64,000 bases of DNA from Syntrophaceae bacterium (GCA_025355345.1 JANXZU010000133.1:4075-68074), one strand, 5' to 3'. Shown: positions 1 through 64,000, counted from the stretch's first letter. Translations and numbers: made by a program. The notes: a model not told the origin generated them from the letters alone.

Positions 1-1
1 T

Positions 2-226
2 GCAAAAATTAAAAATTTAAAGATTGTCAAGGTGATCATCAAAGGATTTTTATCGGGCTTCATCGGGCTTCTGCTTGCCGTTGTTTATCAATTTGGAGTT
101 CATTCTCTTATCGGTTGGCAGGCATGGACAATTTTTGCCATTTCCATCGCCTACCTGATCGGTTGGAAAAAGAATGCAATCTGGCTTATCCTAGGAATTA
201 TCTGTGTTTCATTGCTGATTTTTTAA
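2..226 (+). CDS. C-terminal fragment of a polytopic membrane protein, chromate-transporter (ChrA)-like; 5' end lies outside the window
   Basis: The reading frame is open from the window edge with no stop upstream of the listed GTG at 32. The translation is two hydrophobic helices (GFIGLLLAVVYQFG.., WLILGIICVSLLIF) resembling ChrA C-termini. The family call is from memory only. Confidence 0.4.
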   Translation, partial: AKIKNLKIVKVIIKGFLSGFIGLLLAVVYQFGVHSLIGWQAWTIFAISIAYLIGWKKNAIWLILGIICVSLLIF

Positions 227-343
227 TGGGCAGGCTTAAATTTTGTAATTATCAGAGAAGTTTTTGGCGCCGATGCAGTTTTCACCTGATAAGGTGCAGT
301 CCAATAGATTATTCCTATATTACAGGTTAAGGACTCTCTTGAT

Positions 344-706
344 TTAGAGCCTTTTTTTGCTAACAATCTTCCCATACTTGTCTTTGCAAATGCGCCAATA
401 ATAAACGCCAGAAACAGAACCGCTGGATATTACATTTAGAGCTTGAGTATAGCATTTGTTCCCTTCACGCAGCAGTGCCGCTTCTTTTTTATCTTCAGCT
501 TTTGTTTCACTATTTTCTCTTTGAGATTCCTGTCTGATTTTATACGATTTTTTTTGCTGTTTTGCGCGTTCTTTTGGCAAGTGATCATCTGATGAGTCCT
601 TTAACACGCAGTCCTTCATTCCATCTTGCCGGCTATCTGTGATAATTATATTATTATCACGGTCAAAACACTTGCATAATTCCGCTGCATTAGTTGATGT
701 AAGCAA
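344..706 (-). CDS. Hypothetical small Lys/Glu-rich, Cys-containing protein. The in-frame upstream extension to 754 encodes a signal-peptide N-terminus but is interrupted by TAA at 719-721.
   Basis: The ORF track gives 120 aa from a TTG start. Reading upstream in the same frame gives ATG(754) MKRIFIAMFIF-TAA-SLFILLTSTNA/AE. That is a Sec signal peptide (n-region, h-region, A-x-A-like site) split by one stop codon. Confidence 0.4.
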   Translation of the reverse strand: MLTSTNAAELCKCFDRDNNIIITDSRQDGMKDCVLKDSSDDHLPKERAKQQKKSYKIRQESQRENSETKAEDKKEAALLREGNKCYTQALNVISSGSVSGVYYWRICKDKYGKIVSKKRL

Positions 707-859
707 GATGAATAAGCTTTAAAAAATAAACATTGCGATAAATATGCGTTTCATTGTGCGTTTTATCCATGTAAATTATTGATTTCTATTTGTAACTTAG
801 CATAAATTTATAAATTCTTAAAATACCGATTTCAGTAAGAAAAAAAATATATGGAATTA

Positions 860-2614
860 CTATTCTTTATTACTGTGTCCCAAAGTAAAATACAGCGACA
901 CTTTTGTGCCTCGCCCTATCTGGCTTTCAATCTCAATTTTGCCGCCATGCGCCGACATCAGATGCTTAACGATTGACAGCCCCAGTCCGGTTCCACCCAA
1001 TTCGCGGGAACGCGAACGATCCACCCGGTAAAAACGCTCACCCAGGCGGCTAATTTCTTCTTTTGGCACACCGATGCCTGTATCTGTGATTATCAATACA
1101 GCATGGTTATCTTTTTGCTCAGCATGAATACAAATCATGCCCTTTTCAGGCGTGAACTTGACGGCATTGTCTAAAATATTTACCAGTATCTGGGTAAGCC
1201 TATCTCTGTCTGCCCAAACGCATAAAAGATTGTCTTGAATATTGTCTTGGATATTTATCTTTTTCAATCCTGCCTTAGCCTCAATCAAAGGAATAGCGCC
1301 TTCAAAGGCATCGCGAATAGATACTTCTTCAAAATGTAACTTAATTTCACCTAGCTCAATTTTTGATATGACGAGTAAATCTTCTACCAGGCGGTTGAGC
1401 CTTCCTGCCTGCTTCAAACTTATAGCAATGAATTTTTTCACGTCTTCATTGCTGCTTGTTGCCCCTGTTTGAATCGTTTCTAGATAACCGATAATAGCGG
1501 TAAGCGGTGTCCTAATTTCGTGAGTGACATTGGCCACAAAATCAACCCGAATTTTTTCCAATTTCTTTAGTCTGGTGACATCATGGAAGACTAGCATTAC
1601 TTTTTCTTCGCCAGGGTAATTATGCACGGAAGAAATGCTTACATTTAAAGTAACCTGTTCAATGCTGCCAAGGTTGACTTCTTCAGAGACCGTAGCTTGC
1701 GTTTGCTTAAATTTTAGAAATGCTTTTTGCAAGTCCACATCGCGGAAGGCTTCCATCAACGTTTTACCGCTTATATCTCCGTATTGCTCAGACAGCATAT
1801 TACTTAGCGCCGAATTGATAAATTCGATTTTATCTTCGGCATCAAGAATCAGAACTCCTTCCGTCATGCTGGTAAACGCCGTCATCAGTTTACTTTTCTC
1901 TTCGGAGGCCTGCCGAATCTGACTTCGCAGTTCATCCACAAGATAATTGATATTATCCGCCAGTTTCTTCGTTTCATCCGACGTCTCTAAGAAGATGGTC
2001 TCAACCGGATCACCTTTGCGCAATCTTTCGGTAAATCTTTCCAATGCCCGAATCGGCGCGGCTAACCTGTAAGAAAAGAAAAGTGCAATAAAAAGTGCGA
2101 TGACCGCTGCAATTATCATTGCGAGGAGAATGGATTGGTAGACTTGTTCAATAGCGTTTTGAACATCATGAAGAGGTCGCGCTAGCCTTACATAGCCGGT
2201 AATCTGTGATTTTGACTTCATGGTTATAGCCATGTAAAGCATATCCACACCAATCGACTGACTGTAGCGGATGGAGTTGCCTTTACCCCACAATCGCGCT
2301 TCCTGTACTTCGGGACGATTGAGATGATTTTCCAGCGAGGAAATATCTTTTTCTGAATCAGCAAACACTTTGCCCTGCTCGTCCACCAGCGTAACTCGCG
2401 CTCCTGAGATTCGGGCAATTTGCTTGATCTGTTCAGACATTACCTTTGCCGCACTCAAATCAATTAGTTCGGCATAGGTAAGTAGTTCAGCCTTAATCTT
2501 AGCTGTCAAAACTTTTTTAATCTCATCTTTAATCAATAGATCCAGAACAAAAAAAGATAAGCTGACAATAACCAGATAGCTGAATAATATTTTAAAAAAT
2601 AGATTGCGTTTCAC
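860..2614 (-). CDS. phoR: Phosphate-regulon sensor histidine kinase PhoR-like (TM, HAMP, PAS, HisKA, HATPase)
   Basis: H-box 'FVANVTHEIRTPLT' and N/G boxes 'NAVKFTP', 'DTGIGV', 'GGTGLGLSIV' are present. The GTG start overlaps the phoU stop (GTGA), and the gene is last in the pst-phoU cluster. Confidence 0.85.
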   Translation of the reverse strand: MKRNLFFKILFSYLVIVSLSFFVLDLLIKDEIKKVLTAKIKAELLTYAELIDLSAAKVMSEQIKQIARISGARVTLVDEQGKVFADSEKDISSLENHLNRPEVQEARLWGKGNSIRYSQSIGVDMLYMAITMKSKSQITGYVRLARPLHDVQNAIEQVYQSILLAMIIAAVIALFIALFFSYRLAAPIRALERFTERLRKGDPVETIFLETSDETKKLADNINYLVDELRSQIRQASEEKSKLMTAFTSMTEGVLILDAEDKIEFINSALSNMLSEQYGDISGKTLMEAFRDVDLQKAFLKFKQTQATVSEEVNLGSIEQVTLNVSISSVHNYPGEEKVMLVFHDVTRLKKLEKIRVDFVANVTHEIRTPLTAIIGYLETIQTGATSSNEDVKKFIAISLKQAGRLNRLVEDLLVISKIELGEIKLHFEEVSIRDAFEGAIPLIEAKAGLKKINIQDNIQDNLLCVWADRDRLTQILVNILDNAVKFTPEKGMICIHAEQKDNHAVLIITDTGIGVPKEEISRLGERFYRVDRSRSRELGGTGLGLSIVKHLMSAHGGKIEIESQIGRGTKVSLYFTLGHSNKE

Positions 2615-3309
2615 GCCGGCTCCTTTTCTTCCAGCTCACAAGTTTGATGCCGCACGCATTCACCTGTCACCATATACGTGACCATATCGGCAATGCCTTT
2701 GGCATGATCGGCAATACGCTCCAGGTTTTTAGATACTTGCATGATCATTAAAGACCGATGAATAGAATGAGAATCCTCCATCATAAAAGTCAGCAACTCC
2801 CGGAATATCTGTTCATTTAGATCATCGGTGACTTGTTCTGCCTGCCGTACTTTTTCGGCCATACTAAGATCGTTGCGAATAAAACTATCCAAAGAATTTT
2901 TAATCATCTCCGCGACGATGTCAGCCATGCGGGGCAAATCCATATAGGGCTTGAGCTGAGGCTCTGCGTTCAGTTGTATCGCCTTCTCGGCGATGTTCAC
3001 AGCCATATCACCAATACGCTCCAGATGACCGGTAATTTTAATCGCGGTCGTGATGAATCTCAAATCGATAGCCGTTGGCTGGCGCAATGCTAAAACCTTA
3101 ATGCACCTCTCTTCCAGTTCCGTGTCCAGCTTATCAAGTTCATCATCAGCTCCGATCACTTTATGAGCGATATCGGAATCTCTTTCAGATAATGATTTCA
3201 TCGCCAGCAGAATGGCCTTTTCTGTCAAGGCACCAAGAAATATAAGTCCGTTCTTGATCTCCTGTAATTCTTTTTCATAGTGAGAACTTGTATGTCTTTT
3301 TTCTTCCAT
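2611..3309 (-). CDS. phoU: Phosphate signalling complex protein PhoU
   Basis: There are two PhoU repeats ('LERIGDMAVNIAE', 'LERIADHAKGIAD'). The start is set at ATG 3309, which has GGAGG 7 nt upstream, rather than the longer TTG ORF ending at 3348. Confidence 0.93.
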   Translation of the reverse strand: MEEKRHTSSHYEKELQEIKNGLIFLGALTEKAILLAMKSLSERDSDIAHKVIGADDELDKLDTELEERCIKVLALRQPTAIDLRFITTAIKITGHLERIGDMAVNIAEKAIQLNAEPQLKPYMDLPRMADIVAEMIKNSLDSFIRNDLSMAEKVRQAEQVTDDLNEQIFRELLTFMMEDSHSIHRSLMIMQVSKNLERIADHAKGIADMVTYMVTGECVRHQTCELEEKEPA

Positions 3310-3354
3310 AATAATTCCTCCAGTTAACAAACTAATTACTTCTAACAAATACTA

Positions 3355-3524
3355 GACGGATTCGCAAAAAAGTCCAGCTGCAAGGCGCGCAAATTCTGAG
3401 GAATGAGGCGTATATTTCCATAGGCCGCAAGTAGCCTGCCCCGTGCTTGACACGGGGAAGAATGCAGCGCAACGCCGCAAACCATGGTGCCCTTTAGGGT
3501 ATGGGAATTTTTCCGAAGCCGTCC
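3355..3524. other. About 170-bp GC-rich insert with imperfect ~20-bp terminal inverted repeats and a central 7-bp hairpin, in the pstB-phoU spacer (REP/MITE-like element or structured RNA)
   Basis: GACGGATTCGCAAAAAAGTCC (3355-3375) matches the reverse complement of GGAATTTTTCCGAAGCCGTC (3505-3524). The hairpin is CCCCGTG-cttga-CACGGGG at 3439-3457. A TTGCG(G/C) motif recurs on the minus strand. There is no ORF, and GC is clearly above that of the flanks. Confidence 0.5.
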
Positions 3525-3527
3525 TTC

Positions 3528-4286
3528 TCAACCGAATCTGCCCGTTATATAATCCTCAGTCTGCTTTACATCCGGTTTAGTAAAAATTTTCTCAGTCTTA
3601 TTATACTCGACTAAATTCCCTATATAAAAAAACGCTGTCTCATCGGAGATACGGGCTGCCTGCTGCATATTATGGGTTACGATAATTATTGTATAGTTTT
3701 TTTTAAGCTCTTCAATCAATTCCTCAATCTTAGCGGTGGAAATGGGATCGAGGGCTGAAGTCGGCTCATCCATAAGTAAAATATCCGGCTTCATGGCCAG
3801 CGCACGGGCAATGCAGAGCCGTTGCTGTTGACCTCCGGAAAGATTCATGGCCGACTTACTTAATAAATCTTTGACTTCATCCCAGAGAACCGCCTGCTTT
3901 AGGCTTTGCTCAACAAGCGCATCCAGATCATGGTGATTAGTAGACGTAAGTTTCGGGCCGTAGGCAATATTATTATAAATGGTTTTTGGAAAGGGATTTG
4001 GTTTCTGAAAAACCATCCCAATCTTGCGCCGAATTTCCACCGGATCGACGTCGGATGCATAGATATTTTTATCCTCAAAGAGTATCTCGCCCTCGACTCT
4101 TGTGTCGTCAATCAGATCATTCATCCTGTTGAGAAGCCTCAGCAGTGTGGACTTGCCGCACCCGGAGGGGCCAATCAAAGCCGTCACTTTATTTTTGCGG
4201 AAATTCATTGATATATCGGTCAGCGCGCGGCTCTGACCGTAATAAAAATTAACATTGCTTAGTTTGATAATTATATTTGAATCCAT
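3528..4286 (-). CDS. pstB: Phosphate ABC transporter ATP-binding protein PstB
   Basis: Walker A 'GPSGCGKST', signature 'LSGGQQQR' and Walker B 'LLMDEP' are present. ATG 4286 has AGGTGG 5 nt upstream. An alternative GTG at 4295 overlaps the pstA stop. Confidence 0.95.
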
Positions 4287-4288
4287 AT

Positions 4289-5206
4289 CTACCACCTTTT
4301 ATTTTTTCTCATATAGCTGCGAATCACAATCGCGACAAGATCAATTCCCAAAACCACTCCCACTAAAACAAGCACCGTTCCGAACTGTATTGGCCTGGTT
4401 GCCTCAATATTCGTACCGGCAGTCGCCAGCACGTAAATATGATAAGGCAACGCCATTACTTCGTCAAAGATTGAACCGGGCAGTTTGGCTGTAAAATAAG
4501 CGGCAGCAGTGAACATGATCGGCGCGGTTTCTCCTGCGGCACGGCCTATTCCTAAAATTGACCCTGTTAGAATTCCCGGCAGCGCGTTGGGCAAAACAAT
4601 CCGATAGGTTGTCTGCCATTTGGATACCCCAAGCGACAGTGACGCCTCCCGAAACGTCTGCGGCACAGCCTTGAGGGCTTCTTCAGACGCGCCGATGATT
4701 GTCGGCAGAATCAGAAAACCCAGAGTAAGCGATCCGGATAAAATACTTGAGCCGAATTTCAAAAAGATAACAAAAAAGCCCAGGCCAAATAACCCGAAAA
4801 CAACCGAAGGAACACCGGCCAGACAATTAATGCCCACTTTTATCAATCTAATAATCCTGCCCTGTTTTGCATATTCGGTAAGATAAATAGCTGATGCAAT
4901 ACCTAACGGCAAACCAACAGCAATTGCACCCATCGTCAGATAGATAGTGCCGAGAATTGCCGGCATGATGCCGCCTCTGGTCATGGAATCTGTCGGCGGT
5001 TTCGTGACAAAATCCCAACTGATCGCGCCAATGCCGTTCACAATAATATAAAACAATAGACCACCCAGGACCAGTGTAATTATCAAAGCGGAAATTCGCA
5101 CAGCCCCGAAAAATAGTTCTTGCTTAAAATAACGCCACTTCATTGAATTATTTTGCATTGAGTTCATATATCTACCATTAAACCCCGATAAACGGGTTAA
5201 CTTCAT
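4289..5206 (-). CDS. pstA: Phosphate ABC transporter permease PstA
   Basis: Polytopic permease with the EAA-type loop '[13 protein letters not shown]'. It is second of two permeases between pstS and pstB. The exact start among several N-terminal ATGs is uncertain. Confidence 0.9.
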
Positions 5207-5216
5207 TGATAATTTG

Positions 5217-6104
5217 CTAAAGAGTGCCAGAGCCTACCTGCCGGAATTTGTGAGAAATATAATCAGAAACCAGGTTAAAAAATAATGTCAGGAAAAACAG
5301 AACCATGCCGGTGGCAAAGAGTGCCTGATAGTGGGCGCCGCCAAAAGGAGCCTCACCCATTTCCGCGGCAATGCTTGCCGGCATTGGCCGGACTGAATCA
5401 AAAATACTTCCCGGAATAGCGGCAGCGCCGCCGGCTACCATCAGGACAACCATTGTCTCGCCAATGGCCCGCGCCATTCCCAGCATCACCGCTGTGGAAA
5501 TGCCGGACATTGCTGACGGAACAATGACCTGGGTAATAGTCTCAAATTTAGTTGCACCCAGAGCATAAGACGCCTCTTTATATTCACGCGGAACCGTATA
5601 AAGAGCATCTTCGGAAATACTGGAAATAGTCGGTATCGCCATGATGGCGAGTATCATTGATGCATTGATGATATTTAAACCAGTGGGAAGATCGAAAGTA
5701 TCCTGCAGCCAGGGAGCCACCACAACCATACCGAAGAAGCCGAGAACAACGGAGGGCAATCCGGCCAGAAGTTCAATTACAGATTTGAGGATTTCCTTTA
5801 TCGCCTGGGGGGCTATTTCAGAAATATAAATGGCAGCCAACACGCCCAGGGGCACTGCAATAATCGTAGCTATAGTTGTTACTATGAGCGAACCAATTAT
5901 TAACGGGAAGATTCCAAATGAAGGCGGATCGTAAGTTGGATACCATTCCATTCCAAACAAAAAATCTTTAACAGATACTTTGCCGAATAGCGGCAGGCCT
6001 TCCCTAAAAAGAGAGAAAACGATTAATCCTAAAACAATAATGGAAATAAGAGCAAAAACAAAAAATACATATTTAATAATGACTTCTTTTGTCTGTCTGG
6101 TCAT
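5217..6104 (-). CDS. pstC: Phosphate ABC transporter permease PstC
   Basis: Polytopic permease with 'EASYALGATKFET' and 'ARAIGETM'. It is the first permease after pstS. Confidence 0.9.
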   Translation of the reverse strand: MTRQTKEVIIKYVFFVFALISIIVLGLIVFSLFREGLPLFGKVSVKDFLFGMEWYPTYDPPSFGIFPLIIGSLIVTTIATIIAVPLGVLAAIYISEIAPQAIKEILKSVIELLAGLPSVVLGFFGMVVVAPWLQDTFDLPTGLNIINASMILAIMAIPTISSISEDALYTVPREYKEASYALGATKFETITQVIVPSAMSGISTAVMLGMARAIGETMVVLMVAGGAAAIPGSIFDSVRPMPASIAAEMGEAPFGGAHYQALFATGMVLFFLTLFFNLVSDYISHKFRQVGSGTL

Positions 6105-6165
6105 AAGATTTCACACAATAATTTATGCCTGGTTTAATAATAATTGTAGTCAGGAAATGTAAATA

Positions 6166-6591
6166 CTACCTGAATTCTTTTTCAATCCAATCTTTTATTT
6201 CGTCTCTTATTCGCCTGTATTGATTGATTACAACTTCAGGCTTTCCCTTTAATTCCGAAGGGTCGGGAAAACCTCTGTGCAATTTGGCGCGCCCGCCCGG
6301 AAAATAGGGACAGGACTCTTTGGCCTGATCGCACAGTGTGATAGCATAATCCCAGTTAGCATCCTTAAATATATCTAAAGACTTTGACTGATTATTGCTA
6401 ACATCAATGCCAATCTCCCCCATAACCGAAATAACAAGGGGATCAATATGCGCAGGATCGGTACCGGCGCTAAAGGCCTTGTACCGATCCCCGAAAAGTT
6501 TGTTTAACAAAGCTTCGGCCATCTGCGACCTGGCGGCATTATGGGTGCAGATAAATAAAACTGATTTCTTATCAGGATTCATTTTTACCAA
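6166..6591 (-). CDS. arsC: Arsenate reductase, LMW-PTPase family, thioredoxin-coupled type (ArsC)
   Basis: The P-loop 'CTHNAARSQ' (C-X5-R-S) is present together with the downstream Cys pair 'LCDQAKESCP' (C-x6-C), as in Trx-coupled ArsC. Confidence 0.85.
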   Translation of the reverse strand: MVKMNPDKKSVLFICTHNAARSQMAEALLNKLFGDRYKAFSAGTDPAHIDPLVISVMGEIGIDVSNNQSKSLDIFKDANWDYAITLCDQAKESCPYFPGGRAKLHRGFPDPSELKGKPEVVINQYRRIRDEIKDWIEKEFR

Positions 6592-6613
6592 AATCTACTA
6601 AAAGAAGACCGAT

Positions 6614-7459
6614 TTATTTTTTCTTAGCCTTGCTTTGTTTAGCTTCCAGCGGAACGAATCCTTCTTTGACTACTATCTTCTGACCCTCGGCTGATCTTAC
6701 AAACGCGATGTATTTTGCCACATCGCCTGTCGGTTCGCCATTGGTGTACATATAAAGCTCACGGGACATCGGATATTTTTTGGAAAGAGCTGTCTCTATG
6801 GAACCTGCAACACCTTCAACCATCAAGGGCTTCACGCTTTTGTTGACATAACCGATTCCCAGATAAGCAATGGCATAGCGATTTTTCGCAACAGCTGTTA
6901 CCAGAGCGCCGTTGGATGCAAGCATCTGCGCTTTGGGTGTTACCTTTGCTTTCTTCATGACAAAATGATCCCATGATTCAAATGTGCCGGAAGACGAATC
7001 GCGTGAAATAACCACAATCTTTAAATTTTCCCCGCCTACTTCTTTCCAGTTGGTGATCTTGCCCTGATAAATCTGGCTTAACTGATCAATAGATAAATTG
7101 CTTACTTTATTTTTTGGATGAACAACGGGAATAAGAGCATCGTTAGCCACAACATGCGCAACAGGCTTTACGCCCTTTGTTTCCGCCAGCGCGATTTCTT
7201 CTTTCTTGATTTCCCGCGATGAATTGGCGATATCCGTTGTCTTGTCAATTAAAGCCTTGATGCCTTCACCTGATCCGCCGCCGGATAATGAGATTTGCAC
7301 ACCAGGATTCTTCTTCATAAATGCTTCCAAAGTGCCCTGGGCAATCGGTAAAACTGTCGTTGATCCTTTAATAACAATGGGATCAGCGGCAAACACCACG
7401 CCCGACATCAAACAAAATGCTGTCAGCCCTAAAACTACTTTTTTTACGATATTGAACAT
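6614..7459 (-). CDS. pstS: Phosphate ABC transporter substrate-binding protein PstS (PBP-like_2 type)
   Basis: It has a signal peptide (..SGVVFA/AD), 'SLSGGGSGEGIKAL' and 'SRDSSSGT'. The RBS GAGGAGG precedes the ATG, and Pho boxes lie upstream. Confidence 0.88.
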   Translation of the reverse strand: MFNIVKKVVLGLTAFCLMSGVVFAADPIVIKGSTTVLPIAQGTLEAFMKKNPGVQISLSGGGSGEGIKALIDKTTDIANSSREIKKEEIALAETKGVKPVAHVVANDALIPVVHPKNKVSNLSIDQLSQIYQGKITNWKEVGGENLKIVVISRDSSSGTFESWDHFVMKKAKVTPKAQMLASNGALVTAVAKNRYAIAYLGIGYVNKSVKPLMVEGVAGSIETALSKKYPMSRELYMYTNGEPTGDVAKYIAFVRSAEGQKIVVKEGFVPLEAKQSKAKKK

Positions 7460-7488
7460 TTTTTCCTCCTCAAAATTAATTTGAGGGC

Positions 7489-7544
7489 AATATAAAGCCT
7501 TAATGTTACAATATGATGACAGACAAGTGATAATGTAATAACAA
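7489..7544 (-). promoter_or_regulatory. Pho-box array (four 7-bp half-sites at 11-bp phasing) plus a -10 element for pstS
   Basis: The minus strand reads TTGTTAT-taca-TTATCAC-ttgt-CTGTCAT-cata-TTGTAAC, with half-sites starting at 7544, 7533, 7522 and 7511. After 10 nt comes TATATT (7494-7489). The E. coli Pho box is CTGTCAT-N4-CTGTCAT replacing the -35 element. Confidence 0.6.
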
Positions 7545-7551
7545 AAGGAAT

Positions 7552-8250
7552 CTATTTTTTATCGGCAAACTTATAACCGAAACCACGGACAGTTTGAATA
7601 TATTTGGGATTTTCCATATCTTTTTCAATCTGGCTTCGCAGACGGCGGATATGGACATCCACAGCACGGTCGGTGATAAAGGTATCATCTCCCCACACGT
7701 GATCCAAAATCTGGTTTCTCGAATAGACTCTGCCGGGATTGCGAGACAAGAAGAAAAGGAGTTTCAGTTCAGTTGGACTAAGTGTTATGGCCTTACCATT
7801 AATTTGCACAAGGCAGGAAGTGTAATTTATTTTAAGCCCCTCATATTGGAATTCTTCCATGCCAGCTTTTTTCCCGCCATCCTGAGCGCGCCGCAGGATG
7901 GTACGCACACGGGCAACAAGTTCTTTTACACTGAAAGGCTTGGTAATGTAGTCATCCGCTCCATTTTCCAAACCGATGATCTTGTCAATTTCATCACTTT
8001 TTGCAGTTAGCATAATAATAGGCAAACTAGCTGTCTCCGAATTACCTCGAATTACGCGGCAGACATCAAGTCCGTTCATTTTGGGCAGCATGAGATCAAG
8101 AATAATCAGATTGGGCTTCTGTGTTTTGACCTGCTTGAGCGCGGCTTCACCGTCAAAGGCTTTAACAGTTTTAAAACCTTCTTTTTCCATATTGTAGGAT
8201 ACAAGCTCCACAATATCCTGTTCGTCATCAACGATTAGTATTTTTGGCAT
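7552..8250 (-). CDS. phoB: OmpR-family response regulator, PhoB-like
   Basis: It has a receiver domain ('ILIVDDE', 'DLMLP', 'LTAK') and a winged-helix domain ('IQTVRGFGYKF'). It lies immediately upstream of pstS. Confidence 0.85.
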   Translation of the reverse strand: MPKILIVDDEQDIVELVSYNMEKEGFKTVKAFDGEAALKQVKTQKPNLIILDLMLPKMNGLDVCRVIRGNSETASLPIIMLTAKSDEIDKIIGLENGADDYITKPFSVKELVARVRTILRRAQDGGKKAGMEEFQYEGLKINYTSCLVQINGKAITLSPTELKLLFFLSRNPGRVYSRNQILDHVWGDDTFITDRAVDVHIRRLRSQIEKDMENPKYIQTVRGFGYKFADKK

Positions 8251-8283
8251 ATTATATTATATCACCGACAGAAAACCGGGCAA

Positions 8284-8544
8284 TTAATCCAGTGCTTCTT
8301 TGGATTCTTCATCTCCCGATCGTACGCGACCAGATACTTTAAGCCCGATATAATCTTCGGCTACTGCCTTCTGTACCGATTTGTTATCCACTTCCATGGA
8401 ATTGATAACATCGATAAAATCAGTGGTGTGGCCGGAAAATTTTAACCTATCACCGACAACTAAATCACCTTCCATAACTTTTACCGCCGCTACTGATGGT
8501 TTGGGAAAAAACTTAACAACTTCACCAATTTTCTTTTCTGCCAT
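8284..8544 (-). CDS. Small beta-barrel protein resembling translation-factor domain 2 (EF-Tu_D2-only protein)
   Basis: 86 aa from ATG 8544, which has GGAGG 7 nt upstream. 'GEVVKFFPKPSVAAVKVMEGDLVVGDRLKF' resembles EF-Tu/IF2 domain-II barrels. The family call is from memory. Confidence 0.5.
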   Translation of the reverse strand: MAEKKIGEVVKFFPKPSVAAVKVMEGDLVVGDRLKFSGHTTDFIDVINSMEVDNKSVQKAVAEDYIGLKVSGRVRSGDEESKEALD

Positions 8545-8650
8545 AACGATACCTCCATATTTATAAATCAATCAGAGCTCATAAATTAACCAAATTAATC
8601 TTTAAGCTCCTTTTTTATGCCACATTTAGATACATTTTTTGATTCAAAAA

Positions 8651-8690
8651 AACAATAAAAAAGGCAGAGCGTTAGCCCTGCCTTTTTTTG
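8651..8690 (-). terminator. Rho-independent terminator after rplQ (bidirectional architecture)
   Basis: The stem GGCAGaGC (8663-8670) pairs with GCcCTGCC (8675-8682) around the loop gtta. It is flanked by an A-run on one side and a T-run on the other, so the minus-strand RNA ends in a U-run. Confidence 0.75.
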
Positions 8691-8711
8691 TTATCTTATA
8701 TTGAAGCAATT

Positions 8712-9125
8712 TTACTCAGCCGTTTTAGTTTTTACCTTGGCTTTAGTTTTTGCTTTTTCCTTCTTTTTCTCTTCCGGAATAAATTCAAGAATGGAAACAG
8801 GAGCATTATCCCCAAATCTAAAACCCATCTTGACTATACGCGTGTAACCACCTTCCCGATTACGGTAACGTTCGGTCAGTTCTCCAAATAATTTACTAAC
8901 CAGAGTTTTATCCCGGACAACAGCTAAAGCCTGACGACGTGCATGTAAATCACCTCTCTTACCCAGGGTAATCATCCTTTCCGCAAGTTTTCTCAACTCT
9001 TTTGCCTTGCAGTCTGTTGTGCGGATACTTTCATATTTAATTACAGAAGTGACCATGTTGCGAAACATGGCTTCCTTATGACTAGAGGTTCTGCCTAATT
9101 TTCTTCCCGTCTTGCCATGATACAT
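8712..9125 (-). CDS. rplQ: 50S ribosomal protein L17
   Basis: '[24 protein letters not shown]' is the canonical L17 N-terminus. The gene is last in the alpha operon. Confidence 0.97.
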
Positions 9126-9204
9126 TGATAATATCTTCCTTTCCTAACAATCAAATCCTGATATCGTTATAAAATATCCGTCTGTTCTAAGTAGCATAAA
9201 GCTA

Positions 9205-10194
9205 CTATTCAGTCTCCCCAGACCATGGGCCAAATTCAAGTTTCATTCCGAAAGTCAGGCCATATTCGGTAAGAATATCTTTAATTTCGCTTAGCGATTT
9301 ACGACCAAAATTCTTTGTCTTAAGCATCTCTGCTTCTGTTTTTTGTACCAACTCACCAATGCTATTAATCCCGGCATTTTTCAGACAATTCGCCGAACGA
9401 ACAGAAAGTTCCAAATCTTCTACGTGGCGCAAAAGAACTTCATTAATATTTCCTTTTTCTTCTTCAGTCACCGTAACAATCTCTTCATCAACTTCTTCAA
9501 AATTGACAAACACATCCAGTTGCTGCTTCAATATTTTTGCGGAATAAGCAATAGCATCTTCCGGACTTAAACTGCCATCTGTCCATACTTCCAAAACAAG
9601 TTTATCATAGTCTGTAATCTGACCTACACGGGCATGGGAAACAACATAGTTGACTTTACTAATTGGCGAATAAATAGCATCAATATTAATTGTTCCTTCG
9701 GGTTGGTCTGGATCTAACTCTTTTTTCGCAGGAGTATATCCTTTGCCCATTTTCACAACTAATTCTGCTTTAAAAGAACCGCCGGCGGACATAGTAGCAA
9801 TATGATGTTCCTTGTTCAGCACCTCAATTGTGCCATCTGTTATAATATCACCCGCCGTGATAATCCCTGCCGTATCTACATTGATGTGTACTACTTTTGT
9901 ATCTGCCTGTCCCAGTTTGAAACGTACACCTTTCAGGTTCAAAATAATATCTGTTACGTCTTCTTTTACCTTTGGGATAGTTGAAAATTCGTGCAATACA
10001 CCATCAATCTTTATCGAAACGATTGAGGAACCCTGAATCGAAGAAAGCAGTACTCGCCTTAACGTATTACCCAGAGTAACTCCGTAACCTCTCTCCAAAG
10101 GTTGAATTGTAAATTCTCCATAACAACGCGTATGCGTAGCTTCATCAACATCAACGCGTTTGGGACGAATCAAACTAGACCAGTTTCTCTGCAT
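9205..10194 (-). CDS. rpoA: DNA-directed RNA polymerase subunit alpha
   Basis: '[17 protein letters not shown]' and the C-terminal '[12 protein letters not shown]' (alpha-CTD) are present. The start is taken at ATG 10194 (MQRNW...). Confidence 0.97.
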
Positions 10195-10238
10195 ATTTAA
10201 ACCCACCCTCTAGCTGGTTTATAAAAAATATTTTGTTT

Positions 10239-10868
10239 TTACTTAGAATAAAGTTCTACAACAAGCTGTTCCTGTACCGGCATTGTCAGGTCTTCCCTAA
10301 CCGGCAGCAATTTGATCGACGCTTTAAAGTTTTCTTTATCCAATTCCAGCCAATGCGGCACACCACGTCTTGCCACTGTTTCCATAGCCTCTAGCACCCT
10401 TGTAATCTTGCGGCTACCTTCTTTAACCGAGACTTGATCTCCTGCTTTAAGCAAATATGATGGAATATTAACAGCTTTTCCATTTATTAAAAAATGTCCA
10501 TGGCTGATTAGTTGCCTTGCTTCCACTCTGGAGTTCGCCATGCCCATGCGGAATATCATATTGTCCAGCCTTCTTTCCAGAAAAATAAGCAAATTTGTTC
10601 CTGTAATGCCCTTCTGCTGATCGGCCTTTTTAAAGTATCCTCTGAACTGTTTTTCTAGTAAACCGTACAATCTCTTAAGCTTCTGCTTTTCACGCAATTG
10701 TACGCCATAATCTGATCGTTGCTTTTTATGCGCTTGTCCATGATCTCCCGGAGCATAGCCCCTTCTTTCAAATGCGCATTTTTCGGAATAACACCTATCG
10801 CCTTTAAGAAAAAGCTTCAAGTTTTCGCGACGACACAACCTACATGAGGAATCCGTATACCTTGCCAA
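10239..10868 (-). CDS. rpsD: 30S ribosomal protein S4 (Zn-ribbon form)
   Basis: '[15 protein letters not shown]...GDRCYSEKC' and an S4 RNA-binding domain are present. The start codon is TTG. Confidence 0.97.
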
Positions 10869-10918
10869 AAAAAACGCCTCCCTTATTTAACAAATATTGT
10901 TTACAGTCTACTTCTTAA

Positions 10919-11311
10919 TTATACTCTACGACGCTTTGGTGGCCTGCATCCATTATGCGGAACAGGAGTTACGTCCCTAATAATTGTAATTGTAAGCCCG
11001 GCTAGTTGTAATGATCGCAATGCCGATTCCCGTCCAGACCCCGGTCCTTTTATATATACCTGAACTCTGCGCATTCCCTGTTCTTTAGCCTTACGTACTG
11101 CATCTTCCGCCGCCATTTGAGCAGCGAAAGGTGTGCTCTTACGCGAGCCCTTAAAACCTTGCAAACCTGATGAAGACCAGGAAATAACGTTACCACTCAA
11201 ATCAGTTATAGTGATAATTGTATTATTAAAAGTGGATTGAATGTGCGCAACCCCCTCTGTAATATTTTTCTTTTCCTTCTTCTTACCCGTTTTTCTGACT
11301 GCCTTAACCAT
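10919..11311 (-). CDS. rpsK: 30S ribosomal protein S11
   Basis: '[18 protein letters not shown]' and '[16 protein letters not shown]' are present. Confidence 0.97.
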
Positions 11312-11337
11312 TTGCCCTCCGGTAGAGAATCATCTAA

Positions 11338-11706
11338 TTACTTTTTCTTGCCTGCAATCGCCCGTCTAGGACCTTTTCTTGTACGGCCGTTGGTGTGAGT
11401 TCTCTGGCCTCTTACGGGAAGCCCACGGCGATGTCGTAATCCCCGGTAAGCACCAATATCCATCAAACGTTTGATTGACATCGAAATATCTCGACGCAGA
11501 TCGCCTTCAACCTTGTGTTCTTTATCAATTATATTTCTAATTGACGATATTTCAGAATCGGCAAGTTGGTCCGTTTTCGTATCAGGATTTACACCCGCAT
11601 CTTTAAGGATTTGCTTCGCTTTCGTTTGGCCAATACCGTAAATATAAGTTAAAGCGACTCCCATTCTTTTGTTTTTCGGTAAATCAACACCTGAAATTCG
11701 TGCCAC
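11338..11706 (-). CDS. rpsM: 30S ribosomal protein S13
   Basis: '[10 protein letters not shown]' and '[17 protein letters not shown]' are present. Confidence 0.97.
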
Positions 11707-11729
11707 TTATAACCTCCTGAATTTATAAA

Positions 11730-11843
11730 CTAGCCCTGGCGCTGCTTATGCTTAGGATTTTCGCAAATAACACGCAGAATACCCTTGCGCTTGACTATCT
11801 TGCACTTCTCACATATTTTTTTCACAGATGATCTTACTTTCAC
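11730..11843 (-). CDS. rpmJ: 50S ribosomal protein L36 (Zn form)
   Basis: Not in the ORF track (37 aa). Hand translation from GTG 11843 gives [37 protein letters not shown], ending at a TAG stop. GGAG lies upstream. The gene sits between infA and rpsM as expected. Confidence 0.93.
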
Positions 11844-11877
11844 GCTTTTAACTCCTTATCTCCGGTAAAAAAATATT

Positions 11878-12096
11878 TTACTTCGTTCTATAAGTAATAC
11901 GACCACGTGTTAAATCATATGGCGAAAGCTCTACAGTAACTTTATCACCAGGCAGAATCTTAATAAAATGCATTCTCATTTTGCCGGATATGTGAGCTAA
12001 AACCTTATGACCGTTTTCGAGCTCTACCCTAAACATCGCATTGGGTAACGGCTCAATAACGCGGCCCTCAACTTCAATTGCTTCCTCTTTTGCCAT
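11878..12096 (-). CDS. infA: Translation initiation factor IF-1
   Basis: '[30 protein letters not shown]' is present. Confidence 0.97.
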
Positions 12097-12144
12097 ACTT
12101 TATTATCTATCTTGCGCTTTATGCTTCAACCATAAAAATTAACA

Positions 12145-12894
12145 CTAATTTAGCTTACTTAATATTTCAGGTCCGTTATCGGTAATTGCCACCGAATGCT
12201 CAAAATGAGCCGATAAACTGCCATCTTCAGTAATTACTGTCCAACCATCAGGTAAAACCTTTACTCTATATCCACCCTCGTTTACCATCGGTTCAATCGC
12301 TAAGATCATTCCCGTTTTTAACTCAACTCCTCGACCTTTTTTCCCGAAATTGGGAATCTGTGGATCTTCGTGCAGATTCTTTCCTATACCGTGTCCTACA
12401 AAATCTCTCACTACCGAAAAACCAGCGGCCTCTACTTTTCCTTGTACTGAAGCAGATATGTCTCCCAACCGGTTACCAACTCTGGCCTGTTCTATGCCGG
12501 CATATAAACTCTGCTCCGTAACCTGCATAAGTCTTAATGCTTTTTCATTAACTTTACCTACGGGTAATGTTATCGTCGCATCTCCAAAAAAACCGTTATG
12601 ATAAACACCAAAATCAATCCCTATAATATCGCCTTCTACTAAAACTCGCTCTGAAGGCATCCCATGAACAACTTGTTCATTAACTGATGTACACAGGGAG
12701 TATGGGTATCCTCTGTAACCTTTAAATGCCGGTTTTGCACCTCTTTTTTCGGCAATTTCCTCAGCAAACTTATCCAACTCTCTTGTTGTTACACCTGGTT
12801 TTACTTTATCTCTAAGTTTACTGAGAACCTCTGCTACTATTCTATTACTGCCCCTTGCTTTTTCGATTTCGTTCGGAAGCTTCAGAATTACCAT
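12145..12894 (-). CDS. map: Type I methionine aminopeptidase
   Basis: Metal-ligand motifs 'DIIGIDFG', 'GHGIG', 'LAIEPM' and 'FEHSV' are present. Confidence 0.95.
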   Translation of the reverse strand: MVILKLPNEIEKARGSNRIVAEVLSKLRDKVKPGVTTRELDKFAEEIAEKRGAKPAFKGYRGYPYSLCTSVNEQVVHGMPSERVLVEGDIIGIDFGVYHNGFFGDATITLPVGKVNEKALRLMQVTEQSLYAGIEQARVGNRLGDISASVQGKVEAAGFSVVRDFVGHGIGKNLHEDPQIPNFGKKGRGVELKTGMILAIEPMVNEGGYRVKVLPDGWTVITEDGSLSAHFEHSVAITDNGPEILSKLN

Positions 12895-12919
12895 TGATTC
12901 AACCTGCCAAAATCTTCTG

Positions 12920-14227
12920 CTATCTCCTGCGGGCTATTTGTCCCTTTTTCATAAATCCTTCATATTGCCTGGTCAGCAAATGTGACTCGATCTGACTGGC
13001 TGTATCCATCGCCACACCAACAACTATCAACAGTGCCGTACCACCAAAATAAAAAGGTGTATTCAGTTGAGAAATCAAAACACTAGGAAGCACACATACT
13101 AACGATACGTAAATTGCACCGCTAAAAGTAAGTTTTTCCAATATATCTTCAATATATTCAGCCGTTTTCTTGCCCGGTCTGATCCCTGGAATAAATCCTC
13201 CAGCTTTTTTCATGTTGTCGGCAACATCATCGGGCTTAAAAGTAACTGCTGTATAGAAAAAACAAAAGAAGAAGATAAAAGCCACATAAAGGAGTTCATA
13301 TCCAACTTTCCCCGGAAGCAAATAACTGGCAATATCTTTCATCCATGATTGTGGCGCAAAATTAGCAATTGTCGCCGGAAACATAATTACCGACGATGCA
13401 AATATAGGCGGAATGACACCGGCTGAATTCACCTTTAGCGGCAAGTGGCTTGTCTGCCCACCATACATTTTTCGACCAACTATCCTTTTAGCATATTGAA
13501 CGGGAATACGTCGTTGTCCGCCTTCCACAAAAACAATTGCGCCAATAACAAAAACCATCATGAATGTGAGCCCTAATATAACCAGCACACCTAATTCACC
13601 TGAAGTTACCAGTCGATAAGTGCTACCAATTGCTGCGGGCATTCTACAAACAATTCCAGCAAATATTATCAGCGATATTCCATTACCGATACCTTTTTCT
13701 GTAATCGTCTCACCCAGCCACATGATAAAAGCAGTACCGGAAGTCAGCGTAATAACCGTCAATACAATAAATGACCACCCTGGTTGCAAAACAATGGGAG
13801 CTCCTGAAGGCCCTGCCATGTGCTGCAAACCAAATGCAATACCAAAACCCTGAATCGTACTTAAAACAACCGTACCATAGCGAGTGTACTGCGTTATCTT
13901 ACGTCGTCCTGTCTCACCCTCCTTAGAAAGCCTTTCCAGATGAGGTATTGCCACAGTTAATAACTGCAGAATAATAGATGAACTGATGTAAGGCATAATA
14001 CCGAGAGCAAATATAGAAAAATTACTAAAAGCCCCGCCGGCAAACATATCCATCATACCAAACAGTGACCCTTTAGCCTGCTCAAAATAGCTGAGCAATG
14101 CAATATTATCAATTCCAGGAGTTGGAATATAAACGCCAATCCGATAAACAACCAAAAGAAGGAATGTAAATAAAATCCTTCTTTGCAATTCTGGAATTTT
14201 GGAAACGCTGCCTAGTCCTTCTAACAA
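12920..14227 (-). CDS. secY: Preprotein translocase subunit SecY
   Basis: It is a 10-TM protein with 'LGIMPYISSSIILQLL' and sits at the spc-operon position. No adk lies between secY and map. Confidence 0.97.
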   Translation of the reverse strand: MLEGLGSVSKIPELQRRILFTFLLLVVYRIGVYIPTPGIDNIALLSYFEQAKGSLFGMMDMFAGGAFSNFSIFALGIMPYISSSIILQLLTVAIPHLERLSKEGETGRRKITQYTRYGTVVLSTIQGFGIAFGLQHMAGPSGAPIVLQPGWSFIVLTVITLTSGTAFIMWLGETITEKGIGNGISLIIFAGIVCRMPAAIGSTYRLVTSGELGVLVILGLTFMMVFVIGAIVFVEGGQRRIPVQYAKRIVGRKMYGGQTSHLPLKVNSAGVIPPIFASSVIMFPATIANFAPQSWMKDIASYLLPGKVGYELLYVAFIFFFCFFYTAVTFKPDDVADNMKKAGGFIPGIRPGKKTAEYIEDILEKLTFSGAIYVSLVCVLPSVLISQLNTPFYFGGTALLIVVGVAMDTASQIESHLLTRQYEGFMKKGQIARRR

Positions 14228-14228
14228 C

Positions 14229-14675
14229 TTATATTACCTCTACTATCGAACCACCTGCGGCGGTAATTTTTGCTTTTGCGGCCTGACTTATTTTTGCTAT
14301 CTTTACTGTTACAGGGAAATCAATATTGCCTTTGGCCAATATTTTAATGCCATCACTCTTTTTCTTTACGATTCCACTGGCTAGAATAGCAGCTTCGTCA
14401 ATGACTGCGCCCTTGCTGAATTTTCTGCATAAATCGGTCAGATTTACCGCAACAAAATTCTCACGGAAAGGATTACGGAAACCCCTTTTGGGTAATCTTC
14501 GAGACATTGGCATTTGCCCACCCTCAAAACCATCCCGCGTATAACCGCCGGAACGGGCATTCTGTCCCTTATCACCTTTGCCGGAAGTCCCGCCGTGACC
14601 TGATGCATCACCACGACCAACCCGCTTTCTTTTCTTTGTTGCGCCTGCCGGAGCTTTAAGCGAACTCAAATCCAT
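14229..14675 (-). CDS. rplO: 50S ribosomal protein L15
   Basis: '[26 protein letters not shown]' is present. Confidence 0.97.
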
Positions 14676-14678
14676 AAT

Positions 14679-14867
14679 CTACTCCTTTGATTCTTCCACA
14701 GAAACTAAATGTATAACTTTGTTTACCATACCGCGAATCTGCGGAGTATCAACTAATATTACACTACTATTAAGTTTATTCAGGCCCATACCACGCAAAA
14801 TTTTCCTTTGTTTTTCCGGTCGGCCTATTTCACTTTTTATCATTTTAATTTTTAACATTTTACCCAC
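14679..14867 (-). CDS. rpmD: 50S ribosomal protein L30
   Basis: 'IKMIKSEIGRPEKQRKILRGMGL' is present. The GTG start has GAGGT 8 nt upstream. Confidence 0.93.
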   Translation of the reverse strand: MGKMLKIKMIKSEIGRPEKQRKILRGMGLNKLNSSVILVDTPQIRGMVNKVIHLVSVEESKE

Positions 14868-14899
14868 AGCAAGCTACCTCTTCTAATATCTAAAATATT

Positions 14900-15412
14900 T
14901 TACCTGCCTCTTTGAGCTGCTATTTCCGCCGGGTCTTTCAACTGACAGAGCCCCTCCATAGTGGCCTTGACTAAATTATGGGGGTTATGAGAACCGAGAC
15001 ATTTCGTCAGGATATTATGAACACCGGCTACTTCCAGGACGGCCCTAACTGCACCACCGGCAATCAAACCAGTTCCTTCTGATGCCGGCTTTAATAGTAC
15101 TTTCCCCGCTCCAAATTTTCCCATGACTTCGTAAGGAATTGTCTTTCCAATAACTGCAACTTTCACCATATTCTTTTTGGCCATATCCATCCCCTTACGT
15201 ATGGCTTCCGGCACTTCATGCGCTTTACCAAGCCCCGCACCTATCATGCCCTTGCCATCTCCGACAACGACTATAGCACTAAAACGAAATCGCCTTCCCC
15301 CTTTAACAACCTTTGCCGTTCGATTAATGGCAATAACACGGTCTAGGAGCTCCACATCTTTCATTTCTTTCTTTTCCAACGATTTTTCCCTTATCATGAG
15401 TATTCTGCACAA
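14900..15412 (-). CDS. rpsE: 30S ribosomal protein S5
   Basis: '[25 protein letters not shown]' is present. The true start may be ATG 15397. Confidence 0.96.
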
Positions 15413-15421
15413 AAATTTTAA

Positions 15422-15787
15422 TTAAAATATCAGACCATTTTCCCGTGCTGCATCAGCTAACGCCTTCACACGTCCATGATAGAGAAACCGTCCTCTATCA
15501 AAAACTACTTTATCCACTCCGAGGGATTTCAAGTTTGTTGCAATTAATTTCCCCACTTCTTTAGCCACTTCTTCTTTCTTCTTGCCTTTTATTTGATTTA
15601 CTATTTCTTTGCTCAAAGTTGAAGCTGTAGCTAAAGTACTTCCTTGAACATCGTTTATGGCTTGAGCATAAATATGTCTTGCCGACCGAAATACTGCAAG
15701 ACGCGGTCTTTCCTGCGTTCCGGTAAACCTGCCCCTTACTCTTTTTTCTCTCTTTTCTCTTATCTTTAATGTCTTTTTGGAAGCCAA
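15422..15787 (-). CDS. rplR: 50S ribosomal protein L18
   Basis: '[16 protein letters not shown]' is present. The start is set at TTG 15787, with AGAGGTGG 4 nt upstream. The ORF track extends to 15808. Confidence 0.95.
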
Positions 15788-15831
15788 GATTCCACCTCTA
15801 TAATGCAATGTGAAAATATTTACTAGTTTAC

Positions 15832-16371
15832 TTAAGCACCTGCTGATTTTCCAGCCTTGCGTCTGATGTGCTCGCCTACATACTTAATTCCTTTGCCTTT
15901 ATAAGGCTCAGGCTTTTTTAAAGCTCTAATTTCCGCAGCAACTCTGCCAACCAATTGCTTATCAATACCGGAAATATTTACATTAACTTGTTTTTCTACT
16001 TTAACATCTATTCCTTTTGGAATATTATATTGAATCGGACTGGAAAAACCTAAAATTAATTTTAGACTGTTTCCAACAACTTCGGCACGATAACCGACGC
16101 CGGATATTTCTAACCCTTTTTCAAAACCGGTACTTACACCGGTAACCATATTTCCAATTAATGTTCTGGCCAAACCATGATAGCAGCGAGCAAGTCTCTC
16201 TTCATTTTTTCTCTCGATAACGATACTGCCATCAACCATTATCATAGAAATACTCTCAGGCAATTGAGAAGAAAGAATTCCTTTTGGCCCTTCGACTTTG
16301 ACTAATCCGCCACTTTCACTAATTTTAACATTTTTGGGTAAAGTGATCGGTTTTTTACCTATTCTTGACAT
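15832..16371 (-). CDS. rplF: 50S ribosomal protein L6
   Basis: '[15 protein letters not shown]' is present. The start is ATG 16371, with GGAG upstream. Confidence 0.97.
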
Positions 16372-16406
16372 GAACAAGCACTCCAGATTAATATCGTTTA
16401 TTCAAA

Positions 16407-16808
16407 TTACCAAACTTTACAAAGGATTTCTCCGCCAACATTCAACTCTCTTGCTTCCTCATCGGTAATAACACCTCTTGAAGTCGAAAGAACAGAAATT
16501 CCATAACCATTTAGAACTTTGGGAATACTGTCCGAAGCAACATAAACTCTGCGTCCCGGTTTACTAATTCTTTCAATATCTGTAATTACTGTACGTTTAG
16601 TGTCGGGATATTTCAGAGTAATTTTCAACATCTGCTGTCCCTTTTCATCCTTCACATTATCATGACTGTTAATATATCCAGCCTTCTTTAGTACTTTGGC
16701 AATGTTGACATTCATTCGAGACATATAAACATTGACACTCTTAAAACGGGCCTTATTAGCATTCCTAATTCTGGTAAGCATATCGGCAATAGGATCGGTC
16801 ATCCCCAT
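16407..16808 (-). CDS. rpsH: 30S ribosomal protein S8
   Basis: 'DPIADMLTRIRNA' is present. Confidence 0.97.
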   Translation of the reverse strand: MGMTDPIADMLTRIRNANKARFKSVNVYMSRMNVNIAKVLKKAGYINSHDNVKDEKGQQMLKITLKYPDTKRTVITDIERISKPGRRVYVASDSIPKVLNGYGISVLSTSRGVITDEEARELNVGGEILCKVW

Positions 16809-16830
16809 GCATTTTCTCCTTAACCTTAAA

Positions 16831-17016
16831 TTACCAACTTGATTTGATTACACCAGGAATCTCACCTTGAAGGGAAAGTTTCCGCAAACAAATTCTACAC
16901 ATGTCAAATTTTCTGTAATATGCTCGCGGCCGGCCGCAAAGCGGGCAACGGTTATATTCTCTAACAGAAAACTTCATGCTTCTTTTCGCTTTTGCAATTA
17001 ATGACTTCTTTGCCAC
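16831..17016 (-). CDS. rpsN: 30S ribosomal protein S14, short zinc-binding (type Z) form
   Basis: The protein is 61 aa with '[20 protein letters not shown]' (CxxC...CxxC). Confidence 0.96.
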
Positions 17017-17042
17017 ACCAAACTCCTCCGAAGCTTTCTTAC

Positions 17043-17582
17043 TTAATTCTTAAAAGGCACACCCATCAGCTTTAGTAATACCCTTGCTTCAGCATCACTT
17101 TTAGCTGTAGTTACGATGGTTATATTCATACCTTTAACTTTTTCAACCTTATCGTATTCAATTTCCGGGAAAATAATTTGTTCCTGCAACCCCATGGAAA
17201 AATTTCCCCTGCCGTCAAAAGCATTCGGCGATATACCGCGAAAGTCTCTTACTTTTGGTAAAGCTACATTGACCAACCTGTCAAAAAACTCATACATAAT
17301 ATCTTTTCTTAACGTTACTGAACAACCAATAGGCATACCCTGCCTTAACTTAAATGTTGCTATTGATTTCTTAGCCTTAGTTATAACTGGCTTCTGACCA
17401 GTTATTATGGCCATCTCCTGAACAGCACCATCAATAATTTTTACATTTTGAACGGCCTCACCAAGTCCCATGTTAACCACAATCTTTTCCATCCTGGGAA
17501 CTTGCATTGGATTTTTGTAATTAAACTCCTTAATTAGAGCAGGAGCTACTGTTTTCGAATAATAATCCTTTAGTCTTGCCAT
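17043..17582 (-). CDS. rplE: 50S ribosomal protein L5
   Basis: 'MARLKDYY', 'VNMGLGEA' and '[19 protein letters not shown]' are present. Confidence 0.97.
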
Positions 17583-17588
17583 TTTCCT

Positions 17589-17927
17589 CTAACCCACATT
17601 GATTACTTCATTACATTTACTACAGAGACGAACCTTTTTCCCATCTTCAAGGATCTTACTTTTTATCCGCACAGCAGTATTACATTTATTACAAAGCAAC
17701 CCTACTTTAGATATATGAATCGATCCCTCTTTTTCCACGACGCCGCCCTTAGATTTTTGATCGGGCCTTTTATGCTTCTTAATAATATTAATTTTTTCTA
17801 TTATTATTTTACTTTTTTCAGGGATAGTTTTCAGCACCTTACCGGTTTTACCTTTGTCTTTACCGGCAATAACCTTAACCATATCACCTTTTTTCAATTT
17901 GCCTAAGCTCATTTTCTTCCTCTTCAA
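17589..17927 (-). CDS. rplX: 50S ribosomal protein L24, with C-terminal CxxC...CxxC knuckles
   Basis: The KOW motif 'KKGDMVKVIAGKDKGKTGKV' is present. The C-terminus reads 'LLCNKCNTAVRIKSKILEDGKKVRLCSKCNEV'. The start may be the internal ATG at 17912. Confidence 0.95.
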   Translation of the reverse strand: MKRKKMSLGKLKKGDMVKVIAGKDKGKTGKVLKTIPEKSKIIIEKINIIKKHKRPDQKSKGGVVEKEGSIHISKVGLLCNKCNTAVRIKSKILEDGKKVRLCSKCNEVINVG

Positions 17928-17934
17928 AACAGGT

Positions 17935-18303
17935 TTACAAAACCTCTGGAGCCAACGATATTATCTTCATAAACTGCTTTGCTCTAAGTTCTCTGGCAAC
18001 AGGTCCAAAAATTCTAGTTCCGACTGGCTCCAACTGATTGGAAATCAAAACCGCCGAATTGTCATCAAACTTCAGATAAGAACCGTCGGCTCTTTTTACT
18101 TCTTTCACGGTTCGGACAATAACTGCCTTCATCACGTCGCCTTTTTTTACCTTTGAATTAGGAATTGCTTCTTTTACCGAAACCACAATAACATCTCCTA
18201 AACTGGCATATCGACGCTTCGAACCACCGAGTACCTTAATACAAGCAACCTTTTTGGCGCCTGAATTATCCGCAACATTTAGTATCGTCTGCATTTGAAT
18301 CAT
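17935..18303 (-). CDS. rplN: 50S ribosomal protein L14
   Basis: '[28 protein letters not shown]' is present. Confidence 0.98.
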
Positions 18304-18354
18304 AAAAACAACCTCTTCAAAACAACTTACTTACCTTAAGGTAAGCTAAGCCCT

Positions 18355-18612
18355 CTATTTTGCTCTCTCCAGAATTTCCAGTATTCGCCAGCGTTTATCT
18401 CTACTCTGTGGTCGTGCCTCAATGATCAGTACTGTATCTCCGGCCTTACAATCGTTTTTCTCATCATGAGCTTTGTATTTAACGTGTTTACGTATATATT
18501 TGTGAAACACAGGGTGTTTTACCAAACGCTCTGCTTTAACAACTATTGTTTTATCCATTTTATCGCTTATTACTACGCCCTTGATCGTGCGCTTATTTGC
18601 TTGAACAGCCAT
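18355..18612 (-). CDS. rpsQ: 30S ribosomal protein S17
   Basis: '[14 protein letters not shown]' and '[27 protein letters not shown]' are present. Confidence 0.97.
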
Positions 18613-18613
18613 G

Positions 18614-18808
18614 TTAAATCGCAGCCTCCTTTTCCTTAAGCACCGTGTTGATCCTTGCTATGTCTCTACGGAGACGCCTTAACATCGCCGGCGAATCTAA
18701 CTGACCAGATGCATGCCGCACTTTTAAACGAAAAAGTTCTTCGCGAATTTCACTATTTTTTTGATTGAGCTCGTTTATACCTAGATCTCTGATTTCTTTA
18801 ACTTTCAT
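18614..18808 (-). CDS. rpmC: 50S ribosomal protein L29
   Basis: '[32 protein letters not shown]' is present. The start is set at ATG 18808, which overlaps the rplP end. The longer track ORF would be an artefactual extension. Confidence 0.95.
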
Positions 18809-19220
18809 CAGATATCTCCCTTGACATGAATTTTGTGCCAATAGGCAATTTATGCGCTGCCAGACGAAATGCTTCTTTGGCCACTTCTTTGGTTACACCT
18901 TCCATCTCATAGAGAACGGTTCCTGGTTTAACAACCGCTACCCATCCTTCCGGTGCTCCCTTTCCCTTACCCATTCTAGTTTCCGCTGGTTTTGAAGTCA
19001 CTGACTTGTGTGGAAATACCCTGATCCAAATTTTACCGCCTCGCTTGACATAACGAGTCATGGCTATACGAGCAGCTTCGATCTGTCGGGCGGTAAGCCA
19101 GCCACATTCTGCCGCCTGCAATCCAAAATCGCCAAAAGAAATCGAACTACCTCTCGTGGCTTTTCCACCCATACGACCTTTTTGCAGCTTTCTGTATTTT
19201 ACCCTTTTCGGCATTAACAT
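18798..19220 (-). CDS. rplP: 50S ribosomal protein L16
   Basis: '[17 protein letters not shown]' is present. Confidence 0.97.
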
Positions 19221-19294
19221 AATCTAAAACTCCAGTTCATCCGCAGCACTTTATATACTTACTTATTGCCCACCTTCTAAGTTAATAGGCAAAA

Positions 19295-19939
19295 TTATAA
19301 CTTTTCATTCTTGGTCGGCAATACTTCCCCATGGAAAATTAAAACCTTAACACCAACCAATCCATAAGCTGTGTGGGCTTCGATAAACCCGTAGTCAATA
19401 TCGGCACGCAGAGTGTGGAGTGGCACGCGACCTTCCCGATACCATTCCGATCGAGCAATTTCTGACCCACCCAGCCTGCCAGAACATGTTATCTTTATTC
19501 CCTTAGCTCCAAACTTAAGTGCATAACCGACACATTTTTTCATCGCACGCCGGAAAGCAACTCTTCTTTCTAATTGCATGGCAACATTTTCAGCCACCAA
19601 TTGTGCATCTATTTCCGGTTTACGCACTTCCAAAATATTGATTATAATTTCGGCTTTTGAAAACTTCTCAATTTCCGCTTTCAGCTTCTCGATTTCAGAA
19701 CCTTTTTTGCCGATAATAATTCCAGGTCTCGCTGAGTATATATTTACTTTGGCCTTATTAGCTGCTCTCTCTATCTCGATCTTAGAAATACCAGCATGAT
19801 AAAGCTTCTTCTTGAGGTACTTCCTAATCTTCACGTCCTCATGCAGCATTTCGCTATAGCTTTTTTCGGCAAACCATATTGATTGCCATTTTTTAATATA
19901 GCCTAGTCGTAATCCTATGGGGTTAACCTTCTGACCCAA
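19295..19939 (-). CDS. rpsC: 30S ribosomal protein S3
   Basis: '[13 protein letters not shown]' and a KH domain are present. Confidence 0.97.
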
Positions 19940-19951
19940 TATCGTGCCTCC

Positions 19952-20284
19952 TTACTTTTCATCCACTACTATTGTAATGTGTGAAGTTCTTTTCTTTATT
20001 CCCGCTGCTCTTCCTTGTGCTCTCGCTCTCCAGCGTTTTAATGCCGGCCCTTGATCAACAAATATTTCTTTAACGTAGAGCACATTTTCATTGATGCTAG
20101 GATTCTGTGAAGCATTGGCAACAGCCGATTTTAAAAGTTTAGCCACTATAGCCGCTGCATATTTTCTTGTATAAAGAAGTATATTGCGTGCTTCCTGTAC
20201 TTTTTTGCCCCTAACTAAATCAGCCACCAACCTTACTTTCTGCGGCGACATTCTTATATATTTTGCAATAGCTTTTGCTTCCAT
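19952..20284 (-). CDS. rplV: 50S ribosomal protein L22
   Basis: '[16 protein letters not shown]' is present. The start is probably ATG 20284 (MEAKA...). The track ORF runs to 20299. Confidence 0.95.
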
Positions 20285-20323
20285 ATTCATTAACTCCAAA
20301 AGTATCCACCCTGGCTTGAAGAT

Positions 20324-20605
20324 TTACTTGCGGACTTTCGTTTTTCGATCACCAGAATGCGAATAAAAAGTCCGTGTCGGCGCAAACTCACCAAGCTTAT
20401 GCCCTACCATATTCTCCGTTACATATACCGGAATAAATTTTTTACCATTATGCACCGCAAATGTGTAACCTATAAGTTCCGGTGTTACGGTTGAACGACG
20501 CGACCAAGTCTTGATAACATTCTTGCTACTCTCGGTCTCCATTTTTCTGACCCGCGAAAGCAACCTTTCCTCAATATATGGACCTTTTTTGATCGAACGA
20601 GCCAC
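20324..20605 (-). CDS. rpsS: 30S ribosomal protein S19
   Basis: '[11 protein letters not shown]' and '[27 protein letters not shown]' are present. Confidence 0.98.
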
Positions 20606-20611
20606 GCTTCT

Positions 20612-21433
20612 TTAACCTCTTCTCTTTACAATATATTTGTCAGTTCTTTTGTTTTTTCTGGTCTTATGACCCTTTGTCGGCACTCCCCACGGAGTACATG
20701 GATGCCTGCCACCGGAAGACTTACCTTCACCACCACCCATAGGATGGTCGACAGGATTCATAACAACACCGCGATTGTGAGGTTTTTTCCCCAACCACCT
20801 GTTCCTACCGGCTTTCCCGATACTGATATTTTCATGATCGTTATTGCCTACCTGCCCGATTGTAGCCATGCACTCAATAAACACTTTCCGTACTTCACCA
20901 GAAGGAAGCCTGACTTGAGCATAACTTCCTTCTTTAGCCATCAGTTGACCGTAAGCTCCAGCTGATCTTATCAATTGCCCACCCCGGCCTACCTTTAGTT
21001 CGACATTGTGAATTAATGAACCTAGTGGAATAAACTTAAGAGGAACAGCATTCCCTGGTTTAATATCAGCCTTTTCACCGCTTACTATCGTATCTCCAAC
21101 ATTGACTTGAGCCGGGGCAACAATATATCTTTTCTCACCATCTCTATAGTTAAGTAAAGCAATTCTAGCTGATCTATTAGGATCATATTCAATCGACGCG
21201 ACTTTCGCCGGTATATCCGTTTTATTACGGCAGAAATCTATAATACGATATTTACGCTTATGACCACCACCTATAAACCTTGCTGTAATTCGACCGTAAC
21301 TATTACGCCCGCCAGATTTCTTCAGGGGTTTAAGCAAACTTTTCTCAGGTTCGGAAGAAGTAATTTCCGCAAAATCTGAAACGCTCTGAAATCTTCTGCC
21401 CGGTGATGTCGGTTTATACTTGATAATTCCCAT
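20612..21433 (-). CDS. rplB: 50S ribosomal protein L2
   Basis: '[13 protein letters not shown]' and '[12 protein letters not shown]' are present. Confidence 0.98.
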
Positions 21434-21455
21434 TATACTAATCCTTAATCTTTTC

Positions 21456-21743
21456 TTACACGCCTTCGGTAATTTCTATACGGCTGCCCGCTGCTAAAGT
21501 TACAATTGCCTTTTTCCAAGAACTCTTGTGCCCAGTAACTTTGCCCATGCGTTTTACTTTTCCCAAAACATGCAGAACCCGAACGTCAACGACATTGACT
21601 TTAAATAATTTTTCCACGGCGTTGCCAATTTGTACTTTGTTGGCCTTTCTGTCGACTTCAAAGTGATATTTATTGAATTCGTCTCTAGACACCGTGCTTT
21701 TTTCTGTAACCAGTATTCTTTTTATAATCTGATGTACTTCCAT
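21456..21743 (-). CDS. rplW: 50S ribosomal protein L23
   Basis: 'ILVTEKS' and 'KKAIVTL' are present. The gene sits between rplD and rplB. Confidence 0.96.
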
Positions 21744-22366
21744 TATGCAAGCAATGCTCCCTCAATCTTCTTTACGGAGGGTTCAAGAAGGACTAAATGT
21801 TCATAATTTAATACATCGTAAACATTAATACCCTCTGACCTGATCATTTTAACGTTTCTAAGATTTCGCGACGACTTTAACAACACTACATTATCACTAT
21901 CTATAACAAAAAGTGCTTTCTTAAAACCAAACAAATCAACAACACTTTTAAATTCTTGTGTACTGATTTTCTCCATCGGAAAATCACGCAGAATCATCAT
22001 CTTTTCTTCTTTGCATTTCATACTAAGAACAGAAATTAATGCTTTTTTACGAACTTTCTTCGGCACACTAAATGAATAATCACGTGGATGAGGACCAAAA
22101 ACAATTCCTCCACCTCTCCAAATAGGCGACCTGGTCGTTCCCGCCCGTGCTCTGCCTGTTCCTTTTTGCCGCCATGGTTTTTTACCGCCACCTCTGACAT
22201 CATGCCTTGTTTTAGTAGACGCAGTACCGGAACGGCGCGCGGCTAACTGCATTTTAACTACATCGTAAACTATTGCTTCGTTTACCTCTGCAGCAAAAAC
22301 CAAGTCACTCAAATCGACTTTTGCGACCTTATTCTTTTTAATATCAAAAACATCTGCAACTGCCAT
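21743..22366 (-). CDS. rplD: 50S ribosomal protein L4
   Basis: 'GGGKKPWRQKGTGRARAGTTRSPIWRGGG' is present. Confidence 0.97.
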   Translation of the reverse strand: MAVADVFDIKKNKVAKVDLSDLVFAAEVNEAIVYDVVKMQLAARRSGTASTKTRHDVRGGGKKPWRQKGTGRARAGTTRSPIWRGGGIVFGPHPRDYSFSVPKKVRKKALISVLSMKCKEEKMMILRDFPMEKISTQEFKSVVDLFGFKKALFVIDSDNVVLLKSSRNLRNVKMIRSEGINVYDVLNYEHLVLLEPSVKKIEGALLA

Positions 22367-22384
22367 CTTTACAACTCCAGCAAA

Positions 22385-23017
22385 CTAAGCACTTTTTTTC
22401 TTGGCTTGTTTTATTATAACAAATCCGTTTTTACTACCGGGGATTGAACCTTTCAACAAAAGCAAATTTCTATCAGTTCGAACCTGCCAAACCTGCATAT
22501 TCTGAATAGTCTTTCTAACACAGCCCATATGCCCGGGCAATTTTGTCCCTTTAAAAACACGCGCCGGATCAGCACTGGCACCGATAGATCCTGGTGCTCG
22601 ATGGAACATGGATCCGTGTGTGGCTCTGCCACCGTGGAAGCCATGCCTCTTAATAACTCCCTGAAAACCTTTACCTTTAGAAATCCCTGCAATATCAACA
22701 AAATCACCTGCCTGAAAAATATCAGCACTGATTTCCTGCCCAATTTCATACATTCCAGCTTCCGTTGGAAATTCTTTTAGCTCCCGGAAAAAACCCTTGT
22801 TCGCTTTATTAAAGTGACCCTGTAAAGGCTTGGTAACATTTTTTTGTTTAATTCGACCGTAACCAATTTGAATAGCATCATAGCCGTCTTTTTCTTTAGT
22901 CTTTACCTGTACAACAACTGACGGCTCGACTTCAACTGCAGTTACTCCAACTGCAGCTCCATCCTCAGCAAAAACTTGTGTCATTCCGAGCTTTTTTCCA
23001 ATTATTCCTTTGATCAT
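22385..23017 (-). CDS. rplC: 50S ribosomal protein L3
   Basis: 'MIKGIIGKKLGMTQVF' and 'GKGFQGVIKRHGF' are present. The start is set at ATG 23017. The track ORF adds 21 unlikely residues. Confidence 0.96.
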   Translation of the reverse strand: MIKGIIGKKLGMTQVFAEDGAAVGVTAVEVEPSVVVQVKTKEKDGYDAIQIGYGRIKQKNVTKPLQGHFNKANKGFFRELKEFPTEAGMYEIGQEISADIFQAGDFVDIAGISKGKGFQGVIKRHGFHGGRATHGSMFHRAPGSIGASADPARVFKGTKLPGHMGCVRKTIQNMQVWQVRTDRNLLLLKGSIPGSKNGFVIIKQAKKKSA

Positions 23018-23114
23018 CGATTCATCCAACTTTTTTTCAATAACTATATAGTCAATAATCTTCATTTTGAAGAATGGCAAAAATTATTACCACATCTTCA
23101 CACTTGAAACACAT

Positions 23115-23435
23115 TTATGCTTTTATTTCGACATCCACACCGGCGGAAAGATCCAGTTTCATCAACGCATCCACTGTTGCCTGAGTCGGCTCGACAATAT
23201 CGATCAGTCTCTTGTGTGTTCTAATTTCAAACTGCTCGCGGGATTTTTTATCTACATGCGGTGAGCGGTTTACACAATACTTATTGATTTCTGTAGGCAG
23301 GGGTATTGGACCAGCTACACGAGCACCAGTCCTTTTTGCCGTTTCTACAATTTCTTCTACAGAACGATCCAATAGTTTATAATCGTAAGCTTTAAGCCGA
23401 ATTCTAATCTTCTGTTCTTTCATTGATCTGATCAA
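23115..23435 (-). CDS. rpsJ: 30S ribosomal protein S10
   Basis: '[15 protein letters not shown]' is present. TTG 23435 has GAGGA just upstream. ATG 23423 is an alternative start. Confidence 0.96.
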
Positions 23436-23449
23436 CCTATCCTCAGTTT

Positions 23450-24643
23450 CTATGCGATAATCTTGCTTACGACTCCGGCACCTACGGTTCTTCCGCCTTC
23501 ACGAATGGCGAATCTCAACTGTTCTTCCATAGCTATTGGCATAATTAACTCGATGCTCATTTTAACATTATCACCGGGCATAACCATTTCAATACCTTCC
23601 GGCAAAGTGGCGACTCCAGTTACGTCCGTTGTGCGGAAATAAAATTGTGGACGATAGCCGGAGAAGAATGGTGTATGACGTCCGCCTTCTTCCTTTGTCA
23701 AAACGTAAACAGCAGCTTCAAATTTTGTATGAGGGGTAATGGAGCCTGGCTTTGCCACAACTTGTCCTCTTTCCACATCCTCACGCTTAATACCTCTTAA
23801 AAGTAAGCCAACATCATCACCGGCCCGACCTTCATCAAGTATTTTGCGGAACATTTCTATACCGGTAACAACTGTCTTAAATGTAGGTCGAATTCCGATT
23901 ATTTCTACTTCTTCACCAACTTTGACAATGCCTCTGTCCACTCTACCTGTCACAACCGTACCGCGACCGGAAATTGTGAAAACATCGCCAACCGGCATTA
24001 AGAAAGGCTTTTCTGTATCACGTTTAGGTTGAGGAATGTATGTATCTACAGCATCCAAAAGATCCCAGATTGATTTTGCATCAGGGGATTTTCCATCTTC
24101 AGCTTCCAGTGCTTTCAGAGCAGAACCACGGATAATAGGAATATCATCACCAGGAAACTCATATTGAGTCAAAAGTTCTCTCAATTCCAGTTCCACTAAG
24201 TCGAGAAGCTCAGGATCGTCAACTAAATCTACTTTATTGAGATAAACGACAACATAAGGAACCTGAACCTGACGGGCAAGGAGGATATGCTCTCTGGTTT
24301 GAGGCATAGGACCATCAGAGGCGGCAACAACTAAAATTGTTCCGTCCATATGTGCAGCTCCGGAGATCATGTTCTTAATGTAATCGGCGTGACCAGGGCA
24401 ATCCACGTGTGCGTAATGCCTTTTCTCCGTTTCATATTCCACGTGTGAAATATTGATCGTAACTCCACGTTCTTTCTCTTCTGGAGCATTATCAATAGAA
24501 TCGAAAGGTCTAAATTCCGCAAATCCTTTTAAGGCCAAATGCTTTGTTATTGCGGCTGTTAACGTTGTCTTACCATGATCAACGTGACCGATTGTTCCTA
24601 TGTTAAAATGCGGCTTAGTCCTTTCAAATTTTTTCTTTGCCAT
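23450..24643 (-). CDS. tuf: Elongation factor Tu
   Basis: '[10 protein letters not shown]', 'DCPGHADY' and 'NKVD' are present in a 397-aa protein. Confidence 0.99.
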
Positions 24644-24697
24644 GACACCTTTCCTCCTTAACTTTGAATGGTTAGTTCGTTTATCGTTTAATTAATA

Positions 24698-25168
24698 TTA
24701 AAACTTGTAATGTGCAAATGCTTTATTCGCGTCTGCCATCTTATGCACACTTTCTCTCTTTTTTATTGCTCCACCACGATTATTTGCCGCATCAATCAAC
24801 TCCCCGGCAAGTTTTTCTCTCATCGTTTTTTCCGTTCGATCTTGAGCATTTGTTATTAGCCAGCGAATTGCCAATGCTGTGCGTCTTGCAGGAGCGACTT
24901 CCGTCGGGACTTGATAGGTAGAACCACCAACACGTCTGGACTTTACTTCAATAACCGGTTTTACATTACTAACTGCTTTTTCAAAAAGTTCAACCGGTTG
25001 CTCCTTTAATTTTTTTTCCATAATATCAAAAGCACCATAAAGAATACTTTCTGCGATACTTTTCTTGCCACGTTTCAACAATGAATTTACAAATTTTGCA
25101 ACCAGTTTATTATTAAACTTAGGATCTGGCAAAACATCCCTTTTTACTACTTCACGTCTTCTCGGCAT
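24698..25168 (-). CDS. rpsG: 30S ribosomal protein S7
   Basis: '[18 protein letters not shown]' is present. Confidence 0.98.
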
Positions 25169-25182
25169 TTGACTATCCCCGT

Positions 25183-25554
25183 TTAGCTTGGCCTTTTAGC
25201 GCCGTACTTTGATCTACTTTGTTTACGATCCTGAACACCAACTGCATCCAGTGTACCTCTTACTATATGATACCTCACGCCGGGCAAATCCTTAACTCTG
25301 CCACCACGTACTAAAACAACTGAATGCTCCTGTAAATTATGACCAATACCCGGAATATAAGAAGTTACTTCATAACCGCTGGTAAGACGAACCCTAGCCA
25401 CTTTCCTTAAAGCTGAATTTGGTTTTTTAGGGGTAGTCGTATAAACCCTGACACAAACACCGCGTCTTTGTGGCGAACCTGCCAGCGCTGGTGTATTAGT
25501 CTTCTTCTGTATCTTAGTTCTGCCCTTGCGAACCAATTGGCTGATTGTCGGCAT
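25183..25554 (-). CDS. rpsL: 30S ribosomal protein S12
   Basis: '[12 protein letters not shown]' and '[16 protein letters not shown]' are present. ATG 25554 has GGAGG 4 nt upstream. Confidence 0.98.
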
Positions 25555-25661
25555 TTTTCCTCCGGATCTCAATTATCGCTGCGATTTTGCAAACAGCAGC
25601 AAATCGACGATAACTATCAATTCAAATCATTTATGTCAAGCTATTTTCTCAATTATTTAAT

Positions 25662-28600
25662 TTATTCTAATATCGCTTCTGAATCAGCATCAACAACTTG
25701 GATACCTAGCTTACGATACATCACCAAACCAGTACCTGCTGGTATTAATCTGCCCATAATAACGTTTTCTTTCAATCCTCTCAGGTAGTCTGTTTTACCC
25801 GCAAGCGAGGCTTCCGTTAGAACTCTGGTGGTTTCCTGGAACGAAGCAGCAGAAATAAAACTTTGGGTGCTAAGCGATGCCTTAGTAATACCTAAAAGCA
25901 ATGGCTCACCGATAGCCGGACGCCCTCCTTGAGCCATAACTTTTTCGTTTTCTTCCTGAAAACGGTAACGCTCAACCTGCTCGTCGGCAATGAAAATTGC
26001 ATCACCCGGATCGTTTACCTTAACCCGACGTAACATTTGCCGAACAATCACTTCCATATGCTTATCATTAATTTTGACACCTTGCAAACGATAAACTTCC
26101 TGCACTTCATCAACCAGGTATCTGGCCAGCTCTTTTTCACCTTTAATAGCTAAAAGATCATGGGGATTATTCACACCATCCATCAATGCATCTCCTGGCG
26201 TGACACGATCGCCTTCTTGAACACTTACATGTTTACCTTTGGCAATAAGGTATTCTTTTTCTTCGCCAATTTCAGGAGTTACAACAATTTTACGTTTACC
26301 TTTGGCATCTTTACCATAGGAAACAATGCCGTCGATTTCACTGATAACCGCAAAGTCTTTAGGTTTACGGGCTTCAAATAATTCGGCCACACGAGGCAAA
26401 CCACCTGTAATATCCTTAGTTTTTGTTGTTTCGCGCGGAATTTTTGCGACAATGTCACCGGCGCGAACTTCATCGCCTTCGGATACAACTAAATTTACTC
26501 CAACCGACAAGAAATAGCGTGCGGCAGAACCAGTACTAGTAAGTTTTGCTGTTTTTCCTTTACTGTCTTTGAGAGAAACTCGCGGCCTTAAATCGCCACC
26601 TTTAAATTCTACGATAACTTTACGCGATAGACCGGTGACTTCATCGACCTGTTCTTGCATTGTCTTGCCTTCGATGATGTCACCAAATTTAATTGTTCCA
26701 TCAACCTCAGCCAAAATCGGTATGGAGAACGGATCCCATTCCGCAATTAATTGTCCACGCTTAACTGTATTGTTGTCGCTTACTTTCAGATGGGCGCCAT
26801 AAGGAACAGTATATTTGCCACGACTACGTTGCTGATCGTCTAAAACATGAATTTCACCATGACGGTTCATCACAACGAAATCATTCTCTCTTGTTTTAAC
26901 CGTATTCAAATTAACAAATTTAACTATACCGTCATGACGCGCTTCCAATGTGGAATGTTCGTCAAATTTCGCCGTCCCACCGATATGGAATGTTCTCATT
27001 GTCAACTGCGTACCCGGTTCACCTATGGACTGAGCGGCTACAATACCAACCGCTTCCCCAATATTAACCATATGACCATGCGCAAGATCGCGACCATAAC
27101 ACATCGCACAAACTCCATGCTTGGCGCGGCAGGTTAAGACTGATCGAATATTCACTCTTTCGATGCCGGAACCATCAATCTTTTCCGCAAGAGCTTCATC
27201 AATAGCTTCGTTGGCATTAACAATAACTTCTCCGGTAAAAGGATCATTGATTTCCTGCAGGGCAACTCTACCCAACACCCGCTCTCCTACAGTTTCTATC
27301 ATTTCTCCACCTTCCATCAATGCAGAAACGTAAAGACCATCAACTGTTTGGCAATCCTGTTCCGTAATAATACAGTCCTGAGCTACATCCACCAGTCTTC
27401 GAGTAAGATAACCGGAATTTGCTGTTTTCAGTGCTGTATCAGCTAAACCCTTGCGAGCGCCGTGAGTAGAAATAAAATACTGCAGCACTGTAAGACCTTC
27501 GCGAAAATTGGCTGTAATCGGCGTTTCAATAATTTCCCCCGACGGCTTAGCCATCAATCCGCGCATACCTGCCAATTGACGCAACTGCACTCCGGAACCT
27601 CTGGCACCGGAATCGGCCATCATAAAAATTGGGTTGAAACTTTCGATACTGCGCTTTTTACCATCAGTTCCTACAACCTCTTCCGTACTTATACCAGTTA
27701 ACATTTCAGTAGCAATTTTTTCAGTAGCTTGCGCCCAAATATCAATGACCTTGTTATAGCGTTCACCATCTGTAATCAAGCCATCCATATACTGTTTTTG
27801 AATCTTTAAAACATCTTTATCCGCTTGCAGAACAATATTCTTTTTATGCTCCGGAATAATCATATTACCAACTGCAAAAGAAAGTCCGGAAATTGTGGCA
27901 TACTTGAAACCTAAATCCTTAAGTCTGTCCGCCAACAATACCGTTGTCTTGTCGCCACATAAACGGTAGCAATGGTCAATAAGGTTCGCCAATTCCTTTT
28001 TATTCATTAGTTTATTTACAGCGTCAAAAGAAATTTCTTCAGGAATTATTTCCGCAAGAATAATCCTTCCTACAGTCGTATCTTTTAATTCAGAATTAAT
28101 ACGGACTTTAATGCGCGCATGTAAATCTACTGCTCCAGCATCAATAGCTACACGTACTTCTGCCGGGCCGGCAAATACCATGCCTTCACCTTTGACCGCA
28201 TTTTTGGCTCGGGTGAGATAATAAAGCCCCAAAACGATATCCTGACTGGGAATAATAATCGGTTTTCCATTTGCCGGTGAAAGAATATTATTGGTAGACA
28301 TCATGAGCACGCGCGCTTCTGTTTGCGCTTCTATGGATAGTGGAATATGTACGGCCATTTGGTCACCGTCAAAGTCAGCATTGAAAGCCGTGCAAACCAG
28401 TGGATGTAGACGAATTGCCTTACCTTCAATTAACACCGGTTCAAATGCCTGCATACCTAAACGATGCAAAGTCGGCGCGCGATTGAGAATAACCGGGTAC
28501 TCGCGCACAACTTCATCAAGCGCATCCCATACTTCGGCCGTTTCTCTTTCGACCATTTTCTTGGCACTTTTTACAGTAGTAACATATCCCTTATCTAGCA

Positions 28601-29756
28601 ATCGATTATAAACAAAAGGCTTAAAAAGCTCCAAAGCCATCTTTTTGGGTAACCCGCATTGATGCAGCCTCAAATCAGGACCAACAGTAATTACTGAACG
28701 GCCTGAATAATCAACTCTTTTACCCAGTAAATTCTGACGGAAACGCCCCTGTTTACCCTTCAACATATCGGACAATGAACGCAACGGACGCTTATTGGTT
28801 CCCGTAATTGCACGACCACGACGACCGTTATCAAAAAGGACATCGACCGCTTCCTGCAACATGCGTTTTTCGTTGCGGATAATAATTTCCGGCGCATTTA
28901 ATTCCTGCAATCGCTTCAGACGATTGTTTCTATTGATGACTCTTCTGTATAAATCATTAAGATCAGATGTAGCAAAGCGACCGCCGTCGAGCGGAACTAA
29001 AGGCCTTAAATCAGGCGGGATAACAGGTAGCACATTTAAAATCATCCATTCCGGTTTATTACCGGACTTACGCAGTGCTTCTACTACTTTTAATCTTTTT
29101 ACCAATTTCTTTTTCTTTGTATCGGAAATGGAGGTAACAACTTCCGCACGCAACTCTTCGTAGAGTTTTTCCAAATCGATTTCTTCCAGCAGTCGCCTTA
29201 CTGCCTCAGCACCGATTCCCGCGACAAATCCATTTTCACCGTACTGATCCTTGGCTTCGCTTAATTCTTCATCCGTGAGTAATTCCTGTTTTTTCAAGGA
29301 AGTAGCTTTAGGATCGAGAACTATCCATGATTCAAAATAAAGAACTTTTTCCAGTTCTTTTAATGTTAAATCCATCACATTACCAATGCGACTGGGAAGA
29401 CTCTTCAAAAACCAAATATGAGCAACTGGAGTTGCCAGAGTAATATGCCCCATCCGTTCACGGCGAACTTTCGATTGAATAACTTCAACTCCGCACTTTT
29501 CGCAAACGACTCCACGGTGCTTCATCCGCTTATAACGCCCGCAAAGGCATTCATAGTCTTTAACCGGCCCAAAAATCTTTGCACAGAAAAGTCCATCTCT
29601 TTCCGGTTTAAATGTCCGGTAGTTGATGGTTTCCGGTTTCTTAACTTCACCATGTGACCAAGAAATAATCTTGTCCGGCGAAGCTATGGAAATCTTCATT
29701 GCATTGAATCTGATCGGATTTTTTGGTTTTTCAAAATAACTGAAAACGTCTTCCAC
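25662..29756 (-). CDS. rpoC: DNA-directed RNA polymerase subunit beta'
   Basis: The Zn finger '[20 protein letters not shown]' and catalytic 'NADFDGDQM' are present in a 1364-aa protein. Confidence 0.99.
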
Positions 29757-29802
29757 AGATTTTCTCCTGTACGATTAAAACTTAAGTGAGTACAACCAAA
29801 AG

Positions 29803-32800
29803 TTACTCTTCCTCAACCAATTCTACATCTAATCCAAGACTTTGGAGTTCTTTAACTAAAACGTTAAACGATTCCGGCAATCCCGGTTCAAATGTATGTT
29901 CACCTTTGACAATTGATTCATAAATCCTCGTTCGACCGGCTACATCATCGGACTTAACCGTAAGAAATTCTTGCAGTGCATAAGAAGCTCCGTAAGCTTC
30001 CATTGCCCAAACTTCCATTTCCCCCAATCTCTGTCCACCGAACTGGGCTTTACCACCTAATGGTTGCTGAGTCACCAGTGAATATGGACCAATTGAACGT
30101 GCATGAATTTTATTGTCTACCAAATGGTGCAGCTTAAGCATATAAATAATGCCTACTGTAACTTCCTGATCAAAAGGCAAACCCGTTCTGCCATCAAAAA
30201 GAACCGCTTGTCCAGTTTCTGGCAAACCGGCAATATTCAATAACTCCCTGATTTTATTTTCAGGACAACCGTCAAAAACAGGACTTGCCACGAGCATACC
30301 TTTTTTCAAACGGCCTACAAAACGTTTGATATCTTCGGTAGAAGCTTCATCAATGAACTTATCGAAATCAGGTGATGAATATGATTTTTTCAATTCATTC
30401 TTTGTTTCATTTAAGTTTGATTTTTGTTCCAAAAGTTCATTCAACCCTTCACCTATTGATTTAGCCGCCCAGCCTAAATGAGTTTCCAGAATCTGACCAA
30501 CATTCATTCGAGAAGGAACGCCCAAAGGATTTAGCACAATATCAACTGTTGAGCCGTCCGCAAAATATGGCATATCTTCTTCCGGTAATATCCGCGACAA
30601 CACACCTTTGTTACCATGCCTTCCGGCCATTTTATCGCCAACGGAAAGTTTTCTCTTAATGGCAATATAAACCTTAACCATTTTAATTACACCGGGTGGA
30701 AGCTCATCACTGGCTTTAACTTTCTCCAACCTTTCCTCAAAATGAGCCCTAACAAAATCAATTTTTCTTTCATAGGAAGAGATTATATTAATTAGTTTTT
30801 CTTCCGAACCATCAGTTTCGGCAATAGTTATATCTTTCCAATAACTCGACGGAATATCAACCCAGATCTCTTTAGTAATCTTATCACCCTTCTTCAGAAG
30901 AGTTTTTTTCTTGGTATCAACTATTTTTGTTGCCGCAGTTTTTCCAACAATTAGCTTGGTAATGTCTTTCTTGATCGATTCGGTAAGGATACTGATTTCA
31001 TCGTCTCTATCTTTAGTTAACTGCTCAATGGCGTCGCTTTCGATAGCAAGTGAACGTAAGTCTCTGTCCGCTCCCTTTCGTGTGAATACCTTTGCATCAA
31101 TAACCGTACCTTCAACTCCCGGTGAAACTCGCAAAGAAGTATCGCGCACATCGCTGGCCTTTTCTCCAAATATTGCCCGCAACAGTTTTTCCTCGGCAGA
31201 CAACTGGGTTTCTCCTTTGGGAGTGATCTTGCCAACAAGAATATCCCCTGGTTTAACGGAAACGCCAATACGGATTATGCCACTCTCATCTAAATTTCTT
31301 AGAGCTTCCTCGCCAACATTAGGAATATCCCTTGTAATTTCTTCCTTGCCCAGCTTGGTATCGCGGGCCATGGTTTCGAACTCTTCAATATGAATCGATG
31401 TATAAATATCTTCCCTAACTATTCTCTCGCTGACTAAAATAGAATCTTCGTAATTGTAACCACCCCAAGACATGAAGGCAACCATTACATTTCTACCCAG
31501 AGCTAATTCGCCTGTATCCGTTGCCGGTCCATCGGCCAATATGTCTTTTTTATGAATCCGGTCACCGATATCAACTATTGGTTTTTGATTAAAGCATGTA
31601 TCTTGATTAGACCTTTGATATTTAGATAAAGAATAAATGTCAACTCCGGTATCAATGCCATCTTCTTCGGGACGGTCTGCCCGAACAACTATACGGGACG
31701 CATCGATACTCTCCACAACCCCTGCCCGCCTGGCAACTAATACGGCTCCTGAATCACGTGCAACAATTGCTTCCATTCCAGTACCAACAACAGGAACCTC
31801 TGGACACATGAGTGGTACAGCCTGTCTCTGCATGTTTGATCCCATTAGCGCGCGGTTCGCATCGTCATGCTCCAAAAATGGAATCAATGCTGCTGCCACG
31901 GAGACAAGTTGATTAGGAGAAACATCCATCATGTGGACTTTTTCTGGTACAACGGAAATGAAATCTCCACCTCTTCTGACTGAAATCAATTCTTCAATAA
32001 ACTTGCCGTACTTATCTAAAGGACGATCAGAAGGGGAAATAATTTGATTTTCTTCTTCGATTGCTGTCATGAATTTAATATCATCAAGAACCTGGCCATT
32101 TTCAACAAGCTTATAAGGAGTTTCAATAAAGCCAAATTCATTTACCCTGGCGTAGGTGCTCAAAGAAACAATTAAACCGATATTAGGCCCTTCCGGCGTT
32201 TCAACCGGGCATATACGCCCATAATGAGTAGGGTGAACATCGCGGACTTCAAAGCCTGCACGCTCGCGCGTCAAACCGCCCGGTCCCAGCGCGGACAAAC
32301 GTCTCTTATGTGTAATCTCAGATAATGGATTGGTCTGATCCATAAACTGAGAAAGCTGACTGGAACCGAAAAACTCATTAACAACCGCTGAAACCGGTTT
32401 AGCATTAATAAGGTCATGCGGCATCATTGTTTCGATATCCTGCAGACTCATTTTTTCTTTTATCGCCCGCTCCATGCGCACTAAACCAATTCGATACTGG
32501 TTTTCAATGAGTTCGCCGACAGATCTAACTCTACGATTTCCTAAATGATCAATATCATCAACACTGCATTCGCCGATGCCGTTCTTTAAATCAATCAGAT
32601 ACTTGACTGCGGCTAAAATATCGTCCTTACGCAATACGGTAATGTCGGTAGATACATTTAAATGCAGTTTATAATTCATTTTTGCCCGCCCGACATCGGA
32701 CAAATCATAAGTCTCCGGCTCAAAGAAAAGGCTATTAAAAAATTTTGCCGCTGTTTCCGGCGTGGGAGGATTACTGGGACGCAAACGGCGATATATTTCC

Positions 32801-33918
32801 ATTATTGCATCCTCGGTAGTATCAATTTTATCAATTAACAAGGTCTCGCGCATGGCGGCATTATCCATATCTTCATCAATATGGATAAACCTTAACTCCT
32901 GCACTCCCTTTTCTTTGGCTACTTCCAGTCCATTTAACGGCAATTCTTCATTGCAGCGGAAAATAATTTCCCCTGTTTGCGGATCACGAACATCCGAAGA
33001 TATGATCTTTCCGGCCAGCTCTTCCTCTTTTATGGCGATGCGCTTAATACCGGAATCCATAATTCTTTTTAAGAGAGGCTTAGTAAGTTTTCGTCCCTTC
33101 TTAACAATCGTTTCATCGCTTTTCGGATCTTTGATGTCTTCCGGTGCCTTTTGACCGACTAGAGAGTCGTCAACGGCAAAATAAAGCTTTTCACCTTCAA
33201 TGGTGACTTTCTCGATATTATAAAAATAATTTAAAATAAACTCAGTCGAATTGCCCATCGCTTTCAGAAGTATAGTGATTGGCATTTTCCGGCGACGATC
33301 AATCCTGACATAGAGCAGATCTTTAGAATCAAACTCCAAATCCAGCCATGAACCTCTAATAGGAATAACACGTGCTGAATAAATCAGTTTCCCGCTGGCA
33401 ACAGTTTTGCCCTTGTCATGATCAAAAAAGATACCCGGAGAACGGTGAAGCTGGCTTACAATAACTCTCTCCGTTCCATTAACAATAAAGGTTCCATTTT
33501 CAGTCATCAGCGGAATCTCGCCGAAATAAATTTCCTGCTCTTTAATATCACGGATTGGCTTCGTCTCAGGGGCATCCCTGTTGATTTTGCCATCAGCAAG
33601 ACGATCCGTATCGAATACAACCAGTCTCACCACTATCTTCAAAGGAGCGGCAAAGGTCATTCCCTTTTGGACGCACTCCTTCACATTATACCGAACATCT
33701 CCAATTTTGTAGCTGACAAACTCCAAAGAACACTTTCCGCTGAAATCAGAAATAGGAAACACACTCTTGAAAGCTCCTTGAAGCCCAATGTTACCTCTCT
33801 TAATCGGCGCCAATTCCTGCTGCAGGAATTTTTCATAAGATCGTGTCTGGATTTCAATTAAATTGGGAATATCCAGTAATTTCTTTACCCGGCCAAAATT
33901 TTTTCTAAAATCGCCCAT
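29803..33918 (-). CDS. rpoB: DNA-directed RNA polymerase subunit beta
   Basis: The protein is 1371 aa and carries '[33 protein letters not shown]' (rifampicin cluster I) and '[12 protein letters not shown]'. Confidence 0.99.
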
Positions 33919-33953
33919 ATCTTCCTTAATAAAATGACTTATTAGAGGTTACG

Positions 33954-34340
33954 TTATTTAATCTCGACGGTTCCACCGACTTCTTCAATCTTCTTCTTAA
34001 TGTCAGCAGCCTCATCTTTAGTAACGCTTTCCTTTATTGCTTTGGGTACGCCTTCTACCAAATCTTTTGCTTCTTTAAGACCTAAACCGGTAATCGCCCG
34101 GACAACTTTAATAACTTGAATCTTTTCCGCACCAAAACCTGTAAGAACAGCATTAAATTCAGTCTGTTCTTCTGCTGCTGCAGCAGGTGCTCCACCGCCA
34201 ACGGCCACAGCAGCCATCATCGGAGCAGAGGCAGAAACCCCAAACTTTTCTTCTAATTCTTTAACAAGAGCCGACAGCTCTAATACAGTCATTCCTTCAA
34301 TGAATTTAACAACATCTTCTTTTGTAATTTGATTCGACAT
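33954..34340 (-). CDS. rplL: 50S ribosomal protein L7/L12
   Basis: It has an Ala-rich hinge and the C-terminus '[12 protein letters not shown]'. Confidence 0.98.
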
Positions 34341-34366
34341 TTTCTATCCCTCTCTGTATGTTTTTA

Positions 34367-34891
34367 TTAATTTAATGTTTTTTTCTTGTCACAATAGGCA
34401 TTAAGCACTTGCACGAAGCTTCTCGGCACACCACTTAAAACGGTAACAAACGATGTCGGCACCGCTGCCATTACTGAAACCAACTTGCCTAAAAGAACTT
34501 CTCTGCTCGGCAATTCCGCCAAAGCACCGATATCAGCTCTAGTTAAAAGTTTGCCATCCAACACGCCAACTTTTATCTCTAATTCCGGATTTTTTTTGGC
34601 GAAATCAATGAGAACCTTTGCTGGCCCCACCGGGTCTTTATGGCTCAAAACAACGGCAACAGGCCACTTGAAGTGATCTGCAAGAATACTGAAATCGGTT
34701 TCTTTTGAAGCAATCCCCAAAAGGGTGTTTTTTACAACCTTCAATTCAGCATTGGATTTGCGCAGAGCATTTCTTAATGCTTCCATCTTTACGACGTTCA
34801 TACCGCTAAAACTTGTCAAAACGCCTAGCTTGGCTTCTTTGAGTTTTCCCTGCAGTTCGGATACAATTTGCTCTTTTGTTCTACGATCCAA
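34367..34891 (-). CDS. rplJ: 50S ribosomal protein L10
   Basis: The position upstream of rplL fits, and the TTG start has AGGAGG upstream. The sequence is L10-like throughout. Confidence 0.95.
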   Translation of the reverse strand: MDRRTKEQIVSELQGKLKEAKLGVLTSFSGMNVVKMEALRNALRKSNAELKVVKNTLLGIASKETDFSILADHFKWPVAVVLSHKDPVGPAKVLIDFAKKNPELEIKVGVLDGKLLTRADIGALAELPSREVLLGKLVSVMAAVPTSFVTVLSGVPRSFVQVLNAYCDKKKTLN

Positions 34892-35173
34892 TTTATCAGC
34901 CTCCTTTCAAAATTTTGTTAACTTCTTGAGGCCGCAGATTTTAGCCACATACAGAAAGAAAAACGGTAATATTGCCTACCCAAGTCCCGTTTTCCAAAAA
35001 TTGTTACCCTTAACAATAAATAAAGTAACTTTTTTTATTCCACGAGTCTCGGCAGGCCACCCATACGTTTAAACTTCCGTACCTGCTATCTTCGACCTTA
35101 AATTACAAATCCACTCTACCAACTAGCATTTATTATAATAACTGATAAACGCAAATTGGTGTCAGTATCTCAC
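34892..35173 (-). promoter_or_regulatory. Long (282 nt) rplA-rplJ spacer: candidate L10 leader and internal promoter region
   Basis: It is the largest spacer inside the r-protein block. On the minus strand there is an 8-bp stem, GAAAACGG...CCGTTTTC, about 80 nt upstream of rplJ. L10(L12)4 autoregulates via a leader in many bacteria. The conserved leader motif was not verified here. Confidence 0.3.
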
Positions 35174-35872
35174 CTAAACATTCTTAATTTCCAGCGGATC
35201 AATCCTCACACCTGCACCCATTGTACTGGAAAGGGCAATGCTTTTAATATATATACCCTTGCTGGATGCCGGTTTCAATTTAATAATTGTTTCCAATAAT
35301 GCGCTAACATTTTCACTTAATTTTTCGGCGCCAAAGGAAACTTTTCCCACTGGAGAGTGAACTATTCCGGCTTTTTCGACGCGAAATTCAACTTTACCTG
35401 CTTTGAGCTCTTTGACTGCATTGGCTACTTCAAAAGTTACTGTTCCCACTTTGGGATTGGGCATTAGTCCCCGTGGTCCAAGAATCTTGGCAATTTTACC
35501 CACAGAACCCATCATATCAGGTGTAGCAATGACCCTGTCAAATTCCAACCAGCCACCTTTTATCTTTTCGATGATGTCGTCGTTACCAACCATATCTGCA
35601 CCTGCTTCAAGAGCTTCTTTTTCTTTGTCACCTTTGGCAAACACTAAAACTCTTACTGTTTTCCCTAAACCATTGGGCAAAACCACACTGCCTCGGACCA
35701 TTTGATCGGCGTGAGCAGGATTAACACCCAAACGAACAGCGGCATCAACCGTTTCATCAAACTTCACTCCAGCCAACGCGACAACCATTTCCGCTGCCTC
35801 TTTCAGTGTATAGCGATTACCTAGTTCAACTTTCGCTTTTGCTGCTAATATGCGTTTTCCTCTTCTTAACAT
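35174..35872 (-). CDS. rplA: 50S ribosomal protein L1
   Basis: '[15 protein letters not shown]' and '[13 protein letters not shown]' are present. Confidence 0.97.
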
Positions 35873-35890
35873 GATAAAACCTCGTCTTTA

Positions 35891-36316
35891 TTAACCTGCA
35901 ATTTCAATTCCCATTGACCTGGCCGTACCGGCAATTATCTTTATTGCCCCTTCAATATTCACCGCATTCAAATCGTTAAATTTTAACTCGGCAATTTCTT
36001 TGACTTGCTTAGATGTGACGGTTCCCACTCTTTCTCTTTTGGGGTCAGCAGCACCTTTAGCAACCTTGGCTGCCTGCTTAAGCAATACGGACGCAGGAGG
36101 CGTTTTGGTGATAAAAGTAAATGATCTGTCCGCATATACAGTAATTAATACAGGAATTATTGTTCCTTCTTGATTTTGCGTTAAAGCGTTATACGCCTTG
36201 CAAAATTCCATAATATTAACACCATGTTGTCCTAATGCCGGACCGATGGGCGGCGAAGGTGTTGCCTTCCCTGCCTTAATCTGTAATTTAATGTTCGCAA
36301 TAACCTTTTTTGCCAT
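35891..36316 (-). CDS. rplK: 50S ribosomal protein L11
   Basis: '[40 protein letters not shown]' is present. The start is ATG 36316. Confidence 0.98.
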
Positions 36317-36371
36317 AATGATCACCCTGATCTAAAATTTTTAAGGCTTTTTTGTTAAGCCTAGTAATACC

Positions 36372-36902
36372 TTAACCCTGTGTTACCTGAATGAAGTCCA
36401 ATTCAACAGGTGTGGGCCTGCCAAAAATACTTACGATGACCCTCAACTTACTTTTTTCCGGTCTTATCTCATCAATAACACCATCAAAGTTGGTAAAGGG
36501 TCCATCAATAATTTTTACATGATCGCCGACATCAAACTTAAATTTAGGTTTGGGCTTTAAAGTTCCTTCATCAATTCTCGCCTTTAAATGCTCAACGTCT
36601 TTGTCAGGTATTGGAGAAGGCTTATCCTTACTACCGATAAAACCAGTCACCTTAGGTGTATTTTTCACAATATGCCAAGTTTCATCGCTCATTTCCATAC
36701 GAACCAGAATATATCCAGGAAAAAATTTGCGTTTGGAAGTCTTCTTTTCCCCCGAAATCAGTTCGACAACATCTTCTTCAGGAATAAGAATGTCGGAAAA
36801 TACATCCTGAGCCCCTGCAAGATCAATTCTTTCCTGCAGACTCATTTTTACCTTATTCTCATATCCAGAGTAGGTATGAACAACGTACCATTTAAAAGCC
36901 AT
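36372..36902 (-). CDS. nusG: Transcription termination/antitermination factor NusG
   Basis: 'KWYVVHTYSGYENKV' (NGN domain) and a C-terminal KOW domain ('GDHVKIIDGPF') are present. Confidence 0.97.
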   Translation of the reverse strand: MAFKWYVVHTYSGYENKVKMSLQERIDLAGAQDVFSDILIPEEDVVELISGEKKTSKRKFFPGYILVRMEMSDETWHIVKNTPKVTGFIGSKDKPSPIPDKDVEHLKARIDEGTLKPKPKFKFDVGDHVKIIDGPFTNFDGVIDEIRPEKSKLRVIVSIFGRPTPVELDFIQVTQG

Positions 36903-36906
36903 TTTA

Positions 36907-37110
36907 TTAACCTAAAATAAATTTGACTAACTTAGCAAGAACATAATCAATTATGCCTAAAAATATAGCGATAATAAAAACTATAACTATTACAACCGTC
37001 GTGGAAGCCAATGTCTGCTTTGGAGTCGGCCAAGTAACTCTCTTTAGTTCAACCTTTGCCTCACTAAGAAAGCGAATTATTTTTTGCAATATTAATTTAA
37101 TTTTTTCCAT
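36907..37110 (-). CDS. secE: Preprotein translocase subunit SecE
   Basis: 'FLSEAKVELKRVTWPTPKQ' is followed by a single TM helix. The start is set at ATG 37110, because the longer track ORF runs into tRNA-Trp. Confidence 0.9.
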   Translation of the reverse strand: MEKIKLILQKIIRFLSEAKVELKRVTWPTPKQTLASTTVVIVIVFIIAIFLGIIDYVLAKLVKFILG

Positions 37111-37137
37111 ACTTTCAACCCTTCTTGCTAAAAATAC

Positions 37138-37214
37138 TGGCAGGCCAGGAGGGACTTGAACCCCCAGCATCCGGATTTGGAGTCCGGCGCTCTATCCATT
37201 AGAGCTACTGGCCT
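37138..37214 (-). tRNA. tRNA-Trp (anticodon CCA), CCA-3' encoded
   Basis: Hand-folded cloverleaf. The acceptor AGGCCAG pairs with CTGGCCT. The anticodon arm is CCGGA-CTCCAAA-TCCGG, and the T-arm GGTTCAAGTCC is present. Confidence 0.93.
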
Positions 37215-37227
37215 AGACCAATCTTAG

Positions 37228-37378
37228 CTACTTGGTTTCTCTATGTAATTTATGACCACGGCAGAACTTACAGTACTTTTTCATTTCCAAACGATTTTGC
37301 ATGGTGCGTTTATTTTTTGTTGTTGTGTAATTCCTTTGCTTGCATTCCGTACAAGCCAAAATAATATTATTCCTCATA
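37228..37378 (-). CDS. rpmG: 50S ribosomal protein L33 (Zn form), reading frame broken by one extra A in an A6 run (37313-37318)
   Basis: From ATG 37378 the frame reads [25 protein letters not shown], with the stop at 37310-37312. The +1 frame continues [31 protein letters not shown], with the stop at 37228-37230. Joined, they match L33 end to end. The locus is 151 nt rather than 150. Confidence 0.85.
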
Positions 37379-37392
37379 ACTCTCCCTTAACT

Positions 37393-37468
37393 GGAGCCCA
37401 CGACCAGGATTGAACTGGTGACCTCATCCTTACCAAGGATGTGCTCTACCAACTGAGCTACGTGGGCA
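37393..37468 (-). tRNA. tRNA-Thr (anticodon GGT)
   Basis: The acceptor GCCCACG pairs with CGTGGGC. The anticodon arm is CATCC-TTGGTAA-GGATG. GGTTCAATCC and an encoded CCA are present. Confidence 0.93.
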
Positions 37469-37521
37469 CGATCTATATTGAAAATATTTTACAAATCCAC
37501 CAAACAGATAACTAAAATTCC

Positions 37522-37597
37522 TGGAGCGGGAAACGGGATTCGAACCCGCGACCCTCAGCTTGGAAGGCTGACGCTCTAGCCCCTGAGCTACTCCCGC
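37522..37597 (-). tRNA. tRNA-Gly (anticodon TCC)
   Basis: The acceptor GCGGGAG pairs with TTCCCGC. The anticodon arm is TCAGC-CTTCCAA-GCTGA. GGTTCGAATCC and an encoded CCA are present. Confidence 0.93.
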
Positions 37598-37620
37598 TTA
37601 TTACTAATATCATAAAACCA

Positions 37621-37705
37621 TGGTGGAGGGGGGAGGGTTCGAACCTCCGTAGGCTTCGCCGGCAGATTTACAGTCTGCTCCCTTTGGCCGCTCGGGAACC
37701 CCTCC
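37621..37705 (-). tRNA. tRNA-Tyr (anticodon GTA), long variable arm
   Basis: The acceptor GGAGGGG pairs with CCCCTCC. The anticodon arm is GCAGA-CTGTAAA-TCTGC. The gene is 85 nt with an extra arm and an encoded CCA. Confidence 0.93.
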
Positions 37706-37723
37706 AGAGTTACATTACCAAAC

Positions 37724-37799
37724 TGGAGCTGACGATGGGACTCGAACCCGCAACCTGCTGATTACAAATCAGCTGCTCTACCGATTGAGCTACGCCAGC
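37724..37799 (-). tRNA. tRNA-Thr (anticodon TGT)
   Basis: The acceptor GCTGGCG pairs with CGTCAGC. The anticodon arm is CTGAT-TTTGTAA-ATCAG. GGTTCGAGTCC and an encoded CCA are present. Confidence 0.93.
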
Positions 37800-37887
37800 A
37801 AATCCCATGCTTAATTATCTTTTAACATCAAGCACTTATAATTTTAAGCGCACAATAAACACTACCGCACCCTCGTGCGAATTGCCG

Positions 37888-37916
37888 ACTCTAATTTTTA
37901 TGATTGTTTTTGTCAA
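37888..37916 (-). promoter_or_regulatory. Sigma-70-type promoter for the tRNA-rpmG-secE-nusG transcription unit
   Basis: The minus strand reads TTGACA (37916-37911), 17 nt, then TAGAGT (37893-37888), followed by a GC-rich discriminator. It lies about 85 nt upstream of the first tRNA. Confidence 0.5.
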
Positions 37917-37975
37917 GTAAATTTTTAATATTTTTACAAAATAATTTAGGTCACTGGTGAATAAACGAACAAAAG

Positions 37976-38524
37976 TTAATCTGCATCGCCAAAATAGTCG
38001 GCCGAAAAAATGTAAATTTCAGTTTCTTCATCCAACCAGGCCTGAGATGGAAGGCCGGCTTTACAGCAAGTCTCTTTTAAGAAAACTTCCCTATCCCAGC
38101 CATACTCAATGGCTACCTGCGGCAACAATAATCCGGAATTATAACCACGAATAATGTATAAACCGTGATTACCTACTTGAATTTCATGGATGTCTTGGAC
38201 ACGCTGCAAAGGGCTCAACACAGATATTTCATAAGTCAATCCATCAAGTTCCTCTGGCTTTAACAAAGGGAAACGCGGATCGTGGAATGCCGCAGCCAGC
38301 GCCATTTCCTGCACTGATTTCCAAAGCGGCTCAATCGCTTTAATATATCCAATGCAGCCGCGCAGCTGCCCACGTTTTTTCAAAGTAACAAAAGCGCCTC
38401 TTTTCTCTTTTAATGTTGCAGAATCTATTGTAAATTTTGGCAGATCTTTGTTGTTAACTTTAGCCGCAATTATTTTTTTTACTATATCAAGTAGAGTAGC
38501 TTTTTCCTTCTTGGTCAATTCCAT
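37976..38524 (-). CDS. AMMECR1 domain protein (AmmeMemoRadiSam system protein A-like)
   Basis: The hallmark 'RGAFVTLKKRGQLRGCIGYI' is present. The start is set at ATG 38524, with GGGGAG upstream. The track ORF extends to 38551. Confidence 0.85.
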   Translation of the reverse strand: MELTKKEKATLLDIVKKIIAAKVNNKDLPKFTIDSATLKEKRGAFVTLKKRGQLRGCIGYIKAIEPLWKSVQEMALAAAFHDPRFPLLKPEELDGLTYEISVLSPLQRVQDIHEIQVGNHGLYIIRGYNSGLLLPQVAIEYGWDREVFLKETCCKAGLPSQAWLDEETEIYIFSADYFGDAD

Positions 38525-38576
38525 TTTAGGCTCCCCTATGTTGTATGACATTAGATCAAATTAAGACATCTTCATT

Positions 38577-39398
38577 CTACCTGCAATATATTGCTGCTGC
38601 GTAACCGACAACTGAACTCTTATCGCCAGTTACATCCCCGGAATTAGCATATTTTAAAACTTGTGCGGAATTTGCTCCCATCATAGAAGCCACAAACACA
38701 GCGACCGCCATGGGTCCGCCACCACACGCCTCAGTAGTACCATTTCCTAAACTAGAAAGCAGACCTACCGCATCGATATCTTTTAAGTGCCGTAGCGCAA
38801 CACCATCTAATTTAGCGGCTTCTTTGTATCCGTGAAAATGAGATAAATCTGAGCTGCCGACAATTAGTATTTTCTTGCCGTGCGCGGAATCATATATCGC
38901 TTGGGCTACCTGACGGCAGGCACTCTCACCCTGATCTCCCATAACCAAAGGAACAAATGAAAAATTACCAAGCGCATACTGCAAGAAAGGAAGTTGTATT
39001 TCTATAGAATGTTCCTCCGTATGTGCAGCCGGAATGTCAGACACAAGACTACTGTTTTTATTGATCTTTTTGGCCAATTCTTCGGAAACAGGCACAATCC
39101 CCAACGGCGTTTCATAACCACCCTTACTAAAAATAGAAACACCAGAAAAGGCTGTTCGATGACTCGGACCTACAACAATAACGGCATCATATTTTTTCCC
39201 GTAGACACATTTGTAAGCATAAGCTGCAACCTGCCCGGAATAAACATACCCGGCATGCGGGGCAATAATAGCCACAACTTCACCTGATAACTCTTTATTG
39301 CGAACCAATTTGAAAAAATTCTCAATATCTTTTCTCAGGACAGAAGGATTTCCTGGATACCAGGAGCCGGCTATTACTGATTTTCTCAAAGCATCCAT
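38577..39398 (-). CDS. MEMO1-family protein (AmmeMemoRadiSam system protein B-like)
   Basis: 'AGSWYPGNP', 'IIAPHAGYVYSG', 'EEHSIEIQLPFLQ' and 'SSDLSHF' match the Memo/extradiol-dioxygenase-like fold family. Confidence 0.85.
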   Translation of the reverse strand: MDALRKSVIAGSWYPGNPSVLRKDIENFFKLVRNKELSGEVVAIIAPHAGYVYSGQVAAYAYKCVYGKKYDAVIVVGPSHRTAFSGVSIFSKGGYETPLGIVPVSEELAKKINKNSSLVSDIPAAHTEEHSIEIQLPFLQYALGNFSFVPLVMGDQGESACRQVAQAIYDSAHGKKILIVGSSDLSHFHGYKEAAKLDGVALRHLKDIDAVGLLSSLGNGTTEACGGGPMAVAVFVASMMGANSAQVLKYANSGDVTGDKSSVVGYAAAIYCR

Positions 39399-39421
39399 AA
39401 TCCATACCTAATTGTTCTATT

Positions 39422-41737
39422 CTACTTCACCTGCCAGATTGACCCTTGAGGCGTATCCAAAACATCGACACCTAGTTCACCAAGTTGAATCCTTAACAAA
39501 TCGGCTTCTTCCCAATTACAATTCTTTCTGGCGTCTTCCCTCTTAGCAATAAGTTCACTTATTTCGCCACGTGGTATTTGTGCCTTAAAATCCATGATAC
39601 CTAAAACTTCGTTTATATTTGCCAGTACCGCCAATATTTTACACGCATCATTTTTCAGAACCATCCCTTGTGCCAGGGATGGATTTATTTTACTCATAAA
39701 ATCAAAAATCGCAGAAAGCACACCTGCTATATTAAGATCGTCATCCAAAGAAGTTGTAAATTTATTTTTTAGATCGTAAATCAACTGATCAACTTCTGAC
39801 AGAGCATCTCCATCAATACCAATTGCACTAAGCCTGCTGATAAAAATATTAATCTTCTTAACCGTATTTTTTGCCATCATAAGGACACTATCGGAATAAT
39901 TGATTGGCTTCCGATAATGCATCGCCAACAGGAAAAAACGGATATCACTGCCGCTGTAACCGGCTTGCCTCAATTCAGCTAGCGGCAACGCATTATTCAA
40001 AGAGCGTGACATCTTCTTGCCGTCAACCAGGATCAGCTCAGCATTTATCCAGAAATTAGCTCCACTATGGCCGGAAATAGCTTTATTTATTGCTAAAATA
40101 TTCTCACCATGCGGAAATGTTTCATCAGCCCCACTTATATGAATGTCATAGGTTGACCCTAAATACTTATGAGAAATAGCCGAGCATTCCAAATGCCAAC
40201 CGGGCCTGACATTACCCCATTTAGTCTTATAGTAAATACCTCTTTTGAGTTCCCCCAGATTTGACCGCCGCAGCAGTGCAAAGTCCATCGGATGGTCCTT
40301 TTCATACTCGTCAAGATCAATTGTTTTACCGAGTCTTGTTTTCCCTAAATCGATGTTAGAAAGAATACCATAATCAGCTAATTTAGAAATGTCATAGTAA
40401 ACTGAATGTAATTTTTCGTATGCATAATTCTTATCGACTAATTTTTCAACAATCTTCAGCATATCTTCAATACTTTCAGATGCCTTAACATAAATATTAT
40501 CCTGAGAAACACTCAGAAATTGTGCATCATCCAAAAATATTTTTAAGTATTTGTTAGAATACTCTGCAATGTCCATTGACTCCCTTTCTGATCCCTTAAT
40601 AGATTTGTCAGAGAGGTCTACAATATCCAGGACGTGCTTTACTTTGTAACCTTTATACATTAAATAACGGCAAATTAAATCAGATACTACAAGGCGTCGG
40701 TAATTACCTAAATGAGGCACATCATGAACTGTAGGCCCACAGGTATGCATTCTCACTTCATCAGCGTTAATCGGTTTGAATAGATCTTTTTGGCGCTTAA
40801 GAATATTATAGAGATTGAAAGTAGAAAGATCTTCCTTAAAAGAAAATAATTCTGTGCTTAAATATCGCTCACCGCTGTCAGGAAAAATAACAACGATAAC
40901 GCCTTCTTCCAATTGCAGAGCTTTCTTGGCAGCAACAAACATAGCCGCACCGGAACTCATTCCTACAAGGATTCCTTCTTCACGGGCAAGCCTGCGGGAC
41001 ATTTCAAAAGCGTCTTCATCTAAAATATTTACCTTTTCGTCCAGCCTGGCTTTATCAAATATTCCCGGGCGATAGGCCTCCCTCATGTTCTTTAGTCCTT
41101 GAATCTTATGTTGCAGATAAGGCTCAACCCCGATAATTTTAATTTCCGGGTTTAGTTCCTTGAGCCGTTTCGAAATTCCCATAGCCGTACCTGTTGTACC
41201 CAAACTGGATACAACCATAGTGACAGTACCTCTCGTTTGCTCCCAGATTTCCTGCGCGGTGCCATAATAGTGCGCGGCAACATTGTCTTGACTATTGAAT
41301 TGATCCGTACCGAAATATTTATCCGGATTTTCGCGCAGCATTTTGTAGGCCACTTCAATTGCACCATCTGTGCCTTGAGCAGCCGGTGTGAAATTTAACT
41401 GGGCACCCATAGCCCGTAATATTTTTTTGCGTTCCTCGCTTGCCGCTTCCGACATAGTCAAGCATAGCTTATAGCCCTTGGCTGCGGCAATCATCGCTAA
41501 ACCGATACCTGTATTCCCGCTGGTTGCTTCTAAAATTGTTTTCGTTTTGGTTAATTCGCCTCTCTTTTCCGAATTTTCGATCATGAACAATGCAGTACGA
41601 TCCTTAATGGAACCGCCGGGGTTAGCACTTTCCAACTTAGCATAAATTCTTATTTTTTTATTGGGATTGAGATGGCAGATTTCTACCATTGGTGTGTTGC
41701 CAATGCCTTCGATAATACTCTTATATATTTTACTCAT
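39422..41737 (-). CDS. Fusion protein: N-terminal PLP-dependent cysteine synthase (CysK/CysM-like) plus C-terminal full-length class-I cysteinyl-tRNA synthetase-like enzyme
   Basis: The N-terminus has 'NPGGSIKDR', 'TSGNTGIGLA', 'GTTGTAMG' and 'PDSGERYLST'. From about aa 310 it has 'YNILKRQKDLFKP', 'CGPTVHDVPHLGN' (HIGH-like), 'RPGWHLECSA', 'KMSRS' (KMSKS-like) and 'LDDDLNIAGVL'. The C-terminus is 'REDARKNCNWEEADLLRIQLGELGVDVLDTPQGSIWQ'. Confidence 0.85.
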   Translation of the reverse strand: MSKIYKSIIEGIGNTPMVEICHLNPNKKIRIYAKLESANPGGSIKDRTALFMIENSEKRGELTKTKTILEATSGNTGIGLAMIAAAKGYKLCLTMSEAASEERKKILRAMGAQLNFTPAAQGTDGAIEVAYKMLRENPDKYFGTDQFNSQDNVAAHYYGTAQEIWEQTRGTVTMVVSSLGTTGTAMGISKRLKELNPEIKIIGVEPYLQHKIQGLKNMREAYRPGIFDKARLDEKVNILDEDAFEMSRRLAREEGILVGMSSGAAMFVAAKKALQLEEGVIVVIFPDSGERYLSTELFSFKEDLSTFNLYNILKRQKDLFKPINADEVRMHTCGPTVHDVPHLGNYRRLVVSDLICRYLMYKGYKVKHVLDIVDLSDKSIKGSERESMDIAEYSNKYLKIFLDDAQFLSVSQDNIYVKASESIEDMLKIVEKLVDKNYAYEKLHSVYYDISKLADYGILSNIDLGKTRLGKTIDLDEYEKDHPMDFALLRRSNLGELKRGIYYKTKWGNVRPGWHLECSAISHKYLGSTYDIHISGADETFPHGENILAINKAISGHSGANFWINAELILVDGKKMSRSLNNALPLAELRQAGYSGSDIRFFLLAMHYRKPINYSDSVLMMAKNTVKKINIFISRLSAIGIDGDALSEVDQLIYDLKNKFTTSLDDDLNIAGVLSAIFDFMSKINPSLAQGMVLKNDACKILAVLANINEVLGIMDFKAQIPRGEISELIAKREDARKNCNWEEADLLRIQLGELGVDVLDTPQGSIWQVK

Positions 41738-41746
41738 AACCTATTA

Positions 41747-42163
41747 TTAACTATCCATTTTAGGTATGGGAACTTTAATAAATTGGACACCTTCTTCTCT
41801 CAAGCTATCTTCCTCCTGAGGCGTAGTTGTCCCTTTGATATTGCGCTTTTCTTCATCTCCACTATGAATCTTTAGAGCAACTTCGGCAAATTTATTACCC
41901 ACATCCTCAAAATTATTTTCAATAAAATGATTCAGCATTTGCATGGCTTTTGCCGGAGAAAGTTCTTTTTCTGAAATATTTTCCGCTTTACGAGAATCTT
42001 TTCCAACAATCGTAATAGAAGAAGGAATTATTTCGACCTGCGAACTATTGCAAACAGGGCATGAAACAAGTCTCTGTGAATTTTGAGAAACCCACGCGCT
42101 CCGGTCTTTAAACCAACCCTCAAATTTATGCCCGTTTTCACATTTTATATCGTAAATAATCAC
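41747..42163 (-). CDS. DUF1178-family zinc-ribbon protein
   Basis: 'MIIYDIKCENGHKFEGWFKD...VSCPVCNS' matches the DUF1178 N-terminal pattern as I recall it. The gene ends with three consecutive stops (TAATAATAG) 3 nt before the fusion-gene ATG. Confidence 0.6.
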   Translation of the reverse strand: MIIYDIKCENGHKFEGWFKDRSAWVSQNSQRLVSCPVCNSSQVEIIPSSITIVGKDSRKAENISEKELSPAKAMQMLNHFIENNFEDVGNKFAEVALKIHSGDEEKRNIKGTTTPQEEDSLREEGVQFIKVPIPKMDS

Positions 42164-42254
42164 GTAAATAACACCTTTTGATTAACAAAAACTTATAAAC
42201 AAATAAAAAATAGTGGACATTTGGAAATAAATTATATAACGTCCGTGACCGTGT

Positions 42255-42331
42255 CGGGATGTGGCCCAGCTTGGTAGGGCACTGCGTTCGGGACGCAGGA
42301 GTCGCGCGTTCAAATCGCGCCATCCCGACCA
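42255..42331 (+). tRNA. tRNA-Pro (anticodon CGG)
   Basis: The acceptor CGGGATG pairs with CATCCCG. The anticodon arm is CTGCG-TTCGGGA-CGCAG. GTTCAAATC and an encoded CCA are present. Confidence 0.93.
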
Positions 42332-42362
42332 TTTTTTATTTCCAAAATCAGAACGTTTTTCA

Positions 42363-43574
42363 TCATCCGCTAACGACTGATGCGAGCTTAAATATAGGCA
42401 AATACATAGCGATAATCATACCACCAACGATTCCACCCAGGAAAACCATCATTACCGGTTCTAATAAAGCCGTCATGGCATCAACTGCAGAATCAACTTC
42501 ATCGTCGTAAAAGTCAGCAATTTTCGTGAGCATTGTATCAAGGGCACCGGTGGCCTCGCCAACTGCAATCATTTGCACGACCATTGCCGGGAATATTCCT
42601 GTTTCCGCCAGTGGCTCAGCTATCGTTCGTCCCTCACTGATACTTTGACGTGTTTTTAACAAAGCATCCTCGACAACTTTATTGCCTGAAGTTTTGCTGA
42701 CAATGTTTAAACCCTCAAGAATGGGCACGCCCGAACTCATCATTGTGGATAGAGTACGGGAAAATTTTGCTACTGCCACTTTTTTTAATAGTGTCCCAAA
42801 AACCGGCGCCCGAAGTGACAGAGAGTCAATGATCCACCGTCCTTTTTCTGTATTATAAAATCGATTGAACAAAAACCCAATCCCGAATACAATAGCACCG
42901 ATACCCCACCAATAACTTTGAGTAAACTCACTTGCTGCAATCAACATCATTGTCGGCGCGGGAAGTTGCCCACCCATGCCTTCAAACATCTTTTGAAATA
43001 CGGGGATAACCTTGAGCAGTATTAAAGTAACTACCGAAAACGAGATAACCAGAACAGCTATAGGATAGGTCATCGCGCTTTTAACCTTGGCTTTCAACTT
43101 CATTGCCTTTTCCATATAATTAGAAAGACGTCCTAATATAATATCCAACATTCCACCGGCTTCGCCGGCTGCAATTAAATTTACAAAAAGATCGTCAAAC
43201 ACCTTGGGATATTTTTTTAAAGCATCGGTCAAACTTGTGCCACCTTCAATATCTTCCTTGATAGACCGAATAATTTTGGCAAATACTTTATTTTCCTCCT
43301 GCTGGGACAAGAGGTCCAGGCACTGAATCAGGGGAAGACCGGCATTAATCATTGTGGAAAATATTCGGCAAAAAACAACAACATTTTTTTCTTTAATTTT
43401 CCCTTGCAAGAAAGGTAAGTATTCCAAAAGATCTTTGGGCTTTTTCCTGACCTCAATGGCCTTAAAGCCTTGCCTGCGCAATAAGCCGCGCACGATAAGT
43501 TCATCAACTGCTTCCATCTCCCCTTTTTTTACCTCGTCTTTTCTTGTTGTTCCTTCCCAAAGAAAAACTGGCAT
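42363..43574 (-). CDS. pilC: Type II secretion system protein F / type IV pilus platform protein PilC family
   Basis: The protein is 403 aa with two T2SSF repeats ('FSTMINAGLPLIQCL', 'LSTMMSSGVPILEGL') and the C-terminus 'GGIVGGMIIAMYLPIF'. Confidence 0.88.
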   Translation of the reverse strand: MPVFLWEGTTRKDEVKKGEMEAVDELIVRGLLRRQGFKAIEVRKKPKDLLEYLPFLQGKIKEKNVVVFCRIFSTMINAGLPLIQCLDLLSQQEENKVFAKIIRSIKEDIEGGTSLTDALKKYPKVFDDLFVNLIAAGEAGGMLDIILGRLSNYMEKAMKLKAKVKSAMTYPIAVLVISFSVVTLILLKVIPVFQKMFEGMGGQLPAPTMMLIAASEFTQSYWWGIGAIVFGIGFLFNRFYNTEKGRWIIDSLSLRAPVFGTLLKKVAVAKFSRTLSTMMSSGVPILEGLNIVSKTSGNKVVEDALLKTRQSISEGRTIAEPLAETGIFPAMVVQMIAVGEATGALDTMLTKIADFYDDEVDSAVDAMTALLEPVMMVFLGGIVGGMIIAMYLPIFKLASVVSG

Positions 43575-43709
43575 ATTTTATTAGATCCTTTCTTTAATGG
43601 TGAAATATTAACTTTAGTAACTCTTATATAATAAACTATCTTCAGTTTAAGTTCAACCCGTTAAATAGGTTTAAGAACAATCAACTTTTTGCTGAAAAAC
43701 ACCATTAGA

Positions 43710-44462
43710 TCATATTGGGACATTTTTCTTCATGCTGCGCTGGCAAAAAATTTCATATTGAATGATCCCTGCTGCCACAGCAACATTAAAGGAATCAAAA
43801 CTTCCCGACATGGGAATAGTCAGCAAAAAATCGCATTTCTTTTTAATTAGAGGACGAATGCCTTTTGCCTCTCCCCCTAATACTAAAACAACAGGACAAT
43901 TAAAATCCATCTGGCTTAAATTGGTTCCGCTGTGAGCTTCCGCACCAAAAATCCAAAAACCTTTATCTTTTAAATAATCGATTGTTTGCGATAAATTAGT
44001 TACGCGTGCGACAGGTAACTCACCGGCGCTTCCGGCGGATGCCTTAATAACTGCAGCCGTTACAGGAGCGGCGCGGTCTGTCGGGATGACAACACCGTTG
44101 GCACCTAAGCAATGTGCTGTACGTATTATTGATCCAAGATTCTGCGGATCCATAATGCTGTCAAGAATCAAAATCAGGTCAAAATTAAAAGATTTGTTGC
44201 GGTTTTTTATCAGAGCTTCTAAATCCGCATAGACAAAGTCCTGTCTCAAACCGATAACGCCTTGATGATCGAGTCTGCCTGCCAATTCATCCAAGCGTTG
44301 CCGCACGCAGAATTCAACAGGAATTTTTTTTTGCCGGGCAGTCTCAATTATTTCCGCAACAACAGAGCCGCCTCTCCCGGAAGCAACAATAATCTTCGTA
44401 AGTCCTGTTTCTTGTTGACCTAAGAGAACTTTGACAGGATTTATGCCGTAAATTGCCTCCAT
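43710..44462 (-). CDS. rlmB: SpoU/TrmH-family 23S rRNA (guanosine-2'-O)-methyltransferase, RlmB-like
   Basis: 'IYGINPVKVLL', 'DSIMDPQNLGSIIRTA', 'VLGGEAKGIR' and 'SFNVAVAAGI' are present. Confidence 0.8.
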   Translation of the reverse strand: MEAIYGINPVKVLLGQQETGLTKIIVASGRGGSVVAEIIETARQKKIPVEFCVRQRLDELAGRLDHQGVIGLRQDFVYADLEALIKNRNKSFNFDLILILDSIMDPQNLGSIIRTAHCLGANGVVIPTDRAAPVTAAVIKASAGSAGELPVARVTNLSQTIDYLKDKGFWIFGAEAHSGTNLSQMDFNCPVVLVLGGEAKGIRPLIKKKCDFLLTIPMSGSFDSFNVAVAAGIIQYEIFCQRSMKKNVPI

Positions 44463-44494
44463 AATTCGCTTTCTACTTGGGTCTGGGTTGGATA

Positions 44495-45244
44495 CTATCT
44501 TTCTGCCAGACCCGCAGCAATTTCCTGATTAATTTGCAGACAAGCTTTAAGTGGATCTTCTGCCTTGCGTATCGGCCTTCCCACAACAATGTAATCAGCG
44601 CCGGATTTTACTGCTTCATACGCGCTGAGCGTTCTTTTTTGATCATCCTTTGCTTCTTCCCCAATGCCACGTATACCCGGAGTCACAATGACGAATTTAT
44701 CATCTAAATCAGCCCGCAACACAGCAATGTCCTGTGCGGAAGAAACTACTCCAGATGCTCCTGCTTTGTGAGCCATTTTAGCCAAATGCAAAACCAGTTC
44801 ATTGGTGCTTTTTTCAAATCCAATTTCCGCTATATCATCATTATTTAAACTGGTGAGCACGGTGACGGCCAAAATAATCGGCCTGGTTTTACCAAGCTTA
44901 TCGGCGCAAGCACAGGCAGCAGAAACTGTCTCTTGAATCATCCTGCTACCGCCCAGGGCATGAACATTAAACATGTCCACATCCGCTTTTACAGCGGCTT
45001 CAGCTGCACGGGCAACAGTATTGGGAATATCGTGAAACTTGAGATCCAAGAATACCTTCTGGCCTTTTTGTTTGATGCTCTCAATAATTTCAGGACCGAC
45101 AGCAGTAAACAATTCTTTGCCAACTTTAAACATCCCCACATGGCCGGAAAGAAGTTCCACCCAGGACAAAGCTTCTTCCATGCTCGCGGCATCAAGGGCG
45201 AAGATCAGTTTATCCCTCGCCTGCTTATTCGAGATATTCTTCAT
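44495..45244 (-). CDS. pyrF: Orotidine-5'-phosphate decarboxylase
   Basis: 'LIFALD', 'FKVGKELF', '[12 protein letters not shown]' and 'IVVGRPI' are present. Confidence 0.93.
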
Positions 45245-45494
45245 CGCCGAGGAACTCCGTATTGTCCGGAATTGGTTTGAAATCTTCTTTTGAACCTTTT
45301 AAATATTCGGGATGGGCGTAAACAACTTTTCCCGCTGCTATTTCACGCAGTGACTGCACGACTTCTCTGTTTTTGCTCTCGACCAGCGGTTTTGAACCTT
45401 TTAGTAATTGGCGCGCGCGTTTTGATGCCAGTGATACAAGCCCGAACCTGGTTTCGGCGACCAATAAAGAATCTTCTACTGTAATTCTTGCCAT
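45225..45494 (-). CDS. rpoZ: DNA-directed RNA polymerase subunit omega
   Basis: '[10 protein letters not shown]...[15 protein letters not shown]' is present. The gene follows gmk as usual and overlaps the pyrF start by 20 nt. Confidence 0.93.
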
Positions 45495-45521
45495 TTATTT
45501 AGAACCTCCTGAAACTATATA

Positions 45522-46130
45522 TTATTTTTTAATATATTCCTTAATCTTATCTTTCAATCTGTTTCTTTTACATTTTTCGGCAACATATATCGCCATCAAT
45601 TCATTGGCGGCTGTTTCCAGATCTTCATTAAAAATTATGTAGTCATACCACGAAACTTCTTTTAATTCACTCTCTGCTTGCGCAAACCTGGATTTAATTG
45701 CTTCATCTGTCTCATGACCACGTTTTTCCAATCTTTTTAAAAGTTCAATGCGCGAAGGCGGAAGAACAAAAACAAATATGCTTTTTTTATACTTTTGCTT
45801 TATTTTCTTTGCACCACGCGGCTCAATATCAAGCAACAAATCCTTACCGTTTTCTAAAATATCATCCATAGCTTTAATGGAAGTGCCGTAAAGGTTACCA
45901 TAATTTTCTATCCACTCGACAAATTCATTTTGATCGATGCGCTCCTGAAATTCATCGCGGGAAATAAAATGATAATCCTTCCCGTTTATTTCACCGGGTC
46001 TCGGTTCTCTGGAAGTATAGGATACTGAAAATTTTATTTCCGGGCACGCCATAAGTAAGCGCTGACAAATGCTGCTTTTTCCTGCGCCCGACGGAGCCGA
46101 AACAACGATAAACAATCCTTTTTTTGACAT
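45522..46130 (-). CDS. gmk: Guanylate kinase
   Basis: The P-loop 'SAPSGAGKSS', 'YTSREPRPGEINGKDYHF' and 'LDIEPRGA' are present. Confidence 0.95.
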   Translation of the reverse strand: MSKKGLFIVVSAPSGAGKSSICQRLLMACPEIKFSVSYTSREPRPGEINGKDYHFISRDEFQERIDQNEFVEWIENYGNLYGTSIKAMDDILENGKDLLLDIEPRGAKKIKQKYKKSIFVFVLPPSRIELLKRLEKRGHETDEAIKSRFAQAESELKEVSWYDYIIFNEDLETAANELMAIYVAEKCKRNRLKDKIKEYIKK

Positions 46131-46135
46131 TCTTA

Positions 46136-47014
46136 CTACTCGACATTCTGCGCCTGTTCACGCAATTTACCCAGTTCACTCTTGGCATCAATTACCTGTC
46201 GGGCAATTTCAGCATTATTACTTTTGGAACCGATCGTATTAATTTCACGGTTCATTTCCTGGAGAAGAAAATCTATTTTCTTTCCCTCGGCATCCTCACT
46301 TTGCAGCAGTGCATCAAATTGACTGATATGACTCTGCATCCGCACTATTTCTTCGGTAATATCACACCTGTCCGCCATGATTGCAACTTCCTGCGCTAGA
46401 CGGGCATCGTCAAGCGCGTATCCTGCAGTGAGATCCTTAATTCTATCGGCCAAGCGTTTTTGATACTCCAGAACAACTTCTGGCACGCGCAACCGAATCA
46501 CTTCCATAATTTTAGCAATTTCCTTAAGCCGCATATTCATGTCGGAATACAAGGCAATTCCTTCGTCCTGCCTCATATTTCCAAGCATTGATAGCGCTTC
46601 TTGCAGGGCTTTTTCGACTTGTTCCAGAAAATCAGGACTAAGCTTAGTTTCCGAAGGAGGCGTAAAAATATCACGAAAAGCAGTCAGAGATCTTAATGTG
46701 ACCTGTTCCTGCAAATGGAATTCAGATATGAGACGGTTTAAAACATCAAAATAAGCGCGGGCAATATCCAGATTTAAATTCACCTTGGAATTATCGGCAC
46801 CATCGCCTTCCAACCGGATCGACACATCGATGCGACCACGCTGGAATCTTTCCCCGATTTTCTTTTTATACTCCATTTCCAGCGGGAAAAGTGCCGAAGG
46901 TGTGCGCAGAGATATTTCCAGAAAACGATGATTGACAGACTTGGCTTCCACAACAATACTGCGGCCATCAAAAAACGTTTCCACCCGTCCATAACCCGTC
47001 ATGCTTTTAATCAT
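46136..47014 (-). CDS. yicC: YicC-family stress-induced protein
   Basis: 'MIKSMTGYGR', 'KSVNHRFLE' and the C-terminal 'NTIGSKSN...IDAKSELGKLREQAQNVE' are present. Confidence 0.88.
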   Translation of the reverse strand: MIKSMTGYGRVETFFDGRSIVVEAKSVNHRFLEISLRTPSALFPLEMEYKKKIGERFQRGRIDVSIRLEGDGADNSKVNLNLDIARAYFDVLNRLISEFHLQEQVTLRSLTAFRDIFTPPSETKLSPDFLEQVEKALQEALSMLGNMRQDEGIALYSDMNMRLKEIAKIMEVIRLRVPEVVLEYQKRLADRIKDLTAGYALDDARLAQEVAIMADRCDITEEIVRMQSHISQFDALLQSEDAEGKKIDFLLQEMNREINTIGSKSNNAEIARQVIDAKSELGKLREQAQNVE

Positions 47015-47048
47015 TTATCCACCTGACTTCACAAATACTGCTGATTTT

Positions 47049-47585
47049 TTATAATCCATCCGCCATTCTCAACTGCGCTAAATATTTCTCCCGAATCTTG
47101 ATTAGCATGGAAAGCTGTTTCTCGTCCGCGTAATCCGGATAAGTCCAAGGCAGCGCACAAAATTTCTTTCCCTGGTAAACTAAAGTCAAATCAGCGTAAA
47201 TACCATCGCGCAAATAAGGCCGATGCGCAAAGCCTTTGCCTGTTGCTAAAATAAGCTGCGCCTTGGCCAGATAACCGGGATCAATATTAACCTGACGTTT
47301 ACCACTTGATGCTGATTTGCCTTCGAGCTCATTTGTTGCCAATTTTATATCGGGCAATACCTCGGGCCGAATCAGCTTTTCCATCGAAAGAAAGCTCCGG
47401 ACTATTTCCCCACCCATTTCCGGTTTGTAGTAATCCGTATAATCAAAATTCATCTGCTCGCTTATAAAATCGGCCTTACCGTATAAAGCAGACAGCTCGC
47501 TTATTGTTTCATCTACTTGCTTTGCTGTTGACGCAAACACGCTAAAAAAAAGTTTTACCGGTTCAGCTGTAGTGGGTTTACTCAT
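47049..47585 (-). CDS. Conserved hypothetical protein, DUF4416-like
   Basis: 'NIDPGYL...LILATGKGFAHRPYL.DGIYADLTL' and 'LPWTYPDY' resemble DUF4416. The assignment is from memory. Confidence 0.5.
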   Translation of the reverse strand: MSKPTTAEPVKLFFSVFASTAKQVDETISELSALYGKADFISEQMNFDYTDYYKPEMGGEIVRSFLSMEKLIRPEVLPDIKLATNELEGKSASSGKRQVNIDPGYLAKAQLILATGKGFAHRPYLRDGIYADLTLVYQGKKFCALPWTYPDYADEKQLSMLIKIREKYLAQLRMADGL

Positions 47586-48571
47586 AATACTTCGTTTAAT
47601 TCATACTGCGAAACAGTGGCAGTGCCGACCTTACCAACAACAATTCCTGCCGCATGATTAGCCAGACAAGTTGCTTCAGTCAATGAAGCCCGAGCGGCAA
47701 GGGCAAGGGCAAGCACACCGATAACCGTGTCCCCGGCGCCGGTTACATCATAAACTTCTTTAGCCTGTGCCGAAAAAAAAGTATGGTCAATTTTACGTCT
47801 TTTTTCAAACAGACTCATTCCTTCTTCACCGCGCGTTATCAGCAAGGCCTTAAAATCAAATTTGTTCAGCAGTTTTTCGCCCAGCAGCATCAGATCATCG
47901 GAATTATTTATTTCAATACCGGCAGCGCGCTGTGCCTCGTGATGGTTGGGAGTAATCACATGCACCCCCTGATAAATGGAAAAATCACTCTGCTTTGGGT
48001 CCAGACAAATGAATATATCAGAATCTTTAACGATACTTTTTATCCCTTCGATCAATTCCCGGGAAATGACCCCTTTACTATAATCGGAAACAACAATTGC
48101 GCCTATTTTATTGCGAAGCGATTTAACGTAATCTAAAATTTTTTGTGTGCTGGCTTTGGGAATCGGCTTTCTGCTCTCCTGATCAAAGCGCACCACCTGC
48201 TGACCGTGGGCAACGACTCTTGTTTTCAGGGTTGTCGGCCGTCCCTTCTCCACAACAATCCCCGCTGTATCAATTTTGCGGGATCGCAGTTCCTTGATCA
48301 AACCCTGACCGATGTCATCCGCGCCGATAACACCCGTAACATAAACCTTACCGCCCATCGCGTAAATACTGTTAAGAACGTTGGCGCAGCCGCCCAGCAG
48401 GATACTGTCTTTCTGAACATCGACCACAGGCACCGGTGCTTCCGGAGATATGCGGGAAACTTTACCCCAGATGAAATGATCGACCATCACATCGCCGATC
48501 ACCAAAACGCCGGATTGGGAAAAATTAGAAATTATTTCCAAAGCTCTTTTTTTAGATAAAATTTTGTGCAC
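47582..48571 (-). CDS. PfkB-family sugar kinase, D-glycero-beta-D-manno-heptose-7-phosphate kinase (RfaE/HldE domain I)-like
   Basis: 'VLVIGDVMVDHFIWG', 'GGCANV' and 'DVTGAGDTV' are present. There is a 4-nt overlap with the downstream gene. Confidence 0.75.
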   Translation of the reverse strand: MHKILSKKRALEIISNFSQSGVLVIGDVMVDHFIWGKVSRISPEAPVPVVDVQKDSILLGGCANVLNSIYAMGGKVYVTGVIGADDIGQGLIKELRSRKIDTAGIVVEKGRPTTLKTRVVAHGQQVVRFDQESRKPIPKASTQKILDYVKSLRNKIGAIVVSDYSKGVISRELIEGIKSIVKDSDIFICLDPKQSDFSIYQGVHVITPNHHEAQRAAGIEINNSDDLMLLGEKLLNKFDFKALLITRGEEGMSLFEKRRKIDHTFFSAQAKEVYDVTGAGDTVIGVLALALAARASLTEATCLANHAAGIVVGKVGTATVSQYELNEVL

Positions 48572-48874
48572 GGTTATATAGAAACCTCTAAAGTTATTTC
48601 ACGGGTATGAACCCCAAAGCAATCTGCGGGGTATTATACCCTGCTTATGCAGGATAATTCGGCTAACAAACTTCAATACACTTCACTTTCGTAATTGGAG
48701 TTTCACAATAAATTAAAAAAGCGCCAAGAGCGCTCTGGTGCAAATGTTTTTTGAACTCTATTACCAAGCCCTGAATTTGTCAAACGTTTTTTAAAGGAAA
48801 AGCATCCATACTTCCAGCAATAATCCAATATAATTATTGAATACAGCAGGGTTGATCCATCAAACATGCAAACC

Positions 48875-48903
48875 TTGACCGCATTGTTAATCTTCATTAT
48901 AAT
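48875..48903 (+). promoter_or_regulatory. Near-consensus sigma-70 promoter for the MBL-hydrolase gene
   Basis: TTGACC (48875-48880), 17 nt, then TATAAT (48898-48903). It lies about 60 nt upstream of the start codon. Confidence 0.6.
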
Positions 48904-48964
48904 AGCAGGCAAAATAAAAAATCTATTAAAATAGCGGGAATCATACTTAATGAAAGGAATAAAC

Positions 48965-49663
48965 ATGCTCCATATTGAACAATTTCGTTACGGTGATAAT
49001 TTAGCTTACCTCATCTTTGGCAAAACAGAGGCGATTGCAATTGATGGCGGGGCATGGCAGGAAATACTGTCATGCCTGGAAACAAACAACATGATGCTTA
49101 AATTTGTCACAAATACCCATCAACATTACGATCACACATCGGGAAACGACCAACTGCTGCGGAAAACAAAAGCACAATTCTTAAACTCCCCTACCCTCTC
49201 CGATAATCAAGAAATTATTATTGATGGTGACGCGGTTATTGTTTACCGGACTCCGGGACATACAACCGACTCAATCTGTTTTCACACGGGCAATATTCTG
49301 GTGACCGGCGATACCCTTTTTAATGCAACAATAGGCAATTGTTTTTCCGGAGACCAGAAAAGTTTTTATTCATCCATCAAACGCCTGATGGCCCTGCCTG
49401 ATGAGACAAAAGTTTATGCCGGTCATGACTACATTCGCGATTCTCTTGCCTTTGCCAGGCATCTGGAACCGGACAACAAATCGATCGAAAGTTTTCGGCA
49501 TGCCTGCGACCCCGATCATGTTTACTCGACTCTCGCCGATGAACGCAAGATCAACCCCTATTTAAGGTTCAATGAGGAATCAATTATCAATCTGCTGAAA
49601 AAAAACCATCTCCCCCACGCCACGGAATGGGAGAGATGGTCATCATTAATGGCTATTGAATAA
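48965..49663 (+). CDS. MBL-fold metallo-hydrolase (hydroxyacylglutathione hydrolase/GloB-like)
   Basis: 'THQHYDHTSGN' (HxHxDH), 'TPGHT' and 'GDTLF' are present. The start is taken at ATG 48965, with AAAGGA upstream. ATG 48950 is an alternative. Confidence 0.75.
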   Translation: MLHIEQFRYGDNLAYLIFGKTEAIAIDGGAWQEILSCLETNNMMLKFVTNTHQHYDHTSGNDQLLRKTKAQFLNSPTLSDNQEIIIDGDAVIVYRTPGHTTDSICFHTGNILVTGDTLFNATIGNCFSGDQKSFYSSIKRLMALPDETKVYAGHDYIRDSLAFARHLEPDNKSIESFRHACDPDHVYSTLADERKINPYLRFNEESIINLLKKNHLPHATEWERWSSLMAIE

Positions 49664-49680
49664 AGTTCGGAACAGTGTGG

Positions 49681-50355
49681 CTATTTCACCGTATACCCTC
49701 GTCCATCAAGACAGGCAGTAATCGCCCGCTGATAATTATCGCGCAAAGTTTCAGATGCACCGGCAGGCGGTTTCGTCGGGTCATAACTTGTCTGATCTAC
49801 GGCCCAGCTGTGGCACGCATAACGATCATCAGCCTGCTTTTGCTGGCTTTGCCCCTGACGTGGATAGACAAACATTTGCCCTGTCTGTTGCTGGCCGGCA
49901 GCTGGTGGTGCTTGACTGACTTCGCCCTTTGGTGGCTCAACAACGGTATAACCACCAACAGTTGGAGTGTAGTAGACGTCGTTGGCGTAGTAATATGGTA
50001 TTCTGCCCAACCAGATTGTAGTATAAAAAGGAGGTAAAAAAGGAACAAAAAGACCAAACGGAGGCGCTACGACGAGAAAACGCCGCCCCTGCGGACGATA
50101 CCAGACGCCGCCGTTAAAGTGGTATCTGGCGCCACGGTAAAAAATTTCGCGGTGCCCTCCGGGTAGAGATCCGATAAATTGGCCTCGTGCGGGGTAATCG
50201 TGGTTATGCTGATAGCGAGCATCTCTATATTGTTGATGATGGGAACCACGTTCTTGCGCCTGCGCTATCTGCGTAAAACCCAAAAGAATAATTACTAAAA
50301 CTGCTAATATCAAACCGGACACAAAACTTTTTTTTGCATTGTATAGACTTAACAT
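49681..50355 (-). CDS. Exported Tyr/Pro/Gly-rich protein (DUF6515-like core) with a C-terminal two-Cys module shared with the upstream paralogue
   Basis: The signal peptide is '..LLGFTQIAQA/QE'. The core is 'RGARYHFNGGVWYRP..FLVVAPP...YYYANDVYY'. The C-terminus is 'VYPRQGQS..CHSWAVDQTSYDP...AITACLDGRGYTV'. ATG 50355 is preceded by GGAGG. Confidence 0.7.
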   Translation of the reverse strand: MLSLYNAKKSFVSGLILAVLVIILLGFTQIAQAQERGSHHQQYRDARYQHNHDYPARGQFIGSLPGGHREIFYRGARYHFNGGVWYRPQGRRFLVVAPPFGLFVPFLPPFYTTIWLGRIPYYYANDVYYTPTVGGYTVVEPPKGEVSQAPPAAGQQQTGQMFVYPRQGQSQQKQADDRYACHSWAVDQTSYDPTKPPAGASETLRDNYQRAITACLDGRGYTVK

Positions 50356-50397
50356 GTTGACTACCTCCATAAATTTAAGTGTATATTTTTAATGCTA

Positions 50398-50432
50398 CCC
50401 TTTCGCTTTCACAAAATCACGAAGCGGAAGGG
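50398..50432 (-). other. 11-12 bp hairpin between the two paralogous genes, 3 nt after the upstream stop
   Basis: CCCTTTCGCTT (50398-50408) pairs with GAAGCGGAAGGG (50421-50432), including one G-U pair, around a 12-nt loop. No U-run follows on the minus strand, so it is not a canonical terminator. Confidence 0.4.
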
Positions 50433-50434
50433 CA

Positions 50435-51061
50435 TCAGTATTGCACACTATAGCCTCGCCCTTCAAGACAAGCAGACATCGCCCGCCGGAAATCGAAAGC
50501 TCTTCTTTCATAATGAAGATCACGTGCCTGATTACGATTGGCATATGCCTCTTCCAGTTGCCGGGCGGATTCCTGCCGGGAAATATCTGAAGTTGCGCCA
50601 ATAGCAGCACCACCTGCCGCTCCAATCAAAGCTCCTTGTCCGGCGTGTCGCGGTCCGGCAATAAGTGCCCCCAAAACAGCCCCGGCAATAGACATAACTA
50701 TTGTGTCATGACCGGGTGGAGGCATGGGCACAACCCGGACACGCTGTTCATTCGGAATTGATGATTTGCTTGGATCAAAACCGGTCTGCTCCATTGCCCA
50801 GTTGTAACATTCATAGTGATCGCGGGACTGTTGTTTGGCTGTCTGCCCCGATTTAGGATAAAAATAAACCTGAGTAAAGGCAGCGTTTCTGTTCTGGCCT
50901 GCATCTGCGGGCGGCAATTGCTGCTGGGTACGAACTGCTGCGGGATAACATCCCACCAAGGTAAACACTGTTAAGAAAAGCAAAAGCCATAGGCCTATTT
51001 CTGATCTCCAACATCCTGGTGTAAATTCAAATCTCTCTATCTTGCGATTCAATATTATCAT
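50435..51061 (-). CDS. Lipoprotein with a glycine-zipper segment inserted into the same two-Cys module
   Basis: The lipobox is 'FTLVGC'. 'VYFYPKSGQT..CYNWAMEQTGFDP' is followed by 'GAVLGALIAG..GALIGAAGGAAIGA' and then 'AMSACLEGRGYSV'. GGAG lies 7 nt upstream of the ATG. Confidence 0.7.
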   Translation of the reverse strand: MIILNRKIERFEFTPGCWRSEIGLWLLLFLTVFTLVGCYPAAVRTQQQLPPADAGQNRNAAFTQVYFYPKSGQTAKQQSRDHYECYNWAMEQTGFDPSKSSIPNEQRVRVVPMPPPGHDTIVMSIAGAVLGALIAGPRHAGQGALIGAAGGAAIGATSDISRQESARQLEEAYANRNQARDLHYERRAFDFRRAMSACLEGRGYSVQY

Positions 51062-51178
51062 CCGTTTTCTCCTTTTTCTTTATGTATATCAAAATATTTG
51101 ACGGGATATTATCTTTAGTCCCATTGCTTACATTTTTCCTCCGTTTTTATTTTCTCTATCGCTCTATGATAATGATAT

Positions 51179-51195
51179 AGCAATCGACGTGCCAA
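51179..51195 (-). promoter_or_regulatory. Consensus sigma-54 (-24/-12) promoter
   Basis: The minus strand reads TTGGCAC-GTCGA-TTGCT (TGGCAC at 51194-51189, TTGC at 51183-51180). That is an exact match to TGGCAC-N5-TTGC. It lies about 115 nt upstream of the lipoprotein gene. Confidence 0.7.
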
Positions 51196-51435
51196 ATCTC
51201 TTCATTCACAATGCATATCATTGAAATTTTTACTAATATTGGCAGCTTACAAGAAAACAGCAGAATACTATCCCCATAGGAAGCGGGTAATAAGCACCCA
51301 CTTAAACTATCCGGATGTGTATAAAACACCCATATGCCAATCGTAAGCCTGCTAAATCAAAGATGTTGGATTTCAAGCCACAATGATGATATATGTAATA
51401 ATAGTGTAATTAGTTATAAATTATTAAGGCAAACA

Positions 51436-54400
51436 ATGAAACTGAATTGGCTGACACTGACATTCTCCGGGGATTCATCGAAACTGGAAACACCATTTCA
51501 GAGCGATTACTGTCGGGGGTCACTCAGACACGTCCGCATATCCCTGGTACTGGGAGCTCTTTTATACGCAACTTTCGGTATCCTGGATGCGATACTCATG
51601 ACGGAACAAAAACACGCCATGTGGTTAATCCGCTTTATTATAACCTGTCCCATAATTTTGGGTACTTTACTGGCATCGTTTTTAAAACATTTCGAACGTC
51701 ATATGCAGCATCTCCTGGCGGCCGTCTTCATTATGGCTGGCGCAGGCATTATTGGGATGATAATTATTGCCCCACCCCCGATCAATTACTTCTATTATGC
51801 CGGCCTGATGCTTGTTTTCTTGTGGGGCTACACCTTCATACGTATTCGTTTTCTGTGGGCAACACTTGCCGGCTGGGTACTGGTGTTATTGTACGAAATC
51901 GCAGCCATCTGGATCAGCCCAAATCCCTTTACAGTCATGATTAGTAATAATTTCTTTTTCATCAGCGCAAACATTATTGGAATGCTGTCCTGTTATTCTA
52001 TTGAATTTACTGCCCGGCGTGATTTTTTCCTGAGGCAACAACTGGAGATTGAGCGGGAAAAGGTTAACAAGGTCAATCAGGAACTGGAAACCCGTGTGGA
52101 AAAAAGAACAGCGGATTATCAGATCATTAACCAGGAGCTTCAAAAGGAAATCACCGACCACAAGCAGGTACAGGAGGCGCTTCGGGCAAGTGAAGAGAAT
52201 TATCGCCTATCTCTGGATGGATCCCCGCTGGGTATACGCATCGTGACGGCGGAAGGTGAGACCATTTATGCTAATCGGGCTATTCTTAATTTCTATGGAT
52301 ACGACAGCATCCAAGAACTGACAACAACACCGGTAGATAAGCGCTATACCCCGAAAAGCCTTGCCGAGTATCAGACCAGAAGAGAAAAAAGGAAAAGAGG
52401 TGATTATGGCCAGGCTGAATACGAAATAGGTATTATAAGGAAAAATGGTGAATTACGTAACCTACAAGTCTTCCGCAAAGAAGTACTTTGGAATGGCGAA
52501 AGACAATATCAGGTAGTTTACCAGGACATCACTGAACGCAGACAAGTTGAAGAAACGCTGCGTCTTGTAACTGACAATATGTCAGATATGGTCAGGGTGA
52601 CGGATTTGGGGGGCGTTAATCTGTATACAAGTCCTTCTCATTTCAATGTGCTTGGCTATAAACCGGAGGAGCGGATCGGCAAATCTTCTTTTGATATTGT
52701 TCACCCTGATGATGTGGAAAATTTGATCAGGATATTTTCAGAAAGTATCGCCAACAAAAAGCCTGTCAAGGTGGAGTATCGAATAAAGCATGCGGCAGGA
52801 CATTATCTCTGGCTGGAAACGATAGGCGACGTACTAAGGAATCACAATGGTGAAGTGACTCTCATAATAATGAGTTCACGTGATATTTCAGACAGGAAAG
52901 CTGTTGAAGAAGCTCTGCGAAAGAGCGAAGATAAATACCGTTTAATTGCGGAAAACACGGCTGACCTGATATCAATCATGGATATGAATCTGCGCCTTAC
53001 CTATGTCGGTCCGACCAGCATGCGCCTCCGTGGATTCACCCCTGAGGAGGCTATGGAGCAGACTCCCGAGCAAATCTTAACTCCTGAATCCTTACAGCGT
53101 AATATTGCTGTATTTGAAGAAGAACTGCAACTGGAGGCTAGCGGAACGGCTGATCCCGATAGAACGCGCATTTTGGAAATGGAAGAATATAAGAAGGACG
53201 GCTCCACTATCTGGGTAGAAGTAAACTTCTCCTTCTTGCGCGATAGCGAAGGCAAGCCTGTTGAGATTCTCATGGTGACCCGCGACATAACCGATCGCCG
53301 TCAAGTCCAAGAGGCTCAGCGCATTCTGGAAGAACGCCTGCAACAGACCGATAAAATGGAAGCCATCGGCACACTTGCCGGCGGCATCGCCCATGACTTC
53401 AATAATTTGCTTATGGGAATCCAGGGCTATGCATCCATGTCATTATTGAATATTGACACATCCCATCCCAATTATGAGCGACTCAAACGCATTGAAGAGC
53501 AGGTACAAAGCGGGGCGGATTTAACTTCACAACTACTGGGATTTGCGCGCGGGGGCAGATACGAAGTTAAGTCCACCGATATAAACGAATTAATTGAAAA
53601 AACATCCTCCATGTTCGGCAGAACCAAAAAGGAAATCACCATTAATAAGAAATACGGAAGCGATCTATGCCCTGCAGAAGTTGATCGGGGACAGATGGAA
53701 CAAGTATTCCTGAATCTGTATGTTAATGCCTGGCAGGCAATGCCCAGAGGCGGGGAGATCAATCTTTCGACCTTGAATGTTATCTTGAATGATGAACAAG
53801 CCCTACTGTGTTCTATAAAGCCGGGCAAATATGTGAAAATAGCAGTCACCGATACCGGCACGGGAATGGATGAAAAGACCCGCGAGCGCATTTTTGATCC
53901 CTTTTTCACCACGAAGGAAATGGGCAGAGGAACCGGTTTAGGATTGGCAACAGTCTATGGAATCATCAAAGGTCACGGTGGCATGATCAATGTGGAAAGC
54001 GTTCCCGGCAAGGGTTCAACATTCACCATCTATTTACCAGCTTCGGATAAGGAAGCACCAAAGGAAGAGATGTCCACCGGGGAAATCACCATGGGCACAG
54101 AGACGATTCTTCTGGTTGATGATGAAAAGATGGTTATGGAAGTGAATAAGGATATCCTGGAGTACATGGGATATAAGGTATATGCTGCAGACAGCGGCAA
54201 GAAAGGGATTGCTCTTTATCTGGAGAAAAAAGATGAAATTGATCTTGTTATTCTGGATATGATTATGCCGGGGATATCAGGCGGGGAGACTTTTGATCGT
54301 CTCCGCAAGATCAATCCTAATATCAAAGTTCTTCTATCGAGTGGTTACAGCCTAACCGGCGAAGCCCAGGAAATCATGGATCGCGGATGCAACGGCTTTC

Positions 54401-54459
54401 TGCAAAAACCCTTTCAACTTGAGCAACTATCCGACAAGGTTCGGGAAATGTTGGGTTAG
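51436..54459 (+). CDS. Hybrid sensor histidine kinase: N-terminal multi-TM domain, about 3-4 PAS domains, HisKA, HATPase, C-terminal receiver
   Basis: Six hydrophobic helices are followed by a coiled coil. PAS-end motifs recur ('DITERRQVEE', 'DISDRKAVEE', 'DITDRRQVQE'). The H-box is 'GGIAHDFNNLL', with 'DTGTGM' and 'GTGLGLA'. The receiver has 'ILLVDDE' and 'ILDMIMP'. The start is ATG 51436 or 51334. Confidence 0.85.
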   Translation: MKLNWLTLTFSGDSSKLETPFQSDYCRGSLRHVRISLVLGALLYATFGILDAILMTEQKHAMWLIRFIITCPIILGTLLASFLKHFERHMQHLLAAVFIMAGAGIIGMIIIAPPPINYFYYAGLMLVFLWGYTFIRIRFLWATLAGWVLVLLYEIAAIWISPNPFTVMISNNFFFISANIIGMLSCYSIEFTARRDFFLRQQLEIEREKVNKVNQELETRVEKRTADYQIINQELQKEITDHKQVQEALRASEENYRLSLDGSPLGIRIVTAEGETIYANRAILNFYGYDSIQELTTTPVDKRYTPKSLAEYQTRREKRKRGDYGQAEYEIGIIRKNGELRNLQVFRKEVLWNGERQYQVVYQDITERRQVEETLRLVTDNMSDMVRVTDLGGVNLYTSPSHFNVLGYKPEERIGKSSFDIVHPDDVENLIRIFSESIANKKPVKVEYRIKHAAGHYLWLETIGDVLRNHNGEVTLIIMSSRDISDRKAVEEALRKSEDKYRLIAENTADLISIMDMNLRLTYVGPTSMRLRGFTPEEAMEQTPEQILTPESLQRNIAVFEEELQLEASGTADPDRTRILEMEEYKKDGSTIWVEVNFSFLRDSEGKPVEILMVTRDITDRRQVQEAQRILEERLQQTDKMEAIGTLAGGIAHDFNNLLMGIQGYASMSLLNIDTSHPNYERLKRIEEQVQSGADLTSQLLGFARGGRYEVKSTDINELIEKTSSMFGRTKKEITINKKYGSDLCPAEVDRGQMEQVFLNLYVNAWQAMPRGGEINLSTLNVILNDEQALLCSIKPGKYVKIAVTDTGTGMDEKTRERIFDPFFTTKEMGRGTGLGLATVYGIIKGHGGMINVESVPGKGSTFTIYLPASDKEAPKEEMSTGEITMGTETILLVDDEKMVMEVNKDILEYMGYKVYAADSGKKGIALYLEKKDEIDLVILDMIMPGISGGETFDRLRKINPNIKVLLSSGYSLTGEAQEIMDRGCNGFLQKPFQLEQLSDKVREMLG

Positions 54460-54496
54460 AGTACCCATTACAATACTTATACCAAGGAAAAAAACG

Positions 54497-55591
54497 ATGG
54501 ATAGTGTACTTTTAAAGCCGGTAACGATTGGGAAATATGAACTGCCTAACAGCGTATTCATGTCGCCGATGACCCGCAGCCGCGCGGATAACCCCGAGAA
54601 TAAAGCCACGCCACTCATTGCCAGATACTATGAACAGCGATCCACTGCCGGTTTGATTATTACCGAAGGTTCTCAGGTTTCGTCTCAAGCAGTTGGTTAT
54701 ATTAATACGCCGGGAATTTACACAGCAGCTCAGTTAGAGGGATGGAAGCTCACAACTGCAGCCGTCCACAAAAACAAAGGCCATATTTTCTGCCAGCTCT
54801 GGCATGTTGGCCGAATGTCGCATCCTGATTTTCACGGGGGCAATCTCCCCGTTGCTCCATCGGCAATCAATCCTAACGATCGTTCTTTTACCCCTGAAGG
54901 ATTTAAAGATACCGTTACGCCTCACGCTCTTACAATTGACGAAATTCACGCAATTACTCAGGATTTCCGGATGGCCGCAGAAAATGCCATTTCCGCAGGC
55001 TTTGACGGTGTAGAAATCCATGCCGCAAACGGGTACCTATTCCATCAGTTTTTTACCAACTGCTCAAATACCCGCACTGATGAATATGGCGGATCTGCTG
55101 AAAATAAATCGCGATTCTTTTTTGAGACGTTACTTGCCGTCGGCCGTTCCATCGGTTTTGAAAAAGTTGGTGTTCGCCTTAATCCTTCCGCCCATGGATT
55201 CTTTGGCATGACAATCGACAAGGATACTATCCCCACATTTGAATACATAATAGAGAGGTTAAACGATTATATAAAGCTTGCCTATGTTCACCTTGTCGAA
55301 CCCATGACACCCGTGAATAATGTCCCTTTTGCCGTAAAAGAAATTGCGAACCATTTCCGTCCCCGCTATAATGGCAAAATTATTATCAACGGCGGTTTCC
55401 GGATTATCACCTCTCTCCGGGTTCTGGAGGATGGTCTTGCCGATGCCGTGGCCTTTGGTAAAGCCTTCATCTCCAACCCAGATCTTGTAGAACGCATCCG
55501 CAATCGTGTGGCGTGGAGCAAATGGGATGAAAAGACTTTTTACACACCCGGACATAAAGGCTATACTGACTACCCAAATTTCACGGGATAA
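54497..55591 (+). CDS. Old-Yellow-Enzyme family NAD(P)H:flavin oxidoreductase (NemA/alkene reductase-like)
   Basis: 'MSPMTRSRA', 'QLWHVGR', 'DGVEIHAANGYLFHQF' and 'RTDEYGGS' are present. The start is set at ATG 54497. The track ORF start overlaps the kinase gene. Confidence 0.88.
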   Translation: MDSVLLKPVTIGKYELPNSVFMSPMTRSRADNPENKATPLIARYYEQRSTAGLIITEGSQVSSQAVGYINTPGIYTAAQLEGWKLTTAAVHKNKGHIFCQLWHVGRMSHPDFHGGNLPVAPSAINPNDRSFTPEGFKDTVTPHALTIDEIHAITQDFRMAAENAISAGFDGVEIHAANGYLFHQFFTNCSNTRTDEYGGSAENKSRFFFETLLAVGRSIGFEKVGVRLNPSAHGFFGMTIDKDTIPTFEYIIERLNDYIKLAYVHLVEPMTPVNNVPFAVKEIANHFRPRYNGKIIINGGFRIITSLRVLEDGLADAVAFGKAFISNPDLVERIRNRVAWSKWDEKTFYTPGHKGYTDYPNFTG

Positions 55592-55613
55592 AGAGACGAG
55601 TAAGGAGAAATAA

Positions 55614-56069
55614 ATGGCCAGAATAAAAACAGGTGATAATTTCGGTGATTTTACTTTAAATACACATAATGATCTTGCCCTCAATACCACCGCCCTTGCG
55701 GGAAAAAAGATATTATTGTCATTTCACCCGCTGGCCTGGACGCCTGTCTGCTCACAGCAGATGAAATCGATTGAAGATAATTATCAAGATTTTCAGGATT
55801 GCAATACAGTGCCGCTGGGAATTTCAGTCGATTCCGTACCCTGTAAAAAAGCGTGGGCGGAAAACCTTGGTATTGCAAATCTTGATTTACTGGCTGATTT
55901 CTGGCCACACGGCGGGCTTGCATCCCGCCTGGGAATATTTCTTACAAAGTTCGGCATGTCGGAACGCGCCAACATCATCCTTGATGAACAGAGAGTGGCA
56001 ATATTTGTCAAATTCTATCCTATCAAGCAATTGCCTGATGTGCAGGAAGTTCTATCATTTTTGAAATAA
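55614..56069 (+). CDS. Peroxiredoxin (AhpC/TSA-redoxin family, Bcp/AhpE-like)
   Basis: 'LLSFHPLAWTPVCSQQM' carries the peroxidatic Cys motif. The protein is 151 aa. Confidence 0.85.
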   Translation: MARIKTGDNFGDFTLNTHNDLALNTTALAGKKILLSFHPLAWTPVCSQQMKSIEDNYQDFQDCNTVPLGISVDSVPCKKAWAENLGIANLDLLADFWPHGGLASRLGIFLTKFGMSERANIILDEQRVAIFVKFYPIKQLPDVQEVLSFLK

Positions 56070-56154
56070 TATAATTGATACCGGATAGTGTTTTCGCCGC
56101 TTAGGCTACCCTAAAAACCAGGGCACACGACGCTGCCTAAATTCCTTCAGCCTG

Positions 56155-57570
56155 TTATTCCCCTTCAGTCGCCGGCAAAAAGACCCGAAACGTGCTGCCT
56201 TGCCCCGGTTCGCTCTGCACAGCTATTGCCCCATGATGGACCTTAACAATTCCTAGAACTACGGGCAGGCCAAGACCACGCCCAACTAACTTGCTGGAGA
56301 AAAATGGATCAAATAACTTATGGATGTCACTTTGCGCAATCCCGCTGCCTGTATCCGAAACTTTCAGACAAATATAGACGCTGCCTCGTTTGCGCCAATC
56401 TGTCGGACGGTGAATGGGTGGGATATCCGTATCCAAAACCGTTTTTACGCGCAGAGAAATAACCCCCCGGGCATCGCCGATTGCCTCCCGGGCATTAGTG
56501 ATCAGGTTAATCAGCAGCTGCTGTATTTGATTGGTATTCGCATTGATTGTCGGCACGTTTAATGGAATATCTGTCTTTAGAAGTATATTTTTCGGTATGG
56601 TCGCCTGAATATTAAGCAGCAAGAGACGACATAAATCGGCTAAATCAAGTGGTTCCAGATTAGCGGTACTTTCACCCAGGTAGGTCATCGTCTTGTGGCT
56701 GATTTCCTGTGCTATGCGGGCTGCCTCAATTGCAGCAGTCATGTTTTTGATGGATTTTGAATCCTGCGGCATCATCTGAATGGCAAGCTGCATATTGCCG
56801 ATTATTGCCTGGAGCAGATTGTTGAAGTGGTGGATTGTGCCATTGGCCATACAAGCAAGACTTTCGGCCTTCTGGAGCTGCAGCGTTTGAACCGCAAGTT
56901 TGGCCTTCTCCTCGTCTTGTCTTTTGCGTTCGGTAATGTCGGAGAGCATAGCGCGGCACACAGACGCGCCGCCTTCATCTTTTGCTAATGTGGCTTCCAA
57001 ATATGCCCAAAAAGCTGTTTTGTCTTTTTTCATCATCCGCAATTCACACTTCTGCGGTTCACCCGTTTCAAAGAGTTCTTTGCGGTGCCGGTAGTAGTTG
57101 TCCTGATCCTCTTTATGGATGAACCTAGCCAGGATATGTTCTTTAAGCTTTTTCTTGGGCACATCCAACAAAGTTGCAGCGGTGAGGTTCGCCTCGCGGA
57201 TCACCCCCTTTTCACTAATGGTTATATACCCTACCGGCGCCAGGTCGTAAAGATCGAAATAGCGGACCTTTGCGTCCACCAGTTCCGCCTGAGTCTGGCG
57301 CAGTTCCTCATTTTGAACCATAAGCGCTATCTGATGAACACGCAGCTCCTGAAGCACCCGCTTGACCTCGGCCTCTGATATTTTTTCGATTTTTTTCGTT
57401 GGAGGGGCGGCTTTTTCCAGAGTGATCTTTTCGGCACGCTTGCGGAGTGCCGGCGCTGACAGCACTTTGCCTGGACGAATTGCCTGCGCTGATCCTTGCC
57501 GAAGCGTACCCGCCTTTTTGGCAGTGACCTTCGATCCTTTAGTTTTAGCAATCTTGACTAGCTTTTTCAT
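56155..57570 (-). CDS. Soluble PAS sensor histidine kinase with a Lys/Ala-rich basic N-terminal tail
   Basis: The first ~70 aa are rich in K, A and P. They are followed by 'LQELRVHQIALMVQNEELR' (coiled coil), a PAS domain, the H-box 'IHHFNNLL', and 'DTGSGI' and 'GRGLGLPVV'. Confidence 0.85.
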   Translation of the reverse strand: MKKLVKIAKTKGSKVTAKKAGTLRQGSAQAIRPGKVLSAPALRKRAEKITLEKAAPPTKKIEKISEAEVKRVLQELRVHQIALMVQNEELRQTQAELVDAKVRYFDLYDLAPVGYITISEKGVIREANLTAATLLDVPKKKLKEHILARFIHKEDQDNYYRHRKELFETGEPQKCELRMMKKDKTAFWAYLEATLAKDEGGASVCRAMLSDITERKRQDEEKAKLAVQTLQLQKAESLACMANGTIHHFNNLLQAIIGNMQLAIQMMPQDSKSIKNMTAAIEAARIAQEISHKTMTYLGESTANLEPLDLADLCRLLLLNIQATIPKNILLKTDIPLNVPTINANTNQIQQLLINLITNAREAIGDARGVISLRVKTVLDTDIPPIHRPTDWRKRGSVYICLKVSDTGSGIAQSDIHKLFDPFFSSKLVGRGLGLPVVLGIVKVHHGAIAVQSEPGQGSTFRVFLPATEGE

Positions 57571-57706
57571 ATCGATTTCTCCAATTATTGAATGGCCTCT
57601 AATCTCGAATATGATGAGCTGAAATAAATGAACGAATGAGAAATTTTACTCTCAATATAGGTAAAATCAATATAATTATGAGGTCTATTCTGCGTGGTAG
57701 TTACAA

Positions 57707-60382
57707 CTAATTAGGCGGCGATTTTTGCTCTTTTTCTTTGGTACGGGGAATAATCGGTTCGATTATCTTAAACGGTAGCATCAGAGTTCTTTTCATGATC
57801 CCCAGCACTCCCTTGCCAACTGCCGCAGGCGATAGAATGGTTATACTCGGATCTTCGAGAGAGCCTGTTATTCTCAGCGGAATAGAAATTAGTGTGTCTT
57901 TTAGCACGTAGTTAATCAGAGGTATTTTGCTTACCAGGAAATCAACAGTTTTAAACGGAGCGACCAAGACTGTGAGGTTAACGCTGCTGTTGGGTATATC
58001 AATTTCACCCTGACCGACAAGCTGCATCGTTGTCCCATCAATAACCGCTTCCGAAATCACAAAAATTCCGTTACGAAGATCGCCTTTTATTGTTATCGAA
58101 TTATAGTCCAGTCCATCCACGCTGAGGTCAGGAACTTTTCCCCGCAGAAGTTCCGTTACATTCAGAAACGCAAGAATTTTTGCCAGCAGAGGGGATTTGT
58201 ATATGCATCCATCTTTTGCCCGAAATTCCACTTTCCCCTGGAGCGCGCGAACCAGCGTACCCGACTTTCCGCGTGAGCTTATCCGGGCATTCAGATCAGC
58301 AATGCCCGTGATTTGAAAGTTTTTACCAAAAAGACAAACCAGAGTTGGCTCTAGCTCCACACCGGCGGCTTCCGGTTTGAAATCCAGTGCGATATTCCCA
58401 TCGGCAAATTTCAGATTCCCCGGCAGAGAAATTTCACAGAGATCACCATCGTTTATGGCAACACGCACTACCTTTTGATCAATCAGGATGTCAGCGTTCA
58501 CGGGACTTGTGGTGTAACGCCCCCAGGTAACTGATTTTGCCTCCACCCGGACAATCCCCTGCAACAAGGGTTTTTTCCCGGAGGGCTCTGTGGGTTGATT
58601 CTTTCTACCTGCCAGCGCCCTCTTTATGTTTTCAACATCCAGGCCCTCTGCTGAGGCATCCATGTCGAAGCGAAATATATTTTTTAAAGCCGTAAACTCA
58701 CCTTTGAGCACAAAGTTATTATCGCCATAGCTAACAGCTGCGGAATCTACATTCAATGTCTTGTTGTTCCCACGCAGATTGGCGTGACCAATATTCAGCA
58801 ATTTATTTTCGCCCAAAGGGAACATAAGATGAGCACCAGCAAGGTGTCCCTGTGCCGAAGATGCACCAGGCCTATCCAACCGTATATGGGCGCGGAAGTC
58901 TCCTTTCAGCCAGCCGTGCTGAAAGGAAGTACGCGCAAACATGCGGTTCAGTGTTTTTTCTGTGAGGCTGCCGCGAAAAGAAAAATCCACCAGATTTTTC
59001 CCGTATGTAAGCGCAATTGCGGCATGGGAGTCTTCATCCCGGATAATCAAATGTTTTATCGCCAGTTCCTCACCGTAGCGGCGCAGGTCAAGCGAAAAAG
59101 TCGGGCCGTCCTGAATTGCCGCGACTCCTGTAACAGCTAAAGTTGATCCTGTCTGCCAGACTATATGCGCATTGGAGATCGACAATGGCGACTGTATTGT
59201 CTGTTCAGGCGGCAGGTTAAATATCGCGGAAACCCACCGGACAGTTGCAGGCCCAATGTTTCCATTGATGGATACTTCTCCGGCATCAATCTTCTGCACA
59301 GATCCGGATATGACAGCAGAAGCCGTAAACGAGGAATCAAAGATGGAAGCTTTAATGTTACTCAACGTCACTATACCCCTGCTTGCCTTAAATTGCCCGC
59401 GTTCAATTTTCACGGGGCCGGGAAGAATCGAGTAATCAATGTCAAAACCTTTCACGCTACCCGCTGTTTCTATAATCCATTCGGCGGGACGGAAAAGCGC
59501 TCCGGAAGTTTTCAGCGAAGAGAGTTTGATCACTCCATTTAGTTTTTTTACACGTCGTAACGGATCATAAATATTTTCAATCCATGACCGCCTCTGGTAA
59601 ATATCATCCAAAACCACAGCAGCCTTTCCGGATTCAATTTTCAGCACCGGTGTATCTTCCAGAAGGAGCTTGGCAGAAGAAATGGAAACGAATGACGATC
59701 CTGTAGAAACATACAGATCCCTAATCAAAACGCTTTTAGCAATGCCGTAAAACTCTCCTTCGGCCTCTATTTTGCCCCACCTGCCGACATTGCCACAAAA
59801 ACTTATTTTCAGACCTTTCGGCACGATAGCAATGTTTGCATCAATCTGCTTTATCACCAACGGATCATTTGCATTTTCCCGATAGGTTAAGCTTCCCTCC
59901 CGGACAACAAATACCAGGCGGGGGGCAAAAGAACGGATTGATGCTCTGACGGAAGTAATTTCAGCGATAGCTTCGGCAATTGAAAATGGTTTCGCGCTTC
60001 CCTCCTGTTTTTGTTTATCAGCAGTCTCCAGAGCAATGTCAGGCTTTTCCAGCTTGATTTTAGCGATTTTCAACTTAGAGATAAAAAGAGGAAGCAGTTC
60101 GGGATAAATGACAGCCGCATCCGTTGAAATTACTGCTGTATGAGGAATGGTAATGTTCGCTTGAGTAAAGGCCAGCCCGGGACGAGGGAAAATAGCAAAA
60201 CTGGCTCTTTTATAGGTAACTTTTCCACCCAAGTGTTTTGTTACTACTTCTCGAATCTTTTTTTGCGCCGGATCCGAATCGATATACCGGGAAGCAAGCA
60301 CAAACAAAATAGCTGCAAGCGTTATTACAATTGCGGCAATCCAGCCCAACCACAGCAGTAATTTTCTTTTTTTACGCATCAA
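57707..60382 (-). CDS. AsmA/YhdP-family large envelope protein
   Basis: The protein is 891 aa with a single N-terminal TM anchor and a long beta-rich body. The C-terminus 'DGLDYNSITIKGDLRNGIF...GEIDIPNSSVNLTVLVAPFKTVD...IPLRITGSLEDPSI' is typical of AsmA-like C-terminal regions. Confidence 0.65.
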   Translation of the reverse strand: MMRKKRKLLLWLGWIAAIVITLAAILFVLASRYIDSDPAQKKIREVVTKHLGGKVTYKRASFAIFPRPGLAFTQANITIPHTAVISTDAAVIYPELLPLFISKLKIAKIKLEKPDIALETADKQKQEGSAKPFSIAEAIAEITSVRASIRSFAPRLVFVVREGSLTYRENANDPLVIKQIDANIAIVPKGLKISFCGNVGRWGKIEAEGEFYGIAKSVLIRDLYVSTGSSFVSISSAKLLLEDTPVLKIESGKAAVVLDDIYQRRSWIENIYDPLRRVKKLNGVIKLSSLKTSGALFRPAEWIIETAGSVKGFDIDYSILPGPVKIERGQFKASRGIVTLSNIKASIFDSSFTASAVISGSVQKIDAGEVSINGNIGPATVRWVSAIFNLPPEQTIQSPLSISNAHIVWQTGSTLAVTGVAAIQDGPTFSLDLRRYGEELAIKHLIIRDEDSHAAIALTYGKNLVDFSFRGSLTEKTLNRMFARTSFQHGWLKGDFRAHIRLDRPGASSAQGHLAGAHLMFPLGENKLLNIGHANLRGNNKTLNVDSAAVSYGDNNFVLKGEFTALKNIFRFDMDASAEGLDVENIKRALAGRKNQPTEPSGKKPLLQGIVRVEAKSVTWGRYTTSPVNADILIDQKVVRVAINDGDLCEISLPGNLKFADGNIALDFKPEAAGVELEPTLVCLFGKNFQITGIADLNARISSRGKSGTLVRALQGKVEFRAKDGCIYKSPLLAKILAFLNVTELLRGKVPDLSVDGLDYNSITIKGDLRNGIFVISEAVIDGTTMQLVGQGEIDIPNSSVNLTVLVAPFKTVDFLVSKIPLINYVLKDTLISIPLRITGSLEDPSITILSPAAVGKGVLGIMKRTLMLPFKIIEPIIPRTKEKEQKSPPN

Positions 60383-60401
60383 AATCTACAGCTTCCTCGA
60401 A

Positions 60402-62552
60402 TCAGTGAGAAATGTTTATATTGCCATCGAGTACCTGACGAATTTCCTGCGCCAACTTTTTTATGGGGATTGGTTTTAATATCATTTTGCAAATGCCGCA
60501 GCGGCGCAAATAATCCTGATCAATTCTATCGATTACTCCGGTTAATAGCATAACCGGGATATCCGCCCTGACCCTTATTAGTTTTGACGCCAGAATTGTT
60601 CCCATCATATGCGGCATGGTCATATCCGTAATTACCAGATCATAATGTGACGGATTTTGTTTAAAAGCGTCCAAGGCCACAATCGGATCGTTATGCACAT
60701 CGACGCTGTATCCCAGATCTTCCAACTGAATTTTAAATATAGCAGTTAACGCCGTTTCATCATCCACAAACATAATCCGTTCTTCACCACAGGCGACGGC
60801 CCGGCTGGATTCATCTATCTCTACCTTCGCCTGCGTAATCGTTGGAATATAGACACAAAAAACTGTCCCCTTACCGCGCTTACTTTCCACGGTAATGGCC
60901 CCTCCGTGGTTTCGAATTATGCCGTAGACCACAGCCAGGCCAAGCCCTGTGCCTTCACCAGGCTTTTTGGTCGTAAAGAAAGGATCAAATATCCGGTTGA
61001 TAGTTTCCTTATCGATGCCGTAACCTGTGTCCCGAACAGTCAGCAGCTCATATTCAACATCGATTTTTAAATCATGGTGAGGCAGGTGTTTGTCTGATTC
61101 GAAAACTATCTGGTGCAAAGAAACTTCCAGAATGCCGCCTTTTTCTTTCATCGCATGAGCGGCGTTAGTGCAAAGATTCATGACAATCTGATGAATCTGC
61201 GTCGGATCGGCAAGTATTGTCCGCTGCGAGCTTACAATATCCTGACGCATCTCTATTGTGGAAGGCAGAATGGCCTGCAGCAGCTTGAGCGCTTCTTTAA
61301 TAAGGTGATTCATCTCCAGCGGCTTACGCTTTTGTTCTTCTGACCGGCTGAAAGTTAAAATCTGGGAAATCAGATCACTGGCACGATGGATTCCCTTAAT
61401 TGCAACTTCTATGTAATGGCTGGCCTGGTGGTCCGCGGCAACATAACGTCTCTGAACCAACTCCATATATCCCAGAATACCACCGAGAATGTTATTGAAG
61501 TCGTGCGCTATTCCTCCTGCCAGAGTACCTATCGCTTCCATCTTTTGAGACTGCAGCAACTGGGATTCCAGGCGAAGCTTTTCCTCCTCCGACTTTTTAC
61601 GCCCGGTAATGTCCTGAACATGCGTGATGAAATACTGAAAATCACCTGCCGGATTATTCACAAAAGTGCTGGACACCTCTACCCACACAATATGCCCGTC
61701 TTTGTGCAGATATCTTTTTTCATAAGAGGCGCTTACTGTATTGCCCAGAAGAGCGTTTTTAACAAAAGTCTCGCCAATTACCCTGTCCTCGCCATGCGTA
61801 ATATCGCTAAATGATTTCTGCCGAAGCTCATCCTGAGTATAACCGAGCATTGTACACAGCGTATTATTGGCACTTCTAAATCTTCCGTCCGCGCCAATTA
61901 AACAAACCCCGACGGTGGCGTTTTCAAAAGATGTGCGGAACAATGCTTCGCTGTCCCGCAGTGACTCATTGGCACTGGTCAATTCCGCCGTGCGCAGCCG
62001 GACCATTTCCTCCAGATCCTCCGAATACTTTTTTAGCGCCTCTTCGGCCTGCTTACGTACTGTAATATCCTGAAGCAAGCCGCTCATTTTTGTTGCAGTT
62101 TTATTCTCGGCGCGGCTTTCCACCACAACGATAGCCACAACCCAGATCCAGCCTTTGTCTTTGTGGCACAGGCGGTATTCACATTGATACTGGTCAATAT
62201 CGCCACGATAAGCGGCATCACGTAACTCGGTCAATCTGGGCAGATCATCCTCGTGAATATATTGACGGTAATTTTCCCGCGAAACAATCTTGCCCGAAAC
62301 ACTGTCGATACCGATCATATCCGCTCCGCCTTCAGATACATTGAACGAATTTGTTTCGGCCGACCATGACCATATTTCAAACTGACCGCTTTCCAGAATA
62401 AGCTGGAGTCTCTTAGTACGCTCTTCCACAAGCTGCTCTAAGTGATCCTTATAGCCGGGCAGTTCTTCTTCCGCACTTTTTTGTCTGATCATATCCACAT
62501 CGACACCACAATATACAAAAAAATTCCCCTTGCCATCAACTACAGTCAGCAA
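60402..62552 (-). CDS. Hybrid sensor histidine kinase (PAS x2-3, HisKA, HATPase, receiver). The N-terminus begins inside a PAS-domain remnant.
   Basis: PAS-end motifs 'DITVRKQAEE' and 'DITGRKKSEE' are present, with H-box 'GGIAHDFNNIL', 'DTGYGI' and 'GTGLGLAVV'. The receiver has 'IMFVDDE' and 'ITDMTMP'. The start codon is uncertain (TTG 62552 or ATG 62492). Confidence 0.85.
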   Translation of the reverse strand: MLTVVDGKGNFFVYCGVDVDMIRQKSAEEELPGYKDHLEQLVEERTKRLQLILESGQFEIWSWSAETNSFNVSEGGADMIGIDSVSGKIVSRENYRQYIHEDDLPRLTELRDAAYRGDIDQYQCEYRLCHKDKGWIWVVAIVVVESRAENKTATKMSGLLQDITVRKQAEEALKKYSEDLEEMVRLRTAELTSANESLRDSEALFRTSFENATVGVCLIGADGRFRSANNTLCTMLGYTQDELRQKSFSDITHGEDRVIGETFVKNALLGNTVSASYEKRYLHKDGHIVWVEVSSTFVNNPAGDFQYFITHVQDITGRKKSEEEKLRLESQLLQSQKMEAIGTLAGGIAHDFNNILGGILGYMELVQRRYVAADHQASHYIEVAIKGIHRASDLISQILTFSRSEEQKRKPLEMNHLIKEALKLLQAILPSTIEMRQDIVSSQRTILADPTQIHQIVMNLCTNAAHAMKEKGGILEVSLHQIVFESDKHLPHHDLKIDVEYELLTVRDTGYGIDKETINRIFDPFFTTKKPGEGTGLGLAVVYGIIRNHGGAITVESKRGKGTVFCVYIPTITQAKVEIDESSRAVACGEERIMFVDDETALTAIFKIQLEDLGYSVDVHNDPIVALDAFKQNPSHYDLVITDMTMPHMMGTILASKLIRVRADIPVMLLTGVIDRIDQDYLRRCGICKMILKPIPIKKLAQEIRQVLDGNINISH

Positions 62553-62587
62553 TAGTCACAACGAAATTGACACAACTGGCAAGATTA

Positions 62588-62616
62588 ATATTAGATAGAT
62601 CTATCGGCCATGTCAA
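62588..62616 (-). promoter_or_regulatory. Near-consensus sigma-70 promoter for the 716-aa hybrid kinase
   Basis: The minus strand reads TTGACA (62616-62611), 17 nt, then TAATAT (62593-62588). Confidence 0.55.
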
Positions 62617-62674
62617 GCACAAAAGGACACCGGTTTTTCTACTGCTTACCTACGCAAATATATTTTGCTGCATA

Positions 62675-62690
62675 TGGCAAAGTGGATGCA
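62675..62690 (+). promoter_or_regulatory. Possible sigma-54 promoter upstream of the efflux adaptor gene
   Basis: TGGCAA-AGTGG-ATGCA has correct GG/GC spacing but imperfect flanks. It lies 70 nt upstream of ATG 62761. Confidence 0.3.
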
Positions 62691-62760
62691 TTTCTGTTAT
62701 AAAGATGACGTGCTTTGATATAATTGTAAATGGCAGAAATAAACCGAAAGAGAGTCCCCT

Positions 62761-63981
62761 ATGCCTGCTGAAGACCTGAACAAACTCAAGATTGAAAAAT
62801 CAAAAAAAATCGCAGGACCCGCCGCGCGCAAAAAGAAACCTTTTGTACTTGCCGCAATTGCCCTGCTGCTAATTTTATTCGTCATCCTTTACATGACAGG
62901 AATTATTGCTCCGGCAATAACCGTTGATGTAACAACCATCTCCCGAATTTATCCTTCTCAATCACTTTCCACACTTAACGCCAGCGGATATATTGTCGCC
63001 CAGCGCAAGGCTGCGGTGGCATCAAAAGTGACAGGCCGGCTTGTGGCATTGATGGTGGAGGAAGGAAGTAAAGTCAAAAGGAATCAAGTCATCGCCAGAA
63101 TGGAAAGCGCGGATGTAACTGCCGCAAGAGATCAGAGCGCGGCCAGTCTCAACACTGCGAAAGCAAGCCTCGAGCAGGCCAGGGCGGAAAGAGATAACGC
63201 CCTGCAGGAAAATGATCGCTATAAAAAACTGGTTGCCGATGGTTTTGTTTCCCAATCTGATTACGGCACAGTCAATACCCGCTACAAACGTGCCCTGGAA
63301 GGAGTGAATGCAGCCCAGGCTGCTGTTATGGGAGCAGAAGCCGCGCTGAAGGGCGCTAACGCCGGGCTTGATTATACCTTGATTCGGGCGCCCTTTGATG
63401 GCGTTGTTCTAACGAAAAATGCCGATATCGGTGACATCGTTACGCCTCTTGGTGCCGCCGCCACAGCGAAGGCTGCAGTAGTGACGATTGCCGATATGAA
63501 ATCACTGCAAGTGGAAGTAGATGTTTCTGAAACCAGCATTTCTTCCATCAGCGTAAAACAGCCATGTGATATCCAGCTCGACGCCTTATCCGATATGCGC
63601 TTCCGTGGCGAGGTTTACGCCATTGTGCCGACGGTTGACCGCGCCAAAGCCACAGTATTGGTCAAGGTACGATTTCTGGATAGAGATCCGCGCATGTTAC
63701 CGGATATGAGCGCCAAAGTTTCTTTTCTTTCCCGCAAACTCAAATCCGAAGAACTGAAATCACGCATAGCGGTAAACGGATCAGCATTAATTAGTAATAA
63801 TGACAAGTCTTATGTATTTTTGCTGCAGGGAAGTAACGTTAAAAAAATAATTGTCGGCCTGGGTGAAAAACTGGGCGATATGATGGAGATCAAAGCGGGA
63901 CTTAAACCAGGCGACCGCGTGGTTATCAAACCTCCCAATGGACTTGCGGACGGATCAAAAATTAAAATCGCGGAAAGATAA
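62761..63981 (+). CDS. Efflux transporter periplasmic adaptor (membrane-fusion protein, HlyD/MacA-like)
   Basis: It has an N-terminal TM anchor, a coiled-coil hairpin ('AKASLEQARAERDNALQE...', 'AAQAAVMGAEAALKGA'), 'IRAPFDGVV' and a beta-barrel C-terminus. Confidence 0.85.
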   Translation: MPAEDLNKLKIEKSKKIAGPAARKKKPFVLAAIALLLILFVILYMTGIIAPAITVDVTTISRIYPSQSLSTLNASGYIVAQRKAAVASKVTGRLVALMVEEGSKVKRNQVIARMESADVTAARDQSAASLNTAKASLEQARAERDNALQENDRYKKLVADGFVSQSDYGTVNTRYKRALEGVNAAQAAVMGAEAALKGANAGLDYTLIRAPFDGVVLTKNADIGDIVTPLGAAATAKAAVVTIADMKSLQVEVDVSETSISSISVKQPCDIQLDALSDMRFRGEVYAIVPTVDRAKATVLVKVRFLDRDPRMLPDMSAKVSFLSRKLKSEELKSRIAVNGSALISNNDKSYVFLLQGSNVKKIIVGLGEKLGDMMEIKAGLKPGDRVVIKPPNGLADGSKIKIAER

Positions 63982-64000
63982 ATTGCAACAATTTATGCCT

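Follow-up and report, generated by a model that had tools for sequence, protein, structure and literature searches.

The four-gene arrangement studied here, in which a Memo and AMMECR1 gene pair follows a DUF1178 gene and a gene fusing cysteine synthase to cysteinyl-tRNA synthetase (CysK/M::CysRS), reflects gene order inherited within a single Smithella-related lineage and does not count as evidence that AMMECR1 and Memo act on cysteine or tRNA. It is likely that these genes form a lineage-specific housekeeping string containing a canonical A/B pair of the AmmeMemoRadiSam system with an unlinked partner, the adjacency to the fusion being due to inherited gene order. The following genes and domains were located in the 64-kb stretch of DNA that was analysed (the window):

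41747..42163, minus strand: DUF1178 family protein, 138 aa, GTG start (PF06676, E=2e-40)
39422-41737, minus strand: CysK/M::CysRS fusion, 771 aa (PALP, tRNA-synt_1e, DALR_2 and CysS_C)
40838..41737, minus strand: cysteine synthase domain of the fusion (CysK/CysM-type, PLP-dependent), approximately residues 1-300 (PALP at 10-287, E=2e-70)
39422..40823, minus strand: CysRS domain of the fusion, approximately residues 305-771 (tRNA-synt_1e at 320-623, E=4e-78)
38577..39398, minus strand: Memo, AmmeMemoRadiSam system protein B, 273 aa (PF01875, E=1e-62; TIGR04336, E=1e-86)
37976..38524, minus strand: AMMECR1, AmmeMemoRadiSam system protein A, 182 aa (PF01871, E=4e-56)

DUF1178 is the first of the four minus-strand genes and is followed by the fusion, Memo and AMMECR1, with gaps of 9, 23 and 52 nt. 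The last gap would be reduced to 25 nt if AMMECR1 started at the in-frame ATG at 38551, which would yield a protein of 191 aa; the most likely start is the ATG at 38524, which is preceded by GGGGAG and which agrees with the 182-aa length called for this gene in homologues and on a public contig of identical sequence. The genes, strand, coordinates and gaps given in the original prediction were all reproduced from the open reading frames, and its domain assignments were borne out by Pfam and NCBIfam profile matches for all four proteins. A scan of the region 37000-43800 detected no intrinsic-terminator-like site in the three junctions, and the promoter-like matches within genes were weak (9-10 of 12 positions in a consensus scan), with 24 matches observed in the whole region vs. 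15.4 ± 4.0 expected. Co-transcription of the four genes, as predicted from their packing, is plausible because the tight same-strand packing is real. Three further elements are located at the edges of the unit:

42255..42331, plus strand: tRNA-Pro (CGG) (ARAGORN; Rfam tRNA, 62 bits)
42213..42242, no strand assigned: AT-rich 30-nt block adjoining tRNA-Pro, reading ACGTTATATAATTTATTTCCAAATGTCCAC on the minus strand
37888..37916, minus strand: promoter-like site TTGACA-17-TAGAGT (10 of 12 positions, consensus scan)

The tRNA-Pro gene, on the opposite strand between pilC and DUF1178, constitutes the upstream boundary. In an alignment of the sequences upstream of DUF1178 from nine clade members, the AT-rich block is the one non-coding element that is conserved; it is a candidate for a divergent promoter region serving tRNA-Pro, the four-gene string or both. 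On the other side, where a tRNA-Thr/Tyr/Gly/Thr cluster (37138-37799) bounds the unit, the site at 37888..37916 sits between the AMMECR1 stop codon and this cluster; it is probably a tRNA promoter and marks the downstream boundary.

The packing of the genes and the presence of tRNA genes on both flanks favour the idea, put forward in the original prediction on the basis of gene context, that AMMECR1 and Memo have a sulfur/cysteine- or tRNA-linked role. More explicitly, both proteins would act in cysteine or tRNA-Cys metabolism, for example on Cys-tRNA, tRNA-Cys or a cysteine-derived metabolite of the fusion, and the operon would show their substrate class. Genome contexts have also reportedly tied Memo and AMMECR1 to nucleotide-base or isoprenoid modification, which would be in favour of such a role.

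A survey of gene neighbourhoods, comprising 84 loci with AMMECR1 and Memo (15 in a Smithellaceae-type clade and 69 outside it, skewed towards the query's relatives and not phylogenetically independent), renders this role improbable. The adjacency is not peculiar to a single genome; the fusion adjoins the pair at 15 of the 84 loci, all belonging to that one clade. Within it, the arrangement was kept at every locus with enough sequence, these being representatives of 5 GTDB species, 10 contigs from metagenomes and additional public contigs. Furthermore, the fusion-adjacent pairs are monophyletic in a neighbour-joining tree of Memo built without support values, and this grouping into one clade implies a single origin of the adjacency, which counts against a cysteine or tRNA role. 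The same holds for the loci outside the clade: a CysK, CysRS or DUF1178 neighbour was present in the fetched flanks of none of the 69 loci with AMMECR1 and Memo, and a Memo, AMMECR1 or DUF1178 neighbour at none of five fusion loci of other Desulfobacterota, three of which lie in a surE-HD-tmk-fusion string.

The conservation of the flanks is equally relevant. Gene order in the clade comprises a PfkB-family gene and yicC-gmk-rpoZ-pyrF-spoU-pilC on one side and secE-nusG-rplKA on the other, and these approximately 20 kb of unrelated genes (from the PfkB-family gene to pilC and from secE to rplA) are conserved as well as the four-gene block; because synteny extends equally over all of this region, the block is no better conserved than its functionally unrelated neighbours, which again argues against a role in cysteine or tRNA metabolism. 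Flanking synteny is complete at six loci, including L104, the most divergent member (fusion 59% identical; GC content of 50% vs. about 41% in the window). In favour of that role, all clade members retain the arrangement, down to this level of fusion identity and also at L003-L005, where the block is intact despite a rearrangement immediately downstream. The survival of the block at these three loci and the tight spacing between fusion and Memo over such divergence (at most 23 nt in most clade members) are compatible with selection for co-expression. A functional meaning of this long-retained juxtaposition, with Memo and AMMECR1 acting on tRNA-Cys, Cys-tRNA or a cysteine-derived product of the fusion, possibly with the help of DUF1178, appears quite improbable to us; if true, the operon would reveal the class of substrate that has long been sought for the AMMECR1 and Memo families.

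Both members of the A/B pair are ordinary representatives of their families. Memo scored 290.2 bits against TIGR04336 (cut-off 26). In 21 Memo domains encoded next to a radical SAM gene, 43 residues show a conservation of 90% or more, and the Memo protein of the window keeps them all (among them H48, H80, D184, H187 and C225). Similarly, AMMECR1 scored 186.8 bits against TIGR04335 (cut-off 99) and has the LRGCIG and LLPQV motifs and every column that is invariant across 12 homologues. That Memo does not depart from its radical-SAM-linked homologues at these conserved positions is a further point against a role in cysteine or tRNA metabolism.

With respect to the radical SAM partner, no open reading frame of at least 100 aa in the window contained CxxxCxxC, and a profile of five AmmeMemoRadiSam radical SAM enzymes gave no match at E≤10 in the same 64 kb; hence, the earlier statement that components A and B are present without an adjacent radical SAM gene holds across the whole window. 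Nor was such a gene detected within 10 kb at any of the 15 clade loci. This absence, which the original prediction had connected with a sulfur- or tRNA-linked role, prevails among the surveyed loci: of 16 loci with A and B and a flank of 5 kb or more on either side, 10 were without a radical SAM gene and six had one. The gene was adjacent at 18 of the 69 loci outside the clade and, where A and B are separate genes, was present at only one of 19 loci. At L128, conversely, an AmmeMemoRadiSam radical SAM gene stands alone, neither an A nor a B gene lying within 10 kb of it. We therefore consider that the partner is probably encoded elsewhere, at an unlinked site.

A loss of the partner in this clade, with an A/B pair that works alone as in eukaryotes, would also account for its absence from the window and from the surroundings of the clade loci. 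This possibility, which we judge unlikely, is favoured by the finding that, of the 120 top-ranking relatives of the nearest available radical SAM enzyme, none bears the name Smithella, vs. 12 Smithella or Smithellaceae proteins among the 17 organism-named matches of the fusion; however, these 120 proteins extend no lower than 62% identity, and an organism name is lacking for most of them. Unlinked radical SAM genes are, moreover, frequent, and Memo and AMMECR1 retain every residue conserved in radical-SAM-linked homologues, both of which speak against a loss. The TIGR04335 and TIGR04336 families were built on co-occurrence with TIGR04337, which also counts against a loss.

The fusion itself has the features of a housekeeping enzyme in both halves. 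Its cysteine synthase domain scored above the cut-off of TIGR01136 cysKM (357.6 vs. 344.15 bits) and below those of the CysM (TIGR01138, 355.1 vs. 394.2 bits) and CysK (TIGR01139, 313.4 vs. 350.95 bits) equivalogs, and it is therefore classed only as a CysK/M-type enzyme. The PLP-lysine motif GGSIKDR is present here and in 119 of 120 close homologues, and TSGNTG is also found in the protein of the window; the best solved relatives of this domain are CysM and CysK structures (E of about 1e-70). The CysRS part, which consists of the catalytic domain, DALR_2 and the CysS_C anticodon-binding domain, scored 355.8 bits against TIGR00435 cysS (cut-off 340) and keeps the signature motifs HLGN (HIGH-type) and KMSRS (KMSKS-type), as well as CGPT, GWHLEC and FPH. 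The zinc ligands of the Escherichia coli enzyme are C28, C209, H234 and E238 (structure 1LI5). This four-ligand set is incomplete in the fusion: the equivalents of C28 (CGPT), C209 (GWHLEC) and H234 (FPH) are kept, while E238 is replaced by Ile. In the alignment to 1LI5, the positions of H235 and E238 are occupied by G/I in the window. Of 120 close homologues, 117 have C/I or C/V at these two positions, and Cys takes the place of H235 in most homologues from the clade.

These features bear on the second proposal of the original prediction, namely that the CysK::CysRS fusion takes the place of the radical SAM enzyme and provides the chemistry for AMMECR1 and Memo in a variant system. It is favoured only by the adjacency itself and the lack of a nearby radical SAM gene, and we regard it as extremely improbable. 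The fusion family is widespread in Desulfobacterota (some members having degenerate CysRS motifs), normally without A and B outside the clade; the fusion keeps what a housekeeping enzyme would be expected to have (the PLP motif of CysK and, in the CysRS half, HIGH, KMSKS and anticodon-binding features), and the window contains no other CysRS. In addition, PLP-dependent beta-replacement and aminoacylation share nothing with radical SAM chemistry. In our view, the fusion family is a more interesting by-product of this work than the adjacency of AMMECR1 and Memo.

The DUF1178 protein matched PF06676 with 138.9 bits (gathering threshold 31.6), residues 1-135 covering profile positions 1-146 of 147. 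Its N-terminus harbors an FmdB-like zinc ribbon (C8...H12...C35-P-x-C38), matched weakly by Zn_ribbon_8 (E=3e-4), and is accompanied by a conserved C-terminal region. The gene lies upstream of the fusion at all 10 clade loci with an upstream flank. Separately, in one related lineage, a 112-aa Zn_ribbon_8 gene separates Memo::AMMECR1 from the radical SAM gene; this could be a hint that a small zinc-ribbon component recurs.

According to the housekeeping interpretation that we favour, the string would be made up of lineage-specific, probably co-transcribed genes of a Smithellaceae-type (Syntrophales, Desulfobacterota) genome. It would provide a DUF1178 zinc-ribbon protein, a bifunctional enzyme whose CysK/M domain would make cysteine and whose CysRS domain would charge tRNA-Cys, and an ordinary AmmeMemoRadiSam pair of separate genes, Memo (B) followed by AMMECR1 (A). 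This pair most likely acts, as elsewhere, with a dedicated radical SAM enzyme, whose gene would here lie apart from the pair in the genome. The juxtaposition with the fusion would have arisen once, in the ancestor of the clade, and been inherited along with approximately 20 kb of surrounding gene order; at most, it would reflect shared transcription and not shared chemistry.

Compared with known AmmeMemoRadiSam systems, the A and B genes of the window are alike in that they score above the family cut-offs, adjoin one another on one strand and keep all conserved residues, and their order, with Memo first, is the usual one, as in fused Memo::AMMECR1 proteins. They differ in being separate genes, whereas relatives with an adjacent radical SAM gene usually have the fused form, and in having no radical SAM gene within 38 kb on one side and 22 kb on the other. 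Eukaryotes possess AMMECR1 and MEMO1 without a known dedicated radical SAM enzyme. The window resembles them in presenting the same two families without an obvious dedicated partner; however, the eukaryotic genes are unlinked, while here they lie 52 nt apart in a bacterial string. Metal binding has been described for MEMO1 (PMC11081632), and the His/His/Asp/His/Cys residues of its metal site are conserved in the Memo protein of the window.

Alphaproteobacterial DUF1178 genes belong to the same Pfam family, with 29-36% full-length identity to that of the window, but they follow comF-grxC-carbon-nitrogen hydrolase genes, with a 4-nt overlap with the hydrolase gene, whereas the gene studied here precedes the CysK::CysRS fusion. 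The CysRS half of the latter can be aligned over its full length with the canonical CysRS of E. coli (PDB 1LI5/1U0B; E=1e-76 for 1LI5) and with 8QHP (9e-93), as can the other half with CysM/CysK O-acetylserine sulfhydrylases (e.g., 2BHS, 2V03; about 1e-70); in contrast to these stand-alone proteins, both enzymes are contained in one 771-aa chain. Finally, the SepRS/SepCysS system couples cysteine formation with tRNA-Cys charging (PMC5424206), and the fusion also pairs the two. This likeness is conceptual, given that the proteins are unrelated, the fusion having no homology to SepRS or SepCysS, and the routes differ: in the fusion, the CysK/M domain presumably makes free cysteine, which the class I CysRS domain would then ligate.

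The four genes lay tightly packed on the minus strand as the original prediction had described them, and its observation was correct throughout, since ORF coordinates, gaps, Pfam and NCBIfam domain matches and the absence of an adjoining radical SAM gene all agreed with it. The window has a GC content of about 41%, and its minus strand carries nearly all genes. The features of the string and its borders are as follows.

41747-42163, minus strand: DUF1178 gene, 138 aa (PF06676, E=2e-40), with a weak FmdB-type zinc-ribbon signal
39422-41737, minus strand: CysK/M::CysRS fusion, 771 aa (PALP, residues 10-287; tRNA-synt_1e, residues 320-623; DALR_2; CysS_C)
38577-39398, minus strand: Memo (NCBIfam AmmeMemoRadiSam system protein B, 290 bits)
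37976-38551, minus strand: AMMECR1 (NCBIfam AmmeMemoRadiSam system protein A, 186.8 bits, cut-off 99)
5' of the string, opposite strand: tRNA-Pro, which isolates the unit upstream
around 37888-37916: promoter-like site TTGACA-17-TAGAGT, 3' of AMMECR1 and ahead of a tRNA cluster

According to its domain matches, the fusion joins an N-terminal PLP-dependent cysteine synthase domain to a complete C-terminal cysteinyl-tRNA synthetase. The intergenic gaps are 9 nt, 23 nt and either 25 or 52 nt, the third depending on the AMMECR1 start, for which ATG 38524 seems the better choice because of a GGGGAG Shine-Dalgarno sequence 5' of it and the 182 aa given in public gene calls. The three junction sequences, when scanned, showed nothing resembling a terminator hairpin, and their promoter-like matches were only weak; an operon of four genes, as predicted from sequence, is plausible. 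Downstream of the promoter-like site, a tRNA-Thr/Tyr/Gly/Thr...Trp cluster is followed by secE-nusG-rplKA. An Rfam scan of 36800-43800 returned tRNAs only, with neither a leader nor a riboswitch. On the upstream side, an AT-rich 30-nt block (42213-42242) containing TATATAAT adjoins tRNA-Pro and is kept in nine clade members, while the remainder of the spacer is not; in two loci (L043 and L050), an insertion of approximately 100 nt separates this block from DUF1178.

Two surveys were performed to follow the arrangement across genomes. GTDB species-representative genomes were scanned with the window's Memo, which yielded 31 loci, and JGI metagenome contigs with a 6-sequence AMMECR1 alignment, from which the best 80 of more than 586 matches were taken, a sample skewed towards relatives of the window. 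ORFs were called in all loci of both surveys and labelled with the window proteins and a radical SAM profile. The fusion was found directly 5' of Memo in 15 of 84 loci carrying both AMMECR1 and Memo (metagenome share: best 80 of more than 586), and DUF1178 was present in all 10 fusion-adjacent loci that reached far enough upstream. Five of the 15 were GTDB species representatives, and identity to the window fell as low as 53% for AMMECR1 (in locus L104) and 59% for the fusion; the arrangement is therefore not an accident of one genome. Furthermore, an NCBI MAG contig carried a Memo gene identical to that of the window, in a matching gene order.

In a neighbour-joining tree of Memo domains, however, every fusion-adjacent locus fell into one clade, whose sole further member was a 2-kb contig (L060) too short for its neighbours to be judged, and the adjacency is, on this tree, of a single origin. 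The surroundings are inherited as well. The order PfkB-family gene, DUF4416 gene, yicC, gmk, rpoZ, pyrF, spoU, pilC and tRNA-Pro on the 5' side, then the four genes, tRNAs, secE, nusG, rplK and rplA, was shared, by Pfam labels, by all clade loci whose flanks were long enough, L104 included, the exception being three loci (L003-L005) in which the DNA 3' of AMMECR1 has been replaced. As the flank order is equally kept, the four-gene block is conserved no better than its unrelated neighbours.

In the flanks fetched for the 69 loci outside the clade with AMMECR1 and Memo (metagenome share again the best 80 of more than 586), no CysK, CysRS or DUF1178 gene occurred and, in the other direction, none of five sampled outgroup fusion loci had Memo, AMMECR1 or DUF1178 beside the fusion. 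The anatomy given in the original prediction is right, but the cysteine- or tRNA-linked role that it had drawn from this neighbourhood is not supported. In favour of such a link are the close gene spacing, the persistence of the arrangement among considerably diverged members and the fact that the block outlasted one flanking rearrangement, but they describe one inherited arrangement in one clade, which every other sampled lineage contradicts in both directions, and we regard a real link as very improbable. A single origin, equally kept flanks and the lack of out-of-clade support together make the adjacency worthless as functional evidence. Conservation of AMMECR1 and Memo extends from bacteria to humans, and both have links to disease, so that a context truly indicating their substrate would be valuable; the fusion context does not indicate it, and knowing so saves follow-up effort. 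The 2019 comparative study of Memo and AMMECR1 by Burroughs and coworkers reportedly pointed, from genome contexts, to nucleotide-base or isoprenoid modification. A literature search combining Smithella and AMMECR1 found nothing relevant.

With regard to the radical SAM partner, the CxxxCxxC motif occurred in no ORF of at least 100 aa in the 64-kb window, and a profile made from five authentic AmmeMemoRadiSam radical SAM enzymes matched nothing there at E<=10. The absence of an adjoining radical SAM gene is not unusual. Such a gene was found in 18 of the 69 out-of-clade loci and, where at least 5 kb of flank was available on both sides, in 6 of 16, being absent from the other 10; it adjoined 17 of 50 fused Memo::AMMECR1 genes versus 1 of 19 separate pairs (in all three counts, the metagenome share is the best 80 of more than 586). 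Neither are the window's two proteins, by sequence, divergent. A set of 43 positions reaches at least 90% conservation among 21 Memo domains adjoining a radical SAM gene, and the window's Memo matches every one, the His/His/Asp/His/Cys set included, with zero departures; its AMMECR1 keeps every column invariant across 12 homologues, radical-SAM-linked ones among them.

In L098, the closest outgroup locus with a radical SAM gene, Memo and AMMECR1 are encoded separately, and a 112-aa zinc-ribbon gene lies between them and the radical SAM gene. When the radical SAM protein of L098 was used as a query, the best 120 matches (at least 62% identity) bore the names Deltaproteobacteria, Thermodesulfobacteriota and Syntrophaceae bacterium, with no Smithella name among them, which argues only weakly, if at all, for the clade being without a close homologue. 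Four contexts were looked up and, L128 apart, they belonged to a syntenic region different from the window's (purD-purE...ResB-CcsA-DUF502-Memo::AMMECR1-Zn ribbon-radical SAM). At L128:10001-11158, an AmmeMemoRadiSam-type radical SAM gene that shares 64% identity with the L098 gene stands alone, flanked by ppa and a multihaem cytochrome gene, with no Memo or AMMECR1 less than 10 kb away. Two tandem sets occur on one metagenome contig (L072:7598-11157), where a fused Memo::AMMECR1 is directly succeeded by Memo and AMMECR1 as separate genes, with a radical SAM gene after these.

The suggestion that the fusion supplies the chemistry of a variant system, in place of the radical SAM enzyme, found no supporting sign. 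Nothing indicates such a replacement, and the fusion itself has the sequence features of a working housekeeping enzyme, namely a PLP-lysine motif, a HIGH motif (HLGN), KMSRS and an anticodon-binding domain; it aligns end to end with solved CysRS and CysM structures, and it is the only CysRS gene in the window. Most likely, this is a housekeeping string of four genes, specific to the lineage and probably co-transcribed as predicted, which would carry a bifunctional cysteine synthase/CysRS together with a canonical AMMECR1/Memo pair whose radical SAM partner is probably unlinked.

Two by-products of the survey may prove more useful than the AMMECR1/Memo context. The first is a conserved 112-aa Zn_ribbon_8 (FmdB-type) protein, encoded between the fused or separate Memo and AMMECR1 and the AmmeMemoRadiSam radical SAM gene, whose start the end of the zinc-ribbon gene overlaps by 4 nt. 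It recurs in L085 and L088 and at the following positions.

L098:9907-10245, Zn_ribbon_8 gene
L122:9666-10004, Zn_ribbon_8 gene
L123:6751-7089, Zn_ribbon_8 gene
L126:9666-10004, Zn_ribbon_8 gene
L127:9666-10004, Zn_ribbon_8 gene

This protein could be a fourth component that has so far gone unnoticed in the L098-type lineage. DUF1178 was considered as its homologue, and hence as a shared component, and was rejected (BLASTP E=0.009, over the ribbon only; hhalign probability of 24% over 50 columns). In Alphaproteobacteria, DUF1178 belongs to a conserved comF-grxC (glutaredoxin 3)-carbon-nitrogen hydrolase-DUF1178 string (L124:3147-4429 and L125:3180-4432), in which it comes last and shares 4 nt with the hydrolase gene; this context and that of the window each include a thiol-related enzyme. 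A literature search for DUF1178 found nothing relevant.

The second by-product, which may outweigh that context, is the fusion family itself, widespread, with changed zinc-site residues and with subfamilies whose synthetase motifs are degenerate; no description of a CysK-CysRS fusion was found in the searchable literature. It occurs across Desulfobacterota (Smithellaceae, Desulfobacterales and Thermodesulfobacteriota MAGs), with only about 7 full-length clusters at 50% clustering. A surE-HD phosphohydrolase-tmk-fusion string was seen in three of the five outgroup fusion loci (L038, L120 and L121, not L119). In Desulfobacterales-type genomes, an ORF of 242-342 aa without a Pfam match directly follows the fusion. 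The relevant features are these.

39422-41737, minus strand: window fusion, with homologues P0001-P0120, P0121-P0128 and P0271-P0385
L119:8307-9335, ORF after the fusion, 330-342 aa here and in L120
L120:8293-9285, ORF after the fusion
L121:8336-9064, ORF after the fusion
about 40040-40070, minus strand: FPHGENILAI segment (fusion residues about 556-565), with Gly/Ile at the positions of E. coli H235/E238

At least 120 cluster representatives share 73-100% identity; these 120 measure 755-783 aa (two slightly truncated at 755-756, the others 770-783) and, where named, come from Smithella sp., Smithellaceae, Syntrophaceae or Deltaproteobacteria bacterium. HIGH, KMSKS and the zinc cysteines are gone from the CysRS-like half of P0125, P0127 and P0128, and partly from that of P0122; P0125, from Desulfovibrio ferrophilus, is annotated only as cysteine synthase. 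Among the 120 close homologues listed, 117 read FPHCEN[IV] at the segment that is FPHHENE in E. coli CysRS. As E238, a zinc ligand in E. coli, is altered in the clade, its zinc site appears to have been remodelled, and the window sequence suggests that its own subgroup has lost the Cys of FPHCEN[IV] too: where E. coli CysRS has FPHHENE, the window fusion has FPHGENI, whereas outgroup fusions retain the E. coli form.
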